Positions 1 through 64,000 of a DNA stretch of 64,000 bases are shown one piece after another. Origin of the DNA: a virus. Its lineage: Duplodnaviria; Caudoviricetes. The notes beneath the pieces were generated by a model. It saw only the letters and a program-made list of their open reading frames with translations, ran no database searches and was not told the origin of the DNA. The DNA lies in the IMG/VR virus record IMGVR_UViG_3300017909_004140, positions 32,001 to 96,000 of that record. The stretch is one strand, 5' to 3'. Numbering within the stretch: position 1 is the first letter of the stretch; each line of letters begins with the position of its first letter. The translations under genes and the position numbers were made by a program.

Positions 1-557
1 ACATTATGCATGATTAACTCAACAAATGCGTCTCGTGTTCCAGATGTTGTTGGAGGAATCATTATGTCAATTTTCTTGCTAGGAAGATTTGGGTTGATTT
101 GATTCCAATGCGTATACTTATTTTCTTTGAATGTCTTTGTATCTGGATCATATACTTCAGCAGCAACTGCTTTATAGATCTCTTCTTTTGTTAGATCGTA
201 TTTTACACCGTCTTTTGAATTTGAAATGGTAATACCATCATAACCAATAAGATATTCGATAGGCTCAATACCTTTTTCAGCACACATAGCAACTTCTTTT
301 TCTTTGATTGCTCTCGATGCGTTTGTAATATCTGGAGTATTAGTTCCAATACCGGCACAGAACATTTTAAGTCCACCACCTGAACCAGTAGACTCAATCA
401 CAGGCGTTTTGAATCCTGATTTTTGTCCAAAAATTTCAGCTACAACTGTAGCAAAAGGAAATACTGTAGAAGAACCTACAATTGAAAGCTGATCTCTAGC
501 ATATGCATTAGTTGAAATAACCATACTTAGAAGTATAGGTAAAATATATTGTTTCAT
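1..557 (-). CDS. pstS: Phosphate ABC transporter substrate-binding protein PstS (runs off the window edge; absent from the ORF track)
   Basis: Manual translation from ATG 557: MKQYILPILLSMVISTNAYARDQLSIVGSSTVFPFATVVAEIFG...ESTGSGGGLKMFCAG...DITNASR...GYDGI...PPTTSGTRDAFVELIM. Signal peptide plus PstS motifs GSSTV, TGSGGG and SGTR. Confidence 0.92.
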   Translation of the reverse strand, partial: MKQYILPILLSMVISTNAYARDQLSIVGSSTVFPFATVVAEIFGQKSGFKTPVIESTGSGGGLKMFCAGIGTNTPDITNASRAIKEKEVAMCAEKGIEPIEYLIGYDGITISNSKDGVKYDLTKEEIYKAVAAEVYDPDTKTFKENKYTHWNQINPNLPSKKIDIMIPPTTSGTRDAFVELIMHN

Positions 558-577
558 CTTATTCTCCGTCTGATAAG

Positions 578-611
578 TAAAAAATAGCTGGATGCTGTGT
601 CCAACTATTTT
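578..611 (-). terminator. Hairpin flanked by A/T runs in the pstS leader (terminator or 5' stabilising stem)
   Basis: AAAATAGCTGGA-tgctgtg-TCCAACTATTTT inverted repeat. Confidence 0.45.
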
Positions 612-619
612 ATATGTGT

Positions 620-653
620 ATTATACTACAAAAATGTTACAATTTTATTACAT
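620..653 (-). promoter_or_regulatory. Pho box plus -10 element upstream of pstS
   Basis: Minus strand ATGTAATAAAA-TTGTAACATTT-TTGTAGTATAAT. TGTAAT, TGTAAC and TGTAGT repeat at 11-bp spacing; the second half-site ends 10 nt before TATAAT (625-620). Confidence 0.75.
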
Positions 654-675
654 TTTATATTTAAGTGATTTGGTA

Positions 676-906
676 CTATAACCCTTTTCCACAGTGAGGA
701 CAGTTAGTTAGTTTTCCCATCTGTTTTTCCATTTTTCTCAATAGATCGCGCATTCTTTTAGCATCTTTTATTTCGCTTTTTATCCATTCTTTTCTTCTAT
801 CACTTTTAGCAAGCTTGAGTTCTTCTTTTAGTCTGTCTTTTTGTTTGCTTAGTTTTGTTTTAAACACTTCATAAAAAGCTGTATTCATTACTTCATGTTC
901 TGACAC
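676..906 (-). CDS. Hypothetical coiled-coil protein with C-terminal CPHC
   Basis: ORF track; GGAG SD upstream. Confidence 0.6.
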   Translation of the reverse strand: MSEHEVMNTAFYEVFKTKLSKQKDRLKEELKLAKSDRRKEWIKSEIKDAKRMRDLLRKMEKQMGKLTNCPHCGKGL

Positions 907-915
907 TGACGTCTC

Positions 916-1221
916 CTAGTGTATCGTTAAATCTTCTTCACTATAATAGGCATCTTGCACCATATTTCGTACTATACCTCCGTTTGCGTACACTAGTGTA
1001 AAGTTCTCTTTCAAAAACTCATTGTTTCTGTATAACTTTTCTAGTAAGACGCTTGACTCAAGAGCTTTTATTGTTTTGTTTAATATATCTTCATTTTGAG
1101 AAGCGCTTGGATAATGTTTTGTAACCACTTCTTTTAGATACATCTTTCTTTGTCTAGGAGGCAAAGAAATGATATAATCTAGAGCAGCTTCTGGTAATTC
1201 CCATAGTTTCATGATGCACAA
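916..1221 (-). CDS. Hypothetical protein
   Basis: ORF track; co-oriented with neighbours. Confidence 0.55.
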   Translation of the reverse strand: MCIMKLWELPEAALDYIISLPPRQRKMYLKEVVTKHYPSASQNEDILNKTIKALESSVLLEKLYRNNEFLKENFTLVYANGGIVRNMVQDAYYSEEDLTIH

Positions 1222-1250
1222 ATAGGCAGAGGGATTTCACCTCTGCCTTA
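1221..1250 (-). terminator. Intrinsic terminator after the D5-like gene
   Basis: AGGCAGAGG-gatttca-CCTCTGCCT perfect 9-bp stem. Confidence 0.7.
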
Positions 1251-1277
1251 TCAAGTTTAAATTAAACTACTAAGCAA

Positions 1278-1961
1278 TTAGCCTTCGTTTGCTTTAGGAG
1301 TATAGTCTGCGCAGGAAAGACCACGACGAGTAAGAACAGTCTTAACGCCACGCACAGTCTTGCCAAAGGCTTCTGCGATTTCTTCTACAGACTGGTCGAG
1401 CATATCCTCGATTCCGTCATACGGATCAGACTTAGAAGACTTCTTGTCACGCTGTTCAGCTTTAAGACCCATCGAGAGAAGCTTACCACGTACTGAGTTA
1501 ACAGGACGTCCAAGAGCTTCTGCAATCTCTTCAAGATACTTACCATCGTTGACAAGCGATTCGATTTCAGCTTCTTGCTCAGCACTGAAAGTCTTAGGAG
1601 TTACCTTCTTTTCAGCTGGCTTGATATGAGAAGTCATTTCAAGCGAGAGAGCTTTACCGTTGATTTGGCGAGCGGTGAACTTGCCATCAGCAAACACATC
1701 TGCAATTTCTTCAGCAGTGTGTGCGCCAGAGTTTTCTTCCAAAAATGCCGCAAGAGCATCAGTCTCGTCTGCAGAAAATACAGGAGCTGCGCCAGGCTTT
1801 TTAGGAACGTCAAAACCGAGTTTACGAAGTTTAGCAGTTACTGAACGACGTGGAAACTCGAACTCGCCGCAAAGTGTTTCGATGATGTCTTCTGTTACAC
1901 CAGAAGCACAGGCTGATTCCATACGCGAAACCATTTCATCAGTATATTCAAATTTACTCAT
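1278..1961 (-). CDS. T5 D5-like DNA-binding protein with tandem HTH-like repeats
   Basis: Repeated units RSVTAKLRKLG / RQINGKALSLEM / NSVRGKLLSMG / RGVKTVLTRRG; lies directly after the NAD ligase, as in T5-like phages. Confidence 0.7.
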   Translation of the reverse strand: MSKFEYTDEMVSRMESACASGVTEDIIETLCGEFEFPRRSVTAKLRKLGFDVPKKPGAAPVFSADETDALAAFLEENSGAHTAEEIADVFADGKFTARQINGKALSLEMTSHIKPAEKKVTPKTFSAEQEAEIESLVNDGKYLEEIAEALGRPVNSVRGKLLSMGLKAEQRDKKSSKSDPYDGIEDMLDQSVEEIAEAFGKTVRGVKTVLTRRGLSCADYTPKANEG

Positions 1962-2097
1962 TTTTTCCCTCTTGTTTTAAAGTTTGGTTGTTTGGTTTTT
2001 TGATTGAAGTTGAAAACTCTTTTCTCAACTTTATGAATTGATTATAACAAAAGAAATCAGCGATAACCAAGTAAAAAGTTAAAGTACTTGCTTGTTG

Positions 2098-3852
2098 TTA
2101 AACAATTCCTTTTAGAATCTCTGCACGATTATTCCAGTAATTAATAATTTTTATGCCTAGAGATTCAGCACGCTTTGCTTTAGAAGATGATGGATTATCA
2201 TCACCACTAATTAAAGCTACACAGTCTTTAGTTACAGTATTAGTCACTTGATACCCAAACTTCGCAAGATGATCTGAAATTTGATTACGAGTCATGTCAA
2301 GTTTTCCTGTAACACAGACTTTTCTACTAGTAGTTGCATTCATCACAGCTTCTACACTGAGATCTTGCTTTAGCTGAACAGGCAGTGTTTCTACCCACTC
2401 TTCATTCACCTCAAGCCAAGTTAAAATGCTTTCTACAGTTTTTGGACCAACGCCAGCGATTGTTTGATACTCAATCTCTCTAAGCTGAGAAAACTGAGGC
2501 AGTACTTCAACAATATCACGAGACATTGATCGACCTACTCCTGGAATACCAAGAGCAGCTAGTACTTGAGCATAAGGCTTAGTTCTAGAACGATCAAGTT
2601 CGCTTTCGATCTTAGAACCGTTCGCACCAAGAGTATGCCAAGGTTGGGGTGTATACAAGTCTACTGGATGGGTTAGTCCCATCTTCTTGATTGAGGCAGG
2701 TCCAAGACCTTTGATTTCCATAGTTCTGATAAAGTGTTCAAGCAGTTTTACTGTTGAGCGCTTTGAATCATCATCACAGAACAGTTTTGGACCTTGCCTA
2801 CGCAAAGAGGTTCCAATCGCTTGTTCAGCATGAAACTTATCTATGCGTTGTGAGCTAGGATGCTTTTCTAACACTTGAATAAACTTAGGGATAACTCCCC
2901 CAGAGCGTTCAATCTGTATTAAATCGCCAACACCTAGTTCATGATTCTCAATAAATTCTAAATTGTGTAGAGTAACACGGGAAATTTGTGCGCCATCAAT
3001 GTCTACAGGATCAACATGACCTACAGGATTGACTGCACCAGTGCGACCGATTACCCACTCTACTGATTGTAGTCGAGTAACGGCAAGTAAGGCTCCCCTC
3101 TCTTTTAGAGCGATTGCAAAACGTGGATACTTTGAAGTGTACCCAAGACGCTCACACTCTTTCCATGAATCTATTCTATATACTACACCATCTTGAGGAT
3201 ATTGTCCACACAAATCTTCTTCAAAAATAGTTGAGAAGCCTGCGTTTTTTACGATTGACATTCGTGCGCGATAGTTATTTCGCACTCCAAGATAGTCGTG
3301 TGCAATAAAACGAATGTTTCTGTCAGCAAACTCATTAGCCTCTTTTAGGCCGAGTGCGCCAGAAACATAGTTACGAAAATTCTCTACCTCATTGTCAGTG
3401 ACACACTCACCAACAATTACGGCATCTGAAATGCTTATGTTTTGAGGAACGCCATGACAGTGACGCATTAGGTGAGTAACATCTTCACCATACTCGCCAT
3501 TACCGCGAGTAAGTGCTAAATCAAGTTTTCCTTCTCGATAAATAAGTGAAAGATTAGTTCCGTCAAGCTTAGGAACTCTAACATCATACTCAGTACCAAT
3601 CTCTGCGCGATCATAACTTTTCTGAAGCGAGTATAGCTTAAATGGGTGACGGACCTTCCCAGCTTCGCCTCCCACATGAAGGGTAGGAGAATCGCTATCT
3701 TTCCAGCCTTGACGAGATTCGATAGCACGCAACTGGTCATACAGAGCGTCCCACTCTTCATCAGAAACTGTTGGTCTAGCCAAGTCATAATATTCATGTG
3801 AAAGTTTTTTAACAAGTTGTTTTAGTTCTGTATAGTCCATGCTTTTCCTCAC
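2098..3852 (-). CDS. ligA: NAD+-dependent DNA ligase
   Basis: YY..PTVSDEEWD domain Ia, KLDG adenylation motif, TRGNG..GEDVT, GRTG, TLHN, HhH repeats, C-terminal BRCT (VCVTGKL...SSKAKRA). Confidence 0.95.
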   Translation of the reverse strand: MRKSMDYTELKQLVKKLSHEYYDLARPTVSDEEWDALYDQLRAIESRQGWKDSDSPTLHVGGEAGKVRHPFKLYSLQKSYDRAEIGTEYDVRVPKLDGTNLSLIYREGKLDLALTRGNGEYGEDVTHLMRHCHGVPQNISISDAVIVGECVTDNEVENFRNYVSGALGLKEANEFADRNIRFIAHDYLGVRNNYRARMSIVKNAGFSTIFEEDLCGQYPQDGVVYRIDSWKECERLGYTSKYPRFAIALKERGALLAVTRLQSVEWVIGRTGAVNPVGHVDPVDIDGAQISRVTLHNLEFIENHELGVGDLIQIERSGGVIPKFIQVLEKHPSSQRIDKFHAEQAIGTSLRRQGPKLFCDDDSKRSTVKLLEHFIRTMEIKGLGPASIKKMGLTHPVDLYTPQPWHTLGANGSKIESELDRSRTKPYAQVLAALGIPGVGRSMSRDIVEVLPQFSQLREIEYQTIAGVGPKTVESILTWLEVNEEWVETLPVQLKQDLSVEAVMNATTSRKVCVTGKLDMTRNQISDHLAKFGYQVTNTVTKDCVALISGDDNPSSSKAKRAESLGIKIINYWNNRAEILKGIV

Positions 3853-3896
3853 TATCTTGAATATATAGTATCATATCAAGGAGGATAAAGCAATGA

Positions 3897-4217
3897 CTAA
3901 GCTTCTTTTTCTGCTAGCTTACGTTCTAGTGCTATAACTAAGTTTGTTAAGTTAGACTTTTTATTTAAATTTGTGCCTTCAATCTCGATATCTAGCATTG
4001 TTTCAAGATCGCGCAACATTGTTTTAACTGTTCGCGACCCTTCGCGATCTTCATCAGTAGGCTTTTCATAGATGCGTAGTTGCACCAGTTTAGAGATAAC
4101 ACTTCGATAGCCTTTACCAAAGTGTTCGCCTAGCTCGTTCACATCTTTCATGCCTTCTTCTGTATACAGTCTAATCAGTTCGCTCTCTTGTTCATCACTC
4201 CACGCTTTCACGCTCAT
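3897..4217 (-). CDS. T5 D3-like HTH DNA-binding protein
   Basis: WSDEQESELIRLY...GKGYRSVISKLVQLRIY; strong SD before ATG 4217; sits between the PC4-like gene and the ligase. Confidence 0.6.
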   Translation of the reverse strand: MSVKAWSDEQESELIRLYTEEGMKDVNELGEHFGKGYRSVISKLVQLRIYEKPTDEDREGSRTVKTMLRDLETMLDIEIEGTNLNKKSNLTNLVIALERKLAEKEA

Positions 4218-4473
4218 GTGATCCTCCTTTTCTATGTCTGCGAGCTGCATGTTCTGCAGCTTCTTCTAGTAGTTTCGTTACGGATGTTGTTTCGTCTGCA
4301 AGTAAGGCGTAGCCTTTAGACGTAGGATACCAATTTCCAGAGTCGCCGTCCATGCTATATTCACGAATGTGAACATATGCGACTCCTCGAAATTCGTTAT
4401 AGGTTACACGAATCTCATTTCCGTTCGCTTTTGCATACGCAGTTCCGAAACTTCTTTCTGTTTCGTTGTCCAT
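4195..4473 (-). CDS. PC4/Sub1-like ssDNA-binding protein
   Basis: VTYNEFRGVAYVHIREY...WYPTSKG PC4 signature. Confidence 0.85.
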   Translation of the reverse strand: MDNETERSFGTAYAKANGNEIRVTYNEFRGVAYVHIREYSMDGDSGNWYPTSKGYALLADETTSVTKLLEEAAEHAARRHRKGGSHERESVE

Positions 4474-4671
4474 GTTTTTCCCTTCTTTAGTACGGCACTA
4501 TATCAAGAGTAAAATTTTTATATTTGCGCTTAGTCAAATTTTATGTTACTTTATACTCGTATTTAATAGCGTACTTAAATTAACTAAATCGTAGATTTAA
4601 CGCAATTTAATCTAGATATCACATGGCTTTCTCTAAGTCACATCGCGTAAATCTTTATACACGGAGTGTAT

Positions 4672-5823
4672 TCAAGCAGTACGCCACCCTTGCGCCAAAA
4701 TTCTGGCAGTGGGTTCGCTCATATCAACGGAGTTGATTAACGTGGCGTAGCGTTCAATAACATTTTCCCAAGTAAATAGTTCTTTAGAATAGTCTCTTCC
4801 TGTTATATTTCTATCATAACAAGCTCTCATTTTTCCTGCTAAATCATGAATATCAGGTTCAGCAGCAATTGCGTGTCCTCCCATTGTAGTTAGAGAGTCT
4901 CCTGGTTTCATCATCATATATTTAGGATCATCTGCTTTTACTACTACTGCTTTTGGAGGAATTCTACATAAATCATCTCTTACAAACTCATCAGTAGGAC
5001 CATCTCCAGTGACTAAAGGAAAACAACCGCAAGCCATAGCTTCTTGTACATGCATACCAAATCCTTCTCCGCGATAAGGATGTACTAGTACATGACTTGA
5101 TTTGTATATTCTGCTCATGTCAATCTCACTAAGCTGATTCCCGATATATTCAATTTCTGCACAACCAGTGTCATACTGTAGTTTTACTAGTTGAGGCACA
5201 ACCTGATAATCTCCATAAACAGCTGGATTATCTTTAATAATTAACTTTGCATTATCTTCTTTTTTAAATACCTGACTCCAAATTTGAAGTAGAATGTCTA
5301 AACCTTTTCTCCACTGAGCATTTCCTACAAAAACAAAAGTGTATTTATCGTTAAGATTTTTCTTTTTAGTGTTAAAAAACTTTGTATCATAACCATTAGG
5401 AATTACTTCTACTTTATCTGGTCTGAGACCTGCTTCTTTGTAAATGTTTGCAGTCCAGGTTGAAGGCGTAATAACCTTATCTACAAAAGTTTCAAACTTA
5501 TATTGCCACTCGAAAGGTAGTTTTCTATATTCCCAAGGCTGGATTTGAAAAACTCTTGTCTTATCAGACACAGGCCATCTCCAGATCGGTGGGTAAGTAT
5601 GCCTAAGTTGAATATCTGGCTCCTCTGTCATAGATTTAGTAGTCAGTTTTTTAATTTCTTTTAGCTCTGTGCTAGAAACATTATACTGAGGATCATAACT
5701 ATCTAAAACATTTATATATACATCAATATTATCTACTTTTGATAATCCAATTGCTAGCTTTCTATTAATAATAGATAAGCTATGGTTATCAAAAAACTTT
5801 CCAATAATTTCTACTTTTTTCAT
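4672..5823 (-). CDS. GT-B (GT4-like) glycosyltransferase
   Basis: VIPNGYD, RKGLDILL, EGFGMHVQEAMACG. Confidence 0.9.
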   Translation of the reverse strand: MKKVEIIGKFFDNHSLSIINRKLAIGLSKVDNIDVYINVLDSYDPQYNVSSTELKEIKKLTTKSMTEEPDIQLRHTYPPIWRWPVSDKTRVFQIQPWEYRKLPFEWQYKFETFVDKVITPSTWTANIYKEAGLRPDKVEVIPNGYDTKFFNTKKKNLNDKYTFVFVGNAQWRKGLDILLQIWSQVFKKEDNAKLIIKDNPAVYGDYQVVPQLVKLQYDTGCAEIEYIGNQLSEIDMSRIYKSSHVLVHPYRGEGFGMHVQEAMACGCFPLVTGDGPTDEFVRDDLCRIPPKAVVVKADDPKYMMMKPGDSLTTMGGHAIAAEPDIHDLAGKMRACYDRNITGRDYSKELFTWENVIERYATLINSVDMSEPTARILAQGWRTA

Positions 5824-6656
5824 ATTGTGATCCCCTCAGCCTGTTCTACAGCTTTTCTTCTAAATTCTTGTTTATCTATGGCAGTAAGTCTTGCCCATTG
5901 TGCAGGATCTCCAAGTCCTGATGTTTTAAAGTTTTTCAATTCAGCATAATTTTGTGGATTAATTCGTAACCAGATGTCATAAAAAGGATCTTTCTCTACT
6001 AAATCTGCATGTCCAATATTATTAATTTTTTGATGTAAATCTTTATCTTTTCTACAAATGCTCCAGTGCAATATCGCTAAAGGTGTTTTTAACAATTTTT
6101 TATTACTTTGAGCATTATTTGTCCATCTTGCATATACAAACTCATGGTTACTCCAGTTTGCAAAACCCTGTGTTTCGTTTAAATCCCAATTTCCATGATC
6201 ATCAGTAATCATTAAATAAACATCTTCAAACTCTTTATAAGGTAAAAACCAGTTAAAAGCTAAATCATAATCTTTGTAATACGGCTCCACTATCGGTAAG
6301 TAGTTTTCAAAAAAATGATTTGCGTTAATTAGTTCTTCATCTGCATCAAAACTGAAAATCCAATCATGAGTGCATTGTTTCTTTAAAAAGTTTCTTTCAT
6401 AGTTATCGTTATCTATAAACACATTTGAAACACAAAAGTCATCTTCGATGATTGTAATTTTATTATCTCCATCAATATTAGATAATTGTCTATACAGATC
6501 TTGTTCATCAAACTTAAATGTATTTCCTGCCCAGGTTTTTCTGTTTTTATCTAGTCCTAGAATAATTTCATCTACATAGGCATAATATGACATGATACTT
6601 GCAGGTAAGTACTCTGCATCATAACTAATTAGACTAATCGCTGACTTCTTTTGCAT
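5820..6656 (-). CDS. GT-A (GT2-like) glycosyltransferase
   Basis: YVDEII, RNFL...DWIFSFDADE (DxD motif). Confidence 0.75.
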   Translation of the reverse strand: MQKKSAISLISYDAEYLPASIMSYYAYVDEIILGLDKNRKTWAGNTFKFDEQDLYRQLSNIDGDNKITIIEDDFCVSNVFIDNDNYERNFLKKQCTHDWIFSFDADEELINANHFFENYLPIVEPYYKDYDLAFNWFLPYKEFEDVYLMITDDHGNWDLNETQGFANWSNHEFVYARWTNNAQSNKKLLKTPLAILHWSICRKDKDLHQKINNIGHADLVEKDPFYDIWLRINPQNYAELKNFKTSGLGDPAQWARLTAIDKQEFRRKAVEQAEGITI

Positions 6657-6879
6657 TTTTTATTCCTTTATAAATTCCTGTTACTATTGCCTCTAAAATA
6701 ATCATTGGAAGCAGTGTTAAAAACAGTAGTACTCCAAATACTACAATAAAAACTGTTGTTACTGCTACAAATACTTTTTCGAAAACTAGAGAAGTGTATG
6801 TATGTGAGATTTTATTATCTACATCATGTTTTTTCAACATTTCTTCTAGTTGTTCATAATTTACTAACTTTGAGTTCAT
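6634..6879 (-). CDS. Small membrane protein
   Basis: Long hydrophobic C-terminal stretch; start overlaps the upstream stop. Confidence 0.55.
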   Translation of the reverse strand: MNSKLVNYEQLEEMLKKHDVDNKISHTYTSLVFEKVFVAVTTVFIVVFGVLLFLTLLPMIILEAIVTGIYKGIKNAKEVSD

Positions 6880-7613
6880 TCTTTTACCGTTACGTCTAGT
6901 GTTGAAAATAGAGGACTGTCTTTCCATTTATCTTGTAAAATGTTTAGATTATAAGCCTCTGCCTCTACTATTTCTTGTGTTCTAATTCTTTTTACATCTT
7001 TGCTTTGAAAGTGAAACATTGGAATAGGAACTTGGTAAATTTTCCAACCTGCTTTACGCACCTCTAAGCAATAATCAACATCTCTGTTATAGCTCCATTT
7101 ATATCTTGGATCAAAGTCTCCTACCTGATCTAAGACTTCTCTTCTAATATAGATGCCTCCAAAAGTATACCAAGCAACTTCTCTTACTTTATCATATTGA
7201 CCTATATCATACTCTAGTTTTTTAAAATTTTGATTTGTAAATAGTTCTAGTCCTGATCCATAATGATCAGGTTTTCCTTCTTTTGTAAACTTACCTCCAG
7301 CGCACTCGACCGCATATCCTTTGCTAAACTTTTTTGGATATAAGAGTTTTAATCCTAATATGCCTGCCTCTGGATACTGCTCTACATATTCTAATATTTG
7401 TTCATCCCAATTTTCTGCATCTTCATGAGTACTCATATCAGAGTGCATTATAAATACATCTGTATCACAAGAATTCCACAGTCTTTGATACATTAAATCT
7501 GGTCCTAGCTTACTAGTATCTTTTTCTAGTAGTGCAGGCACTCCCCAAGGTAAGTTTTGCTTAAACTCTGATATCTCTTCTTCAAATACATACGGGGTAA
7601 TAATAGTAAACAT
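6876..7613 (-). CDS. GT2-family glycosyltransferase
   Basis: IRREVLDQVGDFD...DVDYCLEVRKAGWKI. Confidence 0.85.
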   Translation of the reverse strand: MFTIITPYVFEEEISEFKQNLPWGVPALLEKDTSKLGPDLMYQRLWNSCDTDVFIMHSDMSTHEDAENWDEQILEYVEQYPEAGILGLKLLYPKKFSKGYAVECAGGKFTKEGKPDHYGSGLELFTNQNFKKLEYDIGQYDKVREVAWYTFGGIYIRREVLDQVGDFDPRYKWSYNRDVDYCLEVRKAGWKIYQVPIPMFHFQSKDVKRIRTQEIVEAEAYNLNILQDKWKDSPLFSTLDVTVKE

Positions 7614-7756
7614 TATATTTTTTCTAACTCTTCTATTCTAGCTTTTAACCATTCAATAACAATTTTTCTGTTTTTAGTAGGGTGAATATGGGCTTCTAAA
7701 GCATAAAGCTCTTCTTTAAGAATATATAGTACTGCCCAATCTCTACTTGATTTCAT
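7613..7756 (-). CDS. 47-aa hypothetical protein (not in ORF track)
   Basis: MKSSRDWAVLYILKEELYALEAHIHPTKNRKIVIEWLKARIEELEKI; fills the gap exactly with TAATG overlaps at both ends. Confidence 0.6.
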   Translation of the reverse strand: MKSSRDWAVLYILKEELYALEAHIHPTKNRKIVIEWLKARIEELEKI

Positions 7757-8148
7757 TAGTAACTCCTGTGTTGTTTATGCTCAAAAAGTTTACTATCAGT
7801 ATATTTATTAATTAGTTTCTTTAGTCTAGCCCTTTCATCGTTTATAATGTATACACACCGAGATAATTCCACAAACTCTTCTCCAAAATCTTTTTCTTGT
7901 TCGTGCTCTCGTTTTTTATCTTCTACTTCCCATATTTCTGAATTTAAAGTAAACAACATTCTATAATAAATCCAAACATGAGGTATTGACCACCAGTCTT
8001 GGTTTTCTACTATTTCTAAAAGAAGATCTATTTCCTCTTCTACTTCTGAGATACCGTTTTGCTGTTTTACTTCTAAGATGGAGAGTTTATCAAGTAGTTC
8101 TCCGTTTGATACTGGTACTTCAATCATTAAAACCTCTTTTCTGTCCAT
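7756..8148 (-). CDS. DUF6165-like protein of glycosyltransferase clusters
   Basis: PVSNGELLDKLSILEVK...LNSEIWEVED...VYIINDERARLK. Confidence 0.75.
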   Translation of the reverse strand: MDRKEVLMIEVPVSNGELLDKLSILEVKQQNGISEVEEEIDLLLEIVENQDWWSIPHVWIYYRMLFTLNSEIWEVEDKKREHEQEKDFGEEFVELSRCVYIINDERARLKKLINKYTDSKLFEHKQHRSY

Positions 8149-9131
8149 GTTTTAGGAGTTTTATTATTAACAATCTCTAAGGGGAGATGGTATTTAAAAG
8201 GTTTAGTTCCTTTTTTTCTAATCCAGTCTGCAGTTAGCTTAACTGCTTCTTCTACTGTTGTTGTTGTTTTGTACCCTAATAACTTTCTTGCTTTATCAGA
8301 AGAACAAGTAGCATGCTTTACTTCTTGTGGTCTTCCTTGTGTATAGTATATGGGATCTTGATTTATTCCAGTCTCGTTAGCGCATAAGTTTGCTAATTCA
8401 GCTATAGTAATTTCTTCTTCATCAGGCCCAATATTAATAGTTTCATATACTATATTTTCCTGGGTTCCCATTTTTTCTAAGCACTGAACACAGTCAGAAA
8501 CATAAGAAAAACATCTAGTTTGATTACCGTCGCCATATATAATTGAAGGCTTTCCTTGTAGATTTCTATTTAACATAATACTCATTACATTTCTAAAAGG
8601 GTCATCGTACTTTTGGTACTCTCCTACTATGTTATGAGGCACTGCGATGTTCCATTCTATATTATGCACCTTACTTAAAACTTTTAGTACTTCTTCTGCT
8701 GCTACTTTAGCAATTCCGTAAGGATCGACTGGAGCAGGGCTCATATCTTCGTTAAAAGGAGGTTTTTGCTCTCCATAACGAGCCATAGAGGTACAAAAAA
8801 CAATTCTTTTTACTCCTGCAGCAATGGCAGCTGAAAAAGTAGTAACTGATGCTTCAAAAATATTACGGGTAATAAATGCAGGAGAAAATACTGATAGTCC
8901 TTCATGCGCTGTAGCAGCACAGTGATAAACTAGATCACAGCCTTTCATTGCTTTTTTCATGGCTTCAAAATCACAACAGTCGCACAAAGTAAAGTCAACA
9001 AAAGAAGGCACGTTATCCTCTTCTCCTCCAATAAAAGTATCATTTCCTGCTACATCAAAACCAAGTTCATGCATTCTGACAGCGATATGATGTCCTAAAA
9101 ATCCTCCGACTCCGGTTATAAATACCTTCAT
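8127..9131 (-). CDS. NAD-dependent nucleotide-sugar epimerase/dehydratase
   Basis: TGVGGFLG Rossmann motif; YGIAK catalytic YxxxK. Confidence 0.92.
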   Translation of the reverse strand: MKVFITGVGGFLGHHIAVRMHELGFDVAGNDTFIGGEEDNVPSFVDFTLCDCCDFEAMKKAMKGCDLVYHCAATAHEGLSVFSPAFITRNIFEASVTTFSAAIAAGVKRIVFCTSMARYGEQKPPFNEDMSPAPVDPYGIAKVAAEEVLKVLSKVHNIEWNIAVPHNIVGEYQKYDDPFRNVMSIMLNRNLQGKPSIIYGDGNQTRCFSYVSDCVQCLEKMGTQENIVYETINIGPDEEEITIAELANLCANETGINQDPIYYTQGRPQEVKHATCSSDKARKLLGYKTTTTVEEAVKLTADWIRKKGTKPFKYHLPLEIVNNKTPKTWTEKRF

Positions 9132-10102
9132 AATAGTTCCTTCACTATATTTGCTTTTTTAATTATTTCTTCTTCTGTTTCTTCGGGAGACACATTGAGA
9201 TAAAACACATTTTCACTCATTTTTTTAGCAGTAGGACTAACGTTTTGACACTCAAATAAAGGTTGCATAGACATTGGCTTAAAAGAATGCCTAGCTGTTA
9301 CTCCTTTTTCGTTTAAGACCCCTACTAGTTCATTAGCTTTAGGGTGTTTGATATCATATACCCAAACTACTTTTCTATTATTAGGCATATGATATTTTTC
9401 TGGGATGATACTATTGTATATCTGAGAAATTCTATGTCTTCTTAATAAATTATCTTTTGCATTTTTCAAAGATTCAAGAGCTAGGTTAGCTTGTGAGTCT
9501 GTGCATCTATAATTAAATCCTATTTGTTCGTGATAATAGTTATGTTTGTTACCGAAACTCATTGACTTCATATCTTGGACTGTATCAATAAAATCTTTGT
9601 CATCAGAGGTTATTACTCCTCCCTCTTCCGCATGAATAATTTTATTTCTATACAAAGAAAAACAACCAATATCAAAAGAGCCGATCTGCTTATTTAATAT
9701 ACTTGCTCCTTGTGCTTCGCAAGCGTCTTCAATAACTCTTAATTTGTATTTCTCAGCAATATTCATAACCTTATCCATGTCTACAACTCTTCCATAAACA
9801 TGAGTTATCATCAATACTTTAGTGTTTTCATCTATAGCTTGTTCTAGTTTATTTAAATCAATTAATAAATTATTATCACAATCAATAAACTTAGGTGTTA
9901 GTCTTGCATAGTATACAGCTAATCCGCTAGCATACATAGTAAATTCAGGCACAATAATATTACTATTTTTGGGTAATTTAAGTGCTTCTATTGATACATG
10001 AAGGGCTGCCGTACCTGTATTAACTGCACAAGCATATTTAGTACCTACGAAATTAGCATATTCTTTTTCTAGTTTTTGATATGGAAACATTACCAGTCCC
10101 AC
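9128..10102 (-). CDS. DegT/DnrJ PLP sugar aminotransferase (perosamine-synthase-like)
   Basis: NTGTAALH, IEDACEAQG, FSLYRNKII..EGG with the catalytic Lys retained, GFNYR. Confidence 0.88.
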   Translation of the reverse strand: MGLVMFPYQKLEKEYANFVGTKYACAVNTGTAALHVSIEALKLPKNSNIIVPEFTMYASGLAVYYARLTPKFIDCDNNLLIDLNKLEQAIDENTKVLMITHVYGRVVDMDKVMNIAEKYKLRVIEDACEAQGASILNKQIGSFDIGCFSLYRNKIIHAEEGGVITSDDKDFIDTVQDMKSMSFGNKHNYYHEQIGFNYRCTDSQANLALESLKNAKDNLLRRHRISQIYNSIIPEKYHMPNNRKVVWVYDIKHPKANELVGVLNEKGVTARHSFKPMSMQPLFECQNVSPTAKKMSENVFYLNVSPEETEEEIIKKANIVKELL

Positions 10103-11043
10103 TGTTCTCCATTTATTTTAAAGTACTCAATAGTTCTACGAAGAGCCTCTTCTAAATCTACTTCTGGTCTTGTAGAGATTGACTTATATAATTTACTATT
10201 ATCTGACTGTAGATGCCATATCTCCCAAGGTCTAATTCTATCTGGATCTTCTTCAATTGTGATAGAATTATGTCCCATAAGGTTACCAATTAAGTGTGCA
10301 AGATCATAGATTTTGATACCGTCTTCACTGCCCATATTATATACTTCTCCAAAGTCTCCGTTTTCTAATAGATCTACTGCCATACGAACAGCATCTCCTG
10401 CATATTGAAAATCTCTAAAAGAATTATTACCTAGCTTTACGGTATTGCTTTTTGATAATTGAGAAATAATTTCTGGAATAACATAAGCATGAGTCTCTCT
10501 TTCTCCTACACAGTTAAACTGTCTCATAGCAATGGCAGGTATTTTTGATTCTCTCCATCTTACCTGGACTAATCCATCTGCTGCTAGCTTAGAAACTCCA
10601 TAAGTAGAGTGAGGCTCTACAGGATCATCTTCTGTTATCTTACCAGTTAAATCTCCATATATCTCAGCAGAAGATACTTGTAGCAGTCCTTTTATTTTAG
10701 CCTGTTCACAAGCTACTAACACTCTTAATACGGCTGTTGCGTTGATATCAAAGAAGTGCATGGGTCTATCAAAACACTCTGGAATATAAGGCTCTGCTGC
10801 ATAGTTAAACACATACTTGATATCATTTTCTACCAATATGTCAGCTAGTTCTGTAGCATCATCTCTAATATCATGCCACATAAACTCCGCTTCTTCATGA
10901 ATATGTTTTTTAGATCCTGAAATTAAGTTATCAAGTACTAATACTTTACAATCTCTTTCATCAATTAAATAGTCTACCAAGTGTGAGCCTAAAAATCCCG
11001 CACCTCCAATAACACATACATTTGTGTTTCTGATATTTCTCAT
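10090..11043 (-). CDS. NAD-dependent nucleotide-sugar epimerase/dehydratase
   Basis: GGAGFLGS, SSAEIYG, YGVSK. Confidence 0.92.
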   Translation of the reverse strand: MRNIRNTNVCVIGGAGFLGSHLVDYLIDERDCKVLVLDNLISGSKKHIHEEAEFMWHDIRDDATELADILVENDIKYVFNYAAEPYIPECFDRPMHFFDINATAVLRVLVACEQAKIKGLLQVSSAEIYGDLTGKITEDDPVEPHSTYGVSKLAADGLVQVRWRESKIPAIAMRQFNCVGERETHAYVIPEIISQLSKSNTVKLGNNSFRDFQYAGDAVRMAVDLLENGDFGEVYNMGSEDGIKIYDLAHLIGNLMGHNSITIEEDPDRIRPWEIWHLQSDNSKLYKSISTRPEVDLEEALRRTIEYFKINGEQWDW

Positions 11044-11465
11044 TGTTTCCTCCTAGCAGGATTTCCATAATAAGTACCTGATTCAGTTATATCTCTAGTA
11101 ACTACTGCTCCTGCTCCTATAACTACATTGTCGCAAATACTAACAGGTAAAATAGTAGCGTTGCTTCCAATTAATACATTATTTCCAATATTAGTTGATA
11201 ATAGCCCTTCAGGATTTAGCTTTAAATTTGTAAATTTATCGTTTGTAAACATAACTCCGTGCCCAATAAAGCAGTCTTCTCCTATATTTACATGACTACA
11301 AATAAAAGAGTGACTTTGTACTCTTGTTCTTTTACCTACATAAACTTTTGCTTGTATTTCTACAAAAGGGCCTACAAATACATCATCGTCTAAATGACAG
11401 CCATAAATATTAACTTCGTCAAATATATTTACATTTTTACCGAGAACAACATTATCTTCAACCAT
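11040..11465 (-). CDS. Hexapeptide-repeat sugar N-acetyltransferase
   Basis: Left-handed beta-helix repeats, FIGHGVMFTND, IGAGAVVTRD...GNPAR. Confidence 0.9.
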   Translation of the reverse strand: MVEDNVVLGKNVNIFDEVNIYGCHLDDDVFVGPFVEIQAKVYVGKRTRVQSHSFICSHVNIGEDCFIGHGVMFTNDKFTNLKLNPEGLLSTNIGNNVLIGSNATILPVSICDNVVIGAGAVVTRDITESGTYYGNPARRKQ

Positions 11466-12321
11466 TTTTTAAAGCTTTTAGTCTTTCTATCATTTTATCC
11501 ATCATAATACCGATATCTAAGTGATCAAACGCTTTCCTAGTATCATTTAAGTCTAAAACTGGAGTATTATCCCAAGTTTCTTTTAAAACTCTTTTGAAAT
11601 CTTCATAGTCATCATATTTAAAATAGATTCCTCTATCTCCTAAGTAATCTTTAGCACCCATATAAGGAGAATCACTAACTATACAAGGCTTGCCGTGATA
11701 ATATCCTTCTAGTAAGGTTAAGCCTCCTGTTGATGCCTCATAGTACTCGCATACCGTAAAAGCACACTCTAGTAATACTTTTTGAAACTCTCTTTCTCCA
11801 AAAGTATGAACTGTTTCAACATAAGGAATATCTAATTCTTGACAAGCTCTTTTAGTCCACCCATAATTTGGATCATTATAGTATTGTCTGAGCGGATTAT
11901 AAACATACCTTTTATCTATTATTTGATCATCGTTTGCGTCAAATTTTCTAAACCATGTTAAAATAATTTTACACTTATCTCCGATACCGAAGTACTCTTC
12001 CATACGTTTAACAACTTCTTCAGAAGGACACCATAGTTCTACGCATTTTTCTAAATATTCTCCGTATCCTTTCCAATCATAAACTCCTCTTTTATCTTCC
12101 CATGCCCATTTATAAAAGTCCCATGTATAGTTTATCATCGGAATATTAGGAAATTTTTTGTGTGCTGCTTTCCACCATTCTAATCTGGCTTGCCCTGTGC
12201 ACACGATAAAATCACAATCTTCACTAACTTCATTTAAGAGTACTTCTACTCCTTTTTCTCTTAATACAGGAATCCACGGTTCAACATTTTGTGATGGAGG
12301 AGTAATTAAACAAATTTTCAT
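11458..12321 (-). CDS. Putative GT-B glycosyltransferase
   Basis: EASTGGLTLLEGYYHGKPCIVSD resembles the GT4 E-x7-E motif. Confidence 0.7.
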   Translation of the reverse strand: MKICLITPPSQNVEPWIPVLREKGVEVLLNEVSEDCDFIVCTGQARLEWWKAAHKKFPNIPMINYTWDFYKWAWEDKRGVYDWKGYGEYLEKCVELWCPSEEVVKRMEEYFGIGDKCKIILTWFRKFDANDDQIIDKRYVYNPLRQYYNDPNYGWTKRACQELDIPYVETVHTFGEREFQKVLLECAFTVCEYYEASTGGLTLLEGYYHGKPCIVSDSPYMGAKDYLGDRGIYFKYDDYEDFKRVLKETWDNTPVLDLNDTRKAFDHLDIGIMMDKMIERLKALKNG

Positions 12322-13352
12322 CTTACAAACCAGCCTTTCTTCGCTCTATCATAATCTTCTTTTGCCATCGAAATTACCAATTCTTCAAATGACATTTTTG
12401 GTTTCCAGTTAAGTAATTCAGTTGCTTTAGAGTAGTCTCCAAGTAAGGTATCTACTTCTGCCGGTCTAAAATGTATAGGATTTACTTTTGCTATTACTTT
12501 ATTGGTTACTTCATTAACTGCGATTTTTCCCAAACCTTCTCCCTGAATACTAATTTTCATATCTAGAAACTCAGCAGTTTTTAGTAAGAACTCTTCAACA
12601 GAGTGTTCAATACCTGTAGCAACTACATAGTCTTCCGCTTTATCGTGTTGCAACATTAAATGCATTGCTTCAACAAAATCTCCTGCAAAGCCCCAGTCTC
12701 TTTTAGCTTCAAAATTACCTAATTCTAATACTAAGTCTTCTCCTGTTGCCATTCTAGCTAAATGAGTAGAAATTTTTCTGGTAACAAACTCTTCTCCTCT
12801 TAAAGGAGACTCGTGATTAAATAATATACCACAAGAACCAAATATATCATAAGATTCTCTGTAATTTATAGTGATGTTGTGAGCAAATACTTTAGCACAA
12901 GCGTAGGGACTTCTAGGATAAAACTTAGTCGTTTCTTTCTGTACTTTTTCTTGTATTAGTCCAAACATTTCAGAAGAAGATGCTTGATAAAATTTAATTT
13001 TAGGGTTAATAATTCGTATTGCTTCAAGTATTTTTAACGTAGAAAGTGCTGTTACTTCAGATGTATATATTGGCTGATCAAAACTAGCCCTTACAAAGCT
13101 CTGCGCTCCTAAATTATATATCTCATCTGGTTCGATGGAAGAAATAGTTTTTATTATATTGCTTTGTTCTAATAATTCTAAAGATACTAAATTAATTTCT
13201 TTATCTATCTCTAACTCTTTTAATCTCCATATGTTTCCTGTACTTGATCTACGAACAGCCCCATAAACATCATATCCTTTTTCTAATAAAAGTTTTGCTA
13301 AATACGCACCGTCTTGTCCAGTAATACCAGTAACTAAAGCTTTTTTAGTCAT
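12318..13352 (-). CDS. gmd: GDP-mannose 4,6-dehydratase
   Basis: TGITGQDGAYLA, YQASSSEMFG, PRSPYACAK, LFNHESPLRGEEFVTRKI, RPAEVDTLLGD. Confidence 0.96.
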   Translation of the reverse strand: MTKKALVTGITGQDGAYLAKLLLEKGYDVYGAVRRSSTGNIWRLKELEIDKEINLVSLELLEQSNIIKTISSIEPDEIYNLGAQSFVRASFDQPIYTSEVTALSTLKILEAIRIINPKIKFYQASSSEMFGLIQEKVQKETTKFYPRSPYACAKVFAHNITINYRESYDIFGSCGILFNHESPLRGEEFVTRKISTHLARMATGEDLVLELGNFEAKRDWGFAGDFVEAMHLMLQHDKAEDYVVATGIEHSVEEFLLKTAEFLDMKISIQGEGLGKIAVNEVTNKVIAKVNPIHFRPAEVDTLLGDYSKATELLNWKPKMSFEELVISMAKEDYDRAKKGWFVR

Positions 13353-14539
13353 ATATGTGTCTCCATCATTCTAAAAAAGTAGTCAATTTGTTCATACATC
13401 TTACTAGGATTATTACCGATAAAGAATCCTTGAGTATCAAGAATATCAGACCCTTCATAACCTTTAATATTTTGCTTTGTATTCAGCCTTCTAATAACAG
13501 GGTTGTTCATAAAATTACCTGCTACAATTGGCCTGCACTCAATACCGTTTTCTATTAATTTATCTACTATTTTATCTCTATTTAGACCTGATCTTAATAC
13601 TATACCAAAACCAAACCAACTACTGTATGTTGTGTTTTTAAATCCATCTTCTTCTTCTCTTTGCAAATAAAAATCAGGGTTACCACTAACTCCTAATCTT
13701 TCTTTAAAGTAAGCTGCATTTTCTCTTCTGGCAAGAGTCATATCTTCCATTTTTCTAAGCTGCGCTTGCCCTATGGCTCCACTCATTTCTAAGGGTCTAA
13801 CGCTATAACCAGGTAGTGCAAAACGAAAACTATCTTTGAAAGGATTTCCAATTTTATTACACACTGTGTTTTCTTTTGGAAGCTCTCTCATCCAACCGTG
13901 TGCTCTTAAACTTTTACAATATTCTGCTAATTTTAAATCATCTGTTAGGATCATTCCTCCTTCCATCGTTTGCATATGATGACTAAAGAAAAAAGAATAA
14001 GTACCCATTAGACCAATACTGCCTAAGTATCTTCCTTTATATTTTGCTCCTAAGCTTTCACAGTTGTCTTCTATTAAAATTAAATTATGTCTATGGCACA
14101 GCTCTATTAATTGAGCATATTCACAAGAATTGCCTAATAGATTAACAGCAAAAATAGCTTTTGTTTTTTCTGATATATTTTCTTCAATATCATTAACGTC
14201 TATATTAAAAGTGTGCGGGTTGACATCTACAAATTTCATTGTTAACCCGTATTGATGAACCGGAAAAAAAGTAGTACTCCAACTAACAGCAGGTACAATG
14301 ACTTCGTCTCCAGGATTTAAATCAATATCCTCATTAAGAACTAAACTAGCAATCATCAACAAGTTTGCAGAACTGCCACTATTTACCATAACTGCATGTT
14401 TTTTACCCATACTAGTTGCAAACTGCTTTTCAAATTTTTCTACTTCTGGTCCCATAGTGAACCTATTACTATTTATTACTTTTTGGATCATACCTAACTC
14501 TTCATGATCCCACGTTTCACATGCTAGTGGATATCTCAT
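13349..14539 (-). CDS. colD: GDP-4-keto-6-deoxymannose 3-dehydratase (ColD-like)
   Basis: YPLACETW N-terminus, NSGSSANL, EDNCESLGA, SFFFSHHMQTMEGG (His in place of the aminotransferase Lys), LRAHGW. Confidence 0.85.
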   Translation of the reverse strand: MRYPLACETWDHEELGMIQKVINSNRFTMGPEVEKFEKQFATSMGKKHAVMVNSGSSANLLMIASLVLNEDIDLNPGDEVIVPAVSWSTTFFPVHQYGLTMKFVDVNPHTFNIDVNDIEENISEKTKAIFAVNLLGNSCEYAQLIELCHRHNLILIEDNCESLGAKYKGRYLGSIGLMGTYSFFFSHHMQTMEGGMILTDDLKLAEYCKSLRAHGWMRELPKENTVCNKIGNPFKDSFRFALPGYSVRPLEMSGAIGQAQLRKMEDMTLARRENAAYFKERLGVSGNPDFYLQREEEDGFKNTTYSSWFGFGIVLRSGLNRDKIVDKLIENGIECRPIVAGNFMNNPVIRRLNTKQNIKGYEGSDILDTQGFFIGNNPSKMYEQIDYFFRMMETHI

Positions 14540-15452
14540 TAACTTTCTCTTTCACTTCTGAATATGTTATACGGTTTATATTTATTGGGTTGAAAATGTA
14601 TGTTCCTTTTTTATTTGGAGGTATAAATGCTGTGGCGTTTTTGTTATGATTAGCTTGCCAATAAGAAGCCAGCACTATAGTTGGGTGTTCATAAGCAGAC
14701 ATGATCCACATAGAACCACTGTCTGTCCCTATACTAATATCACAAGCTAAGGCTGCCTTTATTTGAGTAAAAAACTCATAACTAGTTAAGTTGTGGTAAT
14801 TATCACTTTCCGATAAGACAGGTTCTCCCACCCATCCAAAATGGTATATAGTATATCCATCAGAAATTAAGCTAGCAACGGCAGAAACCCACCAATCTTT
14901 ACTAGGAGACCTTCCATTATTGCTTCCATAACCAGCGAAAGGCCAAATGGCTAATGACTTATCTGCAATGGTTACAAAGCTTTCTCTCTTTCTAGAATAC
15001 CCATGCTGCGCATAGTTATCTGGTAAAGAAGGAGTAAACCATTTGTACAACTTAGGAATTTGTTCGTCTTCTGTTAATACTTCTGTTAAATCTTCTATTT
15101 GATTTGCTTTTGCTGTATTTTCTATACAGCCCCAATAATTATACCAATCAGATACTTTATGGTTTTGTTTTAATACAATTTTATTTTCGTGATCTAGTCT
15201 CATAGTAGAAAAATCACAAGAAGCAGCAATTTTATAATCTTCTTTGTCAAATCCGTCCCATGCAGTAATTTTTATTCTGTCAATAAGAGGATGATTGAAA
15301 AATAAAGGAGCTGATTGTGAACATCTTTCTACTATACCAAAATATTTGTAACTACCTGGATATTTTTTTTCAAAATAAGTAAGTTGTGGTAAGGACATAA
15401 CTAAATCTCCTATAATACCAAAACTTGTTCCCCAAATTTTATACATTATCAA
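14517..15452 (-). CDS. GT9-like (heptosyltransferase-fold) glycosyltransferase
   Basis: GIIGDLVMSLP...HPLID...IGTDSGSMWI. Confidence 0.75.
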   Translation of the reverse strand: MIMYKIWGTSFGIIGDLVMSLPQLTYFEKKYPGSYKYFGIVERCSQSAPLFFNHPLIDRIKITAWDGFDKEDYKIAASCDFSTMRLDHENKIVLKQNHKVSDWYNYWGCIENTAKANQIEDLTEVLTEDEQIPKLYKWFTPSLPDNYAQHGYSRKRESFVTIADKSLAIWPFAGYGSNNGRSPSKDWWVSAVASLISDGYTIYHFGWVGEPVLSESDNYHNLTSYEFFTQIKAALACDISIGTDSGSMWIMSAYEHPTIVLASYWQANHNKNATAFIPPNKKGTYIFNPININRITYSEVKEKVNEISTSM

Positions 15453-16257
15453 TATAATCCAGAATATTTTTCCAAGAAATATTTACGTGATTTTCTAATT
15501 CAGTTATATTTGCTTTAGTAAATTTTTGGTATTGCTTTTTTAAATTTTCAGGCATTGGTATATATTTAATCTGTACATTGTATTTTTTAGCTATCTTACG
15601 TCCTATAGCTTCAAAACTTGTAGGATTACCTGTTCCTACATTAAATATACCGTTTTCTGACTTACTCAGCATTTGTTTATGTACTTCGCAAACATCTTCT
15701 ACACAAACAAAATCTCTTTTAAAATTCTCACTATCTTCAAATAAAGTAATCTCTTTTTTATTTATCGCCTGATCAGTAAATTTGGTGTAAGGACTTGCCA
15801 TATCTTTTTTATGTTCTTCTCCTTTTTTACCGTAAACGTTAAAATATCTAAAGCCTTGTACTGTAATATCTTTACCATAATCTGTTTCACGAATGTGCCT
15901 ATCAAACAAGTATTTTGTCCACGCATAGGGAGACTGAGGATTTAAAGACTTGTTTTCTGTAAAATGATTTGTATTACCGTATACGCTAGCACTTGATGCA
16001 TATTGAAAAATTTTAACTTTTTGTGCTATTGCCTCTTTTAATAAAGACTTACTAAAATCATAGTTTTGAAGTACTATCTGATCTACGTCTGAATAAGTTG
16101 TAGAGCTTATCGCCCCAAGATGAATAACTGCGTCTATATTTTTTAGTAAAGGAAATCCGTTTGACCACTCCCAGCCCGTTACTTCATGTTCGTTTTTTAA
16201 ATACTCATAAAGATTACTACCAATAAATCCTTTGTGTCCTGTAATCAGTATTTTCAT
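15439..16257 (-). CDS. hldD: ADP-L-glycero-D-manno-heptose 6-epimerase
   Basis: TGHKGFIGSN, HLGAISSTT, YASSASVYG, GFRYFNVYG..EEHK.DMAS, RDFV, YQKFTKANI. Confidence 0.85.
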   Translation of the reverse strand: MKILITGHKGFIGSNLYEYLKNEHEVTGWEWSNGFPLLKNIDAVIHLGAISSTTYSDVDQIVLQNYDFSKSLLKEAIAQKVKIFQYASSASVYGNTNHFTENKSLNPQSPYAWTKYLFDRHIRETDYGKDITVQGFRYFNVYGKKGEEHKKDMASPYTKFTDQAINKKEITLFEDSENFKRDFVCVEDVCEVHKQMLSKSENGIFNVGTGNPTSFEAIGRKIAKKYNVQIKYIPMPENLKKQYQKFTKANITELENHVNISWKNILDYIDNV

Positions 16258-17099
16258 TTTACTGTCTCTATTATTGTTTTAGCCCAATTATCAGTAGAAT
16301 ATTTTTGAACTGTTTTTCTTCCGTGTTCAGCTATCTCATGTCTTTCTTTTGCGTTTTTCAAATAGTATGAAATTTTATCTTTACAGTCTTCTACACTATC
16401 AAACGTAATAAAATCTTTTCCTACTTCCCAATCGTTTTCCATCAATTCCCATTTTTCAGTCAAGAAAAAACTTCCACAAGCTAATACTTTATATACTCTA
16501 TCTGAGGTTCCTTCTTTATTAGTGGTAAATCCTAAATTGATTTTTGACTGATTTACTACTTTAGTATACTCATGTCCATAAGAATTATTAAAGTTTTTAA
16601 AACCTACTTGTTGAAAATAACCTCCTCGATGATCTTTTAAATATCCAACAAAGCTTGAGTCATAAATTTTTTCAAGTTTCATAGGGCGGTGTAATGTAGG
16701 GTGAAAACCTTCTTGCAAATAGTAACTGTTTGGGTTTGTTTCTTTGAAAATATTTGATAGTTTTTCATACGCGGAAAAAATATAATTGCTATGTTTTACT
16801 TTTTCCATCCACTCACTATCAGCATTCACTAGCGGGTCCATATACCAACACGCAACTTTACAATACTCTTTTGCCTTTTTTATAACATCAATATTTATTG
16901 TATTACCTTTACTGATTAATAGTAAATCAGGAGTATCACTTTTTATTATATTTATAATAGCCTCATCTCTTTGTTTTAAAGAATAAGACCCTATATCTCT
17001 CATATCAAAAGTACTAAGATCAGATACTTTATCAAGGGCTTCTGCTTGCCCTATATTAGTAGAGTTATTTGTAAACACTCCTACATATAAGATTTTCAT
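16254..17099 (-). CDS. CgeB-like GT-B glycosyltransferase
   Basis: SKINLG...SDRVYKVLACGSFFLT...KISYYL...IAEHGR. Confidence 0.8.
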   Translation of the reverse strand: MKILYVGVFTNNSTNIGQAEALDKVSDLSTFDMRDIGSYSLKQRDEAIINIIKSDTPDLLLISKGNTINIDVIKKAKEYCKVACWYMDPLVNADSEWMEKVKHSNYIFSAYEKLSNIFKETNPNSYYLQEGFHPTLHRPMKLEKIYDSSFVGYLKDHRGGYFQQVGFKNFNNSYGHEYTKVVNQSKINLGFTTNKEGTSDRVYKVLACGSFFLTEKWELMENDWEVGKDFITFDSVEDCKDKISYYLKNAKERHEIAEHGRKTVQKYSTDNWAKTIIETVK

Positions 17100-18013
17100 T
17101 TCAGAAAACTCTTTACTCTTTCTATAACGTAGTCAGTATCAGGATTCCAACCTCCTTCATGAATAACTTCTCTTTTACTATTAAAAGGATTCCAATCTGT
17201 GGCGTATCTATGAATATTTTGTGGTATAGTCATTACTACCATATCTGTATCACATAGAGAAGCTAAATGTGCTGGACCACTACAAGTAGTTACTAAAAAC
17301 TTGCATTTATTTAGATACGAAACCGTATCTTCTATTGATATGCCTCGTAAGTCATCACAGTAGTTTGGTACTACAGATTCGTGTTTTGTACCGATAGCTC
17401 CTAGTTTGTAACCTTCTTTATGAAGAAACGAACAAAGCTTATCCCAAGACTGCCCAGGCCAGTTTTTATTACTAGTTCCGTGATGAAAAGCTTTTCTTGC
17501 GTGAATCAGTGCTTTATAGGGAGACTTTTTTATTGTTTTGCTTTTATATTTGTGAAATAGTTGAGAGCTAAGAAATTTTGGTAGTCTTTCTTCTCTGCCT
17601 GGTCCATCAGCATGATAGTCAACTAAAAAAGTATGAGATGGTATATATAAACAGTTATCTTCTGTTAACCCTAACTTTTCCATAACGTTATTTTTTATAT
17701 CCTTCGGCTGAATATCGGAATGCGGAGTAGGCCAGTCTTGACAAAGTGCTCCGGTAATATTCTCTCCTGGACAGTTGAATTCAATATATGAATCGCAGAA
17801 ATCCTCGTAGATAAAACTTCTTCCCGTTCTGCTAATTATGTTAAATGTTTTTAGGTGTGGGTTATCTCTTCTCATTTTTCTCAAATAACCCTGACAGCCG
17901 AATAACTCCCAACCGAATTCTCCTACCCAAGGACCAAATAATACGTGCTCTACATTTTTGACTTTTTCACTCATTTCATTATGATTTAAATGCATATTAA
18001 CCCTCGATATCAA
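17096..18013 (-). CDS. GT9-like glycosyltransferase
   Basis: GEFGWEL, KNWP..W, DLRG, SGPAHLASLC. Confidence 0.75.
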   Translation of the reverse strand: MISRVNMHLNHNEMSEKVKNVEHVLFGPWVGEFGWELFGCQGYLRKMRRDNPHLKTFNIISRTGRSFIYEDFCDSYIEFNCPGENITGALCQDWPTPHSDIQPKDIKNNVMEKLGLTEDNCLYIPSHTFLVDYHADGPGREERLPKFLSSQLFHKYKSKTIKKSPYKALIHARKAFHHGTSNKNWPGQSWDKLCSFLHKEGYKLGAIGTKHESVVPNYCDDLRGISIEDTVSYLNKCKFLVTTCSGPAHLASLCDTDMVVMTIPQNIHRYATDWNPFNSKREVIHEGGWNPDTDYVIERVKSFLK

Positions 18014-18701
18014 TACTGTTCCATAAATTATCCCAATTTACTACAGGACTCATATGAAATGGTGTTAGATGTGTAGAACAACCAGGTACAGGAGATATAC
18101 AAGGGTGTGTTTGGAACATTTCTTTTGTTGGGTTATGTGGAGCAGTTTCATTTATAAGATCCCAACACTCTAACCAAGTTTTTGTTTTACCAGCAAAAGT
18201 ATATGTTGTTGAGGGATTGGTTCTCCAGTGTCTGTCTGTATCTACCATTAAAAAACAAGGAGTCTTATCTTTGGTATACCTATCAGGGTAATCCATTGTA
18301 GTAACCCAGTTATTCCATTTTGTAAAAATTAGTTTCATAGCAGAGATTGCGTCTGGAGTATGTAGGTAATCATCTTCAACTACGTAATGAACCTCTTCTG
18401 GATCGCTCATATCTAACTGTGTTTTTAAAAATTCTAACATTTTAAAGGTGTGAAGCCTGTCGTGAATATCGTGTTTAGGAATTTCTAAAAAAGTTGTGTT
18501 CTCATAAGAATTTTTTTCTATAAAATCCATTGTTTCTTGTGTTACATCATCATGCAATATGAAAACTTCATCAGACTCTTCAATTCCATCATAAATAGAT
18601 TTCCAACATTTGCGAACAGTTTTCCACTTAGGAATTTCATCCCACCTAGGAACTCCACTAACACTTTCTTGTTTTTCACAGCATCGAAAGTAAATTTTCA
18701 T
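17997..18701 (-). CDS. Putative GT-A glycosyltransferase
   Basis: YVVEDDYLH, DYPDRY, STTYTF; operon context. Confidence 0.65.
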   Translation of the reverse strand: MKIYFRCCEKQESVSGVPRWDEIPKWKTVRKCWKSIYDGIEESDEVFILHDDVTQETMDFIEKNSYENTTFLEIPKHDIHDRLHTFKMLEFLKTQLDMSDPEEVHYVVEDDYLHTPDAISAMKLIFTKWNNWVTTMDYPDRYTKDKTPCFLMVDTDRHWRTNPSTTYTFAGKTKTWLECWDLINETAPHNPTKEMFQTHPCISPVPGCSTHLTPFHMSPVVNWDNLWNSIDIEG

Positions 18702-19446
18702 CTATAACTACTCCTAACCCACAACTACCATAAAAACCAAGATGTTTGTAGTTGTCTTCTTTATATTCATCTTCAAAAGCTTTTCTCTCCCAAAATTGTT
18801 TTATCCATTCTGGTCTAGAAATAAATTTTAACTCCTCTTCTTCTGCATTTACAGAGAAAGACCATTCATGATATACAATTGTCGCTTTTGGGTATTTTTT
18901 CTTAATTTCTTTTGCGATAGCATAACAAAATATCTGTCTATGATCTGCATCAACAAATATTAAATCATACTCATCTTCTGAGTCTTTTATAAACTCTATT
19001 GCGTCCCCTTTGTAAAAAGAGATATTTTCATTTTCTAGGTATTCTTTGTACTTATCACACATTCTATGAGGTACTTTAACATCTACCCCGTCAAACTGGG
19101 AATCTTCCGGTAAAGCTTCTCTAATTAGGCTTCCGCTGATTCCTTGAGCTACTCCTATCTCTAGTACTTTTTGTGGTTTAAGTTTTTTAAGTAGTGTATA
19201 AAAAACTCTGGCCTCGTTGTAATCAAGAGTGCCAGAGCCTGCCCATTCTCCTCCATAGTCTGCGTGTGCTTCTATAGATTGCTTTAAAAACCAACTATCC
19301 CACATTTCATTAAAATTTTCTGTCTCTTCTTCCCATGAAGAGAAACAGTTATTTAATTGAGAAATAAAGGTAAGGCTAGTTTCGGAATAACTTTTTGTAT
19401 CTTTTTGTTTAATCATTTTTCTTCCTTTAAATAGTATTATACACAA
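18676..19446 (-). CDS. Class I SAM-dependent methyltransferase
   Basis: VLEIGVAQGIS, GDAIEFI, YDLIFVDADH. Confidence 0.85.
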   Translation of the reverse strand: MCIILFKGRKMIKQKDTKSYSETSLTFISQLNNCFSSWEEETENFNEMWDSWFLKQSIEAHADYGGEWAGSGTLDYNEARVFYTLLKKLKPQKVLEIGVAQGISGSLIREALPEDSQFDGVDVKVPHRMCDKYKEYLENENISFYKGDAIEFIKDSEDEYDLIFVDADHRQIFCYAIAKEIKKKYPKATIVYHEWSFSVNAEEEELKFISRPEWIKQFWERKAFEDEYKEDNYKHLGFYGSCGLGVVIDENLLSML

Positions 19447-19494
19447 ATTGTAAAAATTTTCAAGTTACTAGATTGGTGGGTAAACTGTGAAATT

Positions 19495-19522
19495 AAAAAA
19501 AGGGAGGTGAAATCACCTCCCT
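19495..19522 (-). terminator. Intrinsic terminator
   Basis: AGGGAGGTGA-AA-TCACCTCCCT stem followed by a T-run on the minus strand. Confidence 0.8.
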
Positions 19523-19546
19523 CTCATAGAGTATCTTATGTGTTAA

Positions 19547-19870
19547 TTAAAACTTGATTTTTCCGCCGATAACAGTTTCAGAGTGTTTGAAGCCATCATC
19601 AAAATCATTTTTCATATATAAAGTAACATTTCCTACAGGCTGAGCAAAATCTACTTCGTATTTAGAAATATTAAATTTCATGTTATCTGCTGTAGTATCT
19701 TTCATTGTTACACCAAAAGAAGCCATTCCATAACCGACAGAGCCGTATACAGAGTTAATTTCTGCTTCTAATTCTCTCTCTGTTCCAATAGTTAGATTAG
19801 GTTTAAGACCTTCTGCTAATACCGTAAGGGGGGTAGCTGCTAAAATAGTAGCAATAATTATTTTTTTCAT
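19547..19870 (-). CDS. Small outer-membrane beta-barrel-like protein
   Basis: Signal peptide MKKIIIATILAATPLTVLA, alternating beta strands, C-terminal IGGKIKF (terminal Phe). Confidence 0.6.
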   Translation of the reverse strand: MKKIIIATILAATPLTVLAEGLKPNLTIGTERELEAEINSVYGSVGYGMASFGVTMKDTTADNMKFNISKYEVDFAQPVGNVTLYMKNDFDDGFKHSETVIGGKIKF

Positions 19871-19927
19871 TATGTAACCTTTCATCTCATAAAAATACAC
19901 TTAATAGTTTTCTATTAAGTGTTAATA

Positions 19928-20386
19928 GTTGTGGCCCGTTCTGTTGCTAGGTGGTGCCATACCCCATTAGACTATGCCGCTAAGGGCATATCCATAGGTG
20001 CAAAATTATCGTTTGCAATTGTTTTATTCTTGCGGTTAAGGTCGCTTGCGCACCTGTCTCTCGATTTGATTTTTATTGAGTCTGTCGATCCTATTTCGCC
20101 CCCATCATAAAAGCACGCGTATCAAACAAAATTGCTCATAGTTTTCTTCAAATCCTGTTTCATAATCTGCAAGAGGAGCTCCATTACTTCCAGAAACCCA
20201 GAGTCTTCTGAAATATCCGTCATAGGAATCTTCTACTTGCTGAGGAGTTACTTTACGAAGGTCTCCCTTAACCATATAGTAAACTCTACATTTTTCTTTG
20301 AATGTTACCATGCGTTTATGGTGGAGGCGCCGGGTACCGCCCCCGGGTCCAGTCCGCCTATTCTATCTCTTCTCAAACGAGACAAT
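19928..20386 (-). ncRNA. ssrA: Permuted two-piece tmRNA: acceptor piece ~20386-20319, intervening segment 20318-20104, coding piece 20103-~19928
   Basis: GGACCCGGGGGCGGTACCCGGCGCCTCCACCA precedes GGGGGCGAAATAGGATCGAC. Acceptor stem GGGGGCG/CGCCTCC has G3:U70. Tag frame 20016-19972 reads ANDNFAPMDMPLAA*. Outer ends are approximate. Confidence 0.93.
20105..20311 (-). CDS. 68-aa hypothetical protein inside the tmRNA intervening segment
   Basis: ATG 7 nt after the CCA end; TGA ends 1 nt before the mature 5' G. Confidence 0.65.
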   Translation of the reverse strand: MVTFKEKCRVYYMVKGDLRKVTPQQVEDSYDGYFRRLWVSGSNGAPLADYETGFEENYEQFCLIRVLL

Positions 20387-20737
20387 TTATTCCTTGAAAA
20401 ATAGCTCTAGTTCGTCTAATATCCAAGTACTAATTTCTAAAGTACCAAATAATATAATTAGCATAAAAGGCACTATTATAAATAAAAATATAGTTAGCAC
20501 TATTTTTTGCCAGCGATTACATTTTTCTACATAAAAATGAGCAAATAGTCTTAATCCGGCTTTAATTTTTTCTTTTAACCAATCTCCGAAGAAATTACGA
20601 AAAAGTCGCATTACTATTAATATAGGAGAAGTTATAACATCCCATACAAGTAATACTACGTCTACTATTAGATCAATAATATGATCTATTGTAAACCAGT
20701 TTTTTATTCTGTTTTTGAAATTATTTTTGTAAACCAA
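20387..20737 (-). CDS. Hypothetical membrane protein
   Basis: Two hydrophobic segments. Confidence 0.6.
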   Translation of the reverse strand: MVYKNNFKNRIKNWFTIDHIIDLIVDVVLLVWDVITSPILIVMRLFRNFFGDWLKEKIKAGLRLFAHFYVEKCNRWQKIVLTIFLFIIVPFMLIILFGTLEISTWILDELELFFKE

Positions 20738-20994
20738 CGAGATTTGCCTAACTGTTCTTCTAGTTTGGCAGCTTGCACTCTAGCTTTAGAAAACGAATCA
20801 AATTTTGTGGGGTGTTGAACACCGTCTATTTCGTCACACATGAGTCCTATTTCGTCTGATTCAATACTGTGTATTTCTACTAAATAATAAACTTCTGTCA
20901 TTTTAACTTCTTCTTTTAATTTTTTAAAGTCTACTGTTTCTGTTTCTATTAAAACATGGATAGATTTAATAGACCAAGTTAGCTCATCAGACAC
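20704..20994 (-). CDS. Hypothetical protein
   Basis: ORF track; operon packing. Confidence 0.5.
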   Translation of the reverse strand: MSDELTWSIKSIHVLIETETVDFKKLKEEVKMTEVYYLVEIHSIESDEIGLMCDEIDGVQHPTKFDSFSKARVQAAKLEEQLGKSRWFTKIISKTE

Positions 20995-20996
20995 GA

Positions 20997-21197
20997 CTAT
21001 AACGACATTTCTTCTTTTTTACGTTCTAGTCTTTTAATTCTAGCTACCGCTTCTTTGTGTTTGATACGTCTTTTTTCGCCTTTAGTAATATGGTATCTTT
21101 TTTCTTTTAGCTTTTTAAAAATACCTTCTGTGTTTAATTTTCTACTAAGAATTTTGTAGGCTTTTCCCACATCATTATTTCGTACTTTAATATACAT
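20997..21197 (-). CDS. rpsU: Ribosomal protein bS21
   Basis: IKVRNNDVGKAYKILSRKLNTEGIFKKLKEKRYH.TKGEKRR. Confidence 0.88.
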   Translation of the reverse strand: MYIKVRNNDVGKAYKILSRKLNTEGIFKKLKEKRYHITKGEKRRIKHKEAVARIKRLERKKEEMSL

Positions 21198-21448
21198 TAT
21201 AAACCCAATTTTTGTAATGATTCCTTAATTGTTAGTTTAGACTCCAACTTCTTGTGTAGAGTATCATTTTTGTATACCATTACGCAAGGAAAAAGTGTGA
21301 TATTTAACTCACTAGCTTTTTCCGACTGATAATCGTATATCTCTGACTGTGTAATAGAGGGATGACGTTTTTTAATTTGACTAAATAATCGACTAATGTA
21401 GTCAAAATTATGTGGATTTTTATAGAATCCTACTAGTTTGTAATTCAT
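21197..21448 (-). CDS. Possible thioredoxin-like fold protein lacking CxxC
   Basis: ASELNITLFPCVMVYKND resembles the thioredoxin cis-Pro region. Confidence 0.4.
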   Translation of the reverse strand: MNYKLVGFYKNPHNFDYISRLFSQIKKRHPSITQSEIYDYQSEKASELNITLFPCVMVYKNDTLHKKLESKLTIKESLQKLGL

Positions 21449-21599
21449 ATTCGCTCTTGCCTATATGATAAGTTTTTGTTATTATATATTTAATGAGTTT
21501 TCTCTCTTTATTTTTAACTCAAATCTTAAATCATTATAGTATATTGATAACTAGCTGTCAATAACTTTCTTGATTAAAACAAAAAATACGCTTTTATCG

Positions 21600-21628
21600 T
21601 TGCTAGAAGCTTAAAAACAATATATAAT
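21600..21628 (+). promoter_or_regulatory. Sigma70-type promoter for the rightward operon
   Basis: TTGCTA-17-TATAAT. Confidence 0.65.
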
Positions 21629-21644
21629 AGGATTATAAAATAAA

Positions 21645-21836
21645 ATGTCAAAGTATTTAGAAGCAAAAACATACTTCAGAGATTTATCTAATAAAGGTAT
21701 AGCACAAGCAGATGAATTATTTGAAGAAGCAGAACAAATTAGAAGCTCATTGGGAGATATAGCATATGCCCATTTTATTATGAATTGCTATGACGATCTT
21801 TTCAATGTTCAATTACCGAATATCAAAAATAATTAG
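21645..21836 (+). CDS. Hypothetical protein
   Basis: ORF track; follows the promoter. Confidence 0.55.
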   Translation: MSKYLEAKTYFRDLSNKGIAQADELFEEAEQIRSSLGDIAYAHFIMNCYDDLFNVQLPNIKNN

Positions 21837-21845
21837 AGTAAATAA

Positions 21846-22979
21846 ATGAGACTAGAAGAAGACCTTAAATTAGACTATAAAGATGTATTAATTCGTCCAA
21901 AAAGATCTGTACTTGGTAGTCGTAAAGAGGTAGATCTAAAAAGAGGATTTACTTTTCGTAACTATAACGGCAGTAAAAAAAATGATAGACACTGGCGCGG
22001 TATTCCTTTAATGGCAGCAAATATGGACGGTGTTGGTACATTTGAAATGGCAGATACTTTGTCTGAGCATTACATTTTTACCTGTCTGAAAAAAACTTAT
22101 TCTGTTAGTGATCTCGTTATGTTTTTTGACACCAATACTTATTTGCGTACCGAGTATGTTGCGATGAGTATTGGTATCACAGAGAGCGACCATCAAAAGT
22201 TTCGTGATGTGTATGAACAAGCTGATACTAGTCTAAAATATGTTTGTATTGATGTGGCAAATGGATATAGTCAGAGATTTCTAGACTTTGTTAAGAATTT
22301 CAGAAAACTATACCCTAATATTGTAATTATTGCTGGTAATGTTGTTACAGCAGATCAAACACAGGAGTTAATTTTAAATGGAGCCGATATTGTTAAAGTG
22401 GGCATTGGCCCTGGGTCTGTTTGTACTACTAGGATTCAAACGGGTGTTGGTTATCCTCAGCTTAGTGCTGTTATTGAGTGTGCTGATGCCGCACACGGTC
22501 TTGGAGGTCACATCATTGCTGATGGCGGATGTACATGCCCTGGTGATGTGGCTAAAGCCTTCGCTGGCGGAGCAGATTTTGTAATGCTGGGTGGTATGCT
22601 TGCCGGACACGATGAAGGCGGTGGCGAAGTAATTACTAAAATTTATGAAACTAATGAAGTAACAAAAACTAATGACGGATTCTTTGAATCGGTTTATGAA
22701 GAACGTAAGTTTGTACAGTTCTATGGAATGAGTTCTAAAGCAGCTAATGAAAAGCATTTTGGAGGACTAAAAGAATACAGGTCTTCTGAAGGCAGAGAAG
22801 TGCTAATTCCATATAAAGGAGCAGTGTCTAGTACTATTCAAAACATATTAGGAGGAATTAGATCTGCTTGCACATATGCTGGAGCTGTTAGGCTAAAGCA
22901 TTTATCGTTGTGTACTACGTTTGTTCGGTGTACACAAACTCATAATTCTGTTTATGAGAGTAGTACTATTGGTGATTAA
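21846..22979 (+). CDS. guaC: GMP reductase (GuaC, E. coli type)
   Basis: [65 protein letters not shown]; no CBS domains. Confidence 0.95.
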
Positions 22980-23001
22980 CCCATTTATAATAGGAGATAA
23001 A

Positions 23002-23277
23002 ATGGTAAAAAGTAAAGGGTTAGTATTTAAAGGTTTTTATTCTTTCAATGCATTAGTAGAAAATGCACCTTATCTAGTTAAATGGAATGCAAAAGAAGCA
23101 TTATCCTGGCTAGAAGAGGCACGTATGCTAGTAGAAACTGAGATTCAAGAAAAATCATATAACAAAGCAGTAGAACAAGTTAACAATTTTCTTGACTCTT
23201 ACGAAAAAAAATCTTATTATGATAAAAAAGAAGTTTGGGGAATCTATCCTTCTGACAGAGCAATTCCTTATTTTTAA
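23002..23277 (+). CDS. Hypothetical protein
   Basis: AGGAG SD before ATG 23002. Confidence 0.55.
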   Translation: MVKSKGLVFKGFYSFNALVENAPYLVKWNAKEALSWLEEARMLVETEIQEKSYNKAVEQVNNFLDSYEKKSYYDKKEVWGIYPSDRAIPYF

Positions 23278-23292
23278 TGCGGAGAACTATAA

Positions 23293-23655
23293 ATGATTAA
23301 TCCTTATGAGTTTGCTTTTAGAAAAGTAAAGAAAATAGTAAACTATGATGCTACTGAAGACGAGAAACTAGAAGCAGTAGATAAAACTATGGCTATTCTA
23401 GCTACCAAGGTTACTAGTAAGAGCTGGTTTTACTCTCATCCTTCTTTTAATGATAAATTTTATTCTGATAGAGGAACCTCAAAAACAGGAGATACTCTTA
23501 ATATGAATAATCCTTGGCATATTTTCTTTACTAATCTTCTTTTTAATATTAGCTCTATCACTGATGTGAAAAAAGAAATATGGTATCTAGAAAATAGTGT
23601 TAATTATAGAGATTGGATTGTAGAGAATGTCCGAAAAAAGAGAGTCGCATCATAA
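23293..23655 (+). CDS. Hypothetical protein
   Basis: GGAG SD; ORF track. Confidence 0.55.
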   Translation: MINPYEFAFRKVKKIVNYDATEDEKLEAVDKTMAILATKVTSKSWFYSHPSFNDKFYSDRGTSKTGDTLNMNNPWHIFFTNLLFNISSITDVKKEIWYLENSVNYRDWIVENVRKKRVAS

Positions 23656-23884
23656 TTTTATGATGAGAAAACTTAGAGAAATGTGGTCTACAGAAGAAGA
23701 GAACAAACGTTCTCTTCTAGGAGTTAATTTTAGAGGAGAACCAGAAAGTTTACTAAACTATGAAGTACCTCAATTAAGAGCAAAAATAGGAGAGCTTCGT
23801 GCAGAAGTAGAAGCTCTCAAAGCCGATAACGCTGAACTAACAAAATGTTATTATGAAGTTTTAAGGAAAATTGACGATGCCTGA
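23627..23884 (+). CDS. Hypothetical coiled-coil protein
   Basis: Heptad pattern in the C-terminal half. Confidence 0.55.
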   Translation: MSEKRESHHNFMMRKLREMWSTEEENKRSLLGVNFRGEPESLLNYEVPQLRAKIGELRAEVEALKADNAELTKCYYEVLRKIDDA

Positions 23885-24737
23885 AGGACCAGAATGCACT
23901 ATTGTAGCAAAACAACTTCATTCTTTTTCGGCTAATAAAAAATTAGAGAAAATTGAAATATTAACAGGCAGGTACACTAGAAAATTGCCTGATGGATATG
24001 AAGAGTTTTGTAAGAGATTACCAGAAACAGTTGCAGGAGTTTCTAATAAAGGCAAGTTTATTTATCTTATGACTGATGAAGGCTCTACTATTTTTATCAC
24101 TTTAGGTATGTCAGGTACTTTTAAGGTTCAAGATAATAAATACGCCCGTGTAAAGTTCTCTTTTGATGATAAATCAGAACTTTTCTATTCAGATATGAGA
24201 AATTTTGGAACATTAAAGTTTTTCACACCGGATAACGCAGAGGTTGCTCTAAAGAAAAAACTTTCTGAAATTGGCCCAGACATGCTAAATGATCCATGCC
24301 AATCCTCAGAATGGTTAAAAATTTGTCATAGACGGAAAACAAATTCTATGGTAAAATTCTTAATGAATCAAAAAAATATTTCAGGTGTAGGAAATATTTA
24401 TAAAAGCGAAGCACTGTTTTTAGCAGGTATTGATCCTAGAAAAACTATTGGTGCTTGTACTGATGATGAACTGCTAAAACTTTATAATGCAGTTAAGAAA
24501 GTACTCAAGACAAGTTTTGAGTCTGGGGGAGCAACTATTAGAAATTATAGTGACTTACATAACAATCATGGAAATTACATTCGATTTCCTTCTAACCCTA
24601 AAGAAATGTTGGAAGCCAGAAAAGAAGGTAAAGTAATGATTTATGGTAGAAAACAGGACATATATGGGAATGATGTAGTTAGACTACGATTAGATGATGA
24701 TAGAACTACATTTTTTTCTCCTAAAGTACAAAAATGA
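23877..24737 (+). CDS. Fpg/Nei DNA glycosylase-AP lyase (zincless finger)
   Basis: N-terminal MPEGPE, KGKF, LGMSG, DMRNFG, H2TH LMNQKNISGVGNIYKSEALF; C-terminal RTTFF..Q without the four Cys. Confidence 0.92.
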   Translation: MPEGPECTIVAKQLHSFSANKKLEKIEILTGRYTRKLPDGYEEFCKRLPETVAGVSNKGKFIYLMTDEGSTIFITLGMSGTFKVQDNKYARVKFSFDDKSELFYSDMRNFGTLKFFTPDNAEVALKKKLSEIGPDMLNDPCQSSEWLKICHRRKTNSMVKFLMNQKNISGVGNIYKSEALFLAGIDPRKTIGACTDDELLKLYNAVKKVLKTSFESGGATIRNYSDLHNNHGNYIRFPSNPKEMLEARKEGKVMIYGRKQDIYGNDVVRLRLDDDRTTFFSPKVQK

Positions 24738-25171
24738 ACTATAAAACCCTAAAAAATAAAATTGCAGAAATACTTTTGGATACTCCTGCTGACTTGTATG
24801 ATGATGAGAAAGGTATGCTATTTCAAACAGATACCTGGGAACTAGTGCAAGATAGAGAGAATCTAGAAGAAATAGATATCGAAGACGAAGACGAGGAGTT
24901 AGATTTAAAAGCAGTAGGCTCTGCTAATTTAATTGTAGCAAACACTCTTTTTAAAAAAGCTTTAAGTCAAAATGTAAGTATACTTGAAGAGCTAAAAAGA
25001 GTTTCGTCTAATAATATTATCTATGAAGCTAAAGAATCAGCAGACGAGCTATTCGAGCTAATTATGACTGATTTAGAAAATGAACGAGTAATTAGAAAAA
25101 AACCAGAAATTGTCAGACAAGGATTTAAAGTAGTAGGGGGAACTGATGTCGGAGTCAATAGTCCAGCTTGA
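24734..25171 (+). CDS. Hypothetical acidic protein
   Basis: ORF track. Confidence 0.55.
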   Translation: MNYKTLKNKIAEILLDTPADLYDDEKGMLFQTDTWELVQDRENLEEIDIEDEDEELDLKAVGSANLIVANTLFKKALSQNVSILEELKRVSSNNIIYEAKESADELFELIMTDLENERVIRKKPEIVRQGFKVVGGTDVGVNSPA

Positions 25172-25394
25172 TAAAGCTGAAGTAAGAAAAGCTATTAATA
25201 ACATTGTTGATGTAATGTATGAGATTGAATCAGCTAGAGAAACCATTAACGAAACTGTTAAGGAGCTTAAAGCTGAATATGGATTGAACCCTTCAGTGGT
25301 TAGAGCAGCAGCGTCAGCAATTCATAAAAGAAATAAAGAAGAGCTTGAAGAGAAAAATCAAGCAGTTCTTGAACTGGTTAGTCTATTTGATTAA
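25146..25394 (+). CDS. T4 DsbA/GapR-like dsDNA-binding protein
   Basis: Helical INETVKELKAEYGLNPSVVR pattern and size. Confidence 0.6.
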   Translation: MSESIVQLDKAEVRKAINNIVDVMYEIESARETINETVKELKAEYGLNPSVVRAAASAIHKRNKEELEEKNQAVLELVSLFD

Positions 25395-25561
25395 CTATAT
25401 CTTGGCATAACCCATGCCTAAAAAGTGGTAGCGTCGGGGAGAGACCCGAGGTATTGCTTTCCTCAAGCAAATATATAAATAAATAGGCCTGTGACATCTT
25501 GTCGCAGAGCCTATTTGCGCGTGTGCGTGTTTAACTAAATAATAATTTTTGCGAGGTAAAA

Positions 25562-25723
25562 ATGCTTAATAAACTAAAAGAACTTATGTCACTTAGTACA
25601 TACACATACAAAGATGACCTTAAAACTTGGGCACAATTAGAATATGGAAAAGACTGGAGATTTGCCTACAATTTTTTGGTAGATAATAACGGAAAACCGC
25701 CTAGAAAAGGAGAACACTACTAA
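25562..25723 (+). CDS. 53-aa hypothetical protein (not in ORF track)
   Basis: GAGGT SD; ...WAQLEYGKDWRFAY... Confidence 0.6.
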   Translation: MLNKLKELMSLSTYTYKDDLKTWAQLEYGKDWRFAYNFLVDNNGKPPRKGEHY

Positions 25724-25724
25724 C

Positions 25725-25877
25725 ATGAACAACCTACTACAAACACTGAAAAACATTTTTAAACCTAGAAACCATTTACATATGTTAATGATAGAAAAAT
25801 ACTTAGCAGAATCAACAGATTTAGTTGATTTAGAGCAAAGACAACAACAACTTGCAAGGAAAGGAATTTGGCTATGA
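25725..25877 (+). CDS. DUF3563-like small protein (not in ORF track)
   Basis: EKYLAESTDLVDLEQRQQQL; AGGAG SD; ATGA overlap with the next gene. Confidence 0.65.
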   Translation: MNNLLQTLKNIFKPRNHLHMLMIEKYLAESTDLVDLEQRQQQLARKGIWL

Positions 25878-26074
25878 CTACACTAGTATGGAATACTACA
25901 TGTGCTTTTTGTGAAGCTGTTGCACACTATTTAAACCTTTTTATTAAAAAAAGTAACAGCTTTTTCATTTCCGTAGGGTATGCTCGCGCAGCTTCACATT
26001 TAGCTGCTCAAGGATATCATAAAGAAGCTAAAGAACTTATGATGTATAAAAAAGAGGAGATCTCAAAACTATGA
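25874..26074 (+). CDS. Small hypothetical protein
   Basis: GYARAASHLAAQGYHKEAKELM; translationally coupled to both neighbours. Confidence 0.6.
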   Translation: MTTLVWNTTCAFCEAVAHYLNLFIKKSNSFFISVGYARAASHLAAQGYHKEAKELMMYKKEEISKL

Positions 26075-26499
26075 AAACACTTACCTTTTATTTAGCAGCT
26101 TTCAGTTTAGTATTTGCAGTTAGCTCTGCTAACGCAATGACAATTGAAATGCTTAATAAAGACGATGCTGGAAACAAGATGGTTTACAGCAAAGAATTGA
26201 CAAGAGTAGACGTAGGTGAAACAATCACCTGGATTCCAACTTCAAAAGGTCACAATGTCGAAATGATTGCGGGACCGGATGGAGCTGAACTTCCTAAAAA
26301 GTCTAAGAATGGTAAAGAAGTTTCTATGACTTTTGAAGTGCCAGGCATCTATTACTATTGGTGTACACCACACAAAGGCATGGGCATGATTGGCCTTGTC
26401 GTAGTGGGAGATGATACTTCAAATAAAAATGCAATCGCTAAGGCAAAAGCTTTAGGTAAGTCAAAGAAAAAACTTAAAACACTTTTAGGAGAACTATAA
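26071..26499 (+). CDS. Pseudoazurin-like blue copper protein
   Basis: Signal peptide; type-1 Cu ligands KGHNVE and YWCTPHKGMGM. Confidence 0.9.
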   Translation: MKTLTFYLAAFSLVFAVSSANAMTIEMLNKDDAGNKMVYSKELTRVDVGETITWIPTSKGHNVEMIAGPDGAELPKKSKNGKEVSMTFEVPGIYYYWCTPHKGMGMIGLVVVGDDTSNKNAIAKAKALGKSKKKLKTLLGEL

Positions 26500-26537
26500 T
26501 GTGGCCGTATACTGAAGAAGAAAATGAACAACTATCG

Positions 26538-26564
26538 GGGCGCCTATAAAGGCGCCCTTTCTTT
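26538..26564 (+). terminator. Intrinsic terminator
   Basis: GGGCGCCT-ataa-AGGCGCCC-TTTCTTT. Confidence 0.8.
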
Positions 26565-26609
26565 AATAAAATCCTTGCTAAAAAAACAAAATTACGGTAT
26601 ACTAACAGT

Positions 26610-27287
26610 ATGATAAATTTACATAAATACGACTACAAAACAACTATTAAAGCTGAGACGCTTACTACTGGAAGAACCTACTTTACTCCTGATGGAGACT
26701 ACGCAAGTATAACCACTCTTTTAGGCAAAACTGCTGATAAAGCATGGTTACAGGCTTGGATAGATAAAGTAGGTGAAGAAGAAGCTAGACGCGTATCAAA
26801 AGAAGCCACTGATAGAGGTACAATTGTACATGAAATAGCCGAACACTATTTTAACGGAGAAGATGTCACAGAAGAACTAGCAAAGCAAGAGCTTGTTACA
26901 GCTCAAATGACTCGTAATCTAATTCGTGCTGTGTCTACAGGGATAGAAGAAATTTGGGGTCAAGAAGCTGTATTATGGAGTAAAAAACTAAAATACGCAG
27001 GAAGATCAGATATGATTGGAATTTGGAAAGGCAAACCATCAATCGTTGATTTTAAAACTTCTCGCCGTAAGAAATATGTGAAACAGATTAAAGACTATTT
27101 TTTACAAGGAACTGCCTATGCTTTTGCCCATAATGAAATGTATGGGACTAACATTCGTAATTTAGCCATTGTTATTACTGTAGAAAATGGAGAACCACAA
27201 ATATTTGAATCAAATGCGGTTCATCATTTCCCTGACTTGAAAAATCGTATCCTTCAATTTCATAAAATGCAAAAAAATAAAAGTTGA
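26610..27287 (+). CDS. PD-(D/E)xK exonuclease (phage Cas4-like/MGME1-like)
   Basis: SITTLL, RGTIVH, E...YAGRSD...IVDFKTS, YFLQ..AY; apparently leaderless (TTGCTA-17-TATACT-6-ATG). Confidence 0.85.
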   Translation: MINLHKYDYKTTIKAETLTTGRTYFTPDGDYASITTLLGKTADKAWLQAWIDKVGEEEARRVSKEATDRGTIVHEIAEHYFNGEDVTEELAKQELVTAQMTRNLIRAVSTGIEEIWGQEAVLWSKKLKYAGRSDMIGIWKGKPSIVDFKTSRRKKYVKQIKDYFLQGTAYAFAHNEMYGTNIRNLAIVITVENGEPQIFESNAVHHFPDLKNRILQFHKMQKNKS

Positions 27288-27493
27288 CAAAGATGTGGAA
27301 AAAAGGTAAAAATTATATAGACAGAAAATTAGAAACTTATTTTATGAGTCGTCCAAATTTGACAGAGGCAGATGAGCGATTGATTCGTAGCTTAATCAAA
27401 GATCAGATGCGTTATGGCAAACTAACTACTAATAAATGGAATCTAGTTAAAAAACTATACGATCAGTATCAAGAAAAAGGAAGATATGGCTAG
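27284..27493 (+). CDS. Hypothetical protein
   Basis: ORF track; start uncertain. Confidence 0.45.
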   Translation: MTKMWKKGKNYIDRKLETYFMSRPNLTEADERLIRSLIKDQMRYGKLTTNKWNLVKKLYDQYQEKGRYG

Positions 27494-27836
27494 TGTACTT
27501 GAGCACCTACAAACTAAAAAGCTAACTTCGCTTGTAACTTTAACTGACACCGCAAAAGAGTATTTAACCACTGTAACCGATTTTGAAGATAAAAAATATG
27601 TTCATCTAACAGTTAACGGTGGAGGTTGTTCTGGTTTTCAGTATAAGTGGACTATGGTAGATGAGGTCGTAGAAGGAACCTTAATTGACAACATTTTAGT
27701 CTTAGATCAAATGGCTGAGATGTTTGTTTTAGGATGTACAATTGATTATGTAAAGGAATTAGGAGGATCATACCTCAAAGTGATCAATCCTAACGCTACA
27801 GCATCATGTGGTTGTGGTGAAAGTTTTGCAGTGTGA
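27486..27836 (+). CDS. HesB/IscA/ErpA A-type Fe-S carrier
   Basis: GGGCSGFQY and NPNATASCGCGESF. Confidence 0.93.
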   Translation: MASVLEHLQTKKLTSLVTLTDTAKEYLTTVTDFEDKKYVHLTVNGGGCSGFQYKWTMVDEVVEGTLIDNILVLDQMAEMFVLGCTIDYVKELGGSYLKVINPNATASCGCGESFAV

Positions 27837-28888
27837 CTACACAAAAATTATCAACAAAAACAATAGATGTTTCTTCTCTTACTTCAGACGATGATGGTAA
27901 AAGAGTAACTGTTGACACTAATAATGCATTAGCGTTAATCGCAAGTGATAGTCCTTTTTTTGACCTCCCTAAATTTACCTATACAGGGAGTGTTGCAGGC
28001 TATACAGCAGGAGGTCGTGCTCCTCCTACTATGTACAATACAGTAGACAAATACCCTTTCAGTTCAGATACTAATGCTACTGACGTAGGAGATCTAACAA
28101 TTGCGCGTAACTACTACGCTGGGCAATCTTCTACTACACATGGATATGAAACTGGGGGACTAACTTCTGGCAGCCAAGAGACGCAAAAATTTCCTTTTTC
28201 TTCTGATGAAAACGCTACTGGAAATCTTTTTGATCTATCTATAAAACGATATGGAGGAGCAGGCTGTTCTTCTAGCACTCATGGATATCATGCAGGAGGC
28301 TACACTGTTCCAGGGCAACCAGTACCCGTAACCCAACAAAACATCATTGATAAGTTTCCTTTCTCTTCAGATGAGAATGCAACAGATGTAGGAGATTTAA
28401 CAGTAGCTAGAGGAGAGGCAGGTGCTGGTTTTTCTTTTGCCGAAACTGCGTATGCTGCCGGAGGAAGCCCTGCTACTGATGTGATAAATCGTTGGTCAAC
28501 TGTATCAGATGGAAATGCTACAGACGTCGGAGAACTATTGGTCGCAGTCAATGGGGGTTCTGGATCTAGTAGTGGAACTCACGGGTATCACTGTGGAGGA
28601 GATGATGGTTCTATTTCGCGTGATGAAATTTCAAAATTTTCGTTTACTTCAAACTCTCCTGCTACAGACATAGCAGAGCTAAGTAGAAGCGCAAGTTTTA
28701 TAGGAGGAGGAACCTCATCTACTACAAACGGTTATAGTGTCGGAGGACGACCTAGACCAAGTGTTGGAACTGATATTATAGATAAGTTTCCTTTTTCAAG
28801 CGATTCTCCTGCATCAGACATAGGAAATCTTACTGTAGCAAGGATAGAAGTAGCATCTAACCAATCAGGAATAACTCCAATAGCATAA
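27833..28888 (+). CDS. KFPF-repeat (Kelch-like propeller) protein, paralog 1; probably virion-associated
   Basis: About six repeats of SSTHGYxxGG...IDKFPFSSDxNATDVGDLTxAR. Confidence 0.7.
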   Translation: MTTQKLSTKTIDVSSLTSDDDGKRVTVDTNNALALIASDSPFFDLPKFTYTGSVAGYTAGGRAPPTMYNTVDKYPFSSDTNATDVGDLTIARNYYAGQSSTTHGYETGGLTSGSQETQKFPFSSDENATGNLFDLSIKRYGGAGCSSSTHGYHAGGYTVPGQPVPVTQQNIIDKFPFSSDENATDVGDLTVARGEAGAGFSFAETAYAAGGSPATDVINRWSTVSDGNATDVGELLVAVNGGSGSSSGTHGYHCGGDDGSISRDEISKFSFTSNSPATDIAELSRSASFIGGGTSSTTNGYSVGGRPRPSVGTDIIDKFPFSSDSPASDIGNLTVARIEVASNQSGITPIA

Positions 28889-28899
28889 AAGGTACTTAC

Positions 28900-30066
28900 A
28901 TGGCAGAACAAAAAATTCCAATTCATAATATTTCAGCTCCTGCAAGCGCAGTAGACGGCGATAAAATGGCCGTTGATCACTGGGCAGGAGGAGCCATTAG
29001 AATGGCTACTGATACTTTTGATACCCAGCCTTTACCTGCTATGCAAGGACAATCTATAAGTTATCAAACTTTTGGTGGATCAAATCCTCCTGTTTATCCA
29101 ACACAAAACGCGCAAATTACCAAATTTCCATTTGCTACTCATTCTCCTACGGCTGTAGGGCAAGAACCTACATGGGACTATACAAATCAAAGATGGAGAC
29201 AAGCACATACAACTGTGAGCGGTAGAGAGTATCTTTATAATATCGGAGCGGCTAGACCCATAAGCGCTCCTTACAATTCTAAAGCTGAATTTACTTCTTA
29301 TCTTCAGTTCTCTAATGACTCAATGGGTACAGGCTCTAGATGGCCTGGTCACGCAGCAAGATATAGTGCAGGAAGTTCTTCTACAACAAAAGGTTACATA
29401 TACGGAGGAGACTACTACGAGACTGGTCCTTATACAACTGCGTTTCCTCAAAGTGGAACATATGATAAAGTTTCTTCATTTCCTTTTGCTGATGCTACTA
29501 TCCCTAACACTGATGTAACTGAATTAGGAGCTAGCCTAACTTACTTGCATGGAACAGGCAATGACGATACAGCTTTTCTGTTTAACGGAACTACTGGTAA
29601 TCTATTTAGTCCTGGTATTCCGTCAGGATTACCTACAACTGTTCGTACAATGCCTTACGCTTCTGAAACTATATCTACTTCTCCCCAATCGATAGAGTAT
29701 GGATATGCTTTTGGTGCTACTTCTAGTTCTCCAACACATGGATATAGGCAAGGAGGGCAGCTAGGTTCTCCTTCACCTTCTCTAGCCGGACCTGGCAGAA
29801 CTCAGATAGTAAAATTTGCTTTTACCAATGACACATTCGGAGCATTTGCTGCCAATTTAGGAACAGCTGTAAAACAAAATGCAGGAACTAGTTCTGGAAC
29901 AGATGGATATTCTACAGGAGGCCATACAGGTCCTGCTTTTGCTAACTCTGTTGATCACATTCAAAAATTTCCCTTTGCTGCTGATGCTGACTCAACAGAT
30001 GTTGGAGAAATATCTACTTGGGGTAATACAGGAAACAGATACCTACATTCAGCAGGACAAGTTTAA
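28900..30066 (+). CDS. KFPF-repeat protein, paralog 2
   Basis: Diverged copies of the same repeat (ITKFPF, SSFPF, IQKFPFAADADSTDVGEI). Confidence 0.65.
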   Translation: MAEQKIPIHNISAPASAVDGDKMAVDHWAGGAIRMATDTFDTQPLPAMQGQSISYQTFGGSNPPVYPTQNAQITKFPFATHSPTAVGQEPTWDYTNQRWRQAHTTVSGREYLYNIGAARPISAPYNSKAEFTSYLQFSNDSMGTGSRWPGHAARYSAGSSSTTKGYIYGGDYYETGPYTTAFPQSGTYDKVSSFPFADATIPNTDVTELGASLTYLHGTGNDDTAFLFNGTTGNLFSPGIPSGLPTTVRTMPYASETISTSPQSIEYGYAFGATSSSPTHGYRQGGQLGSPSPSLAGPGRTQIVKFAFTNDTFGAFAANLGTAVKQNAGTSSGTDGYSTGGHTGPAFANSVDHIQKFPFAADADSTDVGEISTWGNTGNRYLHSAGQV

Positions 30067-30080
30067 CATAGGAGAATACT

Positions 30081-30425
30081 ATGGCAAAATATGAAAGACT
30101 GCCTTCAGGAAAAATTAAATATGCAGGACGCACTTTCGACGGCTTTAACAAGCCGCGTCGTAGTGACCGGGAAGGTAAAAAAGGAATGGTTCTTGCAAAA
30201 GATGGTGACAACATCAAATTAATTCATTTTGGAGATGCCAATATGGGACATAACTACTCTCCTGAGGCTAGACGCTCTTTTAAGGCTCGTCACGCAAAAA
30301 ATATTGCAAAAGGCAAGATGAGTGCAGCATACTGGGCAGATAAAGTATACTGGGCAGGACCTAGCGGCTCTAAAAAGTCTCCTCCAAAATCTCAAAAATA
30401 CACTAGAGGATTGAACAGAAAGTAA
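30081..30425 (+). CDS. Small basic phage protein (IHFG...RRSFKARH...SAAYW type)
   Basis: Motif pattern; strong SD; function unknown. Confidence 0.6.
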   Translation: MAKYERLPSGKIKYAGRTFDGFNKPRRSDREGKKGMVLAKDGDNIKLIHFGDANMGHNYSPEARRSFKARHAKNIAKGKMSAAYWADKVYWAGPSGSKKSPPKSQKYTRGLNRK

Positions 30426-30426
30426 G

Positions 30427-31431
30427 ATGGGAACTAAAAAGGTAGACATAGCAAACATTGATCTTACAGGAGTGAGCGTAGGAGCCAACGCTACCTATGT
30501 GGCTGCTAATGCACGCTTTGAATGGGTAAGTGGAACTTATTCAGCGGGCGGAGGAAGTAGTACTCCAAACGCGCAAGGAACCTCTTTTGGTTATCAAGCA
30601 AGCGGTATATCACAGATAAACGTTGTAGCTACTACTACAGATAAATACTCTTATACTTCAGATGCTAATGCTACAAATCCAGGAACTACCATAAGAAGTA
30701 CTGCGTCTTATCAAGCAGCCGGAGCCTCTTCTTCAACTGATGGATATATACACGGTGGACGAGTTCTACCTTCATCAGCAGGAACTACTACTATTGAAAA
30801 ATTTGATTTTGCCTCAGAATCAAATGGGGGAGATGGTGGGGAATTAAGTGTTGCCAGAACCTTACATGCAGGGGTTAGTGGTCCTACACATGCCTATTCT
30901 GCAGGAGCAGTGCCTGTTGTTAACAGTATTGAAAAATTTCCTTTTTCGTCTGATCAAGTAGGCACTGATGTTGGAGATTTAATATCCACTATGGGGTATA
31001 CTGCAGCGGGGCACTCTTCAACGTCTCACGGTTACATATCAGGAGGGGGTTTTCCAAATCGCGATAGTATAGAGAAGTTTCCTTTTAGTTCAGATACTAA
31101 CGCAACTGATGTAGGAGAGTTAGTATATTCTGCTTATTACGTGTCAGGTACTAATAGTTCTACTCACGGATATACATTAGGAGGAGTTACTCCTACTATT
31201 ATTGATCATATGCAAAAATTTCCTTTTAGTTCAGATTCTTCAGCAACGAACATAGGAGAATTAGCATCAACTTTTCCATTAGGTGGAGGATCAACTTCTT
31301 CTACTACAAATGGGTATGTTCATAAGAGGGCTACACTATTAAAACATTCGTTTTCTTCAGATAGCCCTGCTGCTTCAATTGGAACCACTCCTCTTGATTT
31401 AAATCAGGTTAGTAGCGGAATACAGGTATAA
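30427..31431 (+). CDS. KFPF-repeat protein, paralog 3
   Basis: IEKFPFSSDTNATDVGEL repeats; N-terminal KKVDIANID...FEWVSGT. Confidence 0.7.
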   Translation: MGTKKVDIANIDLTGVSVGANATYVAANARFEWVSGTYSAGGGSSTPNAQGTSFGYQASGISQINVVATTTDKYSYTSDANATNPGTTIRSTASYQAAGASSSTDGYIHGGRVLPSSAGTTTIEKFDFASESNGGDGGELSVARTLHAGVSGPTHAYSAGAVPVVNSIEKFPFSSDQVGTDVGDLISTMGYTAAGHSSTSHGYISGGGFPNRDSIEKFPFSSDTNATDVGELVYSAYYVSGTNSSTHGYTLGGVTPTIIDHMQKFPFSSDSSATNIGELASTFPLGGGSTSSTTNGYVHKRATLLKHSFSSDSPAASIGTTPLDLNQVSSGIQV

Positions 31432-31433
31432 GA

Positions 31434-31604
31434 ATGATAGCCTATAAAAGCAATAACAAAAAAACTTGTAACTCTTGTGGACACGACTGCCACTGTAAAT
31501 GGGATGCTTGCGATTGCGGCTGTGATGTTTGTGACTGTGGAACAGTTTATGACGATTTACCAAGCGATGTAGAACCAAAAGCCGAAGAAAGGATGTTAGC
31601 ATGA
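31434..31604 (+). CDS. Cys-rich metallothionein-like 56-aa protein (not in ORF track)
   Basis: MIAYKSNNKKTCNSCGHDCHCKWDACDCGCDVCDCGTVYDDLPSDVEPKAEERMLA; fills the gap with an ATGA overlap. Confidence 0.65.
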   Translation: MIAYKSNNKKTCNSCGHDCHCKWDACDCGCDVCDCGTVYDDLPSDVEPKAEERMLA

Positions 31605-31816
31605 CTGATAAACAACTAAGGTATATCAAAGTACGCATTGACCAGCTAAAAGACGATCAAGCAAAAGCACATGATGCATATGATAAACAGTGGTATAATA
31701 GATGTATTCAAGAACTAGACTGGGTTTTACAAATGGATTCTAAACCTACTCATAATTGTTATATGTCGGGGGAAATTACTTCGGATGCAGCAGGATTTAA
31801 ACTAAGCAACTTTTGA
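31601..31816 (+). CDS. Hypothetical protein
   Basis: ORF track; coupled start. Confidence 0.6.
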   Translation: MTDKQLRYIKVRIDQLKDDQAKAHDAYDKQWYNRCIQELDWVLQMDSKPTHNCYMSGEITSDAAGFKLSNF

Positions 31817-31831
31817 TTATAAGGAGTATTT

Positions 31832-32275
31832 ATGAACATTGATAAATTAAGAGAGGAATTAGCTTATGACGAAGGTGTCGTACATAAAGTTTATTTGGAC
31901 CATCTCGGTCTGCCTACTTTTGGTATTGGTCATCTTATTCGCGAGTCGGACCCAGAGTATGGAGCCGAGGTTGGAACGCCCATTAGTGACGATAGAGTCG
32001 TTGAAGCCTTCGAGCAGGATATCCAAACAGTCTTGTCAGATTGCGACAAGCTATACTCAGACTTTAGCAGTTTGCCAGAAGAAGCTCAACTAATTATTGC
32101 TAATATGATGTTTAATTTAGGATATCCGAGACTGTCTAAGTTTAAAGGCATGAAACGTGGAGTTGATGCTCGTGATTGGAATGCTGCAGCTGACGAAATG
32201 GTAGACTCTCGTTGGTATCGTCAAGTTACAAAACGAGCTGATAGGCTTGTTGATAGAATGAGAGCGCTTGCCTAA
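31832..32275 (+). CDS. Endolysin, T4-type (GH24) lysozyme
   Basis: DEGVVHKVYLDHLGLPTFGIGHL (E-x8-D-x5-T triad), MMFNLG, SRWYRQV..RA. Confidence 0.93.
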   Translation: MNIDKLREELAYDEGVVHKVYLDHLGLPTFGIGHLIRESDPEYGAEVGTPISDDRVVEAFEQDIQTVLSDCDKLYSDFSSLPEEAQLIIANMMFNLGYPRLSKFKGMKRGVDARDWNAAADEMVDSRWYRQVTKRADRLVDRMRALA

Positions 32276-32780
32276 GATGTTAAAGATATATGCGTTAGTT
32301 GTAGTCATTGCTGTGTTAGGAGGCATTGGATACAGTGCAAAATACTACTATGACACTACACAAGCTACAATTTCTACTCTTAAAGAAAATAACGCAAAGC
32401 TAGAAGTAGCTATACAAACAGCAACAGAAAGTGTTAAAACTCTTCAACAAGATATGGCACGACTAGGAGAACTAAACTCTGAGCTACAAGCCTCTCTACA
32501 AAAAGCTGAGGCATATGGAGACGAGCTTAGACAAAAATTAAATAAAATGAATCTTGTAATAGAAGCACTTAGAGATTCTAAACAACTAGAAGGAAAAATG
32601 AATGGCGCTACAGCAAACCTATGGCGTGAGTTTATGGACGATACTGGTAATGATAGGGAGTATCCTCTTCCTCAGTGGTTGCAGCCGATTCCAGCCGGAA
32701 CCGGAGATCAAGGTAGTGACCCAGATAGAGAAGGTTCAGATACCAACAGTAGCGCGTCCGAAACCTCTCCAACTCAATGA
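32268..32780 (+). CDS. i-spanin (Rz-like)
   Basis: N-terminal TM plus long coiled coil, directly after the endolysin. Confidence 0.75.
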   Translation: MPKMLKIYALVVVIAVLGGIGYSAKYYYDTTQATISTLKENNAKLEVAIQTATESVKTLQQDMARLGELNSELQASLQKAEAYGDELRQKLNKMNLVIEALRDSKQLEGKMNGATANLWREFMDDTGNDREYPLPQWLQPIPAGTGDQGSDPDREGSDTNSSASETSPTQ

Positions 32781-33003
32781 TACTCGTGTTTTTGTAGTAA
32801 CAAAAAAGAACTTTGAGGAGTTTGAAAAAGAATTTGTAGAAGCATATGGAGAGTTTGCTTTTGTAGCTCTTAGTATGAAAGACTATGAAAATCTTGCATT
32901 AAATATTGCAGATATTCGTAGATTCTTGAATCAACAAGAAGAAATCATACTATACTATGAAAAAGCTGTGACAACTCCTGCGGAGGATACTGATGGCAAT
33001 TAG
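32602..33003 (+). CDS. o-spanin lipoprotein (Rz1-like)
   Basis: Lipobox LFLSGC, Pro-rich mature N-terminus, overlaps the i-spanin 3' end in another frame. Confidence 0.75.
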   Translation: MALQQTYGVSLWTILVMIGSILFLSGCSRFQPEPEIKVVTQIEKVQIPTVARPKPLQLNDTRVFVVTKKNFEEFEKEFVEAYGEFAFVALSMKDYENLALNIADIRRFLNQQEEIILYYEKAVTTPAEDTDGN

Positions 33004-34018
33004 AAAAGTAGATATAAGAAATATTGACACAACAGGCGCAAAAGTTGGAGCTAACTTAGTATATAGTCACGGTAATACCTCTTTTGAGTGGGTAAGTGGG
33101 ACTTTTACGCCAACGGTAGCTCCCTCAAATTTAGCTGGTTATGTTGCAGGCAGCTCATACGGATATGATGTGGGGGGTAATGTAACTAATGCAGGTATTA
33201 ATCGATACCCTTTTTCTTCAGATACTGATGCTACAGATGTGGGAGAAGTAATAAGTTCTAGTCATACTCAATTTGAGGGCACAGGTACTTGTTCTACTAC
33301 TTATGGGTATACTGCAGGAGGACAGCAACCAACCAGTACTCCTTCTCCTTCAAACAATATTTTACGTTTTCCCTTTACTTCTCCTGAGGGCGTTGCTTCA
33401 GATGTTGGACAGTTAACAGCAACTACTAGGTTATGTTGTGGGGGCATCTCAGATCTCGCTAATGATCGTGGATATAATGTAGGCGACATTACAGATAAAA
33501 CTATGATGAATCGCTATCCAACAGTGTCTCCTGGAAACGCAACAGATGTAGGAAATTTAGCTACTCCTAGATTTTGGGGAGCTGGTTCTTCTAGTGAGAC
33601 TGATGGATATGTTATTGGTGGCGAGACTCCTGCAGATACAAATAAAATTGAAAAATTTCCTTTTGCTTCTGAGTCTTCTTCTAACCAACCTGCTACTATA
33701 CTTGCAGTTAATAGATCACAGCACGGTCATCAAGGAGAAACTCACATATATGTGAGTGGAGGTATTAGTAACGCTGATGTAATACAGAAGTTTACCTATG
33801 CTGCTGACACTCCTGCTACAGACGTAGGAGAACTAGCAACCCCTAACTCGATGCACGGAGGAACTAGTGCCACAACAGGATATGGCTATCTAACATCAGG
33901 ATACCCATTAAATAGAAGAATTGAAAAATTTTCAATGATATCTGATGGAGGATCAACTTCTGTAGGAAATCTTACAGGATCAAACAGATATAGAACTCAA
34001 GGTAACATACAAGTATAA
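32993..34018 (+). CDS. KFPF-repeat protein, paralog 4
   Basis: RYPFSSDTDATDVGE and IEKFPFASE repeats; N-terminus RKVDIRNID...FEWVSGT shared with paralog 3. Confidence 0.7.
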   Translation: MAIRKVDIRNIDTTGAKVGANLVYSHGNTSFEWVSGTFTPTVAPSNLAGYVAGSSYGYDVGGNVTNAGINRYPFSSDTDATDVGEVISSSHTQFEGTGTCSTTYGYTAGGQQPTSTPSPSNNILRFPFTSPEGVASDVGQLTATTRLCCGGISDLANDRGYNVGDITDKTMMNRYPTVSPGNATDVGNLATPRFWGAGSSSETDGYVIGGETPADTNKIEKFPFASESSSNQPATILAVNRSQHGHQGETHIYVSGGISNADVIQKFTYAADTPATDVGELATPNSMHGGTSATTGYGYLTSGYPLNRRIEKFSMISDGGSTSVGNLTGSNRYRTQGNIQV

Positions 34019-34037
34019 AATAAGGATGACATAAATA

Positions 34038-34325
34038 ATGTGGTTTTTTCTAATTAAAGCTATAGCAGGATCTATCATAGGAGCTGCTACAGAATCGTGG
34101 TTTAGAGATACAAAAATAGGAGTTTGGTTTTATGCTAAAGTGGATTCGCTCTATACTTGGGCATCAAAAAGATACGGAGTTAAAATACTCACAGACGAGC
34201 AGAAAAGACTTAAAAAATTCCCCGAACTGTCAAGAAGACTCGAGAGTCTCGAATCTCGTGTTAAAGTACTCGAAAGACAAAAACCTGACGGATACTCAGG
34301 TAATGGATATCAGGACTCGTTTTAA
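34038..34325 (+). CDS. Hypothetical protein (hydrophobic N-terminus, C-terminal coiled coil)
   Basis: ORF track. Confidence 0.55.
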   Translation: MWFFLIKAIAGSIIGAATESWFRDTKIGVWFYAKVDSLYTWASKRYGVKILTDEQKRLKKFPELSRRLESLESRVKVLERQKPDGYSGNGYQDSF

Positions 34326-34374
34326 CACTTGGGAAAAAGATGGCAGAGAAATAGACTTTTGAAAGGATTGAAAA

Positions 34375-34719
34375 ATGGCTGATGAAAAGATTGTCAAAAC
34401 AGTTGACCCTGAAGTAGCTGCAAAAGACATGAACGGAGATGGACACATCTCTCGAGAAGAAGTTGAGATGAACCTAGAATTTAGACGCAAAGAGCTAGAA
34501 GACGCCGATGCTCGTAGAGATGCTATGAGAAAAATGACTTGGTTTGCATTACTAGGAATGTTACTCTATCCAGCAGGAATTTTTGTAACATCTTTCTTAG
34601 GACAAGAAAAAGCAGCAGTAATTATTGGTGATATTGCTCCTACATATTTTGTTGCTATTTCAGCACTAGTTGCAGCATATTTTGGTGCAAACGCCTATGC
34701 AGATAAAAAGAGTAAGTAA
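34375..34719 (+). CDS. Putative holin with N-terminal EF-hand-like loop
   Basis: DMNGDGHISREE; two TM helices; ..YFG.. and a basic C-terminus. Confidence 0.55.
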   Translation: MADEKIVKTVDPEVAAKDMNGDGHISREEVEMNLEFRRKELEDADARRDAMRKMTWFALLGMLLYPAGIFVTSFLGQEKAAVIIGDIAPTYFVAISALVAAYFGANAYADKKSK

Positions 34720-35466
34720 ATGGATAAAAGAACATTAGAAAGAGCAGAATTTTGCTCTATGCTTTCTACTATGGTGTATACTAATGCTCAAAAAATCAGA
34801 AGCAGATTTTTAGGTACAGTAGAAGATATAAATAATTTTGTTTTTATCTCTGAGGGAGGCACAGAAGTTGTGCTTTTTACTCAAAGAGGAGTCAAATATA
34901 TCGTATTTAGAGGCACCGAACCTAATAAGTTTGAAGATATTAAGGCAGATCTAAAAGCGTACAGAAGACGTTCAGATACTAAAGGACGTGTTCATGCTGG
35001 ATTTAAAGATGCACTAGATTTAGTTTGGCAAAAAATTGAAGCATGGCATAAAAAGTTTCCACTTCAAGGACACACTATTATCTGTGGTCATTCTTTAGGA
35101 GGAGCCTTAGCTACTCTTGCAGGATCAAGAATCAAACATAGTGAGGTGTATACTTTTGGATCGCCTAGAGTGGGAAATAGAAAATGGTGTAAACACCAAA
35201 ACTTCCAACACTATAGGTTTGTAAACAATAACGATATTGTTACTAAAGTACCTTTTTTCTTGCTAGGATACAAACATTATGGTAATCTACAGTATATTAA
35301 TTATTATGGAAATGTAAGAAAAGCAACTTACTGGCAAAGAACTAAAGACCAGTGGAGAGGAAGATATAAAGCCTTTCAAAAAAGACAGTGGTTTGATGGT
35401 ATATATGACCATAATATTTCAGATTATCATAAGAAAATAAGTAATGTATTACGTAGCAGTAGTTAA
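34720..35466 (+). CDS. Class 3 lipase
   Basis: VFRGT, VHAGF, GHSLGGALA, YTFGSPRVGN, RFVNNNDIV..VP, DH. Confidence 0.92.
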   Translation: MDKRTLERAEFCSMLSTMVYTNAQKIRSRFLGTVEDINNFVFISEGGTEVVLFTQRGVKYIVFRGTEPNKFEDIKADLKAYRRRSDTKGRVHAGFKDALDLVWQKIEAWHKKFPLQGHTIICGHSLGGALATLAGSRIKHSEVYTFGSPRVGNRKWCKHQNFQHYRFVNNNDIVTKVPFFLLGYKHYGNLQYINYYGNVRKATYWQRTKDQWRGRYKAFQKRQWFDGIYDHNISDYHKKISNVLRSSS

Positions 35467-35638
35467 ATGCCCTCATTGTGAAACAAAACAAAATACATTT
35501 GTAGGACAAGGTTCTTTTTTTCCTACAGATGTACTACACTGTATAAACTGTAATCATATGTTCGATCAAAGTGCCGAGCTTTATGAAATTCCTTATCTTT
35601 CTGTATTCAATAAAAGTAATAATCACCTTGCTACTTAG
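35444..35638 (+). CDS. Zn-ribbon protein
   Basis: CPHC...CINC. Confidence 0.6.
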   Translation: MYYVAVVKCPHCETKQNTFVGQGSFFPTDVLHCINCNHMFDQSAELYEIPYLSVFNKSNNHLAT

Positions 35639-35680
35639 TGCTCTTTTTGTTATACTTAGTTATAAATCAAAGAGGAGACA

Positions 35681-35959
35681 GTGATGGCAAAAGGTAAAAA
35701 ATCTTCCGGTAAAAAATATCAATCAAAAGGTGAGCGTCAGTCTGTATCCCAAAAAACTATTTTGGGTATGAGACGCGATCGCTCATCTTATTGGAAAGAC
35801 TCTAATATTGTTAAAAGCTGGAGAAAAGGTGAAAATCCTTGGATTACGGTTATGAATCCTAATAAAGAAGAGACGAATAAGCGTATGATTCGAGTTCGTA
35901 CTAATGATTTTTGGGGATTTCCTAAATCTGCTCAAATTAAAATGAGAACCTTTTCATGA
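35681..35959 (+). CDS. Basic hypothetical protein
   Basis: Promoter TTGCTA-17-TATACT and GAGGAG SD upstream. Confidence 0.65.
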   Translation: MMAKGKKSSGKKYQSKGERQSVSQKTILGMRRDRSSYWKDSNIVKSWRKGENPWITVMNPNKEETNKRMIRVRTNDFWGFPKSAQIKMRTFS

Positions 35960-36282
35960 GCATTGACTATAAATATAATGAGCCTGAGATTTTAGCAGAG
36001 ATATCTGACTATATAGATAGCACTTATGATCAACACTACTCTCTAAATAAATTTCAGGCTACTGAATTTATTATAGACTCAGGGCAAGGAGAAGGTTTTT
36101 GTCTTGGTAATATACTAAAATATGCACAACGCTATGGAAAAAAGAGTGGTAAAAATAGAAAAGATCTGTTGAAGATCATTCATTATGGTGTTATGGCGCT
36201 ACACAATCATGATCTAGTAGAAGAAGGAAAAAATAATGCAAGTAAGGCTGATAAGCTATACCCAGGCAGCAGAGTCCTCTGA
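35956..36282 (+). CDS. DUF3310-like phage protein
   Basis: QHYS...GFCLGNILKYAQRYGKK.GKNRKDLLKIIHY. Confidence 0.75.
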   Translation: MSIDYKYNEPEILAEISDYIDSTYDQHYSLNKFQATEFIIDSGQGEGFCLGNILKYAQRYGKKSGKNRKDLLKIIHYGVMALHNHDLVEEGKNNASKADKLYPGSRVL

Positions 36283-36895
36283 TTTAGAAGACGGAAATGC
36301 ACAAGATCTCATTGCATACTGTGCTAGAGTATCAAACCCCTCTAACCAGATGAATAGTGAAACAAGTGCTAAACTGATTAAATACCTAATAAATAATCAG
36401 CACTGGTCTCCGCTAGAGATGGTAAATGTTTGTTTAGAGATTGAGACTACACGAGATATTGCGCATCAGATTGTACGCCATCGCTCATTTTCTTTTCAAG
36501 AGTTTTCTCAAAGGTACGCTGATCCAAAAGAGTTTGGTGATCAGTTTGTAAGACGAGAAGCACGACTTCAAGATAGAAAGAACCGACAAAACTCTATTGA
36601 AACTGATGATGAAGAGCTACAAAAACAGTGGTTGATTCAACAAGATCAGGTGATTTTAGCAGCAGACAAAGCTTATAACTGGGCTATTGAGAATGGAATT
36701 GCTAAAGAACAGGCTCGTGTAGTTCTTCCAGAAGGCCTTACTAAAACTCGTTTATATATGAATGGTACTATTAGAAGCTGGGTACACTATATTCAACTAC
36801 GCGGAGCAAATGGTACACAAAAAGAACATATGGATATCGCTCATGAGTGCGCCAAAGTCATAGCTAATGTTTTTCCAATGGCTGAGTATCTATAA
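36236..36895 (+). CDS. thyX: Flavin-dependent thymidylate synthase
   Basis: ARVS, HWSPLEM, RHRSFSFQEFSQRY, KEQARVVLP, TQKEH. Confidence 0.96.
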   Translation: MQVRLISYTQAAESSDLEDGNAQDLIAYCARVSNPSNQMNSETSAKLIKYLINNQHWSPLEMVNVCLEIETTRDIAHQIVRHRSFSFQEFSQRYADPKEFGDQFVRREARLQDRKNRQNSIETDDEELQKQWLIQQDQVILAADKAYNWAIENGIAKEQARVVLPEGLTKTRLYMNGTIRSWVHYIQLRGANGTQKEHMDIAHECAKVIANVFPMAEYL

Positions 36896-37534
36896 ACAAG
36901 AAAGGTCTCTCATCTCAAAGTGAAATGGAAATAGATAGCGTTTTACTTTTAAAACACTTTTATCTTCTTCTGTATAAGTAATCCCGTAGCATTTAGTTGC
37001 GGGATTTTCTATAGGTTCTTCAATTTCTGGAACCCAATCTCCCCAGTACGATTGTACGATAAAATCATGAGAGTTAAAAAAGTAAACATCTCTATAGTTC
37101 TTATCTAGTCCATGACTTCTTCCAATGCCAAACTGATTACCTATAGCTGATTTATAGGGAAGTTGAGGCAATTCATACTTATACATGTCTGCATCATAAG
37201 TTTTTAGCACTCTTTTTTTACTGCTTAGATAGTATTTTATTGCATAAAAGTCTAGTGAGTTAAAGTTCTCTACTTCAAACTCTTCTCTTAAATAGTGTGG
37301 ACATTTTTCATCAAAAACAACAACTATTGCGTCTTCTTCATAAGTAGTGTTATTTTTTGAGTGATAACTAATCATATCATAAGAAAAACATAAATCTTTA
37401 TTAACCTCTTCACTGAAGTAAGTAAATAGTTTATTTTTTAATTCTAACACATCAGAATCATTTGAATTACCTTTGTAAACATATTCTACAATATTATCAG
37501 AGTCATATTGAATTTCTACAAATTTATCAGTCAT
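36890..37534 (-). CDS. Hypothetical protein (last gene of the radical SAM operon)
   Basis: ORF track; overlaps the upstream gene. Confidence 0.6.
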   Translation of the reverse strand: MTDKFVEIQYDSDNIVEYVYKGNSNDSDVLELKNKLFTYFSEEVNKDLCFSYDMISYHSKNNTTYEEDAIVVVFDEKCPHYLREEFEVENFNSLDFYAIKYYLSSKKRVLKTYDADMYKYELPQLPYKSAIGNQFGIGRSHGLDKNYRDVYFFNSHDFIVQSYWGDWVPEIEEPIENPATKCYGITYTEEDKSVLKVKRYLFPFHFEMRDLSCL

Positions 37535-38210
37535 ATCCTTGTTCTACCTTTTCTTTTATAAACTTTGCTAGCCTGTTAATCCAGAAATAACGAGTCCAAT
37601 GAACTATTATGCTTACAGGATTTTTACCATTTAATACGGCTCCTCCTATGAGAAGTCTACAATAGTACCATCTTTTGTATTTTCGACCAAAACAGTGGTT
37701 CCAGTTTTCAGTTTCTTTTTCGATAACCTCTTTAGGTATCTCTTCTCCTGCTTTTGTAAAGTATAGCTTGTCTTCAATCTTAAACCAATTTTGGGTTTCA
37801 TCCATAGTTGGGTCGTCCATTACTTCGTGATAATCATTAAAAGGATCATATAAATTTATATTAGTTTGAGATTCTTGATAAAAAACTCTATACTGCGGTA
37901 ATTTTGCTTTGACTACTTGTTTAGCAAAAGCATCTCTCGATTTTTTAGACCCAAAACAAATAACAACAAAAGATTCTTCCATCCAATCATGCCCTTCGCA
38001 AGAAGAACAGGTTAAATATCCTTTTTTGTTAAGTATCTCCACTAGAGGCCAAATACCAGGATCTACTTGAGATTTAAACTCTTTCATGTATGGAGAGACA
38101 GATACGCCAACCCAATTATTACCTGTAACTGTGGCATTGACTCGTCCGTTATCGTGTAGCCAGTTTTTCTTTGTAAAATGCTCTTTTCTATAAAAATCTT
38201 TTTTATTCAT
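37527..38210 (-). CDS. Protein with TYW3/Taw3-like SSCxG motif
   Basis: VDPGIWPLVEILNKKGYLTCSSCEGH. Confidence 0.45.
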   Translation of the reverse strand: MNKKDFYRKEHFTKKNWLHDNGRVNATVTGNNWVGVSVSPYMKEFKSQVDPGIWPLVEILNKKGYLTCSSCEGHDWMEESFVVICFGSKKSRDAFAKQVVKAKLPQYRVFYQESQTNINLYDPFNDYHEVMDDPTMDETQNWFKIEDKLYFTKAGEEIPKEVIEKETENWNHCFGRKYKRWYYCRLLIGGAVLNGKNPVSIIVHWTRYFWINRLAKFIKEKVEQGYD

Positions 38211-38719
38211 CTAGGCGTAATTCCTGTAATACACAAGTTAAAAGTATCAGTTAGTAAAGGAGTTGTTCCATGTACCCACTCTTTATTTATCTGATCACAT
38301 ATGATTACTAGCCCTGTATAAGGAGTTATTTTTTTAATATTATTTTTTGTTCCGTATAAAAAGTCTCTACCTTTCATGTCTTTTTCAATATAGTAAATCA
38401 TAATTTGAACTAATCCACCAAAAGCATTGTCTGTGTGTAGGTCTACATACTCATTTTTATCTGTTTTATACGCTTCAAAAGTTTCTAATTTATCTAGAAG
38501 CTTTTGTAGATACAAATCTACTTTTGTATATAGTTGTTTGATGAAGAATTGATTAAGATAAGGAGGCATGCCTAGTGTAGACCAACTTACTTCTTTTCCT
38601 AGTTGCTTATCTTCATTTGGATAAAAAGTTAATGATTTTAGTTCTGTTTTTATATTTTTAGGTATTGTAATGCTATCAAAAGCAAAACCATTTTCTATAA
38701 CTTCTTTGTATGTAATCAT
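38207..38719 (-). CDS. 2OG-Fe(II) oxygenase
   Basis: LHTD...WVHGTTPL (HxD...H). Confidence 0.65.
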   Translation of the reverse strand: MITYKEVIENGFAFDSITIPKNIKTELKSLTFYPNEDKQLGKEVSWSTLGMPPYLNQFFIKQLYTKVDLYLQKLLDKLETFEAYKTDKNEYVDLHTDNAFGGLVQIMIYYIEKDMKGRDFLYGTKNNIKKITPYTGLVIICDQINKEWVHGTTPLLTDTFNLCITGITPR

Positions 38720-39372
38720 TTTACTAGTATAACTCCTACAAAGTTGTATGCTTTCCAGAATACTTCATACTTTTTAAAACCTATTTCTTCTATTTCTTGT
38801 AAGATATCTTCCCAAGATCTTATATTCATAGAGGCTCTTAACTCTTTTTCTTTGAGCATAATATCATCATATCTAAAGAATTTAGCTTTATAATCATAGT
38901 TTGCAAAAGTAAACACTTCTTGTAACATTGAGTCGCTAGAATACGTTTTTTCACAGAGTATTAAGGCTCCGTTAGGTATTAAAGAATCATATATATTTTT
39001 TAATACTGTTACTCTATCAGCAGTAGGTAAAAATTGAAGAGTAAACATAGAGACAGCCAAAGAAACATCAGTGCCAAACTCTAGCTTTCTCACATCTTCA
39101 ATTTTAAACTCTATATCATTATCTTCCCAGTGAGAACAAAAAGCTGTTTCATTATCTATTCCAATATATGAAACATTTTTAGCATGTGATGCTTTTTTTA
39201 TTTTTCTTAAATTTTTACCAGTAGAACATCCTAAGTCATACACTATAGTGTTATCTTGTATAAAAAAACCTGCAATAGTAGTTATCATAGTGCTTAGAGT
39301 TTTATATGAAATAATACTTTTTGATATATGATTATCAAACCCAAACGAGTGTTTTGCAAAGCTAAAACGCAT
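38716..39372 (-). CDS. CmoA-like class I SAM-dependent transferase
   Basis: FDNHISKSI, VYDLGCSTG, SMFTLQFL, L.PNGALILCEK. Confidence 0.8.
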   Translation of the reverse strand: MRFSFAKHSFGFDNHISKSIISYKTLSTMITTIAGFFIQDNTIVYDLGCSTGKNLRKIKKASHAKNVSYIGIDNETAFCSHWEDNDIEFKIEDVRKLEFGTDVSLAVSMFTLQFLPTADRVTVLKNIYDSLIPNGALILCEKTYSSDSMLQEVFTFANYDYKAKFFRYDDIMLKEKELRASMNIRSWEDILQEIEEIGFKKYEVFWKAYNFVGVILVK

Positions 39373-40276
39373 TTTTATACCTGCTTAGTAAATTTATGTA
39401 CCCATTACAGCTGTTTTTTAAGTCTTTTACAAAACGATAGTGTTCTGTTAGGCAGTGTCCTTTCCAAGAGCAATTTTGACAAACAGTAGAGAGAGACTTT
39501 TTTTCTTGCCACGCCCATTGTTCATATGTGTTGTAGTTAGTAAACTCTAAGAAATACTCTTTATCGTTTTTGTCAAAGTCTAGTACTGCATATTTACCAT
39601 TAGGAGTTATATAGATGTGATCATCTGAAAAAGCATTATACTCTTTTGTTAACGATCTTTTAATTCTTGCTTTATTTTCAAAATGAAATTTCTTCTTTAT
39701 TTTAGATTCCATCCATTTCACAACAAAGTTTTCAAAATCTCTATGACTTACTGCGTCTGCATTAGCTTGGTTTATACTATAGGGTTTTATTTCAACAGAC
39801 TTAACAGCTTTACACATATTTAATTTAGATATCATCATATCAACATCTAAATTTAGAACTCTTTTAGAAGCCAGAATTAGAACCGCTATAGGTTTAGAAC
39901 TCATTAACATATTATTAAAAACTATGTCTGATTTTTCTCTTGCTGAAAAATCATATGAGACGGAAAGAGTGACATCATCCTCGAAGAATCTGTCGTCAAG
40001 CATAGAAAAATTAGTATTAATATTGATGTAATCATGATAATGTTTGCGTATAACGGATTTAATTTCTTTGTAGTATTCTTTTTTAAGTGCGCCAATCTCT
40101 CCTCCGTATAAGTCTACGTGATCTATTTTTGGAATATTTGATAATAGTAGGTCTAGTTTTTCTGGGCTAATTCTTTTTTGATTTCCTAACTGTTCTGGAG
40201 TTAAATAACAAAAGTCACATCTGAAATTACAAAAATAACTAGGATTTATTGAGACTGAAAATATTTTATCCACCAT
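39362..40276 (-). CDS. Radical SAM enzyme with C-terminal Cys cluster
   Basis: CNFRCDFCY, YGGEI, CQNC...CLTEH...C. Confidence 0.9.
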   Translation of the reverse strand: MVDKIFSVSINPSYFCNFRCDFCYLTPEQLGNQKRISPEKLDLLLSNIPKIDHVDLYGGEIGALKKEYYKEIKSVIRKHYHDYININTNFSMLDDRFFEDDVTLSVSYDFSAREKSDIVFNNMLMSSKPIAVLILASKRVLNLDVDMMISKLNMCKAVKSVEIKPYSINQANADAVSHRDFENFVVKWMESKIKKKFHFENKARIKRSLTKEYNAFSDDHIYITPNGKYAVLDFDKNDKEYFLEFTNYNTYEQWAWQEKKSLSTVCQNCSWKGHCLTEHYRFVKDLKNSCNGYINLLSRYKNAF

Positions 40277-40671
40277 CTATACTCTTTTCCATTTATAGTT
40301 TCATAGTCTTTAGGCTCAAATCCAAATTTTTTTAATAATGTGTCTACTCTTTTATGACGACTTAATCCCCAAAGCGGGTTTCCGTTTTCTGGGGTTACAG
40401 CATAATTACCCAGTTTATATATTGCGTCAGTGCCTTGATATTTTTTATCTATTAAGATAGTTTCAAGATACTCTCCTCTATCAATAGAAACTACTGTATA
40501 GTATCCTATAGGTTTATTTTCTAGATAAAGTAGATGTGCTCTTTGTTTTTGTATTAACTCAATAAAATCATCTTTTTCATCACGTTCTTCTTTTGTCATG
40601 TTATAAGATAGAGCAATTAGTATTGGTAAATCATTGATGCTAGCTTTTTTAGTTTTGTATATCAAGAACAT
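40246..40671 (-). CDS. GNAT acetyltransferase
   Basis: KKASINDL, KPIGY, ILIDKKYQG, LLKKFGF. Confidence 0.7.
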   Translation of the reverse strand: MFLIYKTKKASINDLPILIALSYNMTKEERDEKDDFIELIQKQRAHLLYLENKPIGYYTVVSIDRGEYLETILIDKKYQGTDAIYKLGNYAVTPENGNPLWGLSRHKRVDTLLKKFGFEPKDYETINGKEYRWWIKYFQSQ

Positions 40672-41446
40672 CTCCTAATATTCTAATGTCTTGTTCGTGA
40701 TGCATATTGTGTTCTCTTTTTATCATTGGAGTAATTCTTGTATCCCAAGATATGCTTATTCTAGGCATTTTAGACTGGTTAGGCTCTACTTCGTGCCAAA
40801 CCCACGAGGGAAATAGAATGAATTTACCTATTTCAGGCTTTATGGTAATGTTAGTTGGATTAACTGATTTTGTAGGTTTATCAAAGGTATCGACATAATC
40901 ACCAAATAAACCAGAAAACTCTAAAGTACTATTATTCATCTGTCTACCGTATTCATTATATCTAGAAGTATGATTATGTCTAATAGCATCACTACTTGTT
41001 TCGTCACCTGCTTTAGTCAGCATCTCTAAATCTAAATATCCAAAATCCATCATATTAGAATTACCTTTTGGATCTACCATGAGTAGATGACTGTCATGGT
41101 CGTTTAACCAAATAGTCCCACTAATATGGTTATTAGGGTGGTTGTGAATTCCAACATTTTGACTTTGGGGAAGCACATGCGCCCAGGCATAAGACTTTAT
41201 ATCATATTGATCGGACTCAAATAAGTTATTTTTTATATACTCTTTTATTGCAGGTACTAAATTATCGTGGTAAAGTGTTTGTAGTAAAGGCTCATCTAAA
41301 CTAAACAAGTTAAATACCTCTGTCACTTCATCAGGATTGTGATATTTATTCAATATATAGTTGAATAAATTTTTAGCTAATTGTTTGTCTACTGTGCCTA
41401 AAAGTATAGGAGTTGGCCATAAGTGTCTATGTGTATACTGATTCAT
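40649..41446 (-). CDS. Putative 2OG-Fe(II) oxygenase (TIGR02466-like)
   Basis: LWPTPI, HNHPNNHISG, GKFILFPSWVWHEVEPN...RISISW. Confidence 0.8.
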   Translation of the reverse strand: MNQYTHRHLWPTPILLGTVDKQLAKNLFNYILNKYHNPDEVTEVFNLFSLDEPLLQTLYHDNLVPAIKEYIKNNLFESDQYDIKSYAWAHVLPQSQNVGIHNHPNNHISGTIWLNDHDSHLLMVDPKGNSNMMDFGYLDLEMLTKAGDETSSDAIRHNHTSRYNEYGRQMNNSTLEFSGLFGDYVDTFDKPTKSVNPTNITIKPEIGKFILFPSWVWHEVEPNQSKMPRISISWDTRITPMIKREHNMHHEQDIRILGDVLDIQN

Positions 41447-42500
41447 TTACATACTCCGTTGGTATTGCGTCTAGTTTACATATATCTATAATATCAGGTG
41501 CTAAAGATTTCATTTTTTTACAATGAATTTCTGTTAAATTTAGTCTTTTTAGATCACTGATAGTTTTTCTACATCCATTACATATTTTAAACATTGGACA
41601 GGTTAAGCATGATTGTTTTAACACCATTAAGTTAAAATCGTTTTGCAATGGGGTTTCTATTTCTTTTTGTGACATCTCTTTGTCAAAATCAATTTTATAC
41701 TCTTTATCATCTCCAAAAGCTCCACAAGAATAATAGTCTCCTCCAGGATTTAAGTTTCTAATACTTTCATCACAACGTCTATTTTGTGGGCAGGTAGTAT
41801 TCGAAGAAAATCTTTTCAATAGCTGAGTAGTATTATACTCCCACTCTGAAAGACCTAGTTTGTATATCTGTAAATATTTTTCATATATATCTGCTAGCAA
41901 ATATGTGTAGTTTTCTAGCCCCATTTTTATACCATTTAAGAATTTTATTTCAGGCCCGCTCGCTACAGCATAGTTTAACTTACAAACTACTCCCATTTTT
42001 TTAGCTAGTAGCACATTATCAATCGCTTTATCCTCGTTTTCTTTTGTAATTACGGATATGAAATCTGGACGGTAGCCTACTAATTCTTTCATTTTATTTG
42101 AAACATTCCAAAAATCTTCTTCACTAAACTCTGTGAAGTCCCCTTTTAAGCGTCCTCCTCCATATTGAAATGAGGTACATACTCCGACTCTAGGATGCTT
42201 AAATAGATTTAACCATTTGTTAGGATTTTTATAAAAAGGCCAAAGATTAGTAGTTAATGAAATAGTTGTTTCTAAAGCATGCTCCTCTAAATATTCAATT
42301 ATTTTCCAGTAGTAGTCAGGAGACATCATTAGAGGATCACCACCATTTACTATAATAGTGTTTGTATAAGGAAATCTTTTTAGAAACTGAAATATTTTAT
42401 CATGAGAGAGTTCTACTGTCTTGGAGTCTGCTATTTTTGTACTTGAGCAAAAAGTACATTTAAAGTTGCAGCGCTCTGTAGGTTTAATTATTAATTCCAT
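41427..42500 (-). CDS. Radical SAM/SPASM enzyme
   Basis: IKPTERCNFKCTFC, NGGDPL, SPASM C...C...GDYYSC...CLTCPMFKICNGC. Confidence 0.93.
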   Translation of the reverse strand: MELIIKPTERCNFKCTFCSSTKIADSKTVELSHDKIFQFLKRFPYTNTIIVNGGDPLMMSPDYYWKIIEYLEEHALETTISLTTNLWPFYKNPNKWLNLFKHPRVGVCTSFQYGGGRLKGDFTEFSEEDFWNVSNKMKELVGYRPDFISVITKENEDKAIDNVLLAKKMGVVCKLNYAVASGPEIKFLNGIKMGLENYTYLLADIYEKYLQIYKLGLSEWEYNTTQLLKRFSSNTTCPQNRRCDESIRNLNPGGDYYSCGAFGDDKEYKIDFDKEMSQKEIETPLQNDFNLMVLKQSCLTCPMFKICNGCRKTISDLKRLNLTEIHCKKMKSLAPDIIDICKLDAIPTEYVNESVYT

Positions 42501-43473
42501 CTAAAAACCCCCAATAGTCTTTCAACCAGCAATGCTCCATAGTAGCTTTTTCTGGTAGTATGTGATTTTCTTGGAAACAACCTAAGCCACACTTACTAAA
42601 ATAATCACACATTAAACAATTGAATCCTTCTATCCATTTTGCTTCCATTTTTTCTCTACTATCGTGGGTCATAGCTCTATAGTTACCTCCTACTAGTAGA
42701 TTACAATGACCTATTTCTCCATCAGCAGCTATTACACTTGTTCTCTGACAGGTTAAATTTTTTCTAGTATCTCCTAATAAATACTTATCTATAGGACTGA
42801 CTTTAGGATAATTGATACTTAAAAATTTAAACATATCTAGCAGTTCTGTATCACTAGGGCAGTTTATACTAGCATTTTTTTCAGGAGTGTAGTAGTCAAA
42901 ATATATATTAAAATTCTCATATAGATAGTCAAATCCAGTAACTTCTTTGTTTAAAAACTTATAAATATTGGGAGCTGTTAATATGATGTTTACTGTTTGA
43001 ATATACTCTTTAAAATATCTCACATTATCCATAAAAACATCTAACTGGTTAGTATTAAAGCGCCCAGCTGGATCATAACTAACAGCAAGATTTATATTAA
43101 GCCTATCTAATAAATTTTTTACTCTGACTCTATCATTCCATATCATATTAGAAGTAATAAGAAATTCACTATTTTCAAACGATTTTTGGCACCTAAGAAT
43201 TAAAGACTCAATTTTACTTAAAATTTGATTTGAAATTTCATCACTCAGAATCTCTCCTCCCATAAAATGAAAGGAAAATTGTTCTTTATTTTGTGCGCGT
43301 AAGTTTTCGTAGACGCTTTTTATCGCAAAGTATTTTTCTGGGATGGAGTTCACACCCTCAAATGAATTATGATTTTGAGAACAAAAACTACACGCAAGAT
43401 TACAGTGTTCGAATAGGGTAACAATAACCTCTCCTAGATTAGACGATTTTTTATCTATTACACTACTGTACAT
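42484..43473 (-). CDS. Radical SAM/SPASM enzyme
   Basis: CNLACSFC, MGGEI, C...DGEIGHC...CLMCDYFSKCGLGC...C. Confidence 0.92.
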   Translation of the reverse strand: MYSSVIDKKSSNLGEVIVTLFEHCNLACSFCSQNHNSFEGVNSIPEKYFAIKSVYENLRAQNKEQFSFHFMGGEILSDEISNQILSKIESLILRCQKSFENSEFLITSNMIWNDRVRVKNLLDRLNINLAVSYDPAGRFNTNQLDVFMDNVRYFKEYIQTVNIILTAPNIYKFLNKEVTGFDYLYENFNIYFDYYTPEKNASINCPSDTELLDMFKFLSINYPKVSPIDKYLLGDTRKNLTCQRTSVIAADGEIGHCNLLVGGNYRAMTHDSREKMEAKWIEGFNCLMCDYFSKCGLGCFQENHILPEKATMEHCWLKDYWGFLDGINN

Positions 43474-44602
43474 AACCTTCTCTGAAACTATGGTGATCTG
43501 TTAGTTGCCAACTTCTTACTTTTTTAGTATTTCTTTCTTTATTATTTACAAAAGGTTTAAACTTATCTCTTTTTTCTTCTAGTGAGTATTCTAACAACTT
43601 ATCATATCTTTTTTCTTTACAAAGTAGGTAAAAATATCTTAGCAAATAGTGGGTTGTTTTGTCTTGGTGTTGATACTCTCCTATGTTACCTCCTGCATAT
43701 ATGGTATTGATATCTATATCAATAATTTTTCTTAAGCCAATCTCTCCCGTAATGAATAGTTCCATTAACTGCTCGCTGTCAAAAAACCCATTATGTCCAT
43801 ACTTCATCACTGATTTACGATATAACTTAAAAATAGTTTTCATATCGTAGTTGTTTTTAACATATTCTAAACTAGGATAAGCTTTTATATTCTCATCCAT
43901 TAGCCAACTATATTCATCAGGTAGTTTTAAATCTGCATACTCTGCGGTTTCATATAAGTGAGATCCATAATCAACATTTTCTAATAAGTCTCCTAGTTCG
44001 AACAGCTGACACATTACATTCATTTTCCAGTAGGTAAGTTCGTTCAGCACTGTATCTGCAACTATACCATATAGTTTTTTATACAAAATATCTTTATGTG
44101 CATATTTTGTGTTAGATAAATAACTAGCTAAGTGTAGCTCTGTGCAAGCTCCTTTTATATAACTACTATTTAACTCATGTTTATTACACTGTTCATATAC
44201 TTTATTGAACTCCTCAAAAGATAATAGTTTTAAAGAATCCCAAGGAGACCGTAAATTTATAGAACCATCGTCGTGTGATAAGCATGATTTTCCATGAAGA
44301 TATATATGCTTTTGTAATACTAGCTTATAAAAGTGATAAATAGATAAGGGAGAGTGGTTAGGCAGGATAGATTTTAGATATGTAGTAAGTATTTTTACAT
44401 AAGTTTCTTCTTCTGCTAAAACTATAAGTTCAGTATCTTTTTTGATGTTTTTGAAAGCATCGTTACCAAACAAGTCATCAGCATCTTTAAAATAATTCCA
44501 AGTGCTAGGAATAGGTGCTTCATACCCAACTAAGAATTTAGGAGTGTCCGGAGGGTAACAAAAGCTAAAATCTAGATAAACATTATTTATTAGGTTGAAC
44601 AC
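43463..44602 (-). CDS. Hypothetical protein in the radical SAM operon
   Basis: Long ORF overlapping both neighbours. Confidence 0.6.
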   Translation of the reverse strand: MFNLINNVYLDFSFCYPPDTPKFLVGYEAPIPSTWNYFKDADDLFGNDAFKNIKKDTELIVLAEEETYVKILTTYLKSILPNHSPLSIYHFYKLVLQKHIYLHGKSCLSHDDGSINLRSPWDSLKLLSFEEFNKVYEQCNKHELNSSYIKGACTELHLASYLSNTKYAHKDILYKKLYGIVADTVLNELTYWKMNVMCQLFELGDLLENVDYGSHLYETAEYADLKLPDEYSWLMDENIKAYPSLEYVKNNYDMKTIFKLYRKSVMKYGHNGFFDSEQLMELFITGEIGLRKIIDIDINTIYAGGNIGEYQHQDKTTHYLLRYFYLLCKEKRYDKLLEYSLEEKRDKFKPFVNNKERNTKKVRSWQLTDHHSFREGYVQ

Positions 44603-45281
44603 CGGCTGCTATCCCTGATACAAATACTAAAAGTGGCACATTATGTTCAAGCATCCAGCCGTATAAATTTTGTTCGTCATAGATATATTCTTCAGAATAG
44701 TGTTTAAAATACCTTTTTCTAGAACCAGAGGTTTCGTATATTTCAAATATAAAAGGGTTATTAATTAGGTTAATAACATTTTTACCTAATATTTCTGGGT
44801 CATCTACTACTTCATAATTTTTTAACTCTTCGTTTACAAAATCACTCAGAGAAGATACAAAAGAAAGAGTTGTAATAGGAAGTGACTCTAAGAAATCTGT
44901 AGTGTTTAACAGTTCATTATAAAATTCGTCAATAAACTTATCTGTCCATTCCTCAGTTAAAAGACTCATAGAGTATAAATCATCAACATCTATATTATTA
45001 TATTTAAGTACAATGTAGGTTAGCCCTAGCTCAAGCTCTTTACAGGTGATTAAATTGTTAGATGTAAAGTATAGCCTTAATAGTTCATACTTTTCTTCTT
45101 GTGTAGTGTTGTATAGATTAAGTTTAAAATCAATATCTAGATTAGATACATAATTAAAAAACGTTCTACCACTGATATCACTATCATAATACATTATTTC
45201 AAACTGTATTTTTTCTTCTTCCATAAAATATTGTTGTAAAAGCTCTACGTCAATAGGTGCTTTTGTTTTTATAACTCTCAT
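44583..45281 (-). CDS. Hypothetical protein in the radical SAM operon
   Basis: ATGA-coupled to the CHxx-repeat gene. Confidence 0.6.
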   Translation of the reverse strand: MRVIKTKAPIDVELLQQYFMEEEKIQFEIMYYDSDISGRTFFNYVSNLDIDFKLNLYNTTQEEKYELLRLYFTSNNLITCKELELGLTYIVLKYNNIDVDDLYSMSLLTEEWTDKFIDEFYNELLNTTDFLESLPITTLSFVSSLSDFVNEELKNYEVVDDPEILGKNVINLINNPFIFEIYETSGSRKRYFKHYSEEYIYDEQNLYGWMLEHNVPLLVFVSGIAAGVQPNK

Positions 45282-45877
45282 CTTCTTCCTCTTGAACTAT
45301 GACAGTTACTATGACAGCTTGCGTGGCAAGTATCTACAAATATAGTAACTTGATTTTCTTTTAAAGTATTCCACTGACTATATAGATTAGCTATATAATC
45401 TTCAAAATTAGAGGCGTCTATAACATCTCCTTCTTGAATATCATATGTAGCGCTATTATCTGTAACAGTTTGTTTATACGCAGAACCATCTAAGTGAATA
45501 AAATCAGTAGTGGTTCTTTGTTGTACATTATTTCCATTACCGCTAGGATATCCCGTTCTGTTAAAACGCAGTCTCCAGTTTAGTTTTCTAACTCCTGTAT
45601 AGTCTCTCGTTAGGTTACGTAAATAAGTTGCTAACTGTGCCGCATCTACTACTGCGTCTAGTCCCCCGCTAACTGCGGGGGCTACAGTGGGAGTTCCTAC
45701 TACTGAAAAAGGCACTCCTCCTTTAGGCGCGTTAGTTAGATTTGAATATGTTCCTGAAGAGAAAGGTGTTCCTGTTCCTACATCAATAACGGGGTTTATA
45801 GCATCTCTCATTACTTCGTTAAATCGGTTAACAACTAGTGCTTTGCTTACTTCATCTCCTGCATTAATAGTCGGCAT
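45278..45877 (-). CDS. Virion-like protein with C-terminal (CHxx)3-RGRR tail; candidate modification substrate
   Basis: Ends DTCHASCHSNCHSSRGRR; internal repeats INAGDEVSKA / IQEGDVIDAS; Gly/Thr/Val-rich composition. Confidence 0.65.
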   Translation of the reverse strand: MPTINAGDEVSKALVVNRFNEVMRDAINPVIDVGTGTPFSSGTYSNLTNAPKGGVPFSVVGTPTVAPAVSGGLDAVVDAAQLATYLRNLTRDYTGVRKLNWRLRFNRTGYPSGNGNNVQQRTTTDFIHLDGSAYKQTVTDNSATYDIQEGDVIDASNFEDYIANLYSQWNTLKENQVTIFVDTCHASCHSNCHSSRGRR

Positions 45878-46901
45878 AATATTCTCCTTGCTTTAATACC
45901 TGTATGGGGGTATTTTTTATTAGTTTAAATAGTTCTTTTGGCGAAGGACAGTGTGATTCATCCCACTCTAATTGATGACATCCGCTACCACACAAATCAA
46001 ATACTTCGCATTTATAACATCTTTCGTCTCTAGCTGCTTCACAAGCTATTAGTTCCATTCTTTTAGGTTTGAAAATTAATTCCCAAATCTCTTCATTTAT
46101 ATTACCATAAACTTCTTCAGGAGCAGCATTAGGACATCCGCTTATACTACCATCTGCATTTATAGTAAATAATTTTTGTTCACAGTCTCTACAAAAAGTA
46201 GCCGCTTGAGTTCCATTTGTTCTTGTTTTGACCATAGAGTTTATAAATGAATCAGTCCAGTTTTTAGGAGTGGTGTCTTTGTAAATTTCTAAAAACCAAT
46301 CAGCCTGTTCTTTATTACTGGGAAATATCTCAGGATGTTTTTTAGCATTTCCATGATCTGTAAGTCTTTCAAAATCTACTACATCTACGTTCAATGAGTT
46401 AAAATACTCTATAATTTCTTTAGGTTTAGTATTACAAAGTTCCTTGGTAACACTCACAAACATCGTTATAAAACAATCTAGCTCTTTTAATCTTTTTACA
46501 TTTTTCTCCCAAAGAGTTTTTTGTTTTTCATTAGAAAACCGTATACTTTTATCCCAAGAAGTTCCAATAACTCCTTTTAAGTCTTCAGTAATAAATTTAA
46601 TTTTTTCTTCACTTAAATTAAAAGTTAAGTTACTAGTAATACCAAATGAGACGTTATCATCATACTTCATACTATCAACTACATATTTCATATCTTTAAC
46701 AGGAGCAAGAAAAGGCTCTCCTCCGTGAAACTCAAAATGAATATGATTCGTTTTATAGTGCTTTCTTAATTTTTTTATCCAATCTACTGTTCTTTTAGGA
46801 TTAAAGTATATTTTTCTACCGTTTATTCCGTTTGTAAAACAGTGTTTACAATTGAGCTGACAAGTTTCCGTGGTTTTCAGATAAACTGTTATAGGATGCA
46901 T
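45864..46901 (-). CDS. Radical SAM/SPASM enzyme
   Basis: LKTTETCQLNCKHC, FHGGEPFL, CRDC...TINADGSISGCPN...CYKCEVFDLCGSGC...CP. Confidence 0.94.
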   Translation of the reverse strand: MHPITVYLKTTETCQLNCKHCFTNGINGRKIYFNPKRTVDWIKKLRKHYKTNHIHFEFHGGEPFLAPVKDMKYVVDSMKYDDNVSFGITSNLTFNLSEEKIKFITEDLKGVIGTSWDKSIRFSNEKQKTLWEKNVKRLKELDCFITMFVSVTKELCNTKPKEIIEYFNSLNVDVVDFERLTDHGNAKKHPEIFPSNKEQADWFLEIYKDTTPKNWTDSFINSMVKTRTNGTQAATFCRDCEQKLFTINADGSISGCPNAAPEEVYGNINEEIWELIFKPKRMELIACEAARDERCYKCEVFDLCGSGCHQLEWDESHCPSPKELFKLIKNTPIQVLKQGEYYADY

Positions 46902-47460
46902 CGTTTTCCATCTGTAGTGTCTGTAATTTTAAATCAATATACTTGTAGTATTTTCTTATACCAAAACTTAATGAAACATTTTCTGTAAGATTGTCTGCAT
47001 AATGAGCTTTTTCTCCTGGTATAAACACAGACTCGCCTGCTTTAAGAACAACTTCTTCCTTATGGTCTGGAAATACCATCTTTTTAGTTCCAGAAAGAAG
47101 TAGTATTACTACATCATAAGGATCTACGTGAGCAATAAAACTCGACTTTCCTTCTTTTCCCCAGTATAAGTGACAATCTATATATTCTTCTTCAGTTTTG
47201 AAGTTACATATCGTTGAAATGAACTCATCGTATTTTTCAAACCCTTCTACTTTAAATGTGTTCTTGCTCTTTGCTTTTATTTTTGTTAAAGTATTTTTAT
47301 AAGAGTTCGGAAATACCATATTTTCTTCAGCATTTTCAATGTAGAATACTTTTCCATCTCTTATGAAATGATAATTAGTTATCAATTCTATAGGTTTTAT
47401 ATTATGATATTTTTCGTACAATTCATGCGAAAAAGTTTTTATATGGTTAGATAAATTCAT
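46846..47460 (-). CDS. JmjC/cupin (YcfD/RoxA-like) oxygenase
   Basis: SFIAHVDPYDVVILLLSGTKK...LKAGESVFIPGEKAHYA. Confidence 0.8.
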   Translation of the reverse strand: MNLSNHIKTFSHELYEKYHNIKPIELITNYHFIRDGKVFYIENAEENMVFPNSYKNTLTKIKAKSKNTFKVEGFEKYDEFISTICNFKTEEEYIDCHLYWGKEGKSSFIAHVDPYDVVILLLSGTKKMVFPDHKEEVVLKAGESVFIPGEKAHYADNLTENVSLSFGIRKYYKYIDLKLQTLQMENDASYNSLSENHGNLSAQL

Positions 47461-47679
47461 ATGGCTATGATACCACTAAACAAGAATTTTAGCAAGAAAA
47501 ATTTTACTGCAATTTGTACAGAATGTGGAGAAGACTACTCTACTAAAAGAAAAGCATTAGGTTATGATACGTGTTTAGATTGTGGAGAAGATAAGCGAAT
47601 ATTTCCAACAGCTCCAGCTTTTAATAAAGGAGCTTACACTATAGTAACAATGAACAACGTAAGGGATATAGGTAAATGA
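47461..47679 (+). CDS. DksA/TraR-like C4 zinc-finger protein
   Basis: CTECGEDYSTKRKALGYDTCLDC. Confidence 0.6.
   Translation: MAMIPLNKNFSKKNFTAICTECGEDYSTKRKALGYDTCLDCGEDKRIFPTAPAFNKGAYTIVTMNNVRDIGK
47467..47495 (-). promoter_or_regulatory. Promoter for the radical SAM operon (leaderless geometry)
   Basis: TTGCTA(47495-47490)-17-TATCAT(47472-47467)-6 nt-ATG(47460). Confidence 0.6.
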
Positions 47680-48224
47680 ATCGTAGATATTGGAATGAAT
47701 TGGCAGACGATTATATTAATAAAATTGAAAAATGGTTAAACACTCATTGTCAAATTTCTAGTGCTAGCAAGTTTGCTCTGATTGAGGCTAAGCTTGACTG
47801 GTCTAAACGTCGTCGTTGCTCTCGTGGTGGTTGGAGACACGGAGGTCCTATTGTTTCTATTGCAATGAATGTTGCTATACCTGATGATAATTTTGACACG
47901 CCCCGTAGAGTTTATGAGTATGCATCGTTTGATAGTGATCCTATTATTGGAGGCTTTTACACTAACAACTTAGAGCATAAATTGTTACATCATCTTACAC
48001 ACGAAATGGCTCATGCAGCTCAATATAATCATAAAAACTTTCATAAGATGTATAGAATCAAGCCTCATGGGAATGAGTTTAAAATGTTCTATAAAGAGTT
48101 GCGAGAAGTATTTTTAAATCCTTTTTTACCAGATCAAGAACTCATGGAAAAGGAATTTAGAAAGCACAAAAAACTGGCATATAGTGTTGAGATACCTAAC
48201 ATGATAGCCGCAAGTAAAGTTTGA
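47676..48224 (+). CDS. SprT-like Zn metalloprotease
   Basis: HEMAH...PHGNEFK. Confidence 0.65.
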   Translation: MNRRYWNELADDYINKIEKWLNTHCQISSASKFALIEAKLDWSKRRRCSRGGWRHGGPIVSIAMNVAIPDDNFDTPRRVYEYASFDSDPIIGGFYTNNLEHKLLHHLTHEMAHAAQYNHKNFHKMYRIKPHGNEFKMFYKELREVFLNPFLPDQELMEKEFRKHKKLAYSVEIPNMIAASKV

Positions 48225-48354
48225 TATCGAATGGAGCAAAATAAATGAAAACCTTCTTGCTAATTATATTCATTTTTGTTATACTTCTTCATATGGTCGC
48301 TTTATATGATTACACTTATAGCGTGACTAAAAAACTTTATGATTGGTCTAAGGA

Positions 48355-48573
48355 GTGAAAATGGTCAATAAACGAGAAATGCTATTAAGAGCTACTAGAA
48401 AATACTTAGAAGGTAATCTTGACAAGCACCTAGCTAATATTGAAATTTACCTAGAGAACCCAGCAGGTATCGGTGAGCATAGCGATATTATTGAAGCTAT
48501 TGAACAAGAGCTTGAGCAGGCTTCTAAGTACGATGACATGATTAGTACTCTAGATGATTATATTGAGGAATAA
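48355..48573 (+). CDS. Conserved-looking hypothetical phage protein
   Basis: NIEIYLENPAGIGEHSDI; promoter TTGCTA-17-TATACT upstream. Confidence 0.65.
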   Translation: MKMVNKREMLLRATRKYLEGNLDKHLANIEIYLENPAGIGEHSDIIEAIEQELEQASKYDDMISTLDDYIEE

Positions 48574-48576
48574 GCT

Positions 48577-48738
48577 ATGTTAATGCCTCACGAAGTAGAT
48601 AACTTAAAAGAAAAGCTAGTCGCTATACGTGAGGTTATAACTGACGACTCTGATATAGTGCATTTACAAGAACAAATTGATAAAATAGCAGAAATACTAG
48701 ATGAAATTGAAGAAGAAGTACTAGAATTCGACGATTAA
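48577..48738 (+). CDS. 53-aa acidic hypothetical protein (not in ORF track)
   Basis: GAGG SD; ends 1 nt before tRNA-Arg. Confidence 0.5.
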   Translation: MLMPHEVDNLKEKLVAIREVITDDSDIVHLQEQIDKIAEILDEIEEEVLEFDD

Positions 48739-48739
48739 A

Positions 48740-48816
48740 GGTTGCGTAGCTCAACAGGATAGAGCAACGGCCTTCTAAGCCGTAGGTTGAGGGTTCGAGT
48801 CCTTCCGCAATCGCCA
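48740..48816 (+). tRNA. tRNA-Arg(TCT)
   Basis: GGTTGCG/CGCAATC acceptor, anticodon arm ACGGC-CT-TCT-AA-GCCGT, GGTTCGAGTCC T arm, encoded CCA. Confidence 0.96.
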
Positions 48817-48818
48817 AT

Positions 48819-48893
48819 GCGGGTATAGTATAACGGCTATTACTACAGCCTTCCAAGCTGAAGATCGGAGTTCGATTCTCCGTACCCGCTCCA
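48819..48893 (+). tRNA. tRNA-Gly(TCC)
   Basis: GCGGGTA/TACCCGC acceptor, CAGC-CT-TCC-AA-GCTG, GTTCGATT T loop, encoded CCA. Confidence 0.95.
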
Positions 48894-48908
48894 ATAAAAG
48901 GTAATCAT

Positions 48909-49715
48909 ATGACAAAAAAATATATTGCAGTAAGTGGTGGATTTGATCCAGTACATAAAGGTCATTTAGAGATGATTGAAGAAGCAGCAGAGCATGGTGA
49001 TGTTGTTGTGCTTCTTAATTCTGATAAATGGCTAGCTAGTAAAAAAGGCAAAGCTTTTATGGACGAAGAGCAACGCTCTTATATTATGTCGTCTATTAAA
49101 GGAGTCGTTAATGTTATTATTGGGGATGACTCTGATGGAACTGTTTTAGACGCACTAAAACAGTTTAAAGAACAATATTCTGATGAAGAGGTAGAACTTT
49201 GCTTTGCTAATGGCGGAGATAGAAAAAATGATAATGTTCCTGAGGTTGAGTACTGCTTAGTAAATGACATTCAATTACTTTGGAATATTGGGGGAGAAAA
49301 AACACAATCTTCTTCTCATTTATTATCTAATTGGGCAGGGGAGCACTGTGTTAGAGATTGGGGGACTTGGACAGTTCTAAAAGATTATGGATCAGTAAAA
49401 GTAAAAGAGCTACATGTGCTACCAGATAAAGAATTATCTTTTCAAAAACATGAACATCGTTCTGAACATTGGTATGTTGTAAAAGGCACAGCGTATATTT
49501 ATAATGGTAAAGTTATTCCAGGGGAGGTTGTAAAACAACATAATACAGTAGACATTCCTCAAGGGGCTTGGCACCAGTTGTGTAACTATTCAACTACTGA
49601 ACCTCTTTTTATTTTAGAGGTACAACAAGGAGAAAAGTGTATTGAAGAAGATATTGAGCGTATTGATGCTCCTCGCCACGATTGGAGAGGCAAACGCGAC
49701 GGAAAATCTATCTAA
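48909..49715 (+). CDS. HIGH-family nucleotidyltransferase fused to a mannose-6-phosphate-isomerase-type cupin
   Basis: SGGFDPVHKGH, LNSD, FANGGDR; then WG.W...LSFQKHEHRSEHWYVV...EEDIER. Confidence 0.85.
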   Translation: MTKKYIAVSGGFDPVHKGHLEMIEEAAEHGDVVVLLNSDKWLASKKGKAFMDEEQRSYIMSSIKGVVNVIIGDDSDGTVLDALKQFKEQYSDEEVELCFANGGDRKNDNVPEVEYCLVNDIQLLWNIGGEKTQSSSHLLSNWAGEHCVRDWGTWTVLKDYGSVKVKELHVLPDKELSFQKHEHRSEHWYVVKGTAYIYNGKVIPGEVVKQHNTVDIPQGAWHQLCNYSTTEPLFILEVQQGEKCIEEDIERIDAPRHDWRGKRDGKSI

Positions 49716-50157
49716 TAGTATTGAATGTTTAACTACTAATATATACTTTGAAGCTCGTAACCAATCTCTAGCAGGACAAATGGCCATAGTTTTGGTGGTT
49801 TTAAACAGGGTAAAAAGTGAGCATTATCCTAACACTGAGTGTGATGTAGTATTAGAAGGCCCAACTAGAGAGTCTTGGAAAACTAAAAAAGACCCATCGT
49901 TATCAGACGAGGACAGAATATACTATCCTATTAGACATCGCTGTCAATTTAGTTGGTATTGTGATGGTGTAAAAGACGTAGTAGGAAATAGAGAACGCTG
50001 GGAAGAGTTAAAAAATATAGTTGAAGAGTTTATGAAATCAGATTTATATGACTTTACAGAAGGATCTACTCATTACCATGCTTTTTATGTTTCTCCAGAG
50101 TGGGCTGAAGAAAAAGTATTAACCACTGTTATCGGAGACCATATTTTCTATCGGTAG
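49642..50157 (+). CDS. SleB-like cell wall hydrolase (Hydrolase_2)
   Basis: CLTTNIYFEARNQ...VVLNRV...CQFSWYCDG...GSTHYHA...IGDHIFYR. Confidence 0.92.
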   Translation: MKKILSVLMLLATIGEANATENLSNSIECLTTNIYFEARNQSLAGQMAIVLVVLNRVKSEHYPNTECDVVLEGPTRESWKTKKDPSLSDEDRIYYPIRHRCQFSWYCDGVKDVVGNRERWEELKNIVEEFMKSDLYDFTEGSTHYHAFYVSPEWAEEKVLTTVIGDHIFYR

Positions 50158-50247
50158 TAAAACCTAAATCGACAAAAATACCAATTGCCAAACTCATTTA
50201 ATTCTTGTATTATGTCAATATACAAGAATTTTTTGTGAGGTAGATTA

Positions 50248-52410
50248 ATGGCAACGATAGTTCCCGTCTCTCTCGGTGGTACTGGATCGAATAATATTTC
50301 TGGTGCTATTGAGAATCTTGGCTTTAGTGCCGCAAATACAGAAACCACCCTAAGTAACGTAACAGCTACGACCGTAACCATTCAAGGATTGACTTTGAAT
50401 GAGTCTACTGGTGTGCCTTCTTTTATCAATTCTAACTTACATATGGGAGCAGGTACCAGAATAAATGGTACTCCCGTACTTGATAGTGCTGTTATAAATA
50501 ATGCTACTATTTCAGCAGGCGGATTAACTTTTATTACTGAAAATGGTAATGCGCTTGTTACTACTGCGAGAGTTATTCACAAAGCAGCTTTTGATAGTAA
50601 TACCTCTTTTCCTGATCCTGTTACATTTAACGGCTATTTTGCTGTGGACCATGCATATAGTAAGGCATACTATAGTGATGGTTATAAACATAATGAACTC
50701 TTAACTAACAATACCTCTCTTACCCCAGATAAAAATTTTGGTACTTACGAACAAGATTTTGATATTGCTGGAGGCGCTACTGTACTTAGATCATTTCTTG
50801 ATATAGGCACAATCACTAATCAAATTAGAAATGTTAATATGCACGGAGCTATCAGAGGAGCTAACACTCTTTCTGTATATGAGTCTGTAAACTTCGGAGA
50901 CAACGGCTTTAGATATGTAGCTAATGATTCTTTAGGAGACCAGATTATCATCGGCCCTGGAGGAGCAGTTCCCGATACTCAGATGCAGATTAACGGTAAT
51001 TTACGTATCAACGGTAATTTGGTTATTATTGGTGCCACTCTTAACCAAGATACAGCAGCTGGAACAGTGCAAACAAACTTACATCATTTTGCCTCTACTA
51101 CAAATACAACTACTAACTCACTAATCTATGGTGTAGATTCCGCAAATACAAATATTGACACAGTTCAAGGTAATTTACACTCTTTTGGAACTCATGCAAA
51201 CTCTAGAATAAATATTGTACAGAGCAATGTTCATTCTATGGGAGCTAGAACTAATGCGAATATAAATGTTCTTCAAGGAAATATGGATCATCTCGGTACT
51301 AGTGTTAATAACTCTATTACTGCAATTCATTCTGGTAGTCAAGACTTTACTGTTAATAAAACATTCCAAGCTAATGTTACTATTCAAGGAAATCTAGTAG
51401 TCCAAGGAGACACTATTTCTGCAGACGTTACAAACATGACCGTCGAAGACCCTCTAATTGTATTAGCTAATAATAATCCAGGCACCTCTCTTGATGCGGG
51501 CTTATTAGTTCAAAGGTTAAATCCTGCCGATAATCAAGCTTGGATATGGGACGAAGCAAATGATGGTTGGGCAGCCTTAAGAACTTCAGAAGATGGTAGT
51601 ACAGCTGGTTCTATCTCTGCTTTGGGTTATATGGATGTTTATGCGAGAGATGTTAGACCTCAGAGAGATTTAAGGTCACCTAATGTTTTTGTAACAGATT
51701 TATCAGCAGATAGAATAGTTCACACTACTACTTCTGGAGAGCTTACTGCAACTTCTAGTCTTACTTTTGATGGTACTACTTTTGGAGTTAACAAAATATC
51801 CTCTGTTGCTAGTGGTGATGATCTTGTATTTGACACAAATGGTACAGGTAATGTTGTAGTAACACAAGGTACTCAGATTGAACTAGCGTCTGCTAATGTT
51901 GCTGATCTAACCTCTGGTAGAGTAGTTTATGCAGGCTCTAATGGTGAGCTTCAAGACGATGGAGATTTTACGTTTGATGGTACTACCGTTACAGCTAGTT
52001 CTTTATCAGTAAGTGGTTCTACTGCTTCTACTAGTAAAGATACAGGCGCATTAATCGTTACAAACGGAGGATTAGGAGTTGAGGGAGCTATTCATGCAGG
52101 GGGTGATGTTTCCGCTTTTAATACTTCAGACTATCGTTTAAAGAATAATGTAAAAAATATTAACTCTGCACTAGACAAACTAGATAATATATCAGGCGTT
52201 GAGTTTGATTGGAGCGCTTCTGAGGCTGGTCTTAATTATGGTCATCTACACGGCCATGACGTTGGTGTTATCGCTCAAGATTTACAACAAATATTACCAG
52301 AAGCAGTTAAGACTAGAGATGATGGTTACTTAGCCGTAGACTATAGCAGAGTTGTTCCTCTCCTCATTCAAGCCATTAAAGAGTTAAAAGCACAAATTGA
52401 GGACAAATAA
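50248..52410 (+). CDS. Tail fibre with C-terminal peptidase S74 intramolecular chaperone
   Basis: beta-rich repeats, VEDPLIVL, GALIVTNGGLGV, SDYRLKNNV...GVIAQDLQ...VDYSRVVPLLIQAIKEL. Confidence 0.9.
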   Translation: MATIVPVSLGGTGSNNISGAIENLGFSAANTETTLSNVTATTVTIQGLTLNESTGVPSFINSNLHMGAGTRINGTPVLDSAVINNATISAGGLTFITENGNALVTTARVIHKAAFDSNTSFPDPVTFNGYFAVDHAYSKAYYSDGYKHNELLTNNTSLTPDKNFGTYEQDFDIAGGATVLRSFLDIGTITNQIRNVNMHGAIRGANTLSVYESVNFGDNGFRYVANDSLGDQIIIGPGGAVPDTQMQINGNLRINGNLVIIGATLNQDTAAGTVQTNLHHFASTTNTTTNSLIYGVDSANTNIDTVQGNLHSFGTHANSRINIVQSNVHSMGARTNANINVLQGNMDHLGTSVNNSITAIHSGSQDFTVNKTFQANVTIQGNLVVQGDTISADVTNMTVEDPLIVLANNNPGTSLDAGLLVQRLNPADNQAWIWDEANDGWAALRTSEDGSTAGSISALGYMDVYARDVRPQRDLRSPNVFVTDLSADRIVHTTTSGELTATSSLTFDGTTFGVNKISSVASGDDLVFDTNGTGNVVVTQGTQIELASANVADLTSGRVVYAGSNGELQDDGDFTFDGTTVTASSLSVSGSTASTSKDTGALIVTNGGLGVEGAIHAGGDVSAFNTSDYRLKNNVKNINSALDKLDNISGVEFDWSASEAGLNYGHLHGHDVGVIAQDLQQILPEAVKTRDDGYLAVDYSRVVPLLIQAIKELKAQIEDK

Positions 52411-55271
52411 TGGCAACACCTACTACTGGTGAAATTTCCATCTCAGATTTACAAAATTTATACTCCCCTGTTCGTACAGCTCCTGGAAAACTTGGAGACT
52501 ATCATGCAGGAGGCTCTGTTGTAGCTTCAGGAGAGAAGCTAAGCGGAGGCGCAGGAGCTGCTATTCCTACAGCTCCTAGTGAACTTAGTTTATCAGATTT
52601 TTACGATCTTCGTGCTACTGTTCATGGCGCTGCTTTAACGGCCTCTACGGCTGCTTCAGTATTTGACGGCATTGATGTTTCGTGGACGGCTAGTGGTAAT
52701 GGTGAGTCTGCTGACAGTTGGCAAATTGGATGGAGACCTTCTCCGTCTACAGATGCTTATACCTACCTATCTACTGATTATCAGGGAAACCCTATCACTT
52801 CAACTAGTGCAACTGTTACTATTCCTTCTACTCCAGGTGCTACTCTACATGATTTAGTGGTTCGAGGAATAAATGCTTTTGGAACAGGAGTTGATTCTAG
52901 TCCTCAAACAGCCTATAAAAAAGCTCCTACTGCTGATTATCTTTATGATACTCCTGTAAGCTCTACTGTTGGAAGTATTGCAGGACAAGGTATTAGTACT
53001 GTTCATGTGTATGCTGCCGTTGGTGCTGGTGGGGCAACAGGTCCTTATTTCTTTACAGGCGGTGATGGCCCTGGAGCTGGTGAAAGTCCTTTTTCTGCTG
53101 ATGGAGGTATGTGGTGGTGGCCTCACTATACTTATCAAGTAGATATGGCAGGTGCCGGAGGTGGAGGCTCTGGAGGTATTGGATATAGAGCTACTTCGAT
53201 TCCTGTTACCCCTTCTACTCCTGTTAGTATTACAGTAGGACAATCAACCTCTGGTACTGGCGGCACTACAACTGTCAATATTGGAGGTACAAACTATGTA
53301 GTAGCTAATGGAGGGGCAGTTGGTGGTCGAGGTGGATTAATTACAGGAGGTAGTCCAGGAACTCCTGCTGGATTACCCTCTACATATATCCCAACCTCTC
53401 CAATCGAAGCAATTACAAGCGGTCCAAAAACTGAAGCTAATTTTATGCAAAAAGGATACTTTTATTATAATCCTCCATCAAATAATTGGTATCCTCCTAC
53501 TAATAACCCGACTGTCTCACAATCAGAAGCAGAACAGCATTTCGATCGCGCAGCTACTGCTCTTCGTTGGGGTGTTGCAGGAGATGGTGGTGCAGCTGGA
53601 GGAATTCCTACTGGAACGACTGCTCAAAGTCCTACTCATACAAATTCTGGTGCTGGATATGCGGGCGTTAATGTAGAACACAATAGACCAATTACTGCGT
53701 GGCCAAATACTTTTGGTCAAATGCACGGTGCTGGAGGTGTCGGTTATACTATTACAGTTCCTAATACTGATACGGTACCTGGACTTCCTGGAAATGTTCC
53801 TTTAAACGGCCCAGCATATCCTGGCTCAGGATCTCTTACAGTTAACGTGGGATATGGCAGTAGTTGGAAATCTACTGCATTTCCTGCTCCTTATGGCAAA
53901 GTTTATCAAGATGGAACAGGACATCCTGGAACCACAAGTATCCCTGGTCACGTAGCCTTTTCTGATACCCCAACTGCTCAAATGACAAGTCCTACGTATG
54001 TTGATGAAGCAGGAGATGGGTTTGTTTGGGTTCGTTTTAATGATGCTCCTGGATCTATTTCAGCAACTTCATACTCAGAGTATTCATCCCCAACATGGCC
54101 TACACAACATAAGGCCAATGGAACATCAGTTCCTAGTGATGGAATTAACTATTTTGGTAGAGGACCTGCATTAGTAGGTCCAGCTCCAGGAAGCGGTCCT
54201 TACTCTCCGATTGGTATACCTGCTGGAACAGCGTTTGCACCAAATCATCAAGAACCAATCAGTGGTACCGGTCAGGGAGCGACTATAGGAGGAGGAGCTT
54301 CGTTAACACCCTCTCCAGGCCATGTAAATAAAACTCAAAAAGTTACTTATTTTCCTCTTATTTCCTCTTCAGGTGTTACAGTCGATCCTGGTACATTAGG
54401 ACAAACACAAGCATATACTAATCACGCAGTAACAATATCTCCTGATAATACTAATAAAGCATACTCAGCAGGTGGATACGGACTGTATGTACCTGGCTCT
54501 ACAGATGAAGGTATGCAGACAGCTATTTCACGTTTTGAGTTTCCTTCTACTTCAATCACTTCTTCTGTTACCACGCTTAGTACTGGTAGAGCTTCTCATA
54601 CAGGATTCTCACTTGGAGTTAGCAATAGAGGATATGTAGGAGGTGGATGGACTAGTGGACTTACAGGACCGCAGGCTGCTGTTAATACTATGGAAGCATT
54701 TATCTTCCCATCAGAAACAACTGCTGCAGAGCCAAATAATATTGGAACTGCTCGTATGCATTCAGCTTCTGCAGCTAGTATGGACTATGGATATACAATT
54801 TCTGGAAAAACTACTTTTCCTATTCCTGCTACCACAGGAACAGATGAAATAACTAGATTTGCTGGAGCTTCTGGCTCTACCACAATTTCTGTATCAGATT
54901 TAGGAGAGTTTCCATCTTCAGGAGCAATACTTGCTTGGAGTACTTTAGGGTATATTATGACCTCTGATGCTGAACAAACTGGTTTTTCAACTGTTGCTCT
55001 TGCTAGTAATAATAGATCAGTAAACTATGGAGAACACCGTGATAAGTGGTTTGGAACGCTAAGAAATAATGGATTTTTTCCACAAGCACCGAACGCTACG
55101 GTAGCTGGAACTGCTGTATCAGGTAGAGCTCACGGCTTCTTGCTAACAGCTCCTGGTAGAATTGAAAAGTTTCCTTTCTCTTCTGGTGTTTATGCAGTTG
55201 ATTCTACTCAAGAACTAAGTCCTACCTCTAGTACCTATGGATATGGGTACGGAGCACCTGGAGTTGGTTGA
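52410..55271 (+). CDS. Large Gly-rich adhesin-like virion protein with FN3-like and KFPF-repeat regions
   Basis: PTTGEISISDL...LSLSDFY N-terminus, VSWTA...VRGINAFGTG, GAGGGGSGG blocks, C-terminal IEKFPFSS. Confidence 0.7.
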   Translation: MATPTTGEISISDLQNLYSPVRTAPGKLGDYHAGGSVVASGEKLSGGAGAAIPTAPSELSLSDFYDLRATVHGAALTASTAASVFDGIDVSWTASGNGESADSWQIGWRPSPSTDAYTYLSTDYQGNPITSTSATVTIPSTPGATLHDLVVRGINAFGTGVDSSPQTAYKKAPTADYLYDTPVSSTVGSIAGQGISTVHVYAAVGAGGATGPYFFTGGDGPGAGESPFSADGGMWWWPHYTYQVDMAGAGGGGSGGIGYRATSIPVTPSTPVSITVGQSTSGTGGTTTVNIGGTNYVVANGGAVGGRGGLITGGSPGTPAGLPSTYIPTSPIEAITSGPKTEANFMQKGYFYYNPPSNNWYPPTNNPTVSQSEAEQHFDRAATALRWGVAGDGGAAGGIPTGTTAQSPTHTNSGAGYAGVNVEHNRPITAWPNTFGQMHGAGGVGYTITVPNTDTVPGLPGNVPLNGPAYPGSGSLTVNVGYGSSWKSTAFPAPYGKVYQDGTGHPGTTSIPGHVAFSDTPTAQMTSPTYVDEAGDGFVWVRFNDAPGSISATSYSEYSSPTWPTQHKANGTSVPSDGINYFGRGPALVGPAPGSGPYSPIGIPAGTAFAPNHQEPISGTGQGATIGGGASLTPSPGHVNKTQKVTYFPLISSSGVTVDPGTLGQTQAYTNHAVTISPDNTNKAYSAGGYGLYVPGSTDEGMQTAISRFEFPSTSITSSVTTLSTGRASHTGFSLGVSNRGYVGGGWTSGLTGPQAAVNTMEAFIFPSETTAAEPNNIGTARMHSASAASMDYGYTISGKTTFPIPATTGTDEITRFAGASGSTTISVSDLGEFPSSGAILAWSTLGYIMTSDAEQTGFSTVALASNNRSVNYGEHRDKWFGTLRNNGFFPQAPNATVAGTAVSGRAHGFLLTAPGRIEKFPFSSGVYAVDSTQELSPTSSTYGYGYGAPGVG

Positions 55272-55426
55272 TGAACACATTAAAAGAAGATATTAAAGAA
55301 ATAAAAGATAAGTTATTGAGAATAGAAACAGAAACTCAATCGCTAAAACAATCACTAGAACACTTGTACAATTTACTTGACCAACTTAAAGGAAAGGAGG
55401 GGAATGATGATAACGAGACTACCTAG
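55271..55426 (+). CDS. 51-aa coiled-coil protein (not in ORF track)
   Basis: MNTLKEDIKEIKDKLLRIETETQSLKQSLEHL...; TGATG coupling. Confidence 0.55.
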   Translation: MNTLKEDIKEIKDKLLRIETETQSLKQSLEHLYNLLDQLKGKEGNDDNETT

Positions 55427-55904
55427 TGTAATATTTAAAATTAGAGAAGACGGAGAGTGGGTTGATAGAAGCTCTGATGAAATGTTTGTCGGAACTAACG
55501 TAATGTTTGCACTTCCTGGTGCATTTACACCTACTTGTTCATCTACTCATTTACCACAGTTTGACTTACTATATGATGAGTTTAAAGGACATGGCATAAG
55601 TAATATCTACTGCTTGTCTGTTAACGACTCGTATGTAATGAATGCTTGGGCAAAAGAACTTGGAATCACTAATATTAAAATGATTCCAGACGGAACGGGC
55701 GATTTTACTCGTCAAATGGGTATGTTAGTAAATAAAGCAGACAAAGGATTTGGCTATCGTTCTTGGAGATATGCCTTAGTAACTGAAGGCATGGAAATCA
55801 AGAAAGCTCTTATTGAGTCAGATAGGAGTGATAACACCACTGATGATCCTTTTGAGGTTTCAAGCGCTACTAGCGTATTAAACTATCTAAGAGAGTGTGC
55901 ATGA
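55404..55904 (+). CDS. Peroxiredoxin (Prx5 type)
   Basis: LPGAFTPTCSSTHLP, SVND.YVMNAW, RSWRY. Confidence 0.93.
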   Translation: MMITRLPSVIFKIREDGEWVDRSSDEMFVGTNVMFALPGAFTPTCSSTHLPQFDLLYDEFKGHGISNIYCLSVNDSYVMNAWAKELGITNIKMIPDGTGDFTRQMGMLVNKADKGFGYRSWRYALVTEGMEIKKALIESDRSDNTTDDPFEVSSATSVLNYLRECA

Positions 55905-56713
55905 GCGTTCAGTCTAAAAAAGATAGAAAAAACATCAAAAAGCTATTAAAACTAGTAATTAATAGAGGTCTTGACGACCTCTATTTTTTTGAGCCAAAGG
56001 AGAAATTTATGCCAAAGAGAAATACTCAATTTAAAGTAGTTAATTCAGAACTTGCAACAATTAGACCTAGCAAGAAACTGTACATTGAGGCAAAGAATGA
56101 AAGACAGCAAAGATATATTGATCTAATGAACGATCTTCATACTCATGTTATAGTTGCTACAGGTCCAAGTGGAACAGGTAAAACACTACTAGCAGTATCA
56201 AAAGGAGCAGAAGAGTTTAATGATAATCATTTTGATAAGATTGTGATCACTCGACCTGCTGTGTCAGTAGATGAGGAGCATGGATACCTACCAGGAGACA
56301 TACTAGAAAAGATGGATCCTTGGATGAAACCAATTACTGATATACTGTCAAGCTACTTTTCTAAACAACAACTTGAGTATCTAATGAGAGAGGAGAAGAT
56401 TGAAGTAGCTCCTCTAGCATATATGCGAGGACGTACTTTTAAACACTGTTGGGTAATTGCAGATGAAATGCAAAACGCAACACGCGAGCAGGTAAAAATG
56501 CTACTAACGCGTTTAGGAGAAGGTTCTAAGTTTATCCTTACTGGAGATCTTGATCAACATGATAATGGATATGAAGAAAATGGACTAGCACACTTTATGG
56601 ATCGTCTTGTGCATCATGGCGCAACAGACTATATTAAGTATGTTGAGTTTACTTCAGCAGATATTGAGCGACATCCTGTAGTACGCGAGGTGTTAGAAAT
56701 CTATCAAGATTAA
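55895..56713 (+). CDS. phoH: PhoH-family ATPase (start may be 56009)
   Basis: GPSGTGKT, RPAV, GYLPG, PLAYMRGRTF, DEMQN, LTRLG, GDLDQ, RHPVV. Confidence 0.95.
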   Translation: MCMSVQSKKDRKNIKKLLKLVINRGLDDLYFFEPKEKFMPKRNTQFKVVNSELATIRPSKKLYIEAKNERQQRYIDLMNDLHTHVIVATGPSGTGKTLLAVSKGAEEFNDNHFDKIVITRPAVSVDEEHGYLPGDILEKMDPWMKPITDILSSYFSKQQLEYLMREEKIEVAPLAYMRGRTFKHCWVIADEMQNATREQVKMLLTRLGEGSKFILTGDLDQHDNGYEENGLAHFMDRLVHHGATDYIKYVEFTSADIERHPVVREVLEIYQD

Positions 56714-56745
56714 CTGTCTAACTACAATTTATAATAAATTTTGCA

Positions 56746-56795
56746 TTGCTCAATCCTTAAAAATTTTATAATATATATTTATTGATTGAGTGAGA
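56746..56795 (+). promoter_or_regulatory. T5-like promoter P1
   Basis: TTGCTC-17-TAATAT, then ATTGATTGAGTGAG. Confidence 0.65.
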
Positions 56796-57015
56796 AGGCT
56801 AACGGCATCACTCTGAGCTCGCGACGGTAGGAATGCCTGCTCTTAGCTGTAAGCAAAACATCAATCGTGCTTGTACCAGACGAAAGGTACAGCGTCATGT
56901 GACAACGAGAACAGTCACCGCGTATAGGCCACAAGACTGAGTTTAGACGTCTAACAAACCGTGCTCAAATCTTAATGCCTGGGGAGGCGCGAGATACCTC
57001 CCCATCAATTTTTTT
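56781..57015 (+). ncRNA. Candidate structured ncRNA 1 (~230 nt)
   Basis: No ORF; hairpins GAGTGA/TCACTC, TGTACC/GGTACA, GTGAC/GTCAC; ends in TGGGGAGG/CCTCCCCA stem plus T-run. Confidence 0.6.
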
Positions 57016-57016
57016 G

Positions 57017-57064
57017 TTGCTTATTGCTTAAATTTTTTATATACTGTTTATAGAAGTTGAGAGG
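57017..57064 (+). promoter_or_regulatory. T5-like promoter P2
   Basis: TTGCTT-17-TATACT, then ATAGAAGTTGAGAGG. Confidence 0.75.
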
Positions 57065-57220
57065 ATAACCTTCTAGAAAAAACCTCTTCTAAAGTCTCTG
57101 GGCGAGTGCTACGAGTAAGGAAAGCAAGCAAGCCAACGATGCGATCTGTATGAGGCAGTGAGCTAGGCACTTAAAACTTAACCTTCGCTAGTACAGAAAC
57201 TACTCTCGCCTGTGATTTTA
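57050..57220 (+). ncRNA. Candidate structured ncRNA 2 (~165 nt)
   Basis: AGAGG/CCTCT hairpin, then nested GGCGAG/CTCGCC, TCTGTA/TACAGA, AGTG/CACT. Confidence 0.55.
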
Positions 57221-57223
57221 TAG

Positions 57224-57275
57224 TTGCTAGATCGTTAAAAATTTAGTATTATATATTTATAGAAATTGAGAGAGG
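57224..57275 (+). promoter_or_regulatory. T5-like promoter P3
   Basis: TTGCTA-17-TATTAT, then ATAGAAATTGAGAGAGG. Confidence 0.75.
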
Positions 57276-58290
57276 CATCATCCTCTGGGCTTCGGTTCTC
57301 CGCTTCGGCGCGCTTGAACAAAGTGAAAGTTAAAATCCAGTTAATGATGCAACGGAGTCACGGAATCGGTCTCAGCCTCTTTCTCTCATGGCGCTGAACG
57401 TATTTTGTTCTGGCCGCCAGCAAGTCCTGGTCTGATAGTTCAGATAAGAGCAATTATAGCCACCAGGCAGTTATATGAGTAGTTTCGGTAAGGATAACCT
57501 ACTTTAAAAAACCTACCTCAAAGTGTGAACAAGTCTAGATTGAACACACTTTGGTTAGCACTGAGAGTTTCGGCTGTCAGTTCCGCGCCGTTGGCTGTAA
57601 AGCTTGATCAGGCGGATTCTTGTCGTGAGATGCAATTCACGAGTCGGGGAGGAGCTATGCATTGCGCACCTCAAGGTAACTGGCGAGGTTGGTGGCGGTT
57701 ACACTTTTACTCAGGCTGGACAGGCTAGCGTGTGTCCTATGTCACAAATCTTTCGAGAGGTCGGAGTAAATTATAGACTTACATTGTTGAGTCACTGAAC
57801 AGTTGAAGAATGAAGGGCAACTGAATTTTGGAAGCTGATCACACCTCAGCGCTTGCGTTGAGCATACTTTAGCAGTGTAGGGGAGAAGCGACGGCTTTTC
57901 CAGCTCTCCGAGGGGGAGATGCAGTAGAAACAAGGTCTATAGCGTTTCGTGACTGCAACCTTATTACGGTTAGCTCGTTTGGGGGGGCTTATACAGTCGA
58001 GTAGACAGACTTCATCCACCTGTCGTCTCCTGTATAGAGATGGTACGAGCGATTAAGCGGCGGGCGAGGTGCTGGCTTAATATTTTGAATTGAACTGGAC
58101 GCTAACTCCAGCCGAAGCTTAGGCTTGTAAAGTTAGCAGAGCTAGGTAAGCTGTTACTCATGTGAGGCCTTGCCGCTGAATTAGATTCGGGCGAAAGACA
58201 GCGCAACAAAAAGGAGAATCTAGAAAACTTGGGCAACCAGCTTTCTAGGAGTAACTGGGCGTAACCTCGTGTTGCGCCCTTTTGCCTTTT
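57259..58290 (+). ncRNA. Candidate large (~1 kb) structured ncRNA or ncRNA polycistron
   Basis: More GC-rich than flanks, no credible ORF, many hairpins including two C(UUCG)G loops, long-range pairing, bounded by promoter P3 and a terminator. Confidence 0.7.
58257..58290 (+). terminator. Intrinsic terminator
   Basis: GGGCGTAAC-ctcgt-GTTGCGCCC-TTTT. Confidence 0.8.
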
Positions 58291-58320
58291 AGCAAAATAT
58301 AAATTTAGGCAATTTTATAC

Positions 58321-58370
58321 TTGCACGGCGTGGAGATTTTTGGTAATATATAATTAACAAATTGAGGAGA
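58321..58370 (+). promoter_or_regulatory. T5-like promoter P4
   Basis: TTGCAC-17-TAATAT, then AACAAATTGAGGAG. Confidence 0.65.
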
Positions 58371-58448
58371 CGCACATTCTGCGGATCTCAACGCCAATTC
58401 AAAATTACTATACGTAAATGGAGTCTTGGCAGAAACACGTCTCCTCAC
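58356..58448 (+). ncRNA. Candidate small structured RNA or leader 4 (~90 nt)
   Basis: Perfect 10-bp closing stem TGAGGAGACG/CGTCTCCTCA enclosing CGCA/TGCG and GCCAA/TTGGC stems. Confidence 0.5.
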
Positions 58449-58456
58449 CTATCATC

Positions 58457-58714
58457 ATGGAGAAGCAGTTGTATTTAGTACGACGCACACTTAAAGGTCA
58501 TGAGGTCTCATCTTGGGGCGAATCTAGCGAACCGCTGGCAGTCTATCATGTAGGCGCTCGCTGTTCCTGTCCTAGTTATCGCAAGCCTTGCAAGCATCAG
58601 CGAATGGTAAAGAAGCATATCTCACTATCTGAGCCTCCAGGACAAGTCTACGATATCTCGCCCGCGAACCGCGTGATCGCACTACACTCTCTTCTAGAAT
58701 CTAGCACTTCTTAG
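58457..58714 (+). CDS. SWIM-type Zn-finger protein
   Basis: YHV...CSCPSYRKPCKH; start moved downstream of the RNA stem. Confidence 0.65.
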   Translation: MEKQLYLVRRTLKGHEVSSWGESSEPLAVYHVGARCSCPSYRKPCKHQRMVKKHISLSEPPGQVYDISPANRVIALHSLLESSTS

Positions 58715-58791
58715 ATATAAGAATTCAACTTTTGACAATTGGTCAAATTCATGTTACTTTATAGGAGAGAAAAAAAAGAAACGGAGTTTCA

Positions 58792-58899
58792 ATGCGCAGG
58801 CGAAAACGCCAAGAGATCTATGCGGCTCAGTTAAAAGTATTGTTTTTAGTATCACCACTTGCCGCTACAATTGCTCTTATGTATTCTATATTTCACTGA
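58792..58899 (+). CDS. 35-aa membrane peptide (not in ORF track)
   Basis: MRRRKRQEIYAAQLKVLFLVSPLAATIALMYSIFH; GGAG SD; promoter TTGACA-17-TACTTT. Confidence 0.5.
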   Translation: MRRRKRQEIYAAQLKVLFLVSPLAATIALMYSIFH

Positions 58900-59044
58900 G
58901 TTTGCATACTGAGTGATGAAATCACTACTAGTGTCACGCCACCCGTGCGCCTACATTTTAGGCTTGCTATGCGGTGGCTTTTTTGTTATAATTAATAATA
59001 ATCGGAGGGCAGCGCTCGCACGGAGTGCGACAGAGGAGGTGAGA

Positions 59045-59278
59045 ATGAGACGAGCAATACAAAATGGTAATTGGATTTCATTTTATGAAAACAACAAACT
59101 AGTTGGCAGAGTTGATTACTCAGAACGAGCACAGGTCTATAGAGATAAAGCTTGTCATAATTGGACTAGTGGTGTATTACAACCAGAAACTGTTTTAATG
59201 TTTGCAGATGAACAACTTGAGTTTGATTTTGATGTTCATCAAGGTGGCGTAGAAAACTGGGCTAAGTATAATGCCTAG
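59045..59278 (+). CDS. Hypothetical protein
   Basis: GAGGAGG SD before ATG 59045; promoter TTGCTA-17-TATAAT near 58964. Confidence 0.6.
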   Translation: MRRAIQNGNWISFYENNKLVGRVDYSERAQVYRDKACHNWTSGVLQPETVLMFADEQLEFDFDVHQGGVENWAKYNA

Positions 59279-59501
59279 GCGAACAAACGCTGGTCATATT
59301 ATTCCTGAGTCTTCTGAACATTCTAGAGCGACTCTTTGGAACGCTAAAGAGAAGTTTGAGGTACACTCGGAAACTTCGTTTCCTTGTCCTGATGACAGTC
59401 ATCCTCTTTTTACAATTAGAGTTTCAAAGCAACAGCCTACCGCAACCTGTTATTATTGTAGCAAAACTTGGATACTAAATTTAGATGTTAAAGAAGACTG
59501 A
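59271..59501 (+). CDS. zf-CHCC-like zinc-finger protein
   Basis: CPDDSHP...CYYC. Confidence 0.6.
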   Translation: MPRRTNAGHIIPESSEHSRATLWNAKEKFEVHSETSFPCPDDSHPLFTIRVSKQQPTATCYYCSKTWILNLDVKED

Positions 59502-59769
59502 GGTATATAAGCTATTTGATGATCTATCAGTGGAACCAGATACTACTATTCTATCTGCGGCTTATGGTGTTCGAGACTCTATACCTTTTAGAGTAGAAGA
59601 GTGGTCTTGGGATGGTATACAAGGTAAAACAATAGTTTTACACTCTGAACACTGCCCTGCGCTAGTAATTACAGAAGAAGATCTTAAAAAGAAGTTTGAT
59701 GTTGAAGGCAGCACTACTTTTAGAAAAACAGGGCAATACTATTTTTTGAACTATGACTTCTCTATTTAA
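59485..59769 (+). CDS. Hypothetical protein
   Basis: ORF track; overlapping operon. Confidence 0.55.
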   Translation: MLKKTEVYKLFDDLSVEPDTTILSAAYGVRDSIPFRVEEWSWDGIQGKTIVLHSEHCPALVITEEDLKKKFDVEGSTTFRKTGQYYFLNYDFSI

Positions 59770-60232
59770 AGGCACAGCAAACGCTGAACAACTATTTATA
59801 TTAACCTATGCTGAGTTAGATAAGCATCAGATTGTTAATAAAATTTCTCGTGACGAAACCTGGTATCGAGAAAGGCATGAAGGATGGACCTACATTCTCA
59901 ATAAACTGATAAACAGTTTTAATGCAGAAGGCATGAAATATCCTATCTGCATTATGTTTAAAGAGGGTAGCTATAATTGTTGTCATGGAGGACAACGACT
60001 AGCTGCAGCAATGAAATCAAATCTTACTACAGTACCTTGTATTATTGCATGGAGAAATTATGATATCGACAAAATTCCAGCTGACTCCCACTTCATTTCT
60101 GATTTACGAGAATTGGATTCTCTTAATCACGGTGATGTTGAGCGTATACATCTGAGTGGTGGCGGGTTCGAGATTTTAGTTAAGGATAGAAAGCATTGGG
60201 ATCCAAATGACTATATGGACAAAACTACTTAG
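59753..60232 (+). CDS. ParB/Srx-like domain protein
   Basis: LINSFNAEGMKYPI...HGGQRLAAA...VPCII. Confidence 0.65.
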   Translation: MTSLFKGTANAEQLFILTYAELDKHQIVNKISRDETWYRERHEGWTYILNKLINSFNAEGMKYPICIMFKEGSYNCCHGGQRLAAAMKSNLTTVPCIIAWRNYDIDKIPADSHFISDLRELDSLNHGDVERIHLSGGGFEILVKDRKHWDPNDYMDKTT

Positions 60233-60554
60233 TACAGTAGCAGCTACAGTGTTGCTATCGAACTCTGCTCTAGCTGAACTAGAGTGGAGACAGAAGCCTG
60301 TACAGTGTGGTCCTAAAGATAGTTTTTTGAACCTAATACTACAGGCTGATGAAATAGCACTAATGGCAGGGCTAGGACAAATAAAAGTACAAGGTTCTTA
60401 TTATCGTGTTCCGATCTATATTTTTGCTAATACAGAGACAGGCACTTTTACTATTGCAGAGATGCATATTGAGAATGATGAAATTTGTGTTTTAGCTTTT
60501 GGAGCCAACACAACTTTTGATGTAGAAACTCCTAACTTAACAGAGAGATGGTAA
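60207..60554 (+). CDS. Secreted hypothetical protein
   Basis: Signal peptide; KPVQCG...TGTFTI.E...CVLAFG. Confidence 0.6.
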   Translation: MTIWTKLLSTVAATVLLSNSALAELEWRQKPVQCGPKDSFLNLILQADEIALMAGLGQIKVQGSYYRVPIYIFANTETGTFTIAEMHIENDEICVLAFGANTTFDVETPNLTERW

Positions 60555-60727
60555 TGGAAAAATTTAACAAACGCCCCTTGAGGTTTGATTCTACTCCTAA
60601 CTCTCCTATTTTACAGGAGATGCGCAAACCTCAACTAATGCTGGTGAAGTATAATGACTATGGAGTACGTAAGTTGAAAAAAAGACTTAAAGACGCAGAA
60701 GAGTATAGTAAAAGAAAGTTTCGTTAA
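60554..60727 (+). CDS. 57-aa basic protein (not in ORF track)
   Basis: Fills the gap; TAATG coupling. Confidence 0.5.
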   Translation: MEKFNKRPLRFDSTPNSPILQEMRKPQLMLVKYNDYGVRKLKKRLKDAEEYSKRKFR

Positions 60728-61387
60728 ATGAATATTTACATCGGTTATGATCCAAAATACCCTAAAGTGTACGAAGCCTGCACTAATTCTATTTTTAGAA
60801 GCACTAACAGTCCTTCTTTCTACACTGTAACTCCTCTTGATCAACAAAAACTAAGAGACTCTAAAGTTTACTGGAGAGAAGAAGATGATAGAGCTTCTAC
60901 TCCTTTTTCGCTTACTCGTTTTTTAGTTCCTCTATTGAACGGATATAATGGATGGGCGCTATACTGCGATAGCGACTTTATATTCTTAGATGATATTAGC
61001 AATCTACTTGCTCTAAAAGATGATACTAAAGCAGTGATGGTAGTGCAACACGACTATGAACCAAAACTTGGTTTTAAAATGAACAGAAAGGTTAATCATA
61101 CATATAGACGAAAGAATTGGTCTTCTCTTATGTTGTTTAACTGTTCTCATATTGCCTGTAAAGGATTAACTCCAGAGATAGTTAATGGTTTTGATCCTGC
61201 TGATTTACACCAGCTTGCTTGGTGCGATGAACATGAGATAGGAGAGTTACCAACAAAATGGAATCATCTTGTGGGATACTATGATGATCCTAATCCTAGC
61301 GCAATTCATTTTACTGATGGAGGTCCGTGGTTATTAGGATATGAGAATGAACCTTTCGCAGATAAATGGAGAGAATATTGCTCATAG
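60728..61387 (+). CDS. GT8-like glycosyltransferase
   Basis: IYIGYD, STPFSLTRFLVP, YCDSDF, RKNWSSLMLFN, WNHLVG, HFTDGGPW. Confidence 0.85.
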   Translation: MNIYIGYDPKYPKVYEACTNSIFRSTNSPSFYTVTPLDQQKLRDSKVYWREEDDRASTPFSLTRFLVPLLNGYNGWALYCDSDFIFLDDISNLLALKDDTKAVMVVQHDYEPKLGFKMNRKVNHTYRRKNWSSLMLFNCSHIACKGLTPEIVNGFDPADLHQLAWCDEHEIGELPTKWNHLVGYYDDPNPSAIHFTDGGPWLLGYENEPFADKWREYCS

Positions 61388-61926
61388 ATATTCTCAACTT
61401 TATTGATGATAGAGATGTTTATATCATTTCTTCTGGAGTTCCTCTACAAGACGTTAAGATTGAGGGAGCCCCTGTCTTAGTACGGCTTAACTCTAGTCGT
61501 CGGTGGGGAGACTGTGATATTTGGTTTAATAATCAGTCTCAAGATCCAAGATTTCAACGAGACTCTCGAGGCTCTGGTAATGAAAAATACATTATTCGTG
61601 CTAATGGAGATAATGATGGTGCAAATATGCGCCGTAACTATCCAGAAGAGTTTTTACCACATACATACTTTTGGGATGTTGAAAACTGGAAAAATATGAC
61701 AAAAGAGATGCAAATAGATAGACCTCTTACAGGAACTATTGCTGCATACTGGTTTCACAAGTATACAGAATCTACTATACACTTAATAAACTATGACTTT
61801 TATGAACAAAACAAAATACACACTGTGAGAAATATTCCACAGCCTGCCCCTGTTCACAAGCCTTGGCTCGATAAGGCATTTCTAAATACTTTAGATAGAA
61901 TACAGTATGGATGGATTATTCCATGA
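61366..61926 (+). CDS. Hypothetical protein with possible sialyltransferase-like fold
   Basis: LVRLN...RPLTG.IA...LINYDFY...H resembles sialyl motifs. Confidence 0.4.
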   Translation: MERILLIDILNFIDDRDVYIISSGVPLQDVKIEGAPVLVRLNSSRRWGDCDIWFNNQSQDPRFQRDSRGSGNEKYIIRANGDNDGANMRRNYPEEFLPHTYFWDVENWKNMTKEMQIDRPLTGTIAAYWFHKYTESTIHLINYDFYEQNKIHTVRNIPQPAPVHKPWLDKAFLNTLDRIQYGWIIP

Positions 61927-62885
61927 TTAAACACGCATCAGTCGAAATAAATGGTGGGTGCAACTATGCTTGTCCTATGTGTCCTCAAGCAGAAGGGAGA
62001 GAAAAAGCATTTCTCAAAAAGTTACCACTAGAGACCTATAGAAATATTATATCTCAACTAGCCGACCTTGGCTGTAAAGAGATAAATCTTCAAGGAAGTG
62101 GCGAGCCTTTATTAAATAAGAACATTGACGAGTATATTAGATATGCTTTTAAAAATGGTATAGATTGTAATATTGTAACAAACGGTCATAATCTAACTGA
62201 TGATATGTCAAGTAAATTGATTGACGCTGGGTTGAAAAACATCAGAGTTAGTGTAATTGGATATACACCTTCTCTCTATAAACAGTGGATGAGTAAAGAT
62301 GCTTTTTCTACCGTCTACATGAACGTACATAAATTTATGAAAAAAGCAAAAAGTTCTTACACAACTATTTCATCTTATCACTTAATTTTAGATAACGATA
62401 AAAAAGAAGAGGAAATACTAGCCTACAAACAGTCTTGGATTGATCCTCTACAAATTGAAGCAGAGATATGGGAAATGCATAATTGGGGAGGACAGTATGA
62501 TACTCCATACTCTCGTGAAACTTTACAAAAACGTTCTTGTGGTAGACCTTTTGCTCCTTATCTAAATGTAAGAGCAGGAGGACTTGATGGAAAACATGGA
62601 GCAGTAGTTCCCTGTTGTTATGTGTTAGGGCAAGATTCAAAAGCAGTGCTAGGACATCTAGACACACAAACTATTGAAGAAGTATGGAACTCTGCTGAGT
62701 ATGAACAATTACGTGCTGCTCATAGAGAAGAACAATTCGATTCTATAGACTACTGTAAAGACTGTGATCAACTCTATGACGCTCCTGATTCTTTAGTGTG
62801 GACTAATATAAAAGGCAAGAAATACGGACAACATAAGATAGACAAATCATTTGACTTTAGGGATTTTGTTAAAGATGCGCGGTAA
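61911..62885 (+). CDS. Radical SAM enzyme with SPASM/twitch domain
   Basis: CNYACPMCP, GSGEPLL, CGRPF...VVPCC...LG..IEEVWN...CKDC. Confidence 0.93.
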   Translation: MDYSMIKHASVEINGGCNYACPMCPQAEGREKAFLKKLPLETYRNIISQLADLGCKEINLQGSGEPLLNKNIDEYIRYAFKNGIDCNIVTNGHNLTDDMSSKLIDAGLKNIRVSVIGYTPSLYKQWMSKDAFSTVYMNVHKFMKKAKSSYTTISSYHLILDNDKKEEEILAYKQSWIDPLQIEAEIWEMHNWGGQYDTPYSRETLQKRSCGRPFAPYLNVRAGGLDGKHGAVVPCCYVLGQDSKAVLGHLDTQTIEEVWNSAEYEQLRAAHREEQFDSIDYCKDCDQLYDAPDSLVWTNIKGKKYGQHKIDKSFDFRDFVKDAR

Positions 62886-63459
62886 GAAAATAAACTACAA
62901 ACTACTAGATAGTGAAGTTCCAGCTTTTTCTGATACTAGCATTGAGTTTTTAGAGAAGGCTGTACGAAAAAATCATGTAGTTTTTGAGTGGGGATCAGGA
63001 GCTTCTACTTTTTGGTTCGCTGATAGGTGTCATACTATTTGGAGTGTAGAGTACTTTAAATTATTTTATGATGAACTCGTTGAAAGAGCTGAAAATAGAA
63101 TAAATGTTAACTTGATACTAAAAGAGCCTGATGAAACAAAACAAGAAGTTGAGTATATAGCTAAAAACTCTTCAGCATCAGGATACTCTTTTAAAGCTTT
63201 TGCTCATTCAATTGATACTTTTAAAGATAGATATTTTGATTGGATAGTAATTGACGGTCGAGCCAGACCCAAATGTTTAGAGCTAGCTCTTCCTAAACTA
63301 CGACTTGGAGGAAGTATCATTTTTGATGATTCTGAGCGAGGAGCTTATTTTGAAGCTATGATGAAGCACTCTCATCATTTTGACGGCATAATGCAGTTTT
63401 CAGGAGTTACTGTAGATAAAAAGAGAAATACCACTTCAATACTCTATAAGAAAAAATAG
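62851..63459 (+). CDS. Class I SAM methyltransferase
   Basis: VFEWGSGASTFWF, IVIDGRAR..C, GGSIIFDDSER. Confidence 0.85.
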   Translation: MTLGILLKMRGKKINYKLLDSEVPAFSDTSIEFLEKAVRKNHVVFEWGSGASTFWFADRCHTIWSVEYFKLFYDELVERAENRINVNLILKEPDETKQEVEYIAKNSSASGYSFKAFAHSIDTFKDRYFDWIVIDGRARPKCLELALPKLRLGGSIIFDDSERGAYFEAMMKHSHHFDGIMQFSGVTVDKKRNTTSILYKKK

Positions 63460-63555
63460 TTCTTGCATTCTCAGCATTTTTTTGATATATTGTAATTGTA
63501 AGATTTGCCTAAGAGGGAGTCTTACTTTAATTCTTGCTTAATAAGGAGATATGCA

Positions 63556-63987
63556 ATGACACATCTAACTACTATTGATTTAAATAGAATCACACCTTTT
63601 GCTGTAGGTTTTGATAGAATCTTTAACGATATGCATCGTTATATGGAACATCAATCCTCTTCCACAGCGTTTCCACCGTATAACATTATTAAAGATGGTA
63701 ATAATTTTCAAATTGAGATAGCACTAGCTGGTGTTAAGAAAGAAGATTTGAAGATGGAAATGGCTGATGGCGTTTTAACTATTGAACACACTCCTGAGAC
63801 TATTGAAGAGTCTAAAAAATGGGAGTGGTTACATCGCGGAATTTCACAACGTAAGTTTCGTCGTAAGTTTACTCTTGCTGATGATATTGTTGTGAACTCA
63901 GCTGCTATGGAAAACGGTATGTTGTATATTAATTTAGAACGTATCATTCCAGAAGAGAAAATGCCGAAGCTCATTGAGATCAAGTGA
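63556..63987 (+). CDS. Small heat shock protein (Hsp20/IbpA-like)
   Basis: VGFDR, FPPYNI, IEIALAG, LHRGISQRKF, ENGML.I.L..IIPEEK.PK; AAGGAG SD. Confidence 0.95.
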   Translation: MTHLTTIDLNRITPFAVGFDRIFNDMHRYMEHQSSSTAFPPYNIIKDGNNFQIEIALAGVKKEDLKMEMADGVLTIEHTPETIEESKKWEWLHRGISQRKFRRKFTLADDIVVNSAAMENGMLYINLERIIPEEKMPKLIEIK

Positions 63988-64000
63988 TTTAGTCTTGACA

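Follow-up and report, generated by a model that had tools for sequence, protein, structure and literature searches.

A conserved cluster of folded non-coding RNAs outside catalogued families in a marine phage genome

The window analysed here, a stretch of 64,000 nucleotides from an uncultured marine phage whose 107-kb genome is about 91% complete, contains a conserved cluster of folded non-coding RNAs that lies outside the catalogued RNA families. A sequence-only reading had proposed that the phage sets this locus aside for highly expressed non-coding RNAs, each with its own promoter; conserved structure, covariation and RNA contigs all speak for it. Compensatory changes in excess of controls, together with the lack of a conserved reading frame, identify the products as structured non-coding RNAs, with one exception, the fourth unit (RNA4). 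From their sequence, the promoters of this island are predicted to belong to a very strong early sigma70 type. Positions below are those of the window, and all features lie on its plus strand.

A gene-free gap with four promoters

The region had been described as devoid of a credible gene, and positions 56714–58417 (1,704 nt) are indeed the longest stretch without an ORF of at least 70 aa in the 107,337-bp genome, the next longest such gaps being 701, 676 and 639 nt. None of the 30–67-aa ORFs inside the gap is full length in the relatives L002, L003, L033 or L023, and no ORF that could carry a conserved coding signal is kept among the relatives. The tracts are GC-richer, as noted from the sequence (GC 0.47–0.49 in the stretch versus 0.36–0.39 in its flanks), and neither ARAGORN nor Rfam detects a tRNA in the region. 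The phage's real tmRNA, which is permuted and of the alpha type, is found at 19881–20413; an alphaproteobacterium is a candidate host. Immediately 3′ of the island, the first gene (58457–58714) encodes an 85-aa SWIM zinc-finger protein (Pfam SWIM, E 4e-4) that is kept in relatives.

About a dozen contigs from related marine phages keep the stretch itself, indels being frequent and none of its ORFs conserved; the motif of module B, described below, served to find relatives in metagenomes. Nucleotide identity to L002 and L003 is 69–88%, many of the indels not being multiples of three, and the flanking genes are 68–81% identical to those of the same two relatives. BLAST of 1.76 kb of the stretch against 50,697 phage records gave no match, and four remoter phoH phages (L005–L008) have neither an ORF-free gap beside phoH nor a copy of RNA3a. 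The loose motif AGGATAACCTNCT..AAAAACC gave five extra loci in IMG/VR, which share nothing else with the stretch and are attributed to chance; a scan of genome contigs for CGCTGAATTAGATTCGGG gave one match, in a stretch of a Mariniblastus MAG that looks protein-coding by eye, which was likewise taken as chance.

The four similar promoters reported at 56746, 57017, 57224 and 58321 were recovered, each with a −35 element TTGCxx, a 17-bp spacer, a −10 element TAnnxT and TTGAG at about +8. P1 (56746–56774; TTGCTC, TAATAT; predicted start A56781) is based on the promoter alignment, repeat family D1 and retention in relatives, and an RNA contig starts at 56784. P2 (57017–57045; TTGCTT, TATACT; predicted start A57052) is likewise drawn from the promoter alignment, repeats and relatives; P3 (57224–57252; TTGCTA, TATTAT) has its predicted start at A57259; and P4 (58321–58349; TTGCAC, TAATAT) is supported by the promoter alignment, the pattern count and retention in relatives. 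Three copies of the pattern TTGC-N15-19-TANNAT-N8-16-TTGAG were counted across the 64-kb window, every one within the island, against 0.32 expected from shuffles of the window, none of which (0/100) reached three.

Direct comparison with the sequence of phage T5 PN25 (PMC4447248) places these promoters with the T5 N25-type sigma70 promoters in their −35 element, 17-bp spacer, −10 element, A/T-rich start and TTGAGAGAGG. P3 has TTGCTA for TTGCTT at −35, the 17-bp spacer with an A/T tract, TATTAT for TATAAT at −10, and an A/T-rich start followed by TTGAGAGAGG at +8, identical to the 10-mer at +7 of PN25. The resemblance is one of promoter sequence alone: the T5 promoter drives protein genes, and in the island the transcribed TTGAG tract doubles as the 5′ strand of closing helices (helix P1 of RNA3a, and RNA4). 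The 5′ purine run shared by the units, previously read as a structural element, is primarily a promoter part: it is what a promoter of the T5 N25 type has as its initial transcribed sequence. Elsewhere in the genome, a TTGAG run is found ahead of protein genes too.

Folded domains and RNA contigs

Covariation was assessed in alignments of 6–11 distinct sequences from two or three lineages, and because the structures were derived from the same alignments, the tests favour them. For RNA1, RNA2 and RNA3b, pairs changed on both sides outnumbered those in the shuffled as well as the slid controls. RNA contigs from four independent metatranscriptome studies, which would speak for expression in nature, fall on RNA1, RNA3a and 57505–57960; these are assemblies of RNA runs that were chosen with this stretch as query, and true ends or levels cannot be read from them. 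RNA2, most of RNA3d, RNA4 and the flanking genes have no contig cover, which is not evidence of silence.

RNA1 (56781–57015, about 230 nt) ends in an intrinsic terminator (stem 56981–87/56997–57003, T run 57009–15). This is one of the two clear terminators already noted and was read from the sequence; the other, 58257–58279 with its T run, lies in the 3′ part of the P3 unit and came from a terminator scan. Both are conserved. In a seven-sequence alignment (A6), 94% of cells are paired and 11 of 54 pairs are changed on both sides, compared with 7.2 in shuffles (2/500) and 0–3 in slid controls. Contigs from three studies cover 56784–57036, 56830–57001 and 56841–57003. The proposed pairing GAGTGA/TCACTC is present in the window and is not conserved; the relatives support GYGAG/CUCGC in its stead. 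A boxA-like UGCUCUUA at 56840–47 was also set aside, being not conserved in relatives.

RNA2 (57052–57222) opens with module A (57052–57090), a pseudoknot-like element of the form AGAAG..GAGAGG-AUAAC-CUUCU-A-rich-CCUCUU, followed by a long helix closed by AAAGUC/GAUUUU. Over ten sequences from both phage clades (A7), 97% of cells are paired and 14 of 36 pairs are changed on both sides (9.5 in shuffles, 2/500; 0–2 when slid), and the predicted pairing AGAGG/CCTCT is kept in relatives through compensatory changes. On their own, RNA1 and RNA2 fold no more stably than shuffles do (z = −1.5 and +0.7). Module A has a paralogue, module B (57477–57520; repeat family D3), which lies within the next unit and reads GAGUAG-UUUC-GGUAAGG-AUAAC-CUACU-UUAAAAAA-CCUACC; all five sequences of alignment A2 share an unchanged core of 29 nt.

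The unit driven by P3 begins with RNA3a (57259–57388), a motif of about 130 nt in which helix P1 joins 5′ UGAGAGAGGC to 3′ GCCUC..UCUCUCA, helix P2 is GCAUCAU/AUGAUGC, and helix P3 is CUGG/CCAG around a variable hairpin. The suggested pairing TGAGAGAGGC/GCCTCT..CTCTCA is present and kept through compensatory changes in relatives, the P1 covariation having been read by eye. In 11 distinct sequences (A3), 96% of cells are paired and helices P2 and P3 show compensatory changes; the support is weaker than for RNA1, RNA2 and RNA3b in that only cell-level measures beat the controls. A model of RNA3a (R1) finds one copy per genome, and contigs cover 57268–57439 and 57308–57468. On its 3′ side follows a conserved domain (57389–57476; ..AAGUCCUGGUCUGAU..CCAGGCAGUU; A2) with 80–84% identity to L002 and L003 and, in relatives, insertions of 60–130 nt on either side.

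The deepest RNA contigs mark a putative species of about 455 nt (57505–57960) that comprises RNA3b and the start of RNA3c. Four studies contribute contigs here (57511–57789, 57506–57963, 57504–57950 and 57534–57935), at depths of 540x, 38x, 26x and 19x compared with 3–26x on RNA1 and RNA3a, which gives a rough hint of relative abundance. Three contigs start at 57504–57511, and in one of them (X19) the sequencing adapter directly abuts 57504. In alignment A5, 93% of cells are paired across this piece, whose folding z is −2.15, and for RNA3b 23 of 63 pairs are changed on both sides (10.9 in shuffles, 0/500; 3–6 when slid). A hairpin at 57675–57702 combines covarying stems with an invariant 11-nt loop, CGAGGUUGGUG, and a second hairpin, GAGAAGCGACGGCUUUUC, lies at 57883–57901 (A2 and A9). 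The 3′ part of the unit (57961–58290; the rest of RNA3c, then RNA3d; A9) has both-side changes in 23 of 91 predicted pairs and holds an invariant hairpin, CGCUGAAUUAGAUUCGGGCG, with its loop region at 58175–58189; it is met by a single low-depth contig (57926–58076). Relatives carry an extra promoter inside this unit.

Unit 3 had been taken for one RNA. Its dedicated promoter and its terminator hold, but the contigs break at about 57470/57505 and at about 57960; since they lie on RNA3a and on 57505–57960, the P3 product seems to be cut into pieces and not to persist as one 1-kb RNA. The putative processing site at about 57505 could instead be a weak internal start.

RNA4 (58357–58456) departs from the other units. 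The pairing TGAGGAGACG/CGTCTCCTCA proposed for it is present as a 10-bp helix (58363–72/58439–48) that closes the 106-nt RNA4 tract (58355–58460; fold z = −4.8). The tract is 82–86% identical in relatives, with one G-C to G-U change and no compensatory change. It is structured and has its own promoter, as had been claimed, but it is the 5′ leader of whichever ORF follows (in L003, as in the window, this is the SWIM ORF, and in L002 an ORF of 144 aa) and not a free RNA.

Relation to known structured RNAs

A search of 56600–58600 against Rfam 15, whose families include tRNA, tmRNA, 6S, RNase P, SRP, ribozymes, GOLLD, ROOL, HEARO and IMES, gave no family match at gathering thresholds or at E ≤ 10, the only scores being sub-threshold and at chance level (Lnt, 27.7 bits; STnc170, 13.3 bits). 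Likenesses to RNase P, SRP, 6S and hammerhead RNAs that were seen by eye are without model support. Modules A and B do share the layout of tmRNA PK1 (stem 1 5′, stem 2 5′, stem 1 3′, A-rich linker, stem 2 3′, A-rich tail), and GCUGAAUUAGAUUCG of the island resembles GCUGAUUCUGGAUUCGAC of tmRNA. A tmRNA reading was nevertheless rejected: a tRNA-like domain is absent and no tag frame is conserved, the sequence 3′ of the modules having frame-breaking indels between relatives, and ARAGORN and Rfam give no match.

The closest parallel is the manA/wcaG/abiF cluster of T4-like cyanophages, likewise made up of orphan, highly structured marine-phage RNAs in RNA-gene clusters; in S-CREM1, for example, wcaG, manA and abiF are set among the tRNA genes, with a peroxiredoxin gene 2 kb further downstream (PMC9964418). 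The cyanophage RNAs are embedded among tRNAs, whereas the island RNAs each have their own sigma70 promoter. manA itself (RF01745; gathering score 55.2 bits) has no match at E ≤ 10, whether the region or the complete genome sequence behind the window is searched. It scores 54.8 bits in L024 and L021 and 40.5 bits in L002, in each case inside homologous arrays and in L002 within unit 3. The window keeps just the hairpin that occupies the position of the first hairpin of L002's manA (57883–57901), and L003 and L004 likewise retain only this hairpin at that slot; the other RNAs match no Rfam family. Because the window itself is without manA, the link of its locus to manA is by position only.

A second phage clade, with proteins no more than 30–57% identical to those of the window genome, has several of the island domains in rearranged form. 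There the units are in other orders or separated by genes; RNA3a is a free-standing unit (for example L024:5994–6122) that abuts a convergent gene, and hairpin CGCUGAAUUAGAUUCGGGCG opens an element termed RNA-X. The RNA domains are kept where promoter spacing and neighbours differ.

Other comparisons are looser. GOLLD and ROOL are also large, ornate, phage-carried non-coding RNAs of unknown function; the island differs from them in matching no Rfam family and in its make-up, since several promoters serve a series of smaller domains where GOLLD and ROOL are single large RNAs. In the tRNA region of phage T4, species 1 and 2 (rnaC and rnaD) are abundant, stable small RNAs of unknown function that are made early, cut from longer transcripts and released by tRNA-processing enzymes within the tRNA cluster. 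The likeness to these is one of kind, and the island has no tRNA within 8 kb.

Possible roles of the island RNAs

With moderate confidence, we read the locus as an island of stable RNAs comparable to manA and wcaG, which would use their invariant loops to act in trans. P1–P3, read by the host sigma70 RNA polymerase, would each drive an untranslated, highly folded RNA, and P4 would serve the operon that follows, by way of a structured leader. The P3 transcript of about 1 kb would be cut into ~57259–57470, ~57505–57960 and a rarer 3′ part, one cut falling in the A/U-rich linker of the conserved hairpin/pseudoknot module. The RNAs would be built of independently folding domains (RNA3a, the pseudoknot module, the RNA2 helix, the CGAGGUUGGUG hairpin and the GCUGAAUUAGAUUCG hairpin) that are reused in other orders in the second clade. 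Covarying stems with invariant loops (CGAGGUUGGUG, GCUGAAUUAGAUUCG and UAAGGAUAAC) suggest that the RNAs contact a conserved partner through those loops, whether a protein or RNA of host or phage, or another of these RNAs. Such trans-acting RNAs would be of the same kind as manA and wcaG, and manA occupies a slot in the relatives' array.

It is rather unlikely that the island encodes several new classes of modular RNA, made to a very high level early in infection, that through their invariant loops either assemble, with one another or with their own copies, into a large RNA-only particle like the manA cages or sequester a conserved host factor; on this reading the 455-nt piece (57505–57960) would be an abundant viral RNA of coastal seawater that had so far escaped notice.

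That the RNAs form one RNP or multi-RNA particle, assembling together or as homo-oligomers, with or without a phage protein, seems unlikely. The invariant loops on covarying stems would suit such a particle, as would the presence in the relatives' array of manA, an RNA reported to form cages of 10 to 60 copies (bioRxiv 10.64898/2026.07.01.735769). A 14-nt complementarity between the 3′ end of RNA2 (57192–57205) and module B (57477–57490) points the same way, but it shows no covariation and is absent from the distant clade, and it is explained by the paralogy of the modules, about 0.25 such matches being expected by chance on our own estimate; trans pairing between the two was accordingly rejected. 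The units are, moreover, rearranged or gene-separated in the other clade, and the genome encodes none of the partner proteins of known RNPs (retron, Y RNA/Ro60, TnpB/IscB omega RNA, TIGR-Tas): RVT_1, TROVE, Cas12f1-like_TNB and Nop domains have no match at E ≤ 1 in its 107 kb. Without an encoded Nop-domain protein, an interpretation of the hairpins as TIGR-Tas guides was also discarded.

Improbable, too, is a role in cis, in which the folded tracts would be leaders or riboswitches that sense a signal and control read-through into the early operon from the SWIM gene onward, a role once proposed for manA and wcaG. All units point toward the operon, the first ORF in every relative, whatever its identity, has RNA4 directly upstream, and manA was first described as a 5′-UTR riboswitch candidate (Weinberg 2010, PMC2864571). 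Against this, strong terminators that relatives conserve close both RNA1 and RNA3, with a new, complete promoter behind each of them, so that upstream sensing would not be passed to the operon; a terminator and/or a new promoter follows each of RNA1–RNA3, and RNA4 agrees with a leader in position only. The convergent gene behind RNA3a in the distant clade and the recovery of RNA contigs as discrete pieces argue in the same direction.

A DNA-level element with incidental RNA products, either a replication origin using primers or R-loops or a sink for host RNA polymerase, would account for four predicted very strong promoters within 1.7 kb, and the origins of T7 and T4 do use promoters, but it is very improbable, as the cumulative GC skew takes no turn here, the RNA domains are conserved where promoter spacing and neighbours are not, and compensatory changes with 93–97% pairing indicate selection on RNA structure.

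With the island, four or five folded RNA domains at least, all uncatalogued and backed by covariation, join the known ones, found in RNA libraries of natural seawater and each tied to a promoter predicted from its sequence to be of textbook-strength early type. Short constructs of RNA3a, RNA1 and 57505–57960 suit structural and binding experiments directly. Few abundant RNAs in nature are as poorly understood as the orphan structured RNAs of phages, such as manA, wcaG, GOLLD and ROOL. Domains of this sort are shuffled between distantly related phages and can swap places with the manA RNA, which speaks for manA-type RNAs being made in these phages as free-standing products and not as 5′-UTR switches.

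Gene content and promoters of the stretch

The gene-free stretch (56714–58456) lies between phoH (55895–56713) and an 85-aa SWIM-finger ORF (58457–58714), in a 107,337-bp IMG/VR virus record that is about 91% complete and of which the window is bases 32001–96000. Positions 56714–58417 (1,704 nt) form the genome's longest run without an ORF of at least 70 aa (the next-longest are 701, 676 and 639 nt), and the ORFs of 30–67 aa inside the stretch are not kept in relatives, no conserved ORF being found; GC is 0.47–0.49, up from about 0.37 outside. The sequence-only reading of GC-richer tracts with no credible gene therefore holds. Among cultured phages, nucleotide-level matches (in pelagiphage HTVC008M and Synechococcus myophages) were found only for the peroxiredoxin gene that precedes phoH, and BLAST of the stretch (1.76 kb) against 50,697 phage records returned nothing similar. 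A replication origin is disfavoured, as GC skew makes no turn at the stretch of the kind that would suggest one. Further ORF-free gaps occur at 21449–21845 (397 nt; divergent N25-like promoters at 21457(+) and 21561(−)), at 25395–26070 (676 nt) and, just beyond the window end, at genome positions 96014–96652 (639 nt; N25-like promoter, window 64047, at its start). A gathering-threshold Rfam scan of the window gave no match in the first two; all three may hold further RNAs.

The four promoters P1–P4 (56746, 57017, 57224 and 58321) are similar, as had been claimed: they share a −35 element TTGCxx, a 17-bp spacer, a −10 element TAnnxT and TTGAG about 8 nt past the predicted start. The pattern describing them has three matches in 64 kb, all inside the stretch, against 0.32 expected from shuffles (three matches in 0/100). 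The early promoter N25 of phage T5 (PN25) has TTGCTT, 17 bp, TATAAT, AGATTC and then ATAAATTTGAGAGAGGAG (PMC4447248); P3 has TTGCTA, 17 bp, TATTAT, ATATTT and then ATAGAAATTGAGAGAGGC, and comparison with the published sequence shows the 10-mer TTGAGAGAGG to be identical in PN25 (+7) and P3 (+8). Judged by sequence, the island promoters are of T5 N25 type. Promoters of similar make-up, with TGAG or TGAA at their end in place of the complete TTGAG, also stand before protein genes in other parts of the genome (21457(+), 21561(−), 3893(−), 2070(−) and 64047(+)). The purine run that the 5′ ends have in common thus belongs primarily to the promoter, and in RNA3a and RNA4 it has a second role as the 5′ half of the closing helix. 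Both terminators noted earlier are present, one at 58257–58279 plus a T run (terminator scan) and a conserved one, read from the sequence, at 56981–57003 with a T run at 57009–57015.

Structure and covariation of the RNA units

Structures were derived with RNAalifold from MAFFT alignments of relatives (A3, A5, A6, A7 and A9), and pair changes were counted against shuffled and slid controls; the counts rest on few lineages, and the structures come from the very alignments tested. Changes on both sides affected 11 of 54 pairs in RNA1 (56781–57012; A6, 7 sequences, 94% of cells paired; shuffled mean 7.2, reached in 2/500; slid 0–3), 14 of 36 in RNA2 (57050–57222; A7, 10 sequences from both clades, 97%; shuffled 9.5, 2/500; slid 0–2) and 23 of 63 in RNA3b (57505–57790; A5, 6 distinct sequences, 93%; shuffled 10.9, 0/500; slid 3–6). 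The pair count for RNA3a (57258–57400; A3, 11 distinct sequences, 96%), 5 of 15, is not significant (shuffled 4.3, reached in 243/500; slid 0–1), and 18 of its cells changed on both sides versus 7.1 in shuffles (0/500). RNA3c/d (57880–58295; A9, 7 sequences) has 23 of 91 such pairs. As single sequences, RNA1 and RNA2 fold no better than shuffled. RNA4 is too conserved for a covariation test (one G-C to G-U change), and its 106-nt tract closed by a 10-bp helix has a folding z of −4.8 versus shuffles. L009, a relative at 95% identity, lacks an insertion of about 50 nt at 58075–58125 (hairpin CUGGA..UCCAG plus GCUUAGGC), which marks a helix of RNA3 as recently gained or lost.

Two paralogous elements have an H-type pseudoknot layout with an A-rich linker: module A at the extreme 5′ end of RNA2 (57052–57090; AGAAG-UU-GAGAGG-AUAAC-CUUCU-AGAAAAAA-CCUCUU) and module B (57477–57520; (G)AGUAG-UUUC-GGUAAGG-AUAAC-CUACU-UUAAAAAA-CCUACC). 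Both stems carry compensating differences across copies and lineages; the last strand of module B, which lies within RNA3b, could alternatively pair with GGGGAGG (57651–57657). Hairpins with fully covarying stems have invariant loops, namely CGAGGUUGGUG at 57684–57694 (stems GUAACUG/CGGUUAC, GUGACUG/UGGUCAC and GUAUGCUG/CAGCAUAC) and GCUGAAUUAGAUUCG at 58175–58189 (stems UGCC/GGCG and CACC/GGUG), as would be expected where a conserved partner makes contact.

Relatives and the link to manA

Related phage contigs, from a phoH-based search and two motif scans, fall into two groups. In the close clade the locus is retained in full, directly after phoH as in the window (L030, 99% identical; L009/L035, 95%; L002/L020/L033/L023/L027 and L003/L004/L022/L025/L026/L028, 70–88%). 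Against L002 and L003, the RNA segments show 69–88% identity with many indels, including insertions of 50–130 nt, and the flanking genes 68–81%. In L002, the 173.5-kb relative, an inserted ORF (9074–9508; 144 aa, no known family) separates the RNA4 leader from the SWIM gene. In the distant clade (L021, L024, L029, L031, L032, L034, L036 and L037), few ORFs match the window genome at all (30–57% amino-acid identity) and the RNA units are scattered among protein genes; RNA3a, the RNA2 body, the pseudoknot module, the RNA3d 5′ hairpin and the RNA3b 3′ half are still recognisable. Its 'RNA-X' (~255 nt) joins the GCUGAAUUAGAUUCG hairpin, module B and the RNA2 body, which sit in three separate places in the window. 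Adjoining distant-clade RNA units on the opposite strand is a protein of 544–555 aa (L024:6488–8155 (−), L021:12577–14211 (+)) with sub-threshold B12-binding and radical-SAM matches. Behind an N25-like promoter and ahead of an ORF of 210 aa, L024:8275–8409 has two adjacent weak tRNA-model matches (26 and 24 bits; T-arm-like GGTTCGATTCC; neither called by ARAGORN) that resemble degenerate or tRNA-like units.

The Rfam check proposed earlier matched no family in the stretch: Rfam and ARAGORN detected no tRNA, in line with the earlier claim, nor any tmRNA, ribozyme, 6S, RNase P, SRP, GOLLD or ROOL RNA. A known ribonucleoprotein is likewise disfavoured, since no gene for a reverse transcriptase, Ro60, TnpB or Nop-domain protein was found in the genome as recovered. 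Elsewhere, the window holds two tRNAs (48740–48893) and a permuted (two-piece) alpha-type tmRNA (19881–20413 (−); tag ANDNFAPMDMPLAA), in which the Rfam alignment places a ~200-nt insertion between acceptor and coding pieces.

The Rfam manA model (RF01745) matches L024:9942–10109 and L021:11461–11628 at 54.8 bits (gathering score 55.2) and L002:8345–8561 at 40.5 bits. The L002 match lies behind an extra N25-type promoter, inside the region equal to window RNA3; that in L024 has an RNA3b-like domain on each side, and no promoter stands between these domains. This second distant-clade non-coding stretch (L024:9770–10400; L021:11270–11740, minus strand) follows a small sigma-region-4-like ORF and runs RNA3b 3′ domain, manA RNA, second RNA3b-like copy. 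In L003, L004 and the window, all that is left is a hairpin where the first manA hairpin would stand (window 57883–57901), and the model finds no manA in the stretch or the whole window genome. The island is thus related to manA, and to the manA/wcaG clusters of cyanophages, by position and kind, not sequence. For manA, a riboswitch role in marine phages has been proposed (PMC2864571). In cyanophage S-CREM1 it lies between tRNA genes, close to wcaG and abiF RNAs (PMC9964418), and manA RNAs are reported to assemble from RNA alone, as decamers and as a 60-mer cage (preprint, bioRxiv 10.64898/2026.07.01.735769).

Transcripts and reading of the island

Six metatranscriptome runs contain part of the stretch, and contigs from four of them (four studies) were placed on 54000–61000. 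At the level of RNA contigs, these cover RNA1 (56784–57036 in run X15, starting 3 nt from the predicted transcription start; 56830–57001 in X16; 56841–57003 in X19), RNA3a (57268–57439 in X15; 57308–57468 in X16) and a piece of ~455 nt (57511–57789 in X15; 57506–57963 in X16; 57504–57950 in X19; 57534–57935 in X20). Contig depths, a poor measure of abundance, were highest on 57505–57960 (540, 38, 26 and 19), and gaps in contig cover outside these parts do not speak for silence. In X19 an Illumina adapter directly abuts 57504. This points to a genuine RNA end within the U/A-rich linker that immediately follows the module B strand CUACU; processing there is favoured because neither the sequence nor the alignment of relatives shows a conserved promoter before ~57504.

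A stable-RNA island is the best-supported account. The earlier proposal that each of four promoters drives a non-coding RNA is supported for units 1–3, which have conserved RNA structure, and fails for unit 4, which is a structured mRNA leader. Early promoters of strong predicted activity would yield abundant, untranslated, modular and folded RNAs, in part processed, that may act in trans, perhaps as decoys, scaffolds or self-assembling particles, through their invariant loops.

Follow-up and report, generated by a model that had tools for sequence, protein, structure and literature searches.

The mRNA of bacteriophage T4 gene 32 opens with an H-type pseudoknot that has been linked to protein nucleation and transcript stability and that serves gp32 autoregulation. 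The preQ1-I riboswitch (RF00522) is likewise a small H-type pseudoknot, with a first stem of approximately 5 bp, a loop 2 that ends in C, and an A-rich loop 3. RNAs made of several pieces include two-piece tmRNA, fragmented rRNA, and split introns, whose intermolecular helices co-vary. Marine phages and cyanophages carry manA RNA (RF01745), a riboswitch candidate (PMC2864571).

The phage locus described here encodes noncoding RNAs that contain an H-type pseudoknot twice per genome. It shares with T4 gene 32 a phage transcript that opens with such a pseudoknot, a functional analogy only, since the T4 element heads an mRNA, whereas those here belong to noncoding RNAs, occur in two copies, and have no sequence relationship to it. 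The likeness to preQ1-I lies in a second stem formed between a hairpin loop and a 3′ tail and in a loop 2 C that adjoins stem 1. With the multipiece RNAs the locus has in common that modules present in one transcript in some phages form separate transcripts in others (see below).

The locus lies in an uncultured marine phage contig, a 107-kb IMG/VR virus record, of which we analyzed bases 32001 to 96000 (64 kb; referred to as the window, and the source of all unprefixed coordinates). The genome is low in GC and gene dense and carries tRNAs and a permuted tmRNA. The permuted two-piece tmRNA gene occupies positions 19930 to 20430 on the − strand, and its top-scoring model is alphaproteobacterial (123.5 bits), which may be a hint at the phage host. 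The RNA cluster corresponds to a gene-free stretch of approximately 1.7 kb (56714 to 58417) flanked by a PhoH-like gene and a small SWIM-finger open reading frame (ORF). The leader of this ORF (58360 to 58417) is invariant in four close relatives except for a hairpin loop and may therefore be a regulatory element.

A promoter scan and reading of the sequence placed four sigma-70-type promoters in the gene-free stretch, all conserved among relatives. Features common to the four (56740 to 56790, 57017 to 57052, 57224 to 57259, and 58330 to 58365) are an AT-rich block, a −35 box with TTGC, and the tract ATTGAG in the transcribed part; all four presumably resemble the early promoters of phage T5. 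The promoter of the transcript designated RNA 2 (57017 to 57045; like all RNA features below, on the + strand) consists of a −35 box at 57017 to 57022, a 17-nucleotide (nt) spacer, and a −10 box at 57040 to 57045, and it is kept in relatives. From the −10 spacing and by analogy with T5-type early promoters, RNA 2 is predicted to start at A57052. It would then span approximately 170 nt (57052 to 57220), comprising a 5′ pseudoknot, helices P0, P1/P1b, and P3, and single-stranded conserved loops in an RNAalifold consensus of 34 homologues. The next promoter (57224 to 57252), found by the same scan and likewise kept in relatives, has a predicted start at A57259 and would drive RNA 3, a mosaic of modules of approximately 1,030 nt (57259 to 58290) with a terminator at 58257 to 58279.

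Homologous RNAs were collected from approximately 60 viral or metagenome contigs. A PhoH protein search yielded four close relatives in which the region downstream aligns with the entire cluster at 70 to 95% identity; the remaining relatives were found by scanning IMG/VR and JGI metagenomes for patterns of conserved RNA words. Every true match of these scans is a viral or metagenome contig. The sole pattern match among 185,579 bacterial and archaeal species genomes, in a Methylophilaceae metagenome-assembled genome, falls within coding sequence and is due to chance, and blastn of the cluster and of one distant homologue against GenBank phages (50,697 records) returned no match. Rfam (release 15) gave zero matches to 56714 to 58417, either at gathering score or at E values up to 10, and nothing for RNA 2, RNA 3, or the pseudoknot in five related loci. 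ARAGORN found no tRNA-like genes in the cluster, and these RNAs are nowhere described in the literature searched. In these searches, the RNA 2 family thus turned up solely in contigs of uncultured marine phages, and it has no Rfam match.

A preliminary description of this DNA had drawn attention to two hairpins with conserved loops on different stems, one with a stem at 57059 to 57064/57083 to 57087 and an 18-nt loop (57065 to 57082) and one with a stem at 57487 to 57493/57512 to 57517 and a loop at 57494 to 57511. Both hairpins and their recurring motif are present at these positions, and all close relatives retain the two copies. Within the 64-kb window, the 9-mer GGATAACCT has exactly two occurrences, one at each hairpin, and a looser motif pattern has two sites in the full 107-kb genome and none in a reversed control, so that the recurrence is well beyond chance. 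What did not hold is the conservation of the loops as a whole: the central loop bases (57070 to 57074 and 57499 to 57503) differ between the two copies. In all distinct copies aligned, these variable bases are complementary to the 5 nt that precede a conserved UU upstream of the stem. Because the two segments co-vary, we read each element as an H-type pseudoknot, in which the differing loop bases form the 3′ strand of an additional helix, S1.

The order of elements is S1, L1, S2, AUAAC, S1′, A run, S2′; the helix strands thus interleave as S1, S2, S1′, S2′, which defines an H-type fold, and both helices co-vary. In copy 1 (57052 to 57088), S1 pairs 57052 to 57056 with 57070 to 57074, and S2 pairs 57061 to 57064 with 57083 to 57086 and is extended by 57059 to 57060 with 57087 to 57088; AUAAC occupies 57065 to 57069, and the A run occupies 57077 to 57082. 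Copy 2 lies inside RNA 3 (57477 to 57517), with S1 formed by 57477 to 57482 and 57499 to 57504, L1 at 57483 to 57489, S2 formed by 57490 to 57493 and 57512 to 57515 plus 57487 to 57488 and 57516 to 57517, AUAAC at 57494 to 57498, and the A run at 57506 to 57511.

Several lines of evidence point to this fold. S1 occurs as seven different sequences, each with a matching loop partner, and across 20 distinct variants pairs 1 to 4 of S1 and pairs 1 to 3 of S2 are 100% paired, and as many as three kinds of base pair are seen at a single position. When these 20 distinct S1/S2 combinations were permuted, none of 5,000 permutations paired as well. RNAalifold, given the 34 RNA 2 homologues, chose S1 unprompted, with 7 to 18 double changes per pair, and the local minimum-energy fold forms S1 of copy 2. 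For S2, we also considered a mini-hairpin (AGG-AUAA-CCU), which is not kept in relatives L140 and L201; in L160 and L201 the S2 pairs change together in a way that destroys the mini-hairpin, favoring S2 as drawn. The AUAAC segment and the run of 6 or 7 A residues are invariant in 40 variants in which the stems change, and we attribute this conservation to their being the connecting loops of the pseudoknot; the A run could occupy the groove of S1, and its sequence suits an A-rich loop 3 docked on that stem.

Support for the fold extends over RNA 2 in its entirety. In the consensus model, pseudoknot included, 96.9% of cells are paired, versus 41 to 55% in slid controls; both partners vary in 15 pairs, and the score of the model was reached by none of 500 shuffles. 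Helix P0 (57091 to 57096 with 57214 to 57219) links the stretch just past the pseudoknot to the 3′ U tract, and P1 (57100 to 57106 with 57205 to 57211) closes the body of the RNA. The RNAalifold consensus adds P1b, an extension of P1 that pairs 57108, 57110, and 57111 with 57203, 57202, and 57201, respectively, and P3 (57162 to 57166 with 57188 to 57192). In 12 sequences, one P0 pair is A-U instead of U-A; two pairs of P1 have undergone 11 and 14 double changes, and the P1b pairs vary among G-C, C-G, and G-U or between G-C and A-U across lineages. P0 also contains a G-U pair that 32 of 34 sequences retain, consistent with a structure formed at the RNA level on the + strand. In every RNA 2 that has its own promoter, S1 begins 1 to 4 nt past the start predicted from the −10 spacing.

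In RNA 3, pseudoknot copy 2 is the most conserved block. Directly 3′ of it lies a hairpin with a perfect 9-bp stem (57519 to 57553), a counterpart of P0 that encloses no RNA 2-type body. This hairpin is kept in relatives with other stem sequences, so that copy 2 can be described as the pseudoknot plus P0, without a body. The upstream edge of the module is marked by insertions in relatives directly before S1 of the RNA 3 copy: three (L002, L003, and L175) carry a 58-nt insertion there, and L156 carries an entire gene together with a −10 box, so that in this relative, too, S1 would lie close to a transcript start. The L1 of copy 2 is of the type found in L036, L055, and L068, in which the body of RNA 2 covalently follows the pseudoknot in one long transcript. 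Because L036 and L055 have a pseudoknot with that L1 type and then the RNA 2 body, the copy in RNA 3 resembles a module from which the body has been lost.

More generally, the locus is a mosaic of RNA modules, namely, the 5′ domain of RNA 3, a GGCGGG domain, a domain with AGTCGGGG and CGAGGTTGGTGG, a 3′ domain with CGCTGAATTAGATTCGG, and RNA 2, which are reordered, fused, or split by promoters or genes among phages. In L036 and L055, a single transcript of approximately 600 nt, uninterrupted by any promoter, runs from the 5′ domain of RNA 3 through the pseudoknot into the body of RNA 2; the same modules are separate, promoter-driven transcripts in the window, L131, and L140, and their order is permuted in L066.

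Several further observations concern the architecture of these loci. In L055, tRNA genes directly follow the fused RNA. Within RNA 3, relatives L002 to L004 possess an additional promoter that is followed by the same leader (alignment columns ~830 to 880) and of which the window retains a degenerate remnant at ~57800 to 57830. Coding genes have been inserted at RNA module boundaries in several loci (L156:3222-4126, G001 [L207:2030-2560], L201:286-1430, L137, and L202). The RNA 3 homologue of L066 (L066:2831-3000 and L066:3134-3205) contains a tRNA-like element (32 bits) and a manA RNA (RF01745) that exceeds the gathering score, with 61.3 bits, which suggests that the long RNA serves as a vehicle for unrelated RNA modules. 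Like the RNAs of the window, manA is a structured marine phage RNA; it is absent from the window and bears no relation to either RNA 2 or the pseudoknot.

Together, these comparisons make it very probable that the two similar elements represent a single structural module, in which helix P0 follows an H-type pseudoknot, and the two copies would be paralogous. In RNA 2 the module would open the transcript, with S1 at the predicted first nucleotide, and P0, which joins the 3′ U tract to the nucleotides just past the pseudoknot, would tuck both ends of the RNA around the conserved body. The second copy, internal to RNA 3, would have its P0 reduced to a short hairpin without a body. As to function, we tentatively propose that the module sequesters the 5′ end of a stable noncoding RNA, ties it to the 3′ end via P0, and gives the RNA a defined fold; at internal positions it would sequester the 5′ end of a processed fragment. 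As an overall explanation of the locus, paralogous pseudoknot-P0 modules that sequester 5′ ends, combined with an incidental complementarity in trans, seem to us reasonably probable.

The complementarity in question, between 57192 to 57205 in RNA 2 and 57477 to 57490 in RNA 3, led the preliminary description to suggest that the small RNA could switch or dock onto the large one. It is real at 13 of 14 positions and consists of 10 contiguous Watson-Crick pairs (57196 to 57205 with 57477 to 57486), an A/G mismatch, and 3 further pairs. On the RNA 3 side, the 10-nt arm corresponds to S1 of copy 2 plus the first 4 nt of L1. On the RNA 2 side (57193 to 57205), 57193 to 57199 are single stranded, 57201 to 57203 are the 3′ strand of P1b, and 57205 belongs to P1; accordingly, the consensus pairs 57201 to 57203 and 57205 in cis, whereas a single-sequence fold gives 57195 to 57204 an unpaired probability of 0.64 to 1.0. 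In the docking model, the single-stranded 57193 to 57199 would nucleate on L1 of RNA 3, and the duplex would spread over S1, opening the RNA 3 pseudoknot and P1b, so that the body of RNA 2 docks on a module that has none of its own.

Conservation speaks in part for such an interaction. Both 10-mers are invariant in all members of the clade to which the window belongs, in RNAs that otherwise differ by 20 to 30%; the same invariance makes the test for compensatory changes uninformative inside the clade. In 930 cross-lineage comparisons of S1 plus L1 with the RNA 2 arm, no match exceeded 8 nt, and the 10 nt of the window is an outlier against this null. The covalent joining of a pseudoknot of the same L1 type to the RNA 2 body in L036 and L055 also fits docking. 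In G001, this region of RNA 2 differs by a single base and has another perfect 10-nt complement, which lies in the leader of the neighboring inserted gene, approximately 35 nt before the start codon; against this, L191, a close relative of G001, has neither the inserted gene nor the complement.

Outside the clade, the picture is different. The complementarity is not conserved in the homologues there: L161 and L195 share the RNA 2 arm and have no partner in the cluster sequence retrieved, and among the other lineages examined we found no conserved RNA 3-type partner and no compensatory change. Complementarity between S1 plus L1 and the RNA 2 arm averages 4.4 nt within genomes and 4.2 nt across genomes, that is, it is not family wide. 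Where lineages differ in the RNA 2 arm, the cis partner of that arm changes with it; both arms are explained by helices that co-vary in cis, and covariation across homologous loci lends no support to the trans duplex.

The length of the match is also what chance would supply. In 56786 to 58290, 2 perfect complements of at least 10 nt were observed versus a mean of 0.91 in 300 dinucleotide shuffles, 61% of which had at least one. Complements of 10 to 12 nt to other RNA 2 segments occur in the flanks of approximately one-third of the loci. Three other candidate pairings were considered. A partner of the RNA 2 arm after the RNA 3a GGCGGG motif (L140 type, 9 bp) was rejected because the strand concerned co-varies with a cis partner and the trans pairs are broken in L132 and L179. 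Sites with 10 to 12 pairs in an upstream gene of approximately 230 codons (L186, L194, L068, and L144) were rejected because they correspond to Cys-Val codons (TGTGTT) and shift register relative to the Cys codon and because runs of 10, with G-U pairs allowed, are estimated to arise by chance approximately once per 5 kb. An 8-bp complement between 57131 to 57138 and 57588 to 57595, in a highly conserved stretch of RNA 3, is lost in L002 and L003 and is probably due to chance.

Energy calculations favor the duplex. Its core is worth −12.4 kcal/mol, or −8.6 kcal/mol after opening costs, the second best of all RNA 2-RNA 3 sites; the top site is trivial, a cross-match between the 5′ hairpins that the two RNAs share. 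The RNAcofold heterodimer minimum contains the duplex and is 6.3 kcal/mol better than the separate RNAs. The energy model, however, is blind to pseudoknots and penalizes the consensus fold by 11 kcal/mol relative to the minimum that it finds itself; it is thus unreliable for RNA 2, and its verdict carries little weight. We discarded a full-length RNAduplex result as meaningless, since that calculation ignores intramolecular structure. The proposal that RNA 2 switches or docks onto RNA 3 thus keeps a duplex that is maintained in one clade and placed by cofolding, set against a chance length, no compensatory change, and arms that co-vary in cis, and we regard it as possible but doubtful. Most likely, on the sequence comparisons made here, the 10-bp complementarity is incidental or at most an optional alternative pairing. 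RNA 2 has a weak-looking terminator, and if it were read through, the same pairing would become an intramolecular long-range helix.

Comparison with known trans-acting RNAs leads in the same direction. As in antisense and kissing pairs and small RNA sponges (ColE1 RNA I/RNA II; prophage anti-sRNAs), there is a perfect complement of approximately 10 nt with one arm partly single stranded; here, however, half of each arm lies in a cis helix, and there is no conserved partner outside one clade. A more far-reaching proposal is that RNA 2 and RNA 3 are two pieces of one split phage RNA machine, in which the 10-bp intermolecular helix opens S1 and recruits the RNA 2 body. The fused and separate arrangements of the modules recall split RNAs, but the known intermolecular helices of those RNAs co-vary, whereas the sole candidate here shows no co-variation and is of chance length, and we consider this proposal rather unlikely.

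The preliminary description had also taken the shared loop for a protein-binding site, in which case the invariant bases would be recognized by a phage or host protein, such as a processing nuclease or a chaperone that acts on each module. The invariance of AUAAC and the A run in 40 variants despite changing stems, together with the position of the element at module boundaries, is what such a site would show. Invariant loops are expected anyway in a compact pseudoknot with tertiary contacts, and a protein-binding role is not needed to explain the conserved loop. The flanking genes differ between lineages, with no candidate RNA-binding gene consistently adjacent, and we judge a protein site to be unlikely. 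Very improbable, finally, is a preQ1-I-type ligand-sensing aptamer attached to noncoding RNAs rather than to a gene leader: the architecture matches, in that L1 begins with UU, the last base of L2 (AUAAC) is an invariant C that abuts the 3′ strand of S1, and L3 consists of 6 or 7 A residues, but neither the preQ1-I covariance model nor any other Rfam PreQ1 or riboswitch model matched 2.1 kb of sequence or 61 nt of the pseudoknot alone at E values up to 10, both S2 and L1 exceed their preQ1-I counterparts in length, L1 being also the more variable, the tail is not of the preQ1-I type, no coding gene or expression platform lies downstream of the element, which is followed by noncoding RNA and does not lie in a gene leader, and the 107-kb genome has no queuosine genes, QueC and TGT genes included.

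These results add a well-supported phage RNA family of approximately 170 nt, headed by a pseudoknot and new to Rfam, whose fold can be tested. They also illustrate that even a striking 10-nt complementarity in a GC-poor RNA cluster does not warrant a claim of interaction unless it is accompanied by co-variation. The locus itself, with RNA modules that are fused, split by promoters, permuted, and interrupted by genes, is a natural experiment on large phage RNAs as single chains or as assemblies. If RNA 2 and RNA 3 were indeed the pieces of a split machine, they would constitute a modular, trans-assembling noncoding RNA complex in marine phages.

Follow-up and report, generated by a model that had tools for sequence, protein, structure and literature searches.

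This locus raises the question of what is encoded by an intergenic stretch of about 1 kb in the genome of an uncultured marine phage: a single large structured RNA in the manner of GOLLD and ROOL, or something built in a different way. The window (the whole stretch of DNA analysed, 64,000 nt) comes from an IMG/VR virus record of 107 kb whose completeness is estimated at 91%. The flagged ~1 kb sits in a 1.7-kb gap between two protein genes (56714-58417), with a GC content of 44-45% as compared with ~35% for the phage. No ORF in this gap stays open across relatives, and the window's short ORFs are interrupted in relatives by stop codons and frame-shifting indels. The main elements of the locus are as follows:

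55895-56713: PhoH-like gene (phoH), left neighbour of the gap
56779-57016, + strand: unit U1, with a terminator at 56981-57015
57050-57222, + strand: unit U2, opening with a paralogous pseudoknot
57224-57258, + strand: promoter P3, with its -35 at 57224-57229 and its -10 at 57247-57252 (consensus scan)
58257-58279, + strand: stem of an intrinsic terminator with a T run to 58290 (terminator scan), conserved with compensatory changes
58418-58714: SWIM-like ORF of 98 aa, right neighbour of the gap

Four paralogous promoter boxes (repeat family D1), beginning at 56746, 57017, 57224 and ~58320, are present in the gap and delimit U1 and U2, the flagged unit and the SWIM-like gene's mRNA. The flagged unit is the largest member of the 1.6-kb array that it forms with U1 and U2; compensatory changes are seen in the alignment of U1 and U2 as well. 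P3 is conserved in all relatives, and transcription from it is predicted to start near 57259.

Within the 61 nt around P3, a 57-nt stretch matches intergenic sites of T5-like phages (Demerecviridae) at ~79% identity; these phages have several such sites per genome, just upstream of protein genes. This likeness marks the promoter as one of the strong early T5 kind (sigma-70). Like T5 early promoters of the PN25 type, it consists of a -35, a 17-nt spacer and a -10, followed by a conserved transcribed tract from ~7 nt in. The use of this tract is different, however: here it supplies the 5' strand of the helix that closes non-coding RNAs, while in EPS7, the only T5-like site inspected, it stands directly before a protein gene. 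There it would serve as the ribosome-binding region, as in T5 PN25.

The homologous gaps of related phages were recovered by PhoH-based and pattern-based scans. Two relatives are nearly identical to the window (L035, 98.9%; L010, 94.5%), two more clades (L002/L039/L028 and L003/L004/L027) have 70-88% identity with large indels, and in a distant group the pieces are re-arranged (L040+L026, L037, L042, L043, L064, L068, L154, L167 and L179). Comparison with these sequences divides the flagged unit into the following parts, all on the + strand:

57259-57475, + strand: module M1
57259-57389, + strand: M1a, the 5' domain, with a closing helix of 57268-57276 with 57375-57383
57390-57475, + strand: M1b, a highly conserved 86-nt segment (alignment)
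57476-57789, + strand: module M2, the most abundant RNA piece in the libraries
57477-57517, + strand: H-type pseudoknot at the start of M2 (repeat D3)
57790-58292, + strand: module M3
57790-57881, + strand: variable 5' part of M3
57882-58085, + strand: conserved core of M3
58086-58139, + strand: insert with a hairpin, present only in the window and L035 and absent from L010 and all others
58140-58224, + strand: R1 motif, the last module (covariance model R1)

The predicted folding energy of these modules is ordinary. The MFE z-scores relative to dinucleotide shuffles are -0.49 for M1, -0.14 for M2 and -1.14 for M3, so that the initial description of the region as highly structured does not hold on energetic grounds (-0.1 to -1.1, no better than shuffles), and the case for structure rests on comparison. 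The + strand folds better than the - strand (-341 vs -295 kcal/mol) and is also favoured by the promoter, the terminator and many conserved G-U pairs.

Covariation was found in all three modules. In M2, 52 RNAalifold consensus pairs were 99.5% paired and 16 of them carried double changes; when the 3' partners were slid by 1-3 columns as a control, only 34-51% were paired, with 1-2 double changes. M3 has 92 such pairs (23 with double changes) and M1 has 46 (7 with double changes), but the relatives represent only 3-4 clades and these counts of compensatory changes are therefore inflated by shared descent. There are also blocks that are invariant although overall identity is 70-80%. Every arm pair that had been picked out by eye in the initial annotation was found at its place; six of the local stems are conserved in relatives, mostly by compensatory change, and three are lineage-specific:

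57519-27 with 57545-53, + strand: conserved stem, in one clade only
57706-12 with 57764-70, + strand: conserved stem
57920-25 with 57952-57, + strand: conserved stem
57973-78 with 58045-50, + strand: conserved stem
58053-58 with 58075-80, + strand: conserved stem
58220-26 with 58242-48, + strand: conserved stem, the 3' hairpin within 58219-58290, with compensatory changes
57800-05 with 57818-23: lineage-specific stem
57882-89 with 57894-901: lineage-specific stem
58101-07 with 58131-37: lineage-specific stem inside a 50-nt insert missing from L010 and all others

Within M1a, the closing helix encloses inner helices of 57275-81 with 57344-50 and of 57285-89 with 57336-40, and a covarying hairpin is located at 57356-57374; the helices show double changes and are kept in 8/8 sequences. 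The two C(UUCG)G loops reported earlier are indeed present, at 57290 and 57303, both in a variable hairpin region. M1a was also found in L043, L037, L064, L068, L154 and L179, each time behind a promoter box of the same type and with different downstream sequence, and its closing helix and 3' hairpin covary among those six contigs. M1b, in turn, was found in this phage clade only. It should be mentioned that the M1a 3'-strand pattern (14 specified bases) gave a result swamped by chance matches.

The border between M1 and M2 (57475|57476) is an insertion hot spot, where relatives have nothing, a 59-nt insert or a 710-nt insert. The last of these, in L028, contains an ORF for a 235-aa sulfotransferase followed by a -35, a 17-nt spacer and a -10 before M2. 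At the border between M2 and M3, six relatives have a full promoter box at the point homologous to 57789/57790, and a ~41-nt deletion removed this pre-M3 box in the lineage of the window. The M3 core is composed of the three covarying stems 57920-25/57952-57, 57973-78/58045-50 and 58053-58/58075-80 together with invariant tracts, G-rich at 57910-19 and 57981-88 and C-rich at 58013-23. Its pattern was found in this phage clade only: in the pattern scans the stricter M2 and M3-core patterns matched only this clade or chance sites in GC-rich coding DNA, and a first M2 3' pattern gave mostly chance matches. The distant group has the modules in other combinations and interspersed with protein genes, among them a B12-binding radical SAM gene and a small ORF.

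Judged from this comparison of sequences, M1, M2 and M3 are separable units in relatives, and the flagged 1 kb is a chain rather than one closed fold. What stands of the ~1 kb RNA proposed initially is a non-coding, structured product with a promoter on its 5' side and a terminator on its 3' side; the single closed fold does not.

The principal alternative is that the region is one integrated, ornate RNA of ~1 kb that would form a new class akin in style to GOLLD and ROOL; M1-M3 would then be domains of a global fold, perhaps of an oligomer. One promoter and one terminator do enclose the whole stretch, and the size and phage origin fit. The feature said to hold such a fold together was a long-range helix, 57473-82 with 58154-63, proposed to close a domain of ~690 nt. 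This helix turned out to be unconserved and at chance level: its 5' arm is invariant while its 3' arm changes without compensation, 5 of its 10 pairs remain in L002 and L039, and the 5' arm is split by the 59-nt insert in five relatives and by the 710-nt insert in L028. By our own arithmetic, ~30 10-bp helices of Watson-Crick and G-U pairs are expected by chance in 1 kb. The 3' arm is better explained by a local covarying pseudoknot (part of R1, see below). When helices kept in all eight full-length sequences were sought without bias, convincing covariation was found in local helices only and no convincing long-range helix emerged; the few long-range candidates borrow arms that belong to covarying local stems. 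The invariant G- and C-rich tracts of different modules could still make tertiary or long-range contacts that are unable to covary. An intramolecular pairing of the anti-SD-like tract 58013-23 with G-rich tracts was considered and dropped; neither side varies, and the two match imperfectly.

In relatives the modules are separately promoted or parted by a protein gene, and the 3' module stands by itself in many other phages, in very different contexts, both of which speak against a single fold. Neither the GOLLD (RF01998) nor the ROOL (RF03087) model matched, at gathering score or at E<=10, and the OLE model (RF01071) gave no match either; moreover, the neighbours are phoH and the SWIM-like ORF, not oleB/oleC. 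The locus does share with GOLLD and ROOL its phage-borne location, a length of several hundred to ~1000 nt, the lack of coding capacity and many covarying local helices, and one of its building blocks (R1) also occurs beside tRNAs, in L219. It differs from them in having no conserved global architecture and in that its units are separate genes in relatives.

Expression was assessed from contigs of four metatranscriptome runs of two studies, marine and aquatic, aligned to 53000-62000. The contigs are confined to U1 (56781/56784-57036), M1 (57268-57439 and 57308-57468), M2 (57511-57789 at depth 540, 57506-57963 and 57492-57959) and the start of M3. They give neither ends nor strand, and the contig start at 57268, seen in two runs, is not a mapped 5' end. 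No cover was found on 53000-56600 or 58117-62000 except for short redoxin-gene fragments running into unlike sequence, and this selectivity argues against DNA carry-over. Cover is also absent on U2 (57050-57222), on 57468-57492 and beyond 57963, although these holes are no evidence of absence. Several contigs match only 57338-57380 and then diverge, with loose ends at 57377-83, which indicates expressed relatives sharing M1a. For the question of a single RNA the contigs cut both ways: one contig in each of two runs crosses the M2/M3 border at 57789/57790, whereas in one run M1 has a depth of ~25 and M2 of ~540, a difference of ~20-fold that speaks against one integrated molecule. Taken with the evidence above, we regard a single ~1 kb RNA as unlikely.

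Thus, the flagged region is a real, non-coding, transcribed and structured RNA of no catalogued family. The initial annotation had been ready to give up the RNA if its energy were no better than that of shuffled controls and no expression were found; the energy is indeed at shuffle level, yet expression and covariation are both present, so the RNA is not refuted. The reading that we consider probable is composite: an array RNA gene made of three end-to-end, locally folding modules, which in relatives stand as separate genes or occur in other combinations. One T5-type sigma-70 promoter (start ~57259) and one terminator (58257-58290) would bracket M1, M2 and M3, each of which would fold locally, M2 opening with its H-type pseudoknot and M3 ending in the widespread R1 pseudoknot. 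The primary transcript would be ~1,030 nt long and may be trimmed into, or decay to, stable RNAs of module size; such processing is suggested by the unequal depth (M2 ~20x M1) and by the fact that no contig spans 57468-57492.

The pseudoknot that opens M2 is composed of stem 1 (57478-82 with 57499-503) and stem 2 (57487-93 with 57512-17), with an invariant loop 2 (57494-98) and a loop 3 consisting of an A run. A paralogue is located at the 5' end of U2 (57052-57088). The stems are invariant within M2 orthologues, and it is paralogues and distant copies that support them: when orthologues and paralogues are compared, one double change is seen in stem 1, and there are at least four complementary versions of stem 2. 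In layout this element resembles the preQ1-I aptamer (RF00522): both are H-type pseudoknots whose P1 has 5 bp and whose loop 3 is A-rich; the first loop has 2-4 nt and the second loop ends just before the return strand in both. The second stem, however, has 6-7 bp here instead of 2-4, and neither a queuosine gene nor any other follows the element; more non-coding RNA does. The preQ1-I model, which requires conserved loop nucleotides, did not match in the 55-nt search at E<=10, nor did any other Rfam pseudoknot riboswitch model.

R1 is also a pseudoknot. In the window (58140-58224) its helix A (58144-47 with 58167-70) and helix B (58150-55 with 58197-202) cross each other, an invariant hairpin with a 17-nt signature lies at 58172-58192, and a conserved Shine-Dalgarno-like tract lies at 58210-58218. 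Helices A and B covary, being 95-96% paired with up to six double changes per pair. The invariant 17-mer was found in 42 IMG/VR stretches where ~7 were expected by chance. In 596 Gb of bacterial genomes it occurred 18 times as against ~70 by chance, and 0/18 occurrences had the motif context. With a covariance model made from 15 copies, the copy in the window, the single one in this genome, scored 92.1 bits (E 1.7e-17), and 45 full-length matches were obtained in the loci examined. Rfam at gathering score named no family for R1 in 11 R1-bearing loci, and blastn of a stand-alone R1 copy against phages returned terminator hairpins only.

Eight distinct R1 copies start <=3 bases from the stop codon of a ~300-codon ORF, and both ORFs scanned among those eight are gp32 genes of T4-like marine phages. 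In other contigs R1 follows other ORFs, and in L219 it lies between tRNA genes with no terminator nearby. A gp32 homologue was not detected in the genome of the window, a weak negative given that the control genomes were equally silent. R1 is physically tied to the gene 32 mRNA in T4-like marine phages, as is the autoregulatory pseudoknot of T4 gene 32, but it is found at the stop codon and not in the 5' leader. As with 3'-UTR-derived bacterial sRNAs, a conserved single-stranded tract and then a terminator come after R1. In the parts of the literature on viral candidate RNAs that were accessible, there is no description of these motifs, and the gp32-associated candidates described there lie upstream, not downstream.

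These two pseudoknots are central to a second alternative, a cis-acting leader or read-through control. The pseudoknots would then be ligand or protein sensors, riboswitch-like or similar to the HK022 put antitermination elements, that gate the terminator at 58257-58290 toward the SWIM-like gene and those beyond it. The preQ1-I layout of the U2/M2 pseudoknot is in line with this idea, as are the regular position of R1 some tens of nucleotides ahead of an intrinsic terminator and the invariance of its loop across very different phages. Against it, the SWIM-like gene has a separate conserved promoter of its own (P4), R1 can stand in a tRNA array away from any terminator, no riboswitch model matched, and what comes after the U2/M2 pseudoknots is non-coding RNA and not a gene. 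Control of read-through is a distinctly unlikely explanation for the locus.

A very diverged or fragmented known RNA (RNase P RNA, tmRNA, 6S RNA or an intron) is highly improbable. In its favour, the phage carries tRNAs and a permuted tmRNA, and short strings in M1b, M2 and M3 resemble, by eye, conserved strings of bacterial RNase P RNA. These strings are nevertheless in the wrong order and spacing, and the tmRNA is detected normally elsewhere, at 19930-20430; with the two tRNAs, it is the only hit of Rfam 15 in the whole window at gathering scores. The gap gave no credible match to any of 4227 Rfam models at E<=10, whether searched as 2.1 kb or as sub-stretches of 546, 521 and 55 nt. This includes the RNase P models (RF00010, RF00011 and others) and those of group I/II introns, in agreement with the initial inspection, which had seen no signature of either; in addition, the stretch lies between complete genes and has its own promoters and terminator, unlike an intron. 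The absence of Rfam matches therefore excludes the region from GOLLD, ROOL, OLE, RNase P and the introns. SRP, 6S and 5S identities were considered and dropped. Comparing the whole gap by blastn with 50,697 phage records brought no match, and searches of the neighbouring genes in PHROGs and Pfam revealed no RNA-binding partner.

Decayed coding DNA or a neutral spacer with chance stems is hardly credible: shuffle-level z-scores and the many short chance helices would suit it, but compensatory changes far above those of the slid controls, invariant blocks at 70-80% overall identity, conserved promoters and terminators and the selective presence of the region in RNA libraries do not.

As to what the composite gene might do, we tentatively propose, with low certainty, that the host polymerase makes its modules early as abundant RNAs with protected ends, which may bind a conserved host machine and act as decoys or scaffolds during host takeover. 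A host machine is favoured by loops that are invariant in unrelated phages (in R1 the loop shows 100% invariance from T4-like to unrelated phages, pointing to a conserved target in the host), by ends buried in helices or pseudoknots and by very high RNA levels. The 30S subunit or protein S1 would be a first guess, prompted by the invariant Shine-Dalgarno-like tracts beside the pseudoknots. A broader proposal, which we hold to be still more doubtful, is that marine phages of unrelated lineages share a portable RNA kit (R1, M1a and the U2/M2 pseudoknot) strung into highly expressed early transcripts; each block might be a new ligand-, ribosome- or protein-binding class used for takeover, and R1 at the gene 32 stop codon might serve as a 3' translational or stability element.

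Non-coding RNAs of phages have been charted far less than their proteins. At this one locus there are several uncatalogued, covarying RNA modules, which dominate the signal of the phage in the four metatranscriptome runs, and one of them, R1, is present in no fewer than 45 viral loci and seems to be missing from bacterial genomes. Should the modules turn out to be decoys or sensors, they would constitute a new layer of host takeover. At 85-300 nt each, they are of a size that suits direct biochemistry and structure determination. The notion of a giant RNA is corrected as well, as the size of the region appears to come from concatenation.

Finally, abundant phage-encoded stable RNAs are made together with or next to tRNAs in T4 and T5 (species 1 and 2; bands C and D in the tRNA regions). 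The modules described here have no detected sequence relation to any cultured phage, and R1 lies inside a tRNA array in L219. The tRNAs of the window are located at 48740-48890, and the RNA array does not adjoin them.

The pseudoknot motif R1, found only in viruses, also occurs in other gene settings outside the array. In eight copies it begins at the stop codon of an ORF of ~300 codons or at most 3 nt from it. Another copy lies within a tRNA array.

L193:4756-4838, L186:823-905 and others: R1 copies at an ORF stop codon
L219:4900-4985: R1 copy in a tRNA array

In four of the eight stop-codon copies the TAG stop itself is part of R1 helix A, and some of the eight are followed on the 3' side by a terminator. 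In both cases in which the preceding ORF was scanned (L193 and L186), it was gene 32 (gp32, PF08804); judged by this gene, the two contigs are T4-like marine phages. The copy in the viral contig L219 starts 4 nt 3' of one tRNA, with the next tRNA ~90 nt further on. This position suggests that R1 may be released there by tRNA processing.

In the window, the RNA array contains two structured units upstream of module M1 and is followed by the leader of the SWIM-like ORF.

56779-57222: structured RNA units U1 and U2
58320-58417: promoter and leader of the SWIM-like ORF

Both U1 (~238 nt) and U2 (~173 nt) show compensatory changes and have separate promoters; U1 also carries a terminator and was found in RNA libraries. 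Over 14 nt, the 3' part of U2 (57192-57205) shows 93% complementarity to the beginning of M2 (57477-57490), a stretch that includes stem 1 of the M2 pseudoknot. Both arms of this putative pairing are invariant in the nine close relatives, and covariation is therefore uninformative; the complementarity is missing from the distant group of relatives. The fourth promoter box marks the start of the SWIM-like ORF mRNA, whose leader of ~60 nt is strongly conserved and contains a hairpin (58352-58383) invariant in all relatives.

In two relatives, L028 and the more distant L040, protein genes are inserted between the RNA modules.

L028:3304-4011: sulfotransferase, 235 aa
L040:11711-13345 (minus strand): B12-binding radical SAM protein, 544 aa

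Known RNAs were found both in the window and in contigs bearing R1.

Window 19930-20430 (minus strand): tmRNA gene, circularly permuted, alpha-type two-piece (123.5 bits)
Window 48740-48890: pair of neighbouring tRNA genes, ~8 kb ahead of the RNA array on its 5' side
L188:3238-3290: glutamine riboswitch aptamer, RF01739 (57.3 bits)

A tmRNA of the same kind is present in L186 and L195, both unrelated viral contigs that bear R1. The marine viral contig L188 carries R1 together with its riboswitch aptamer.
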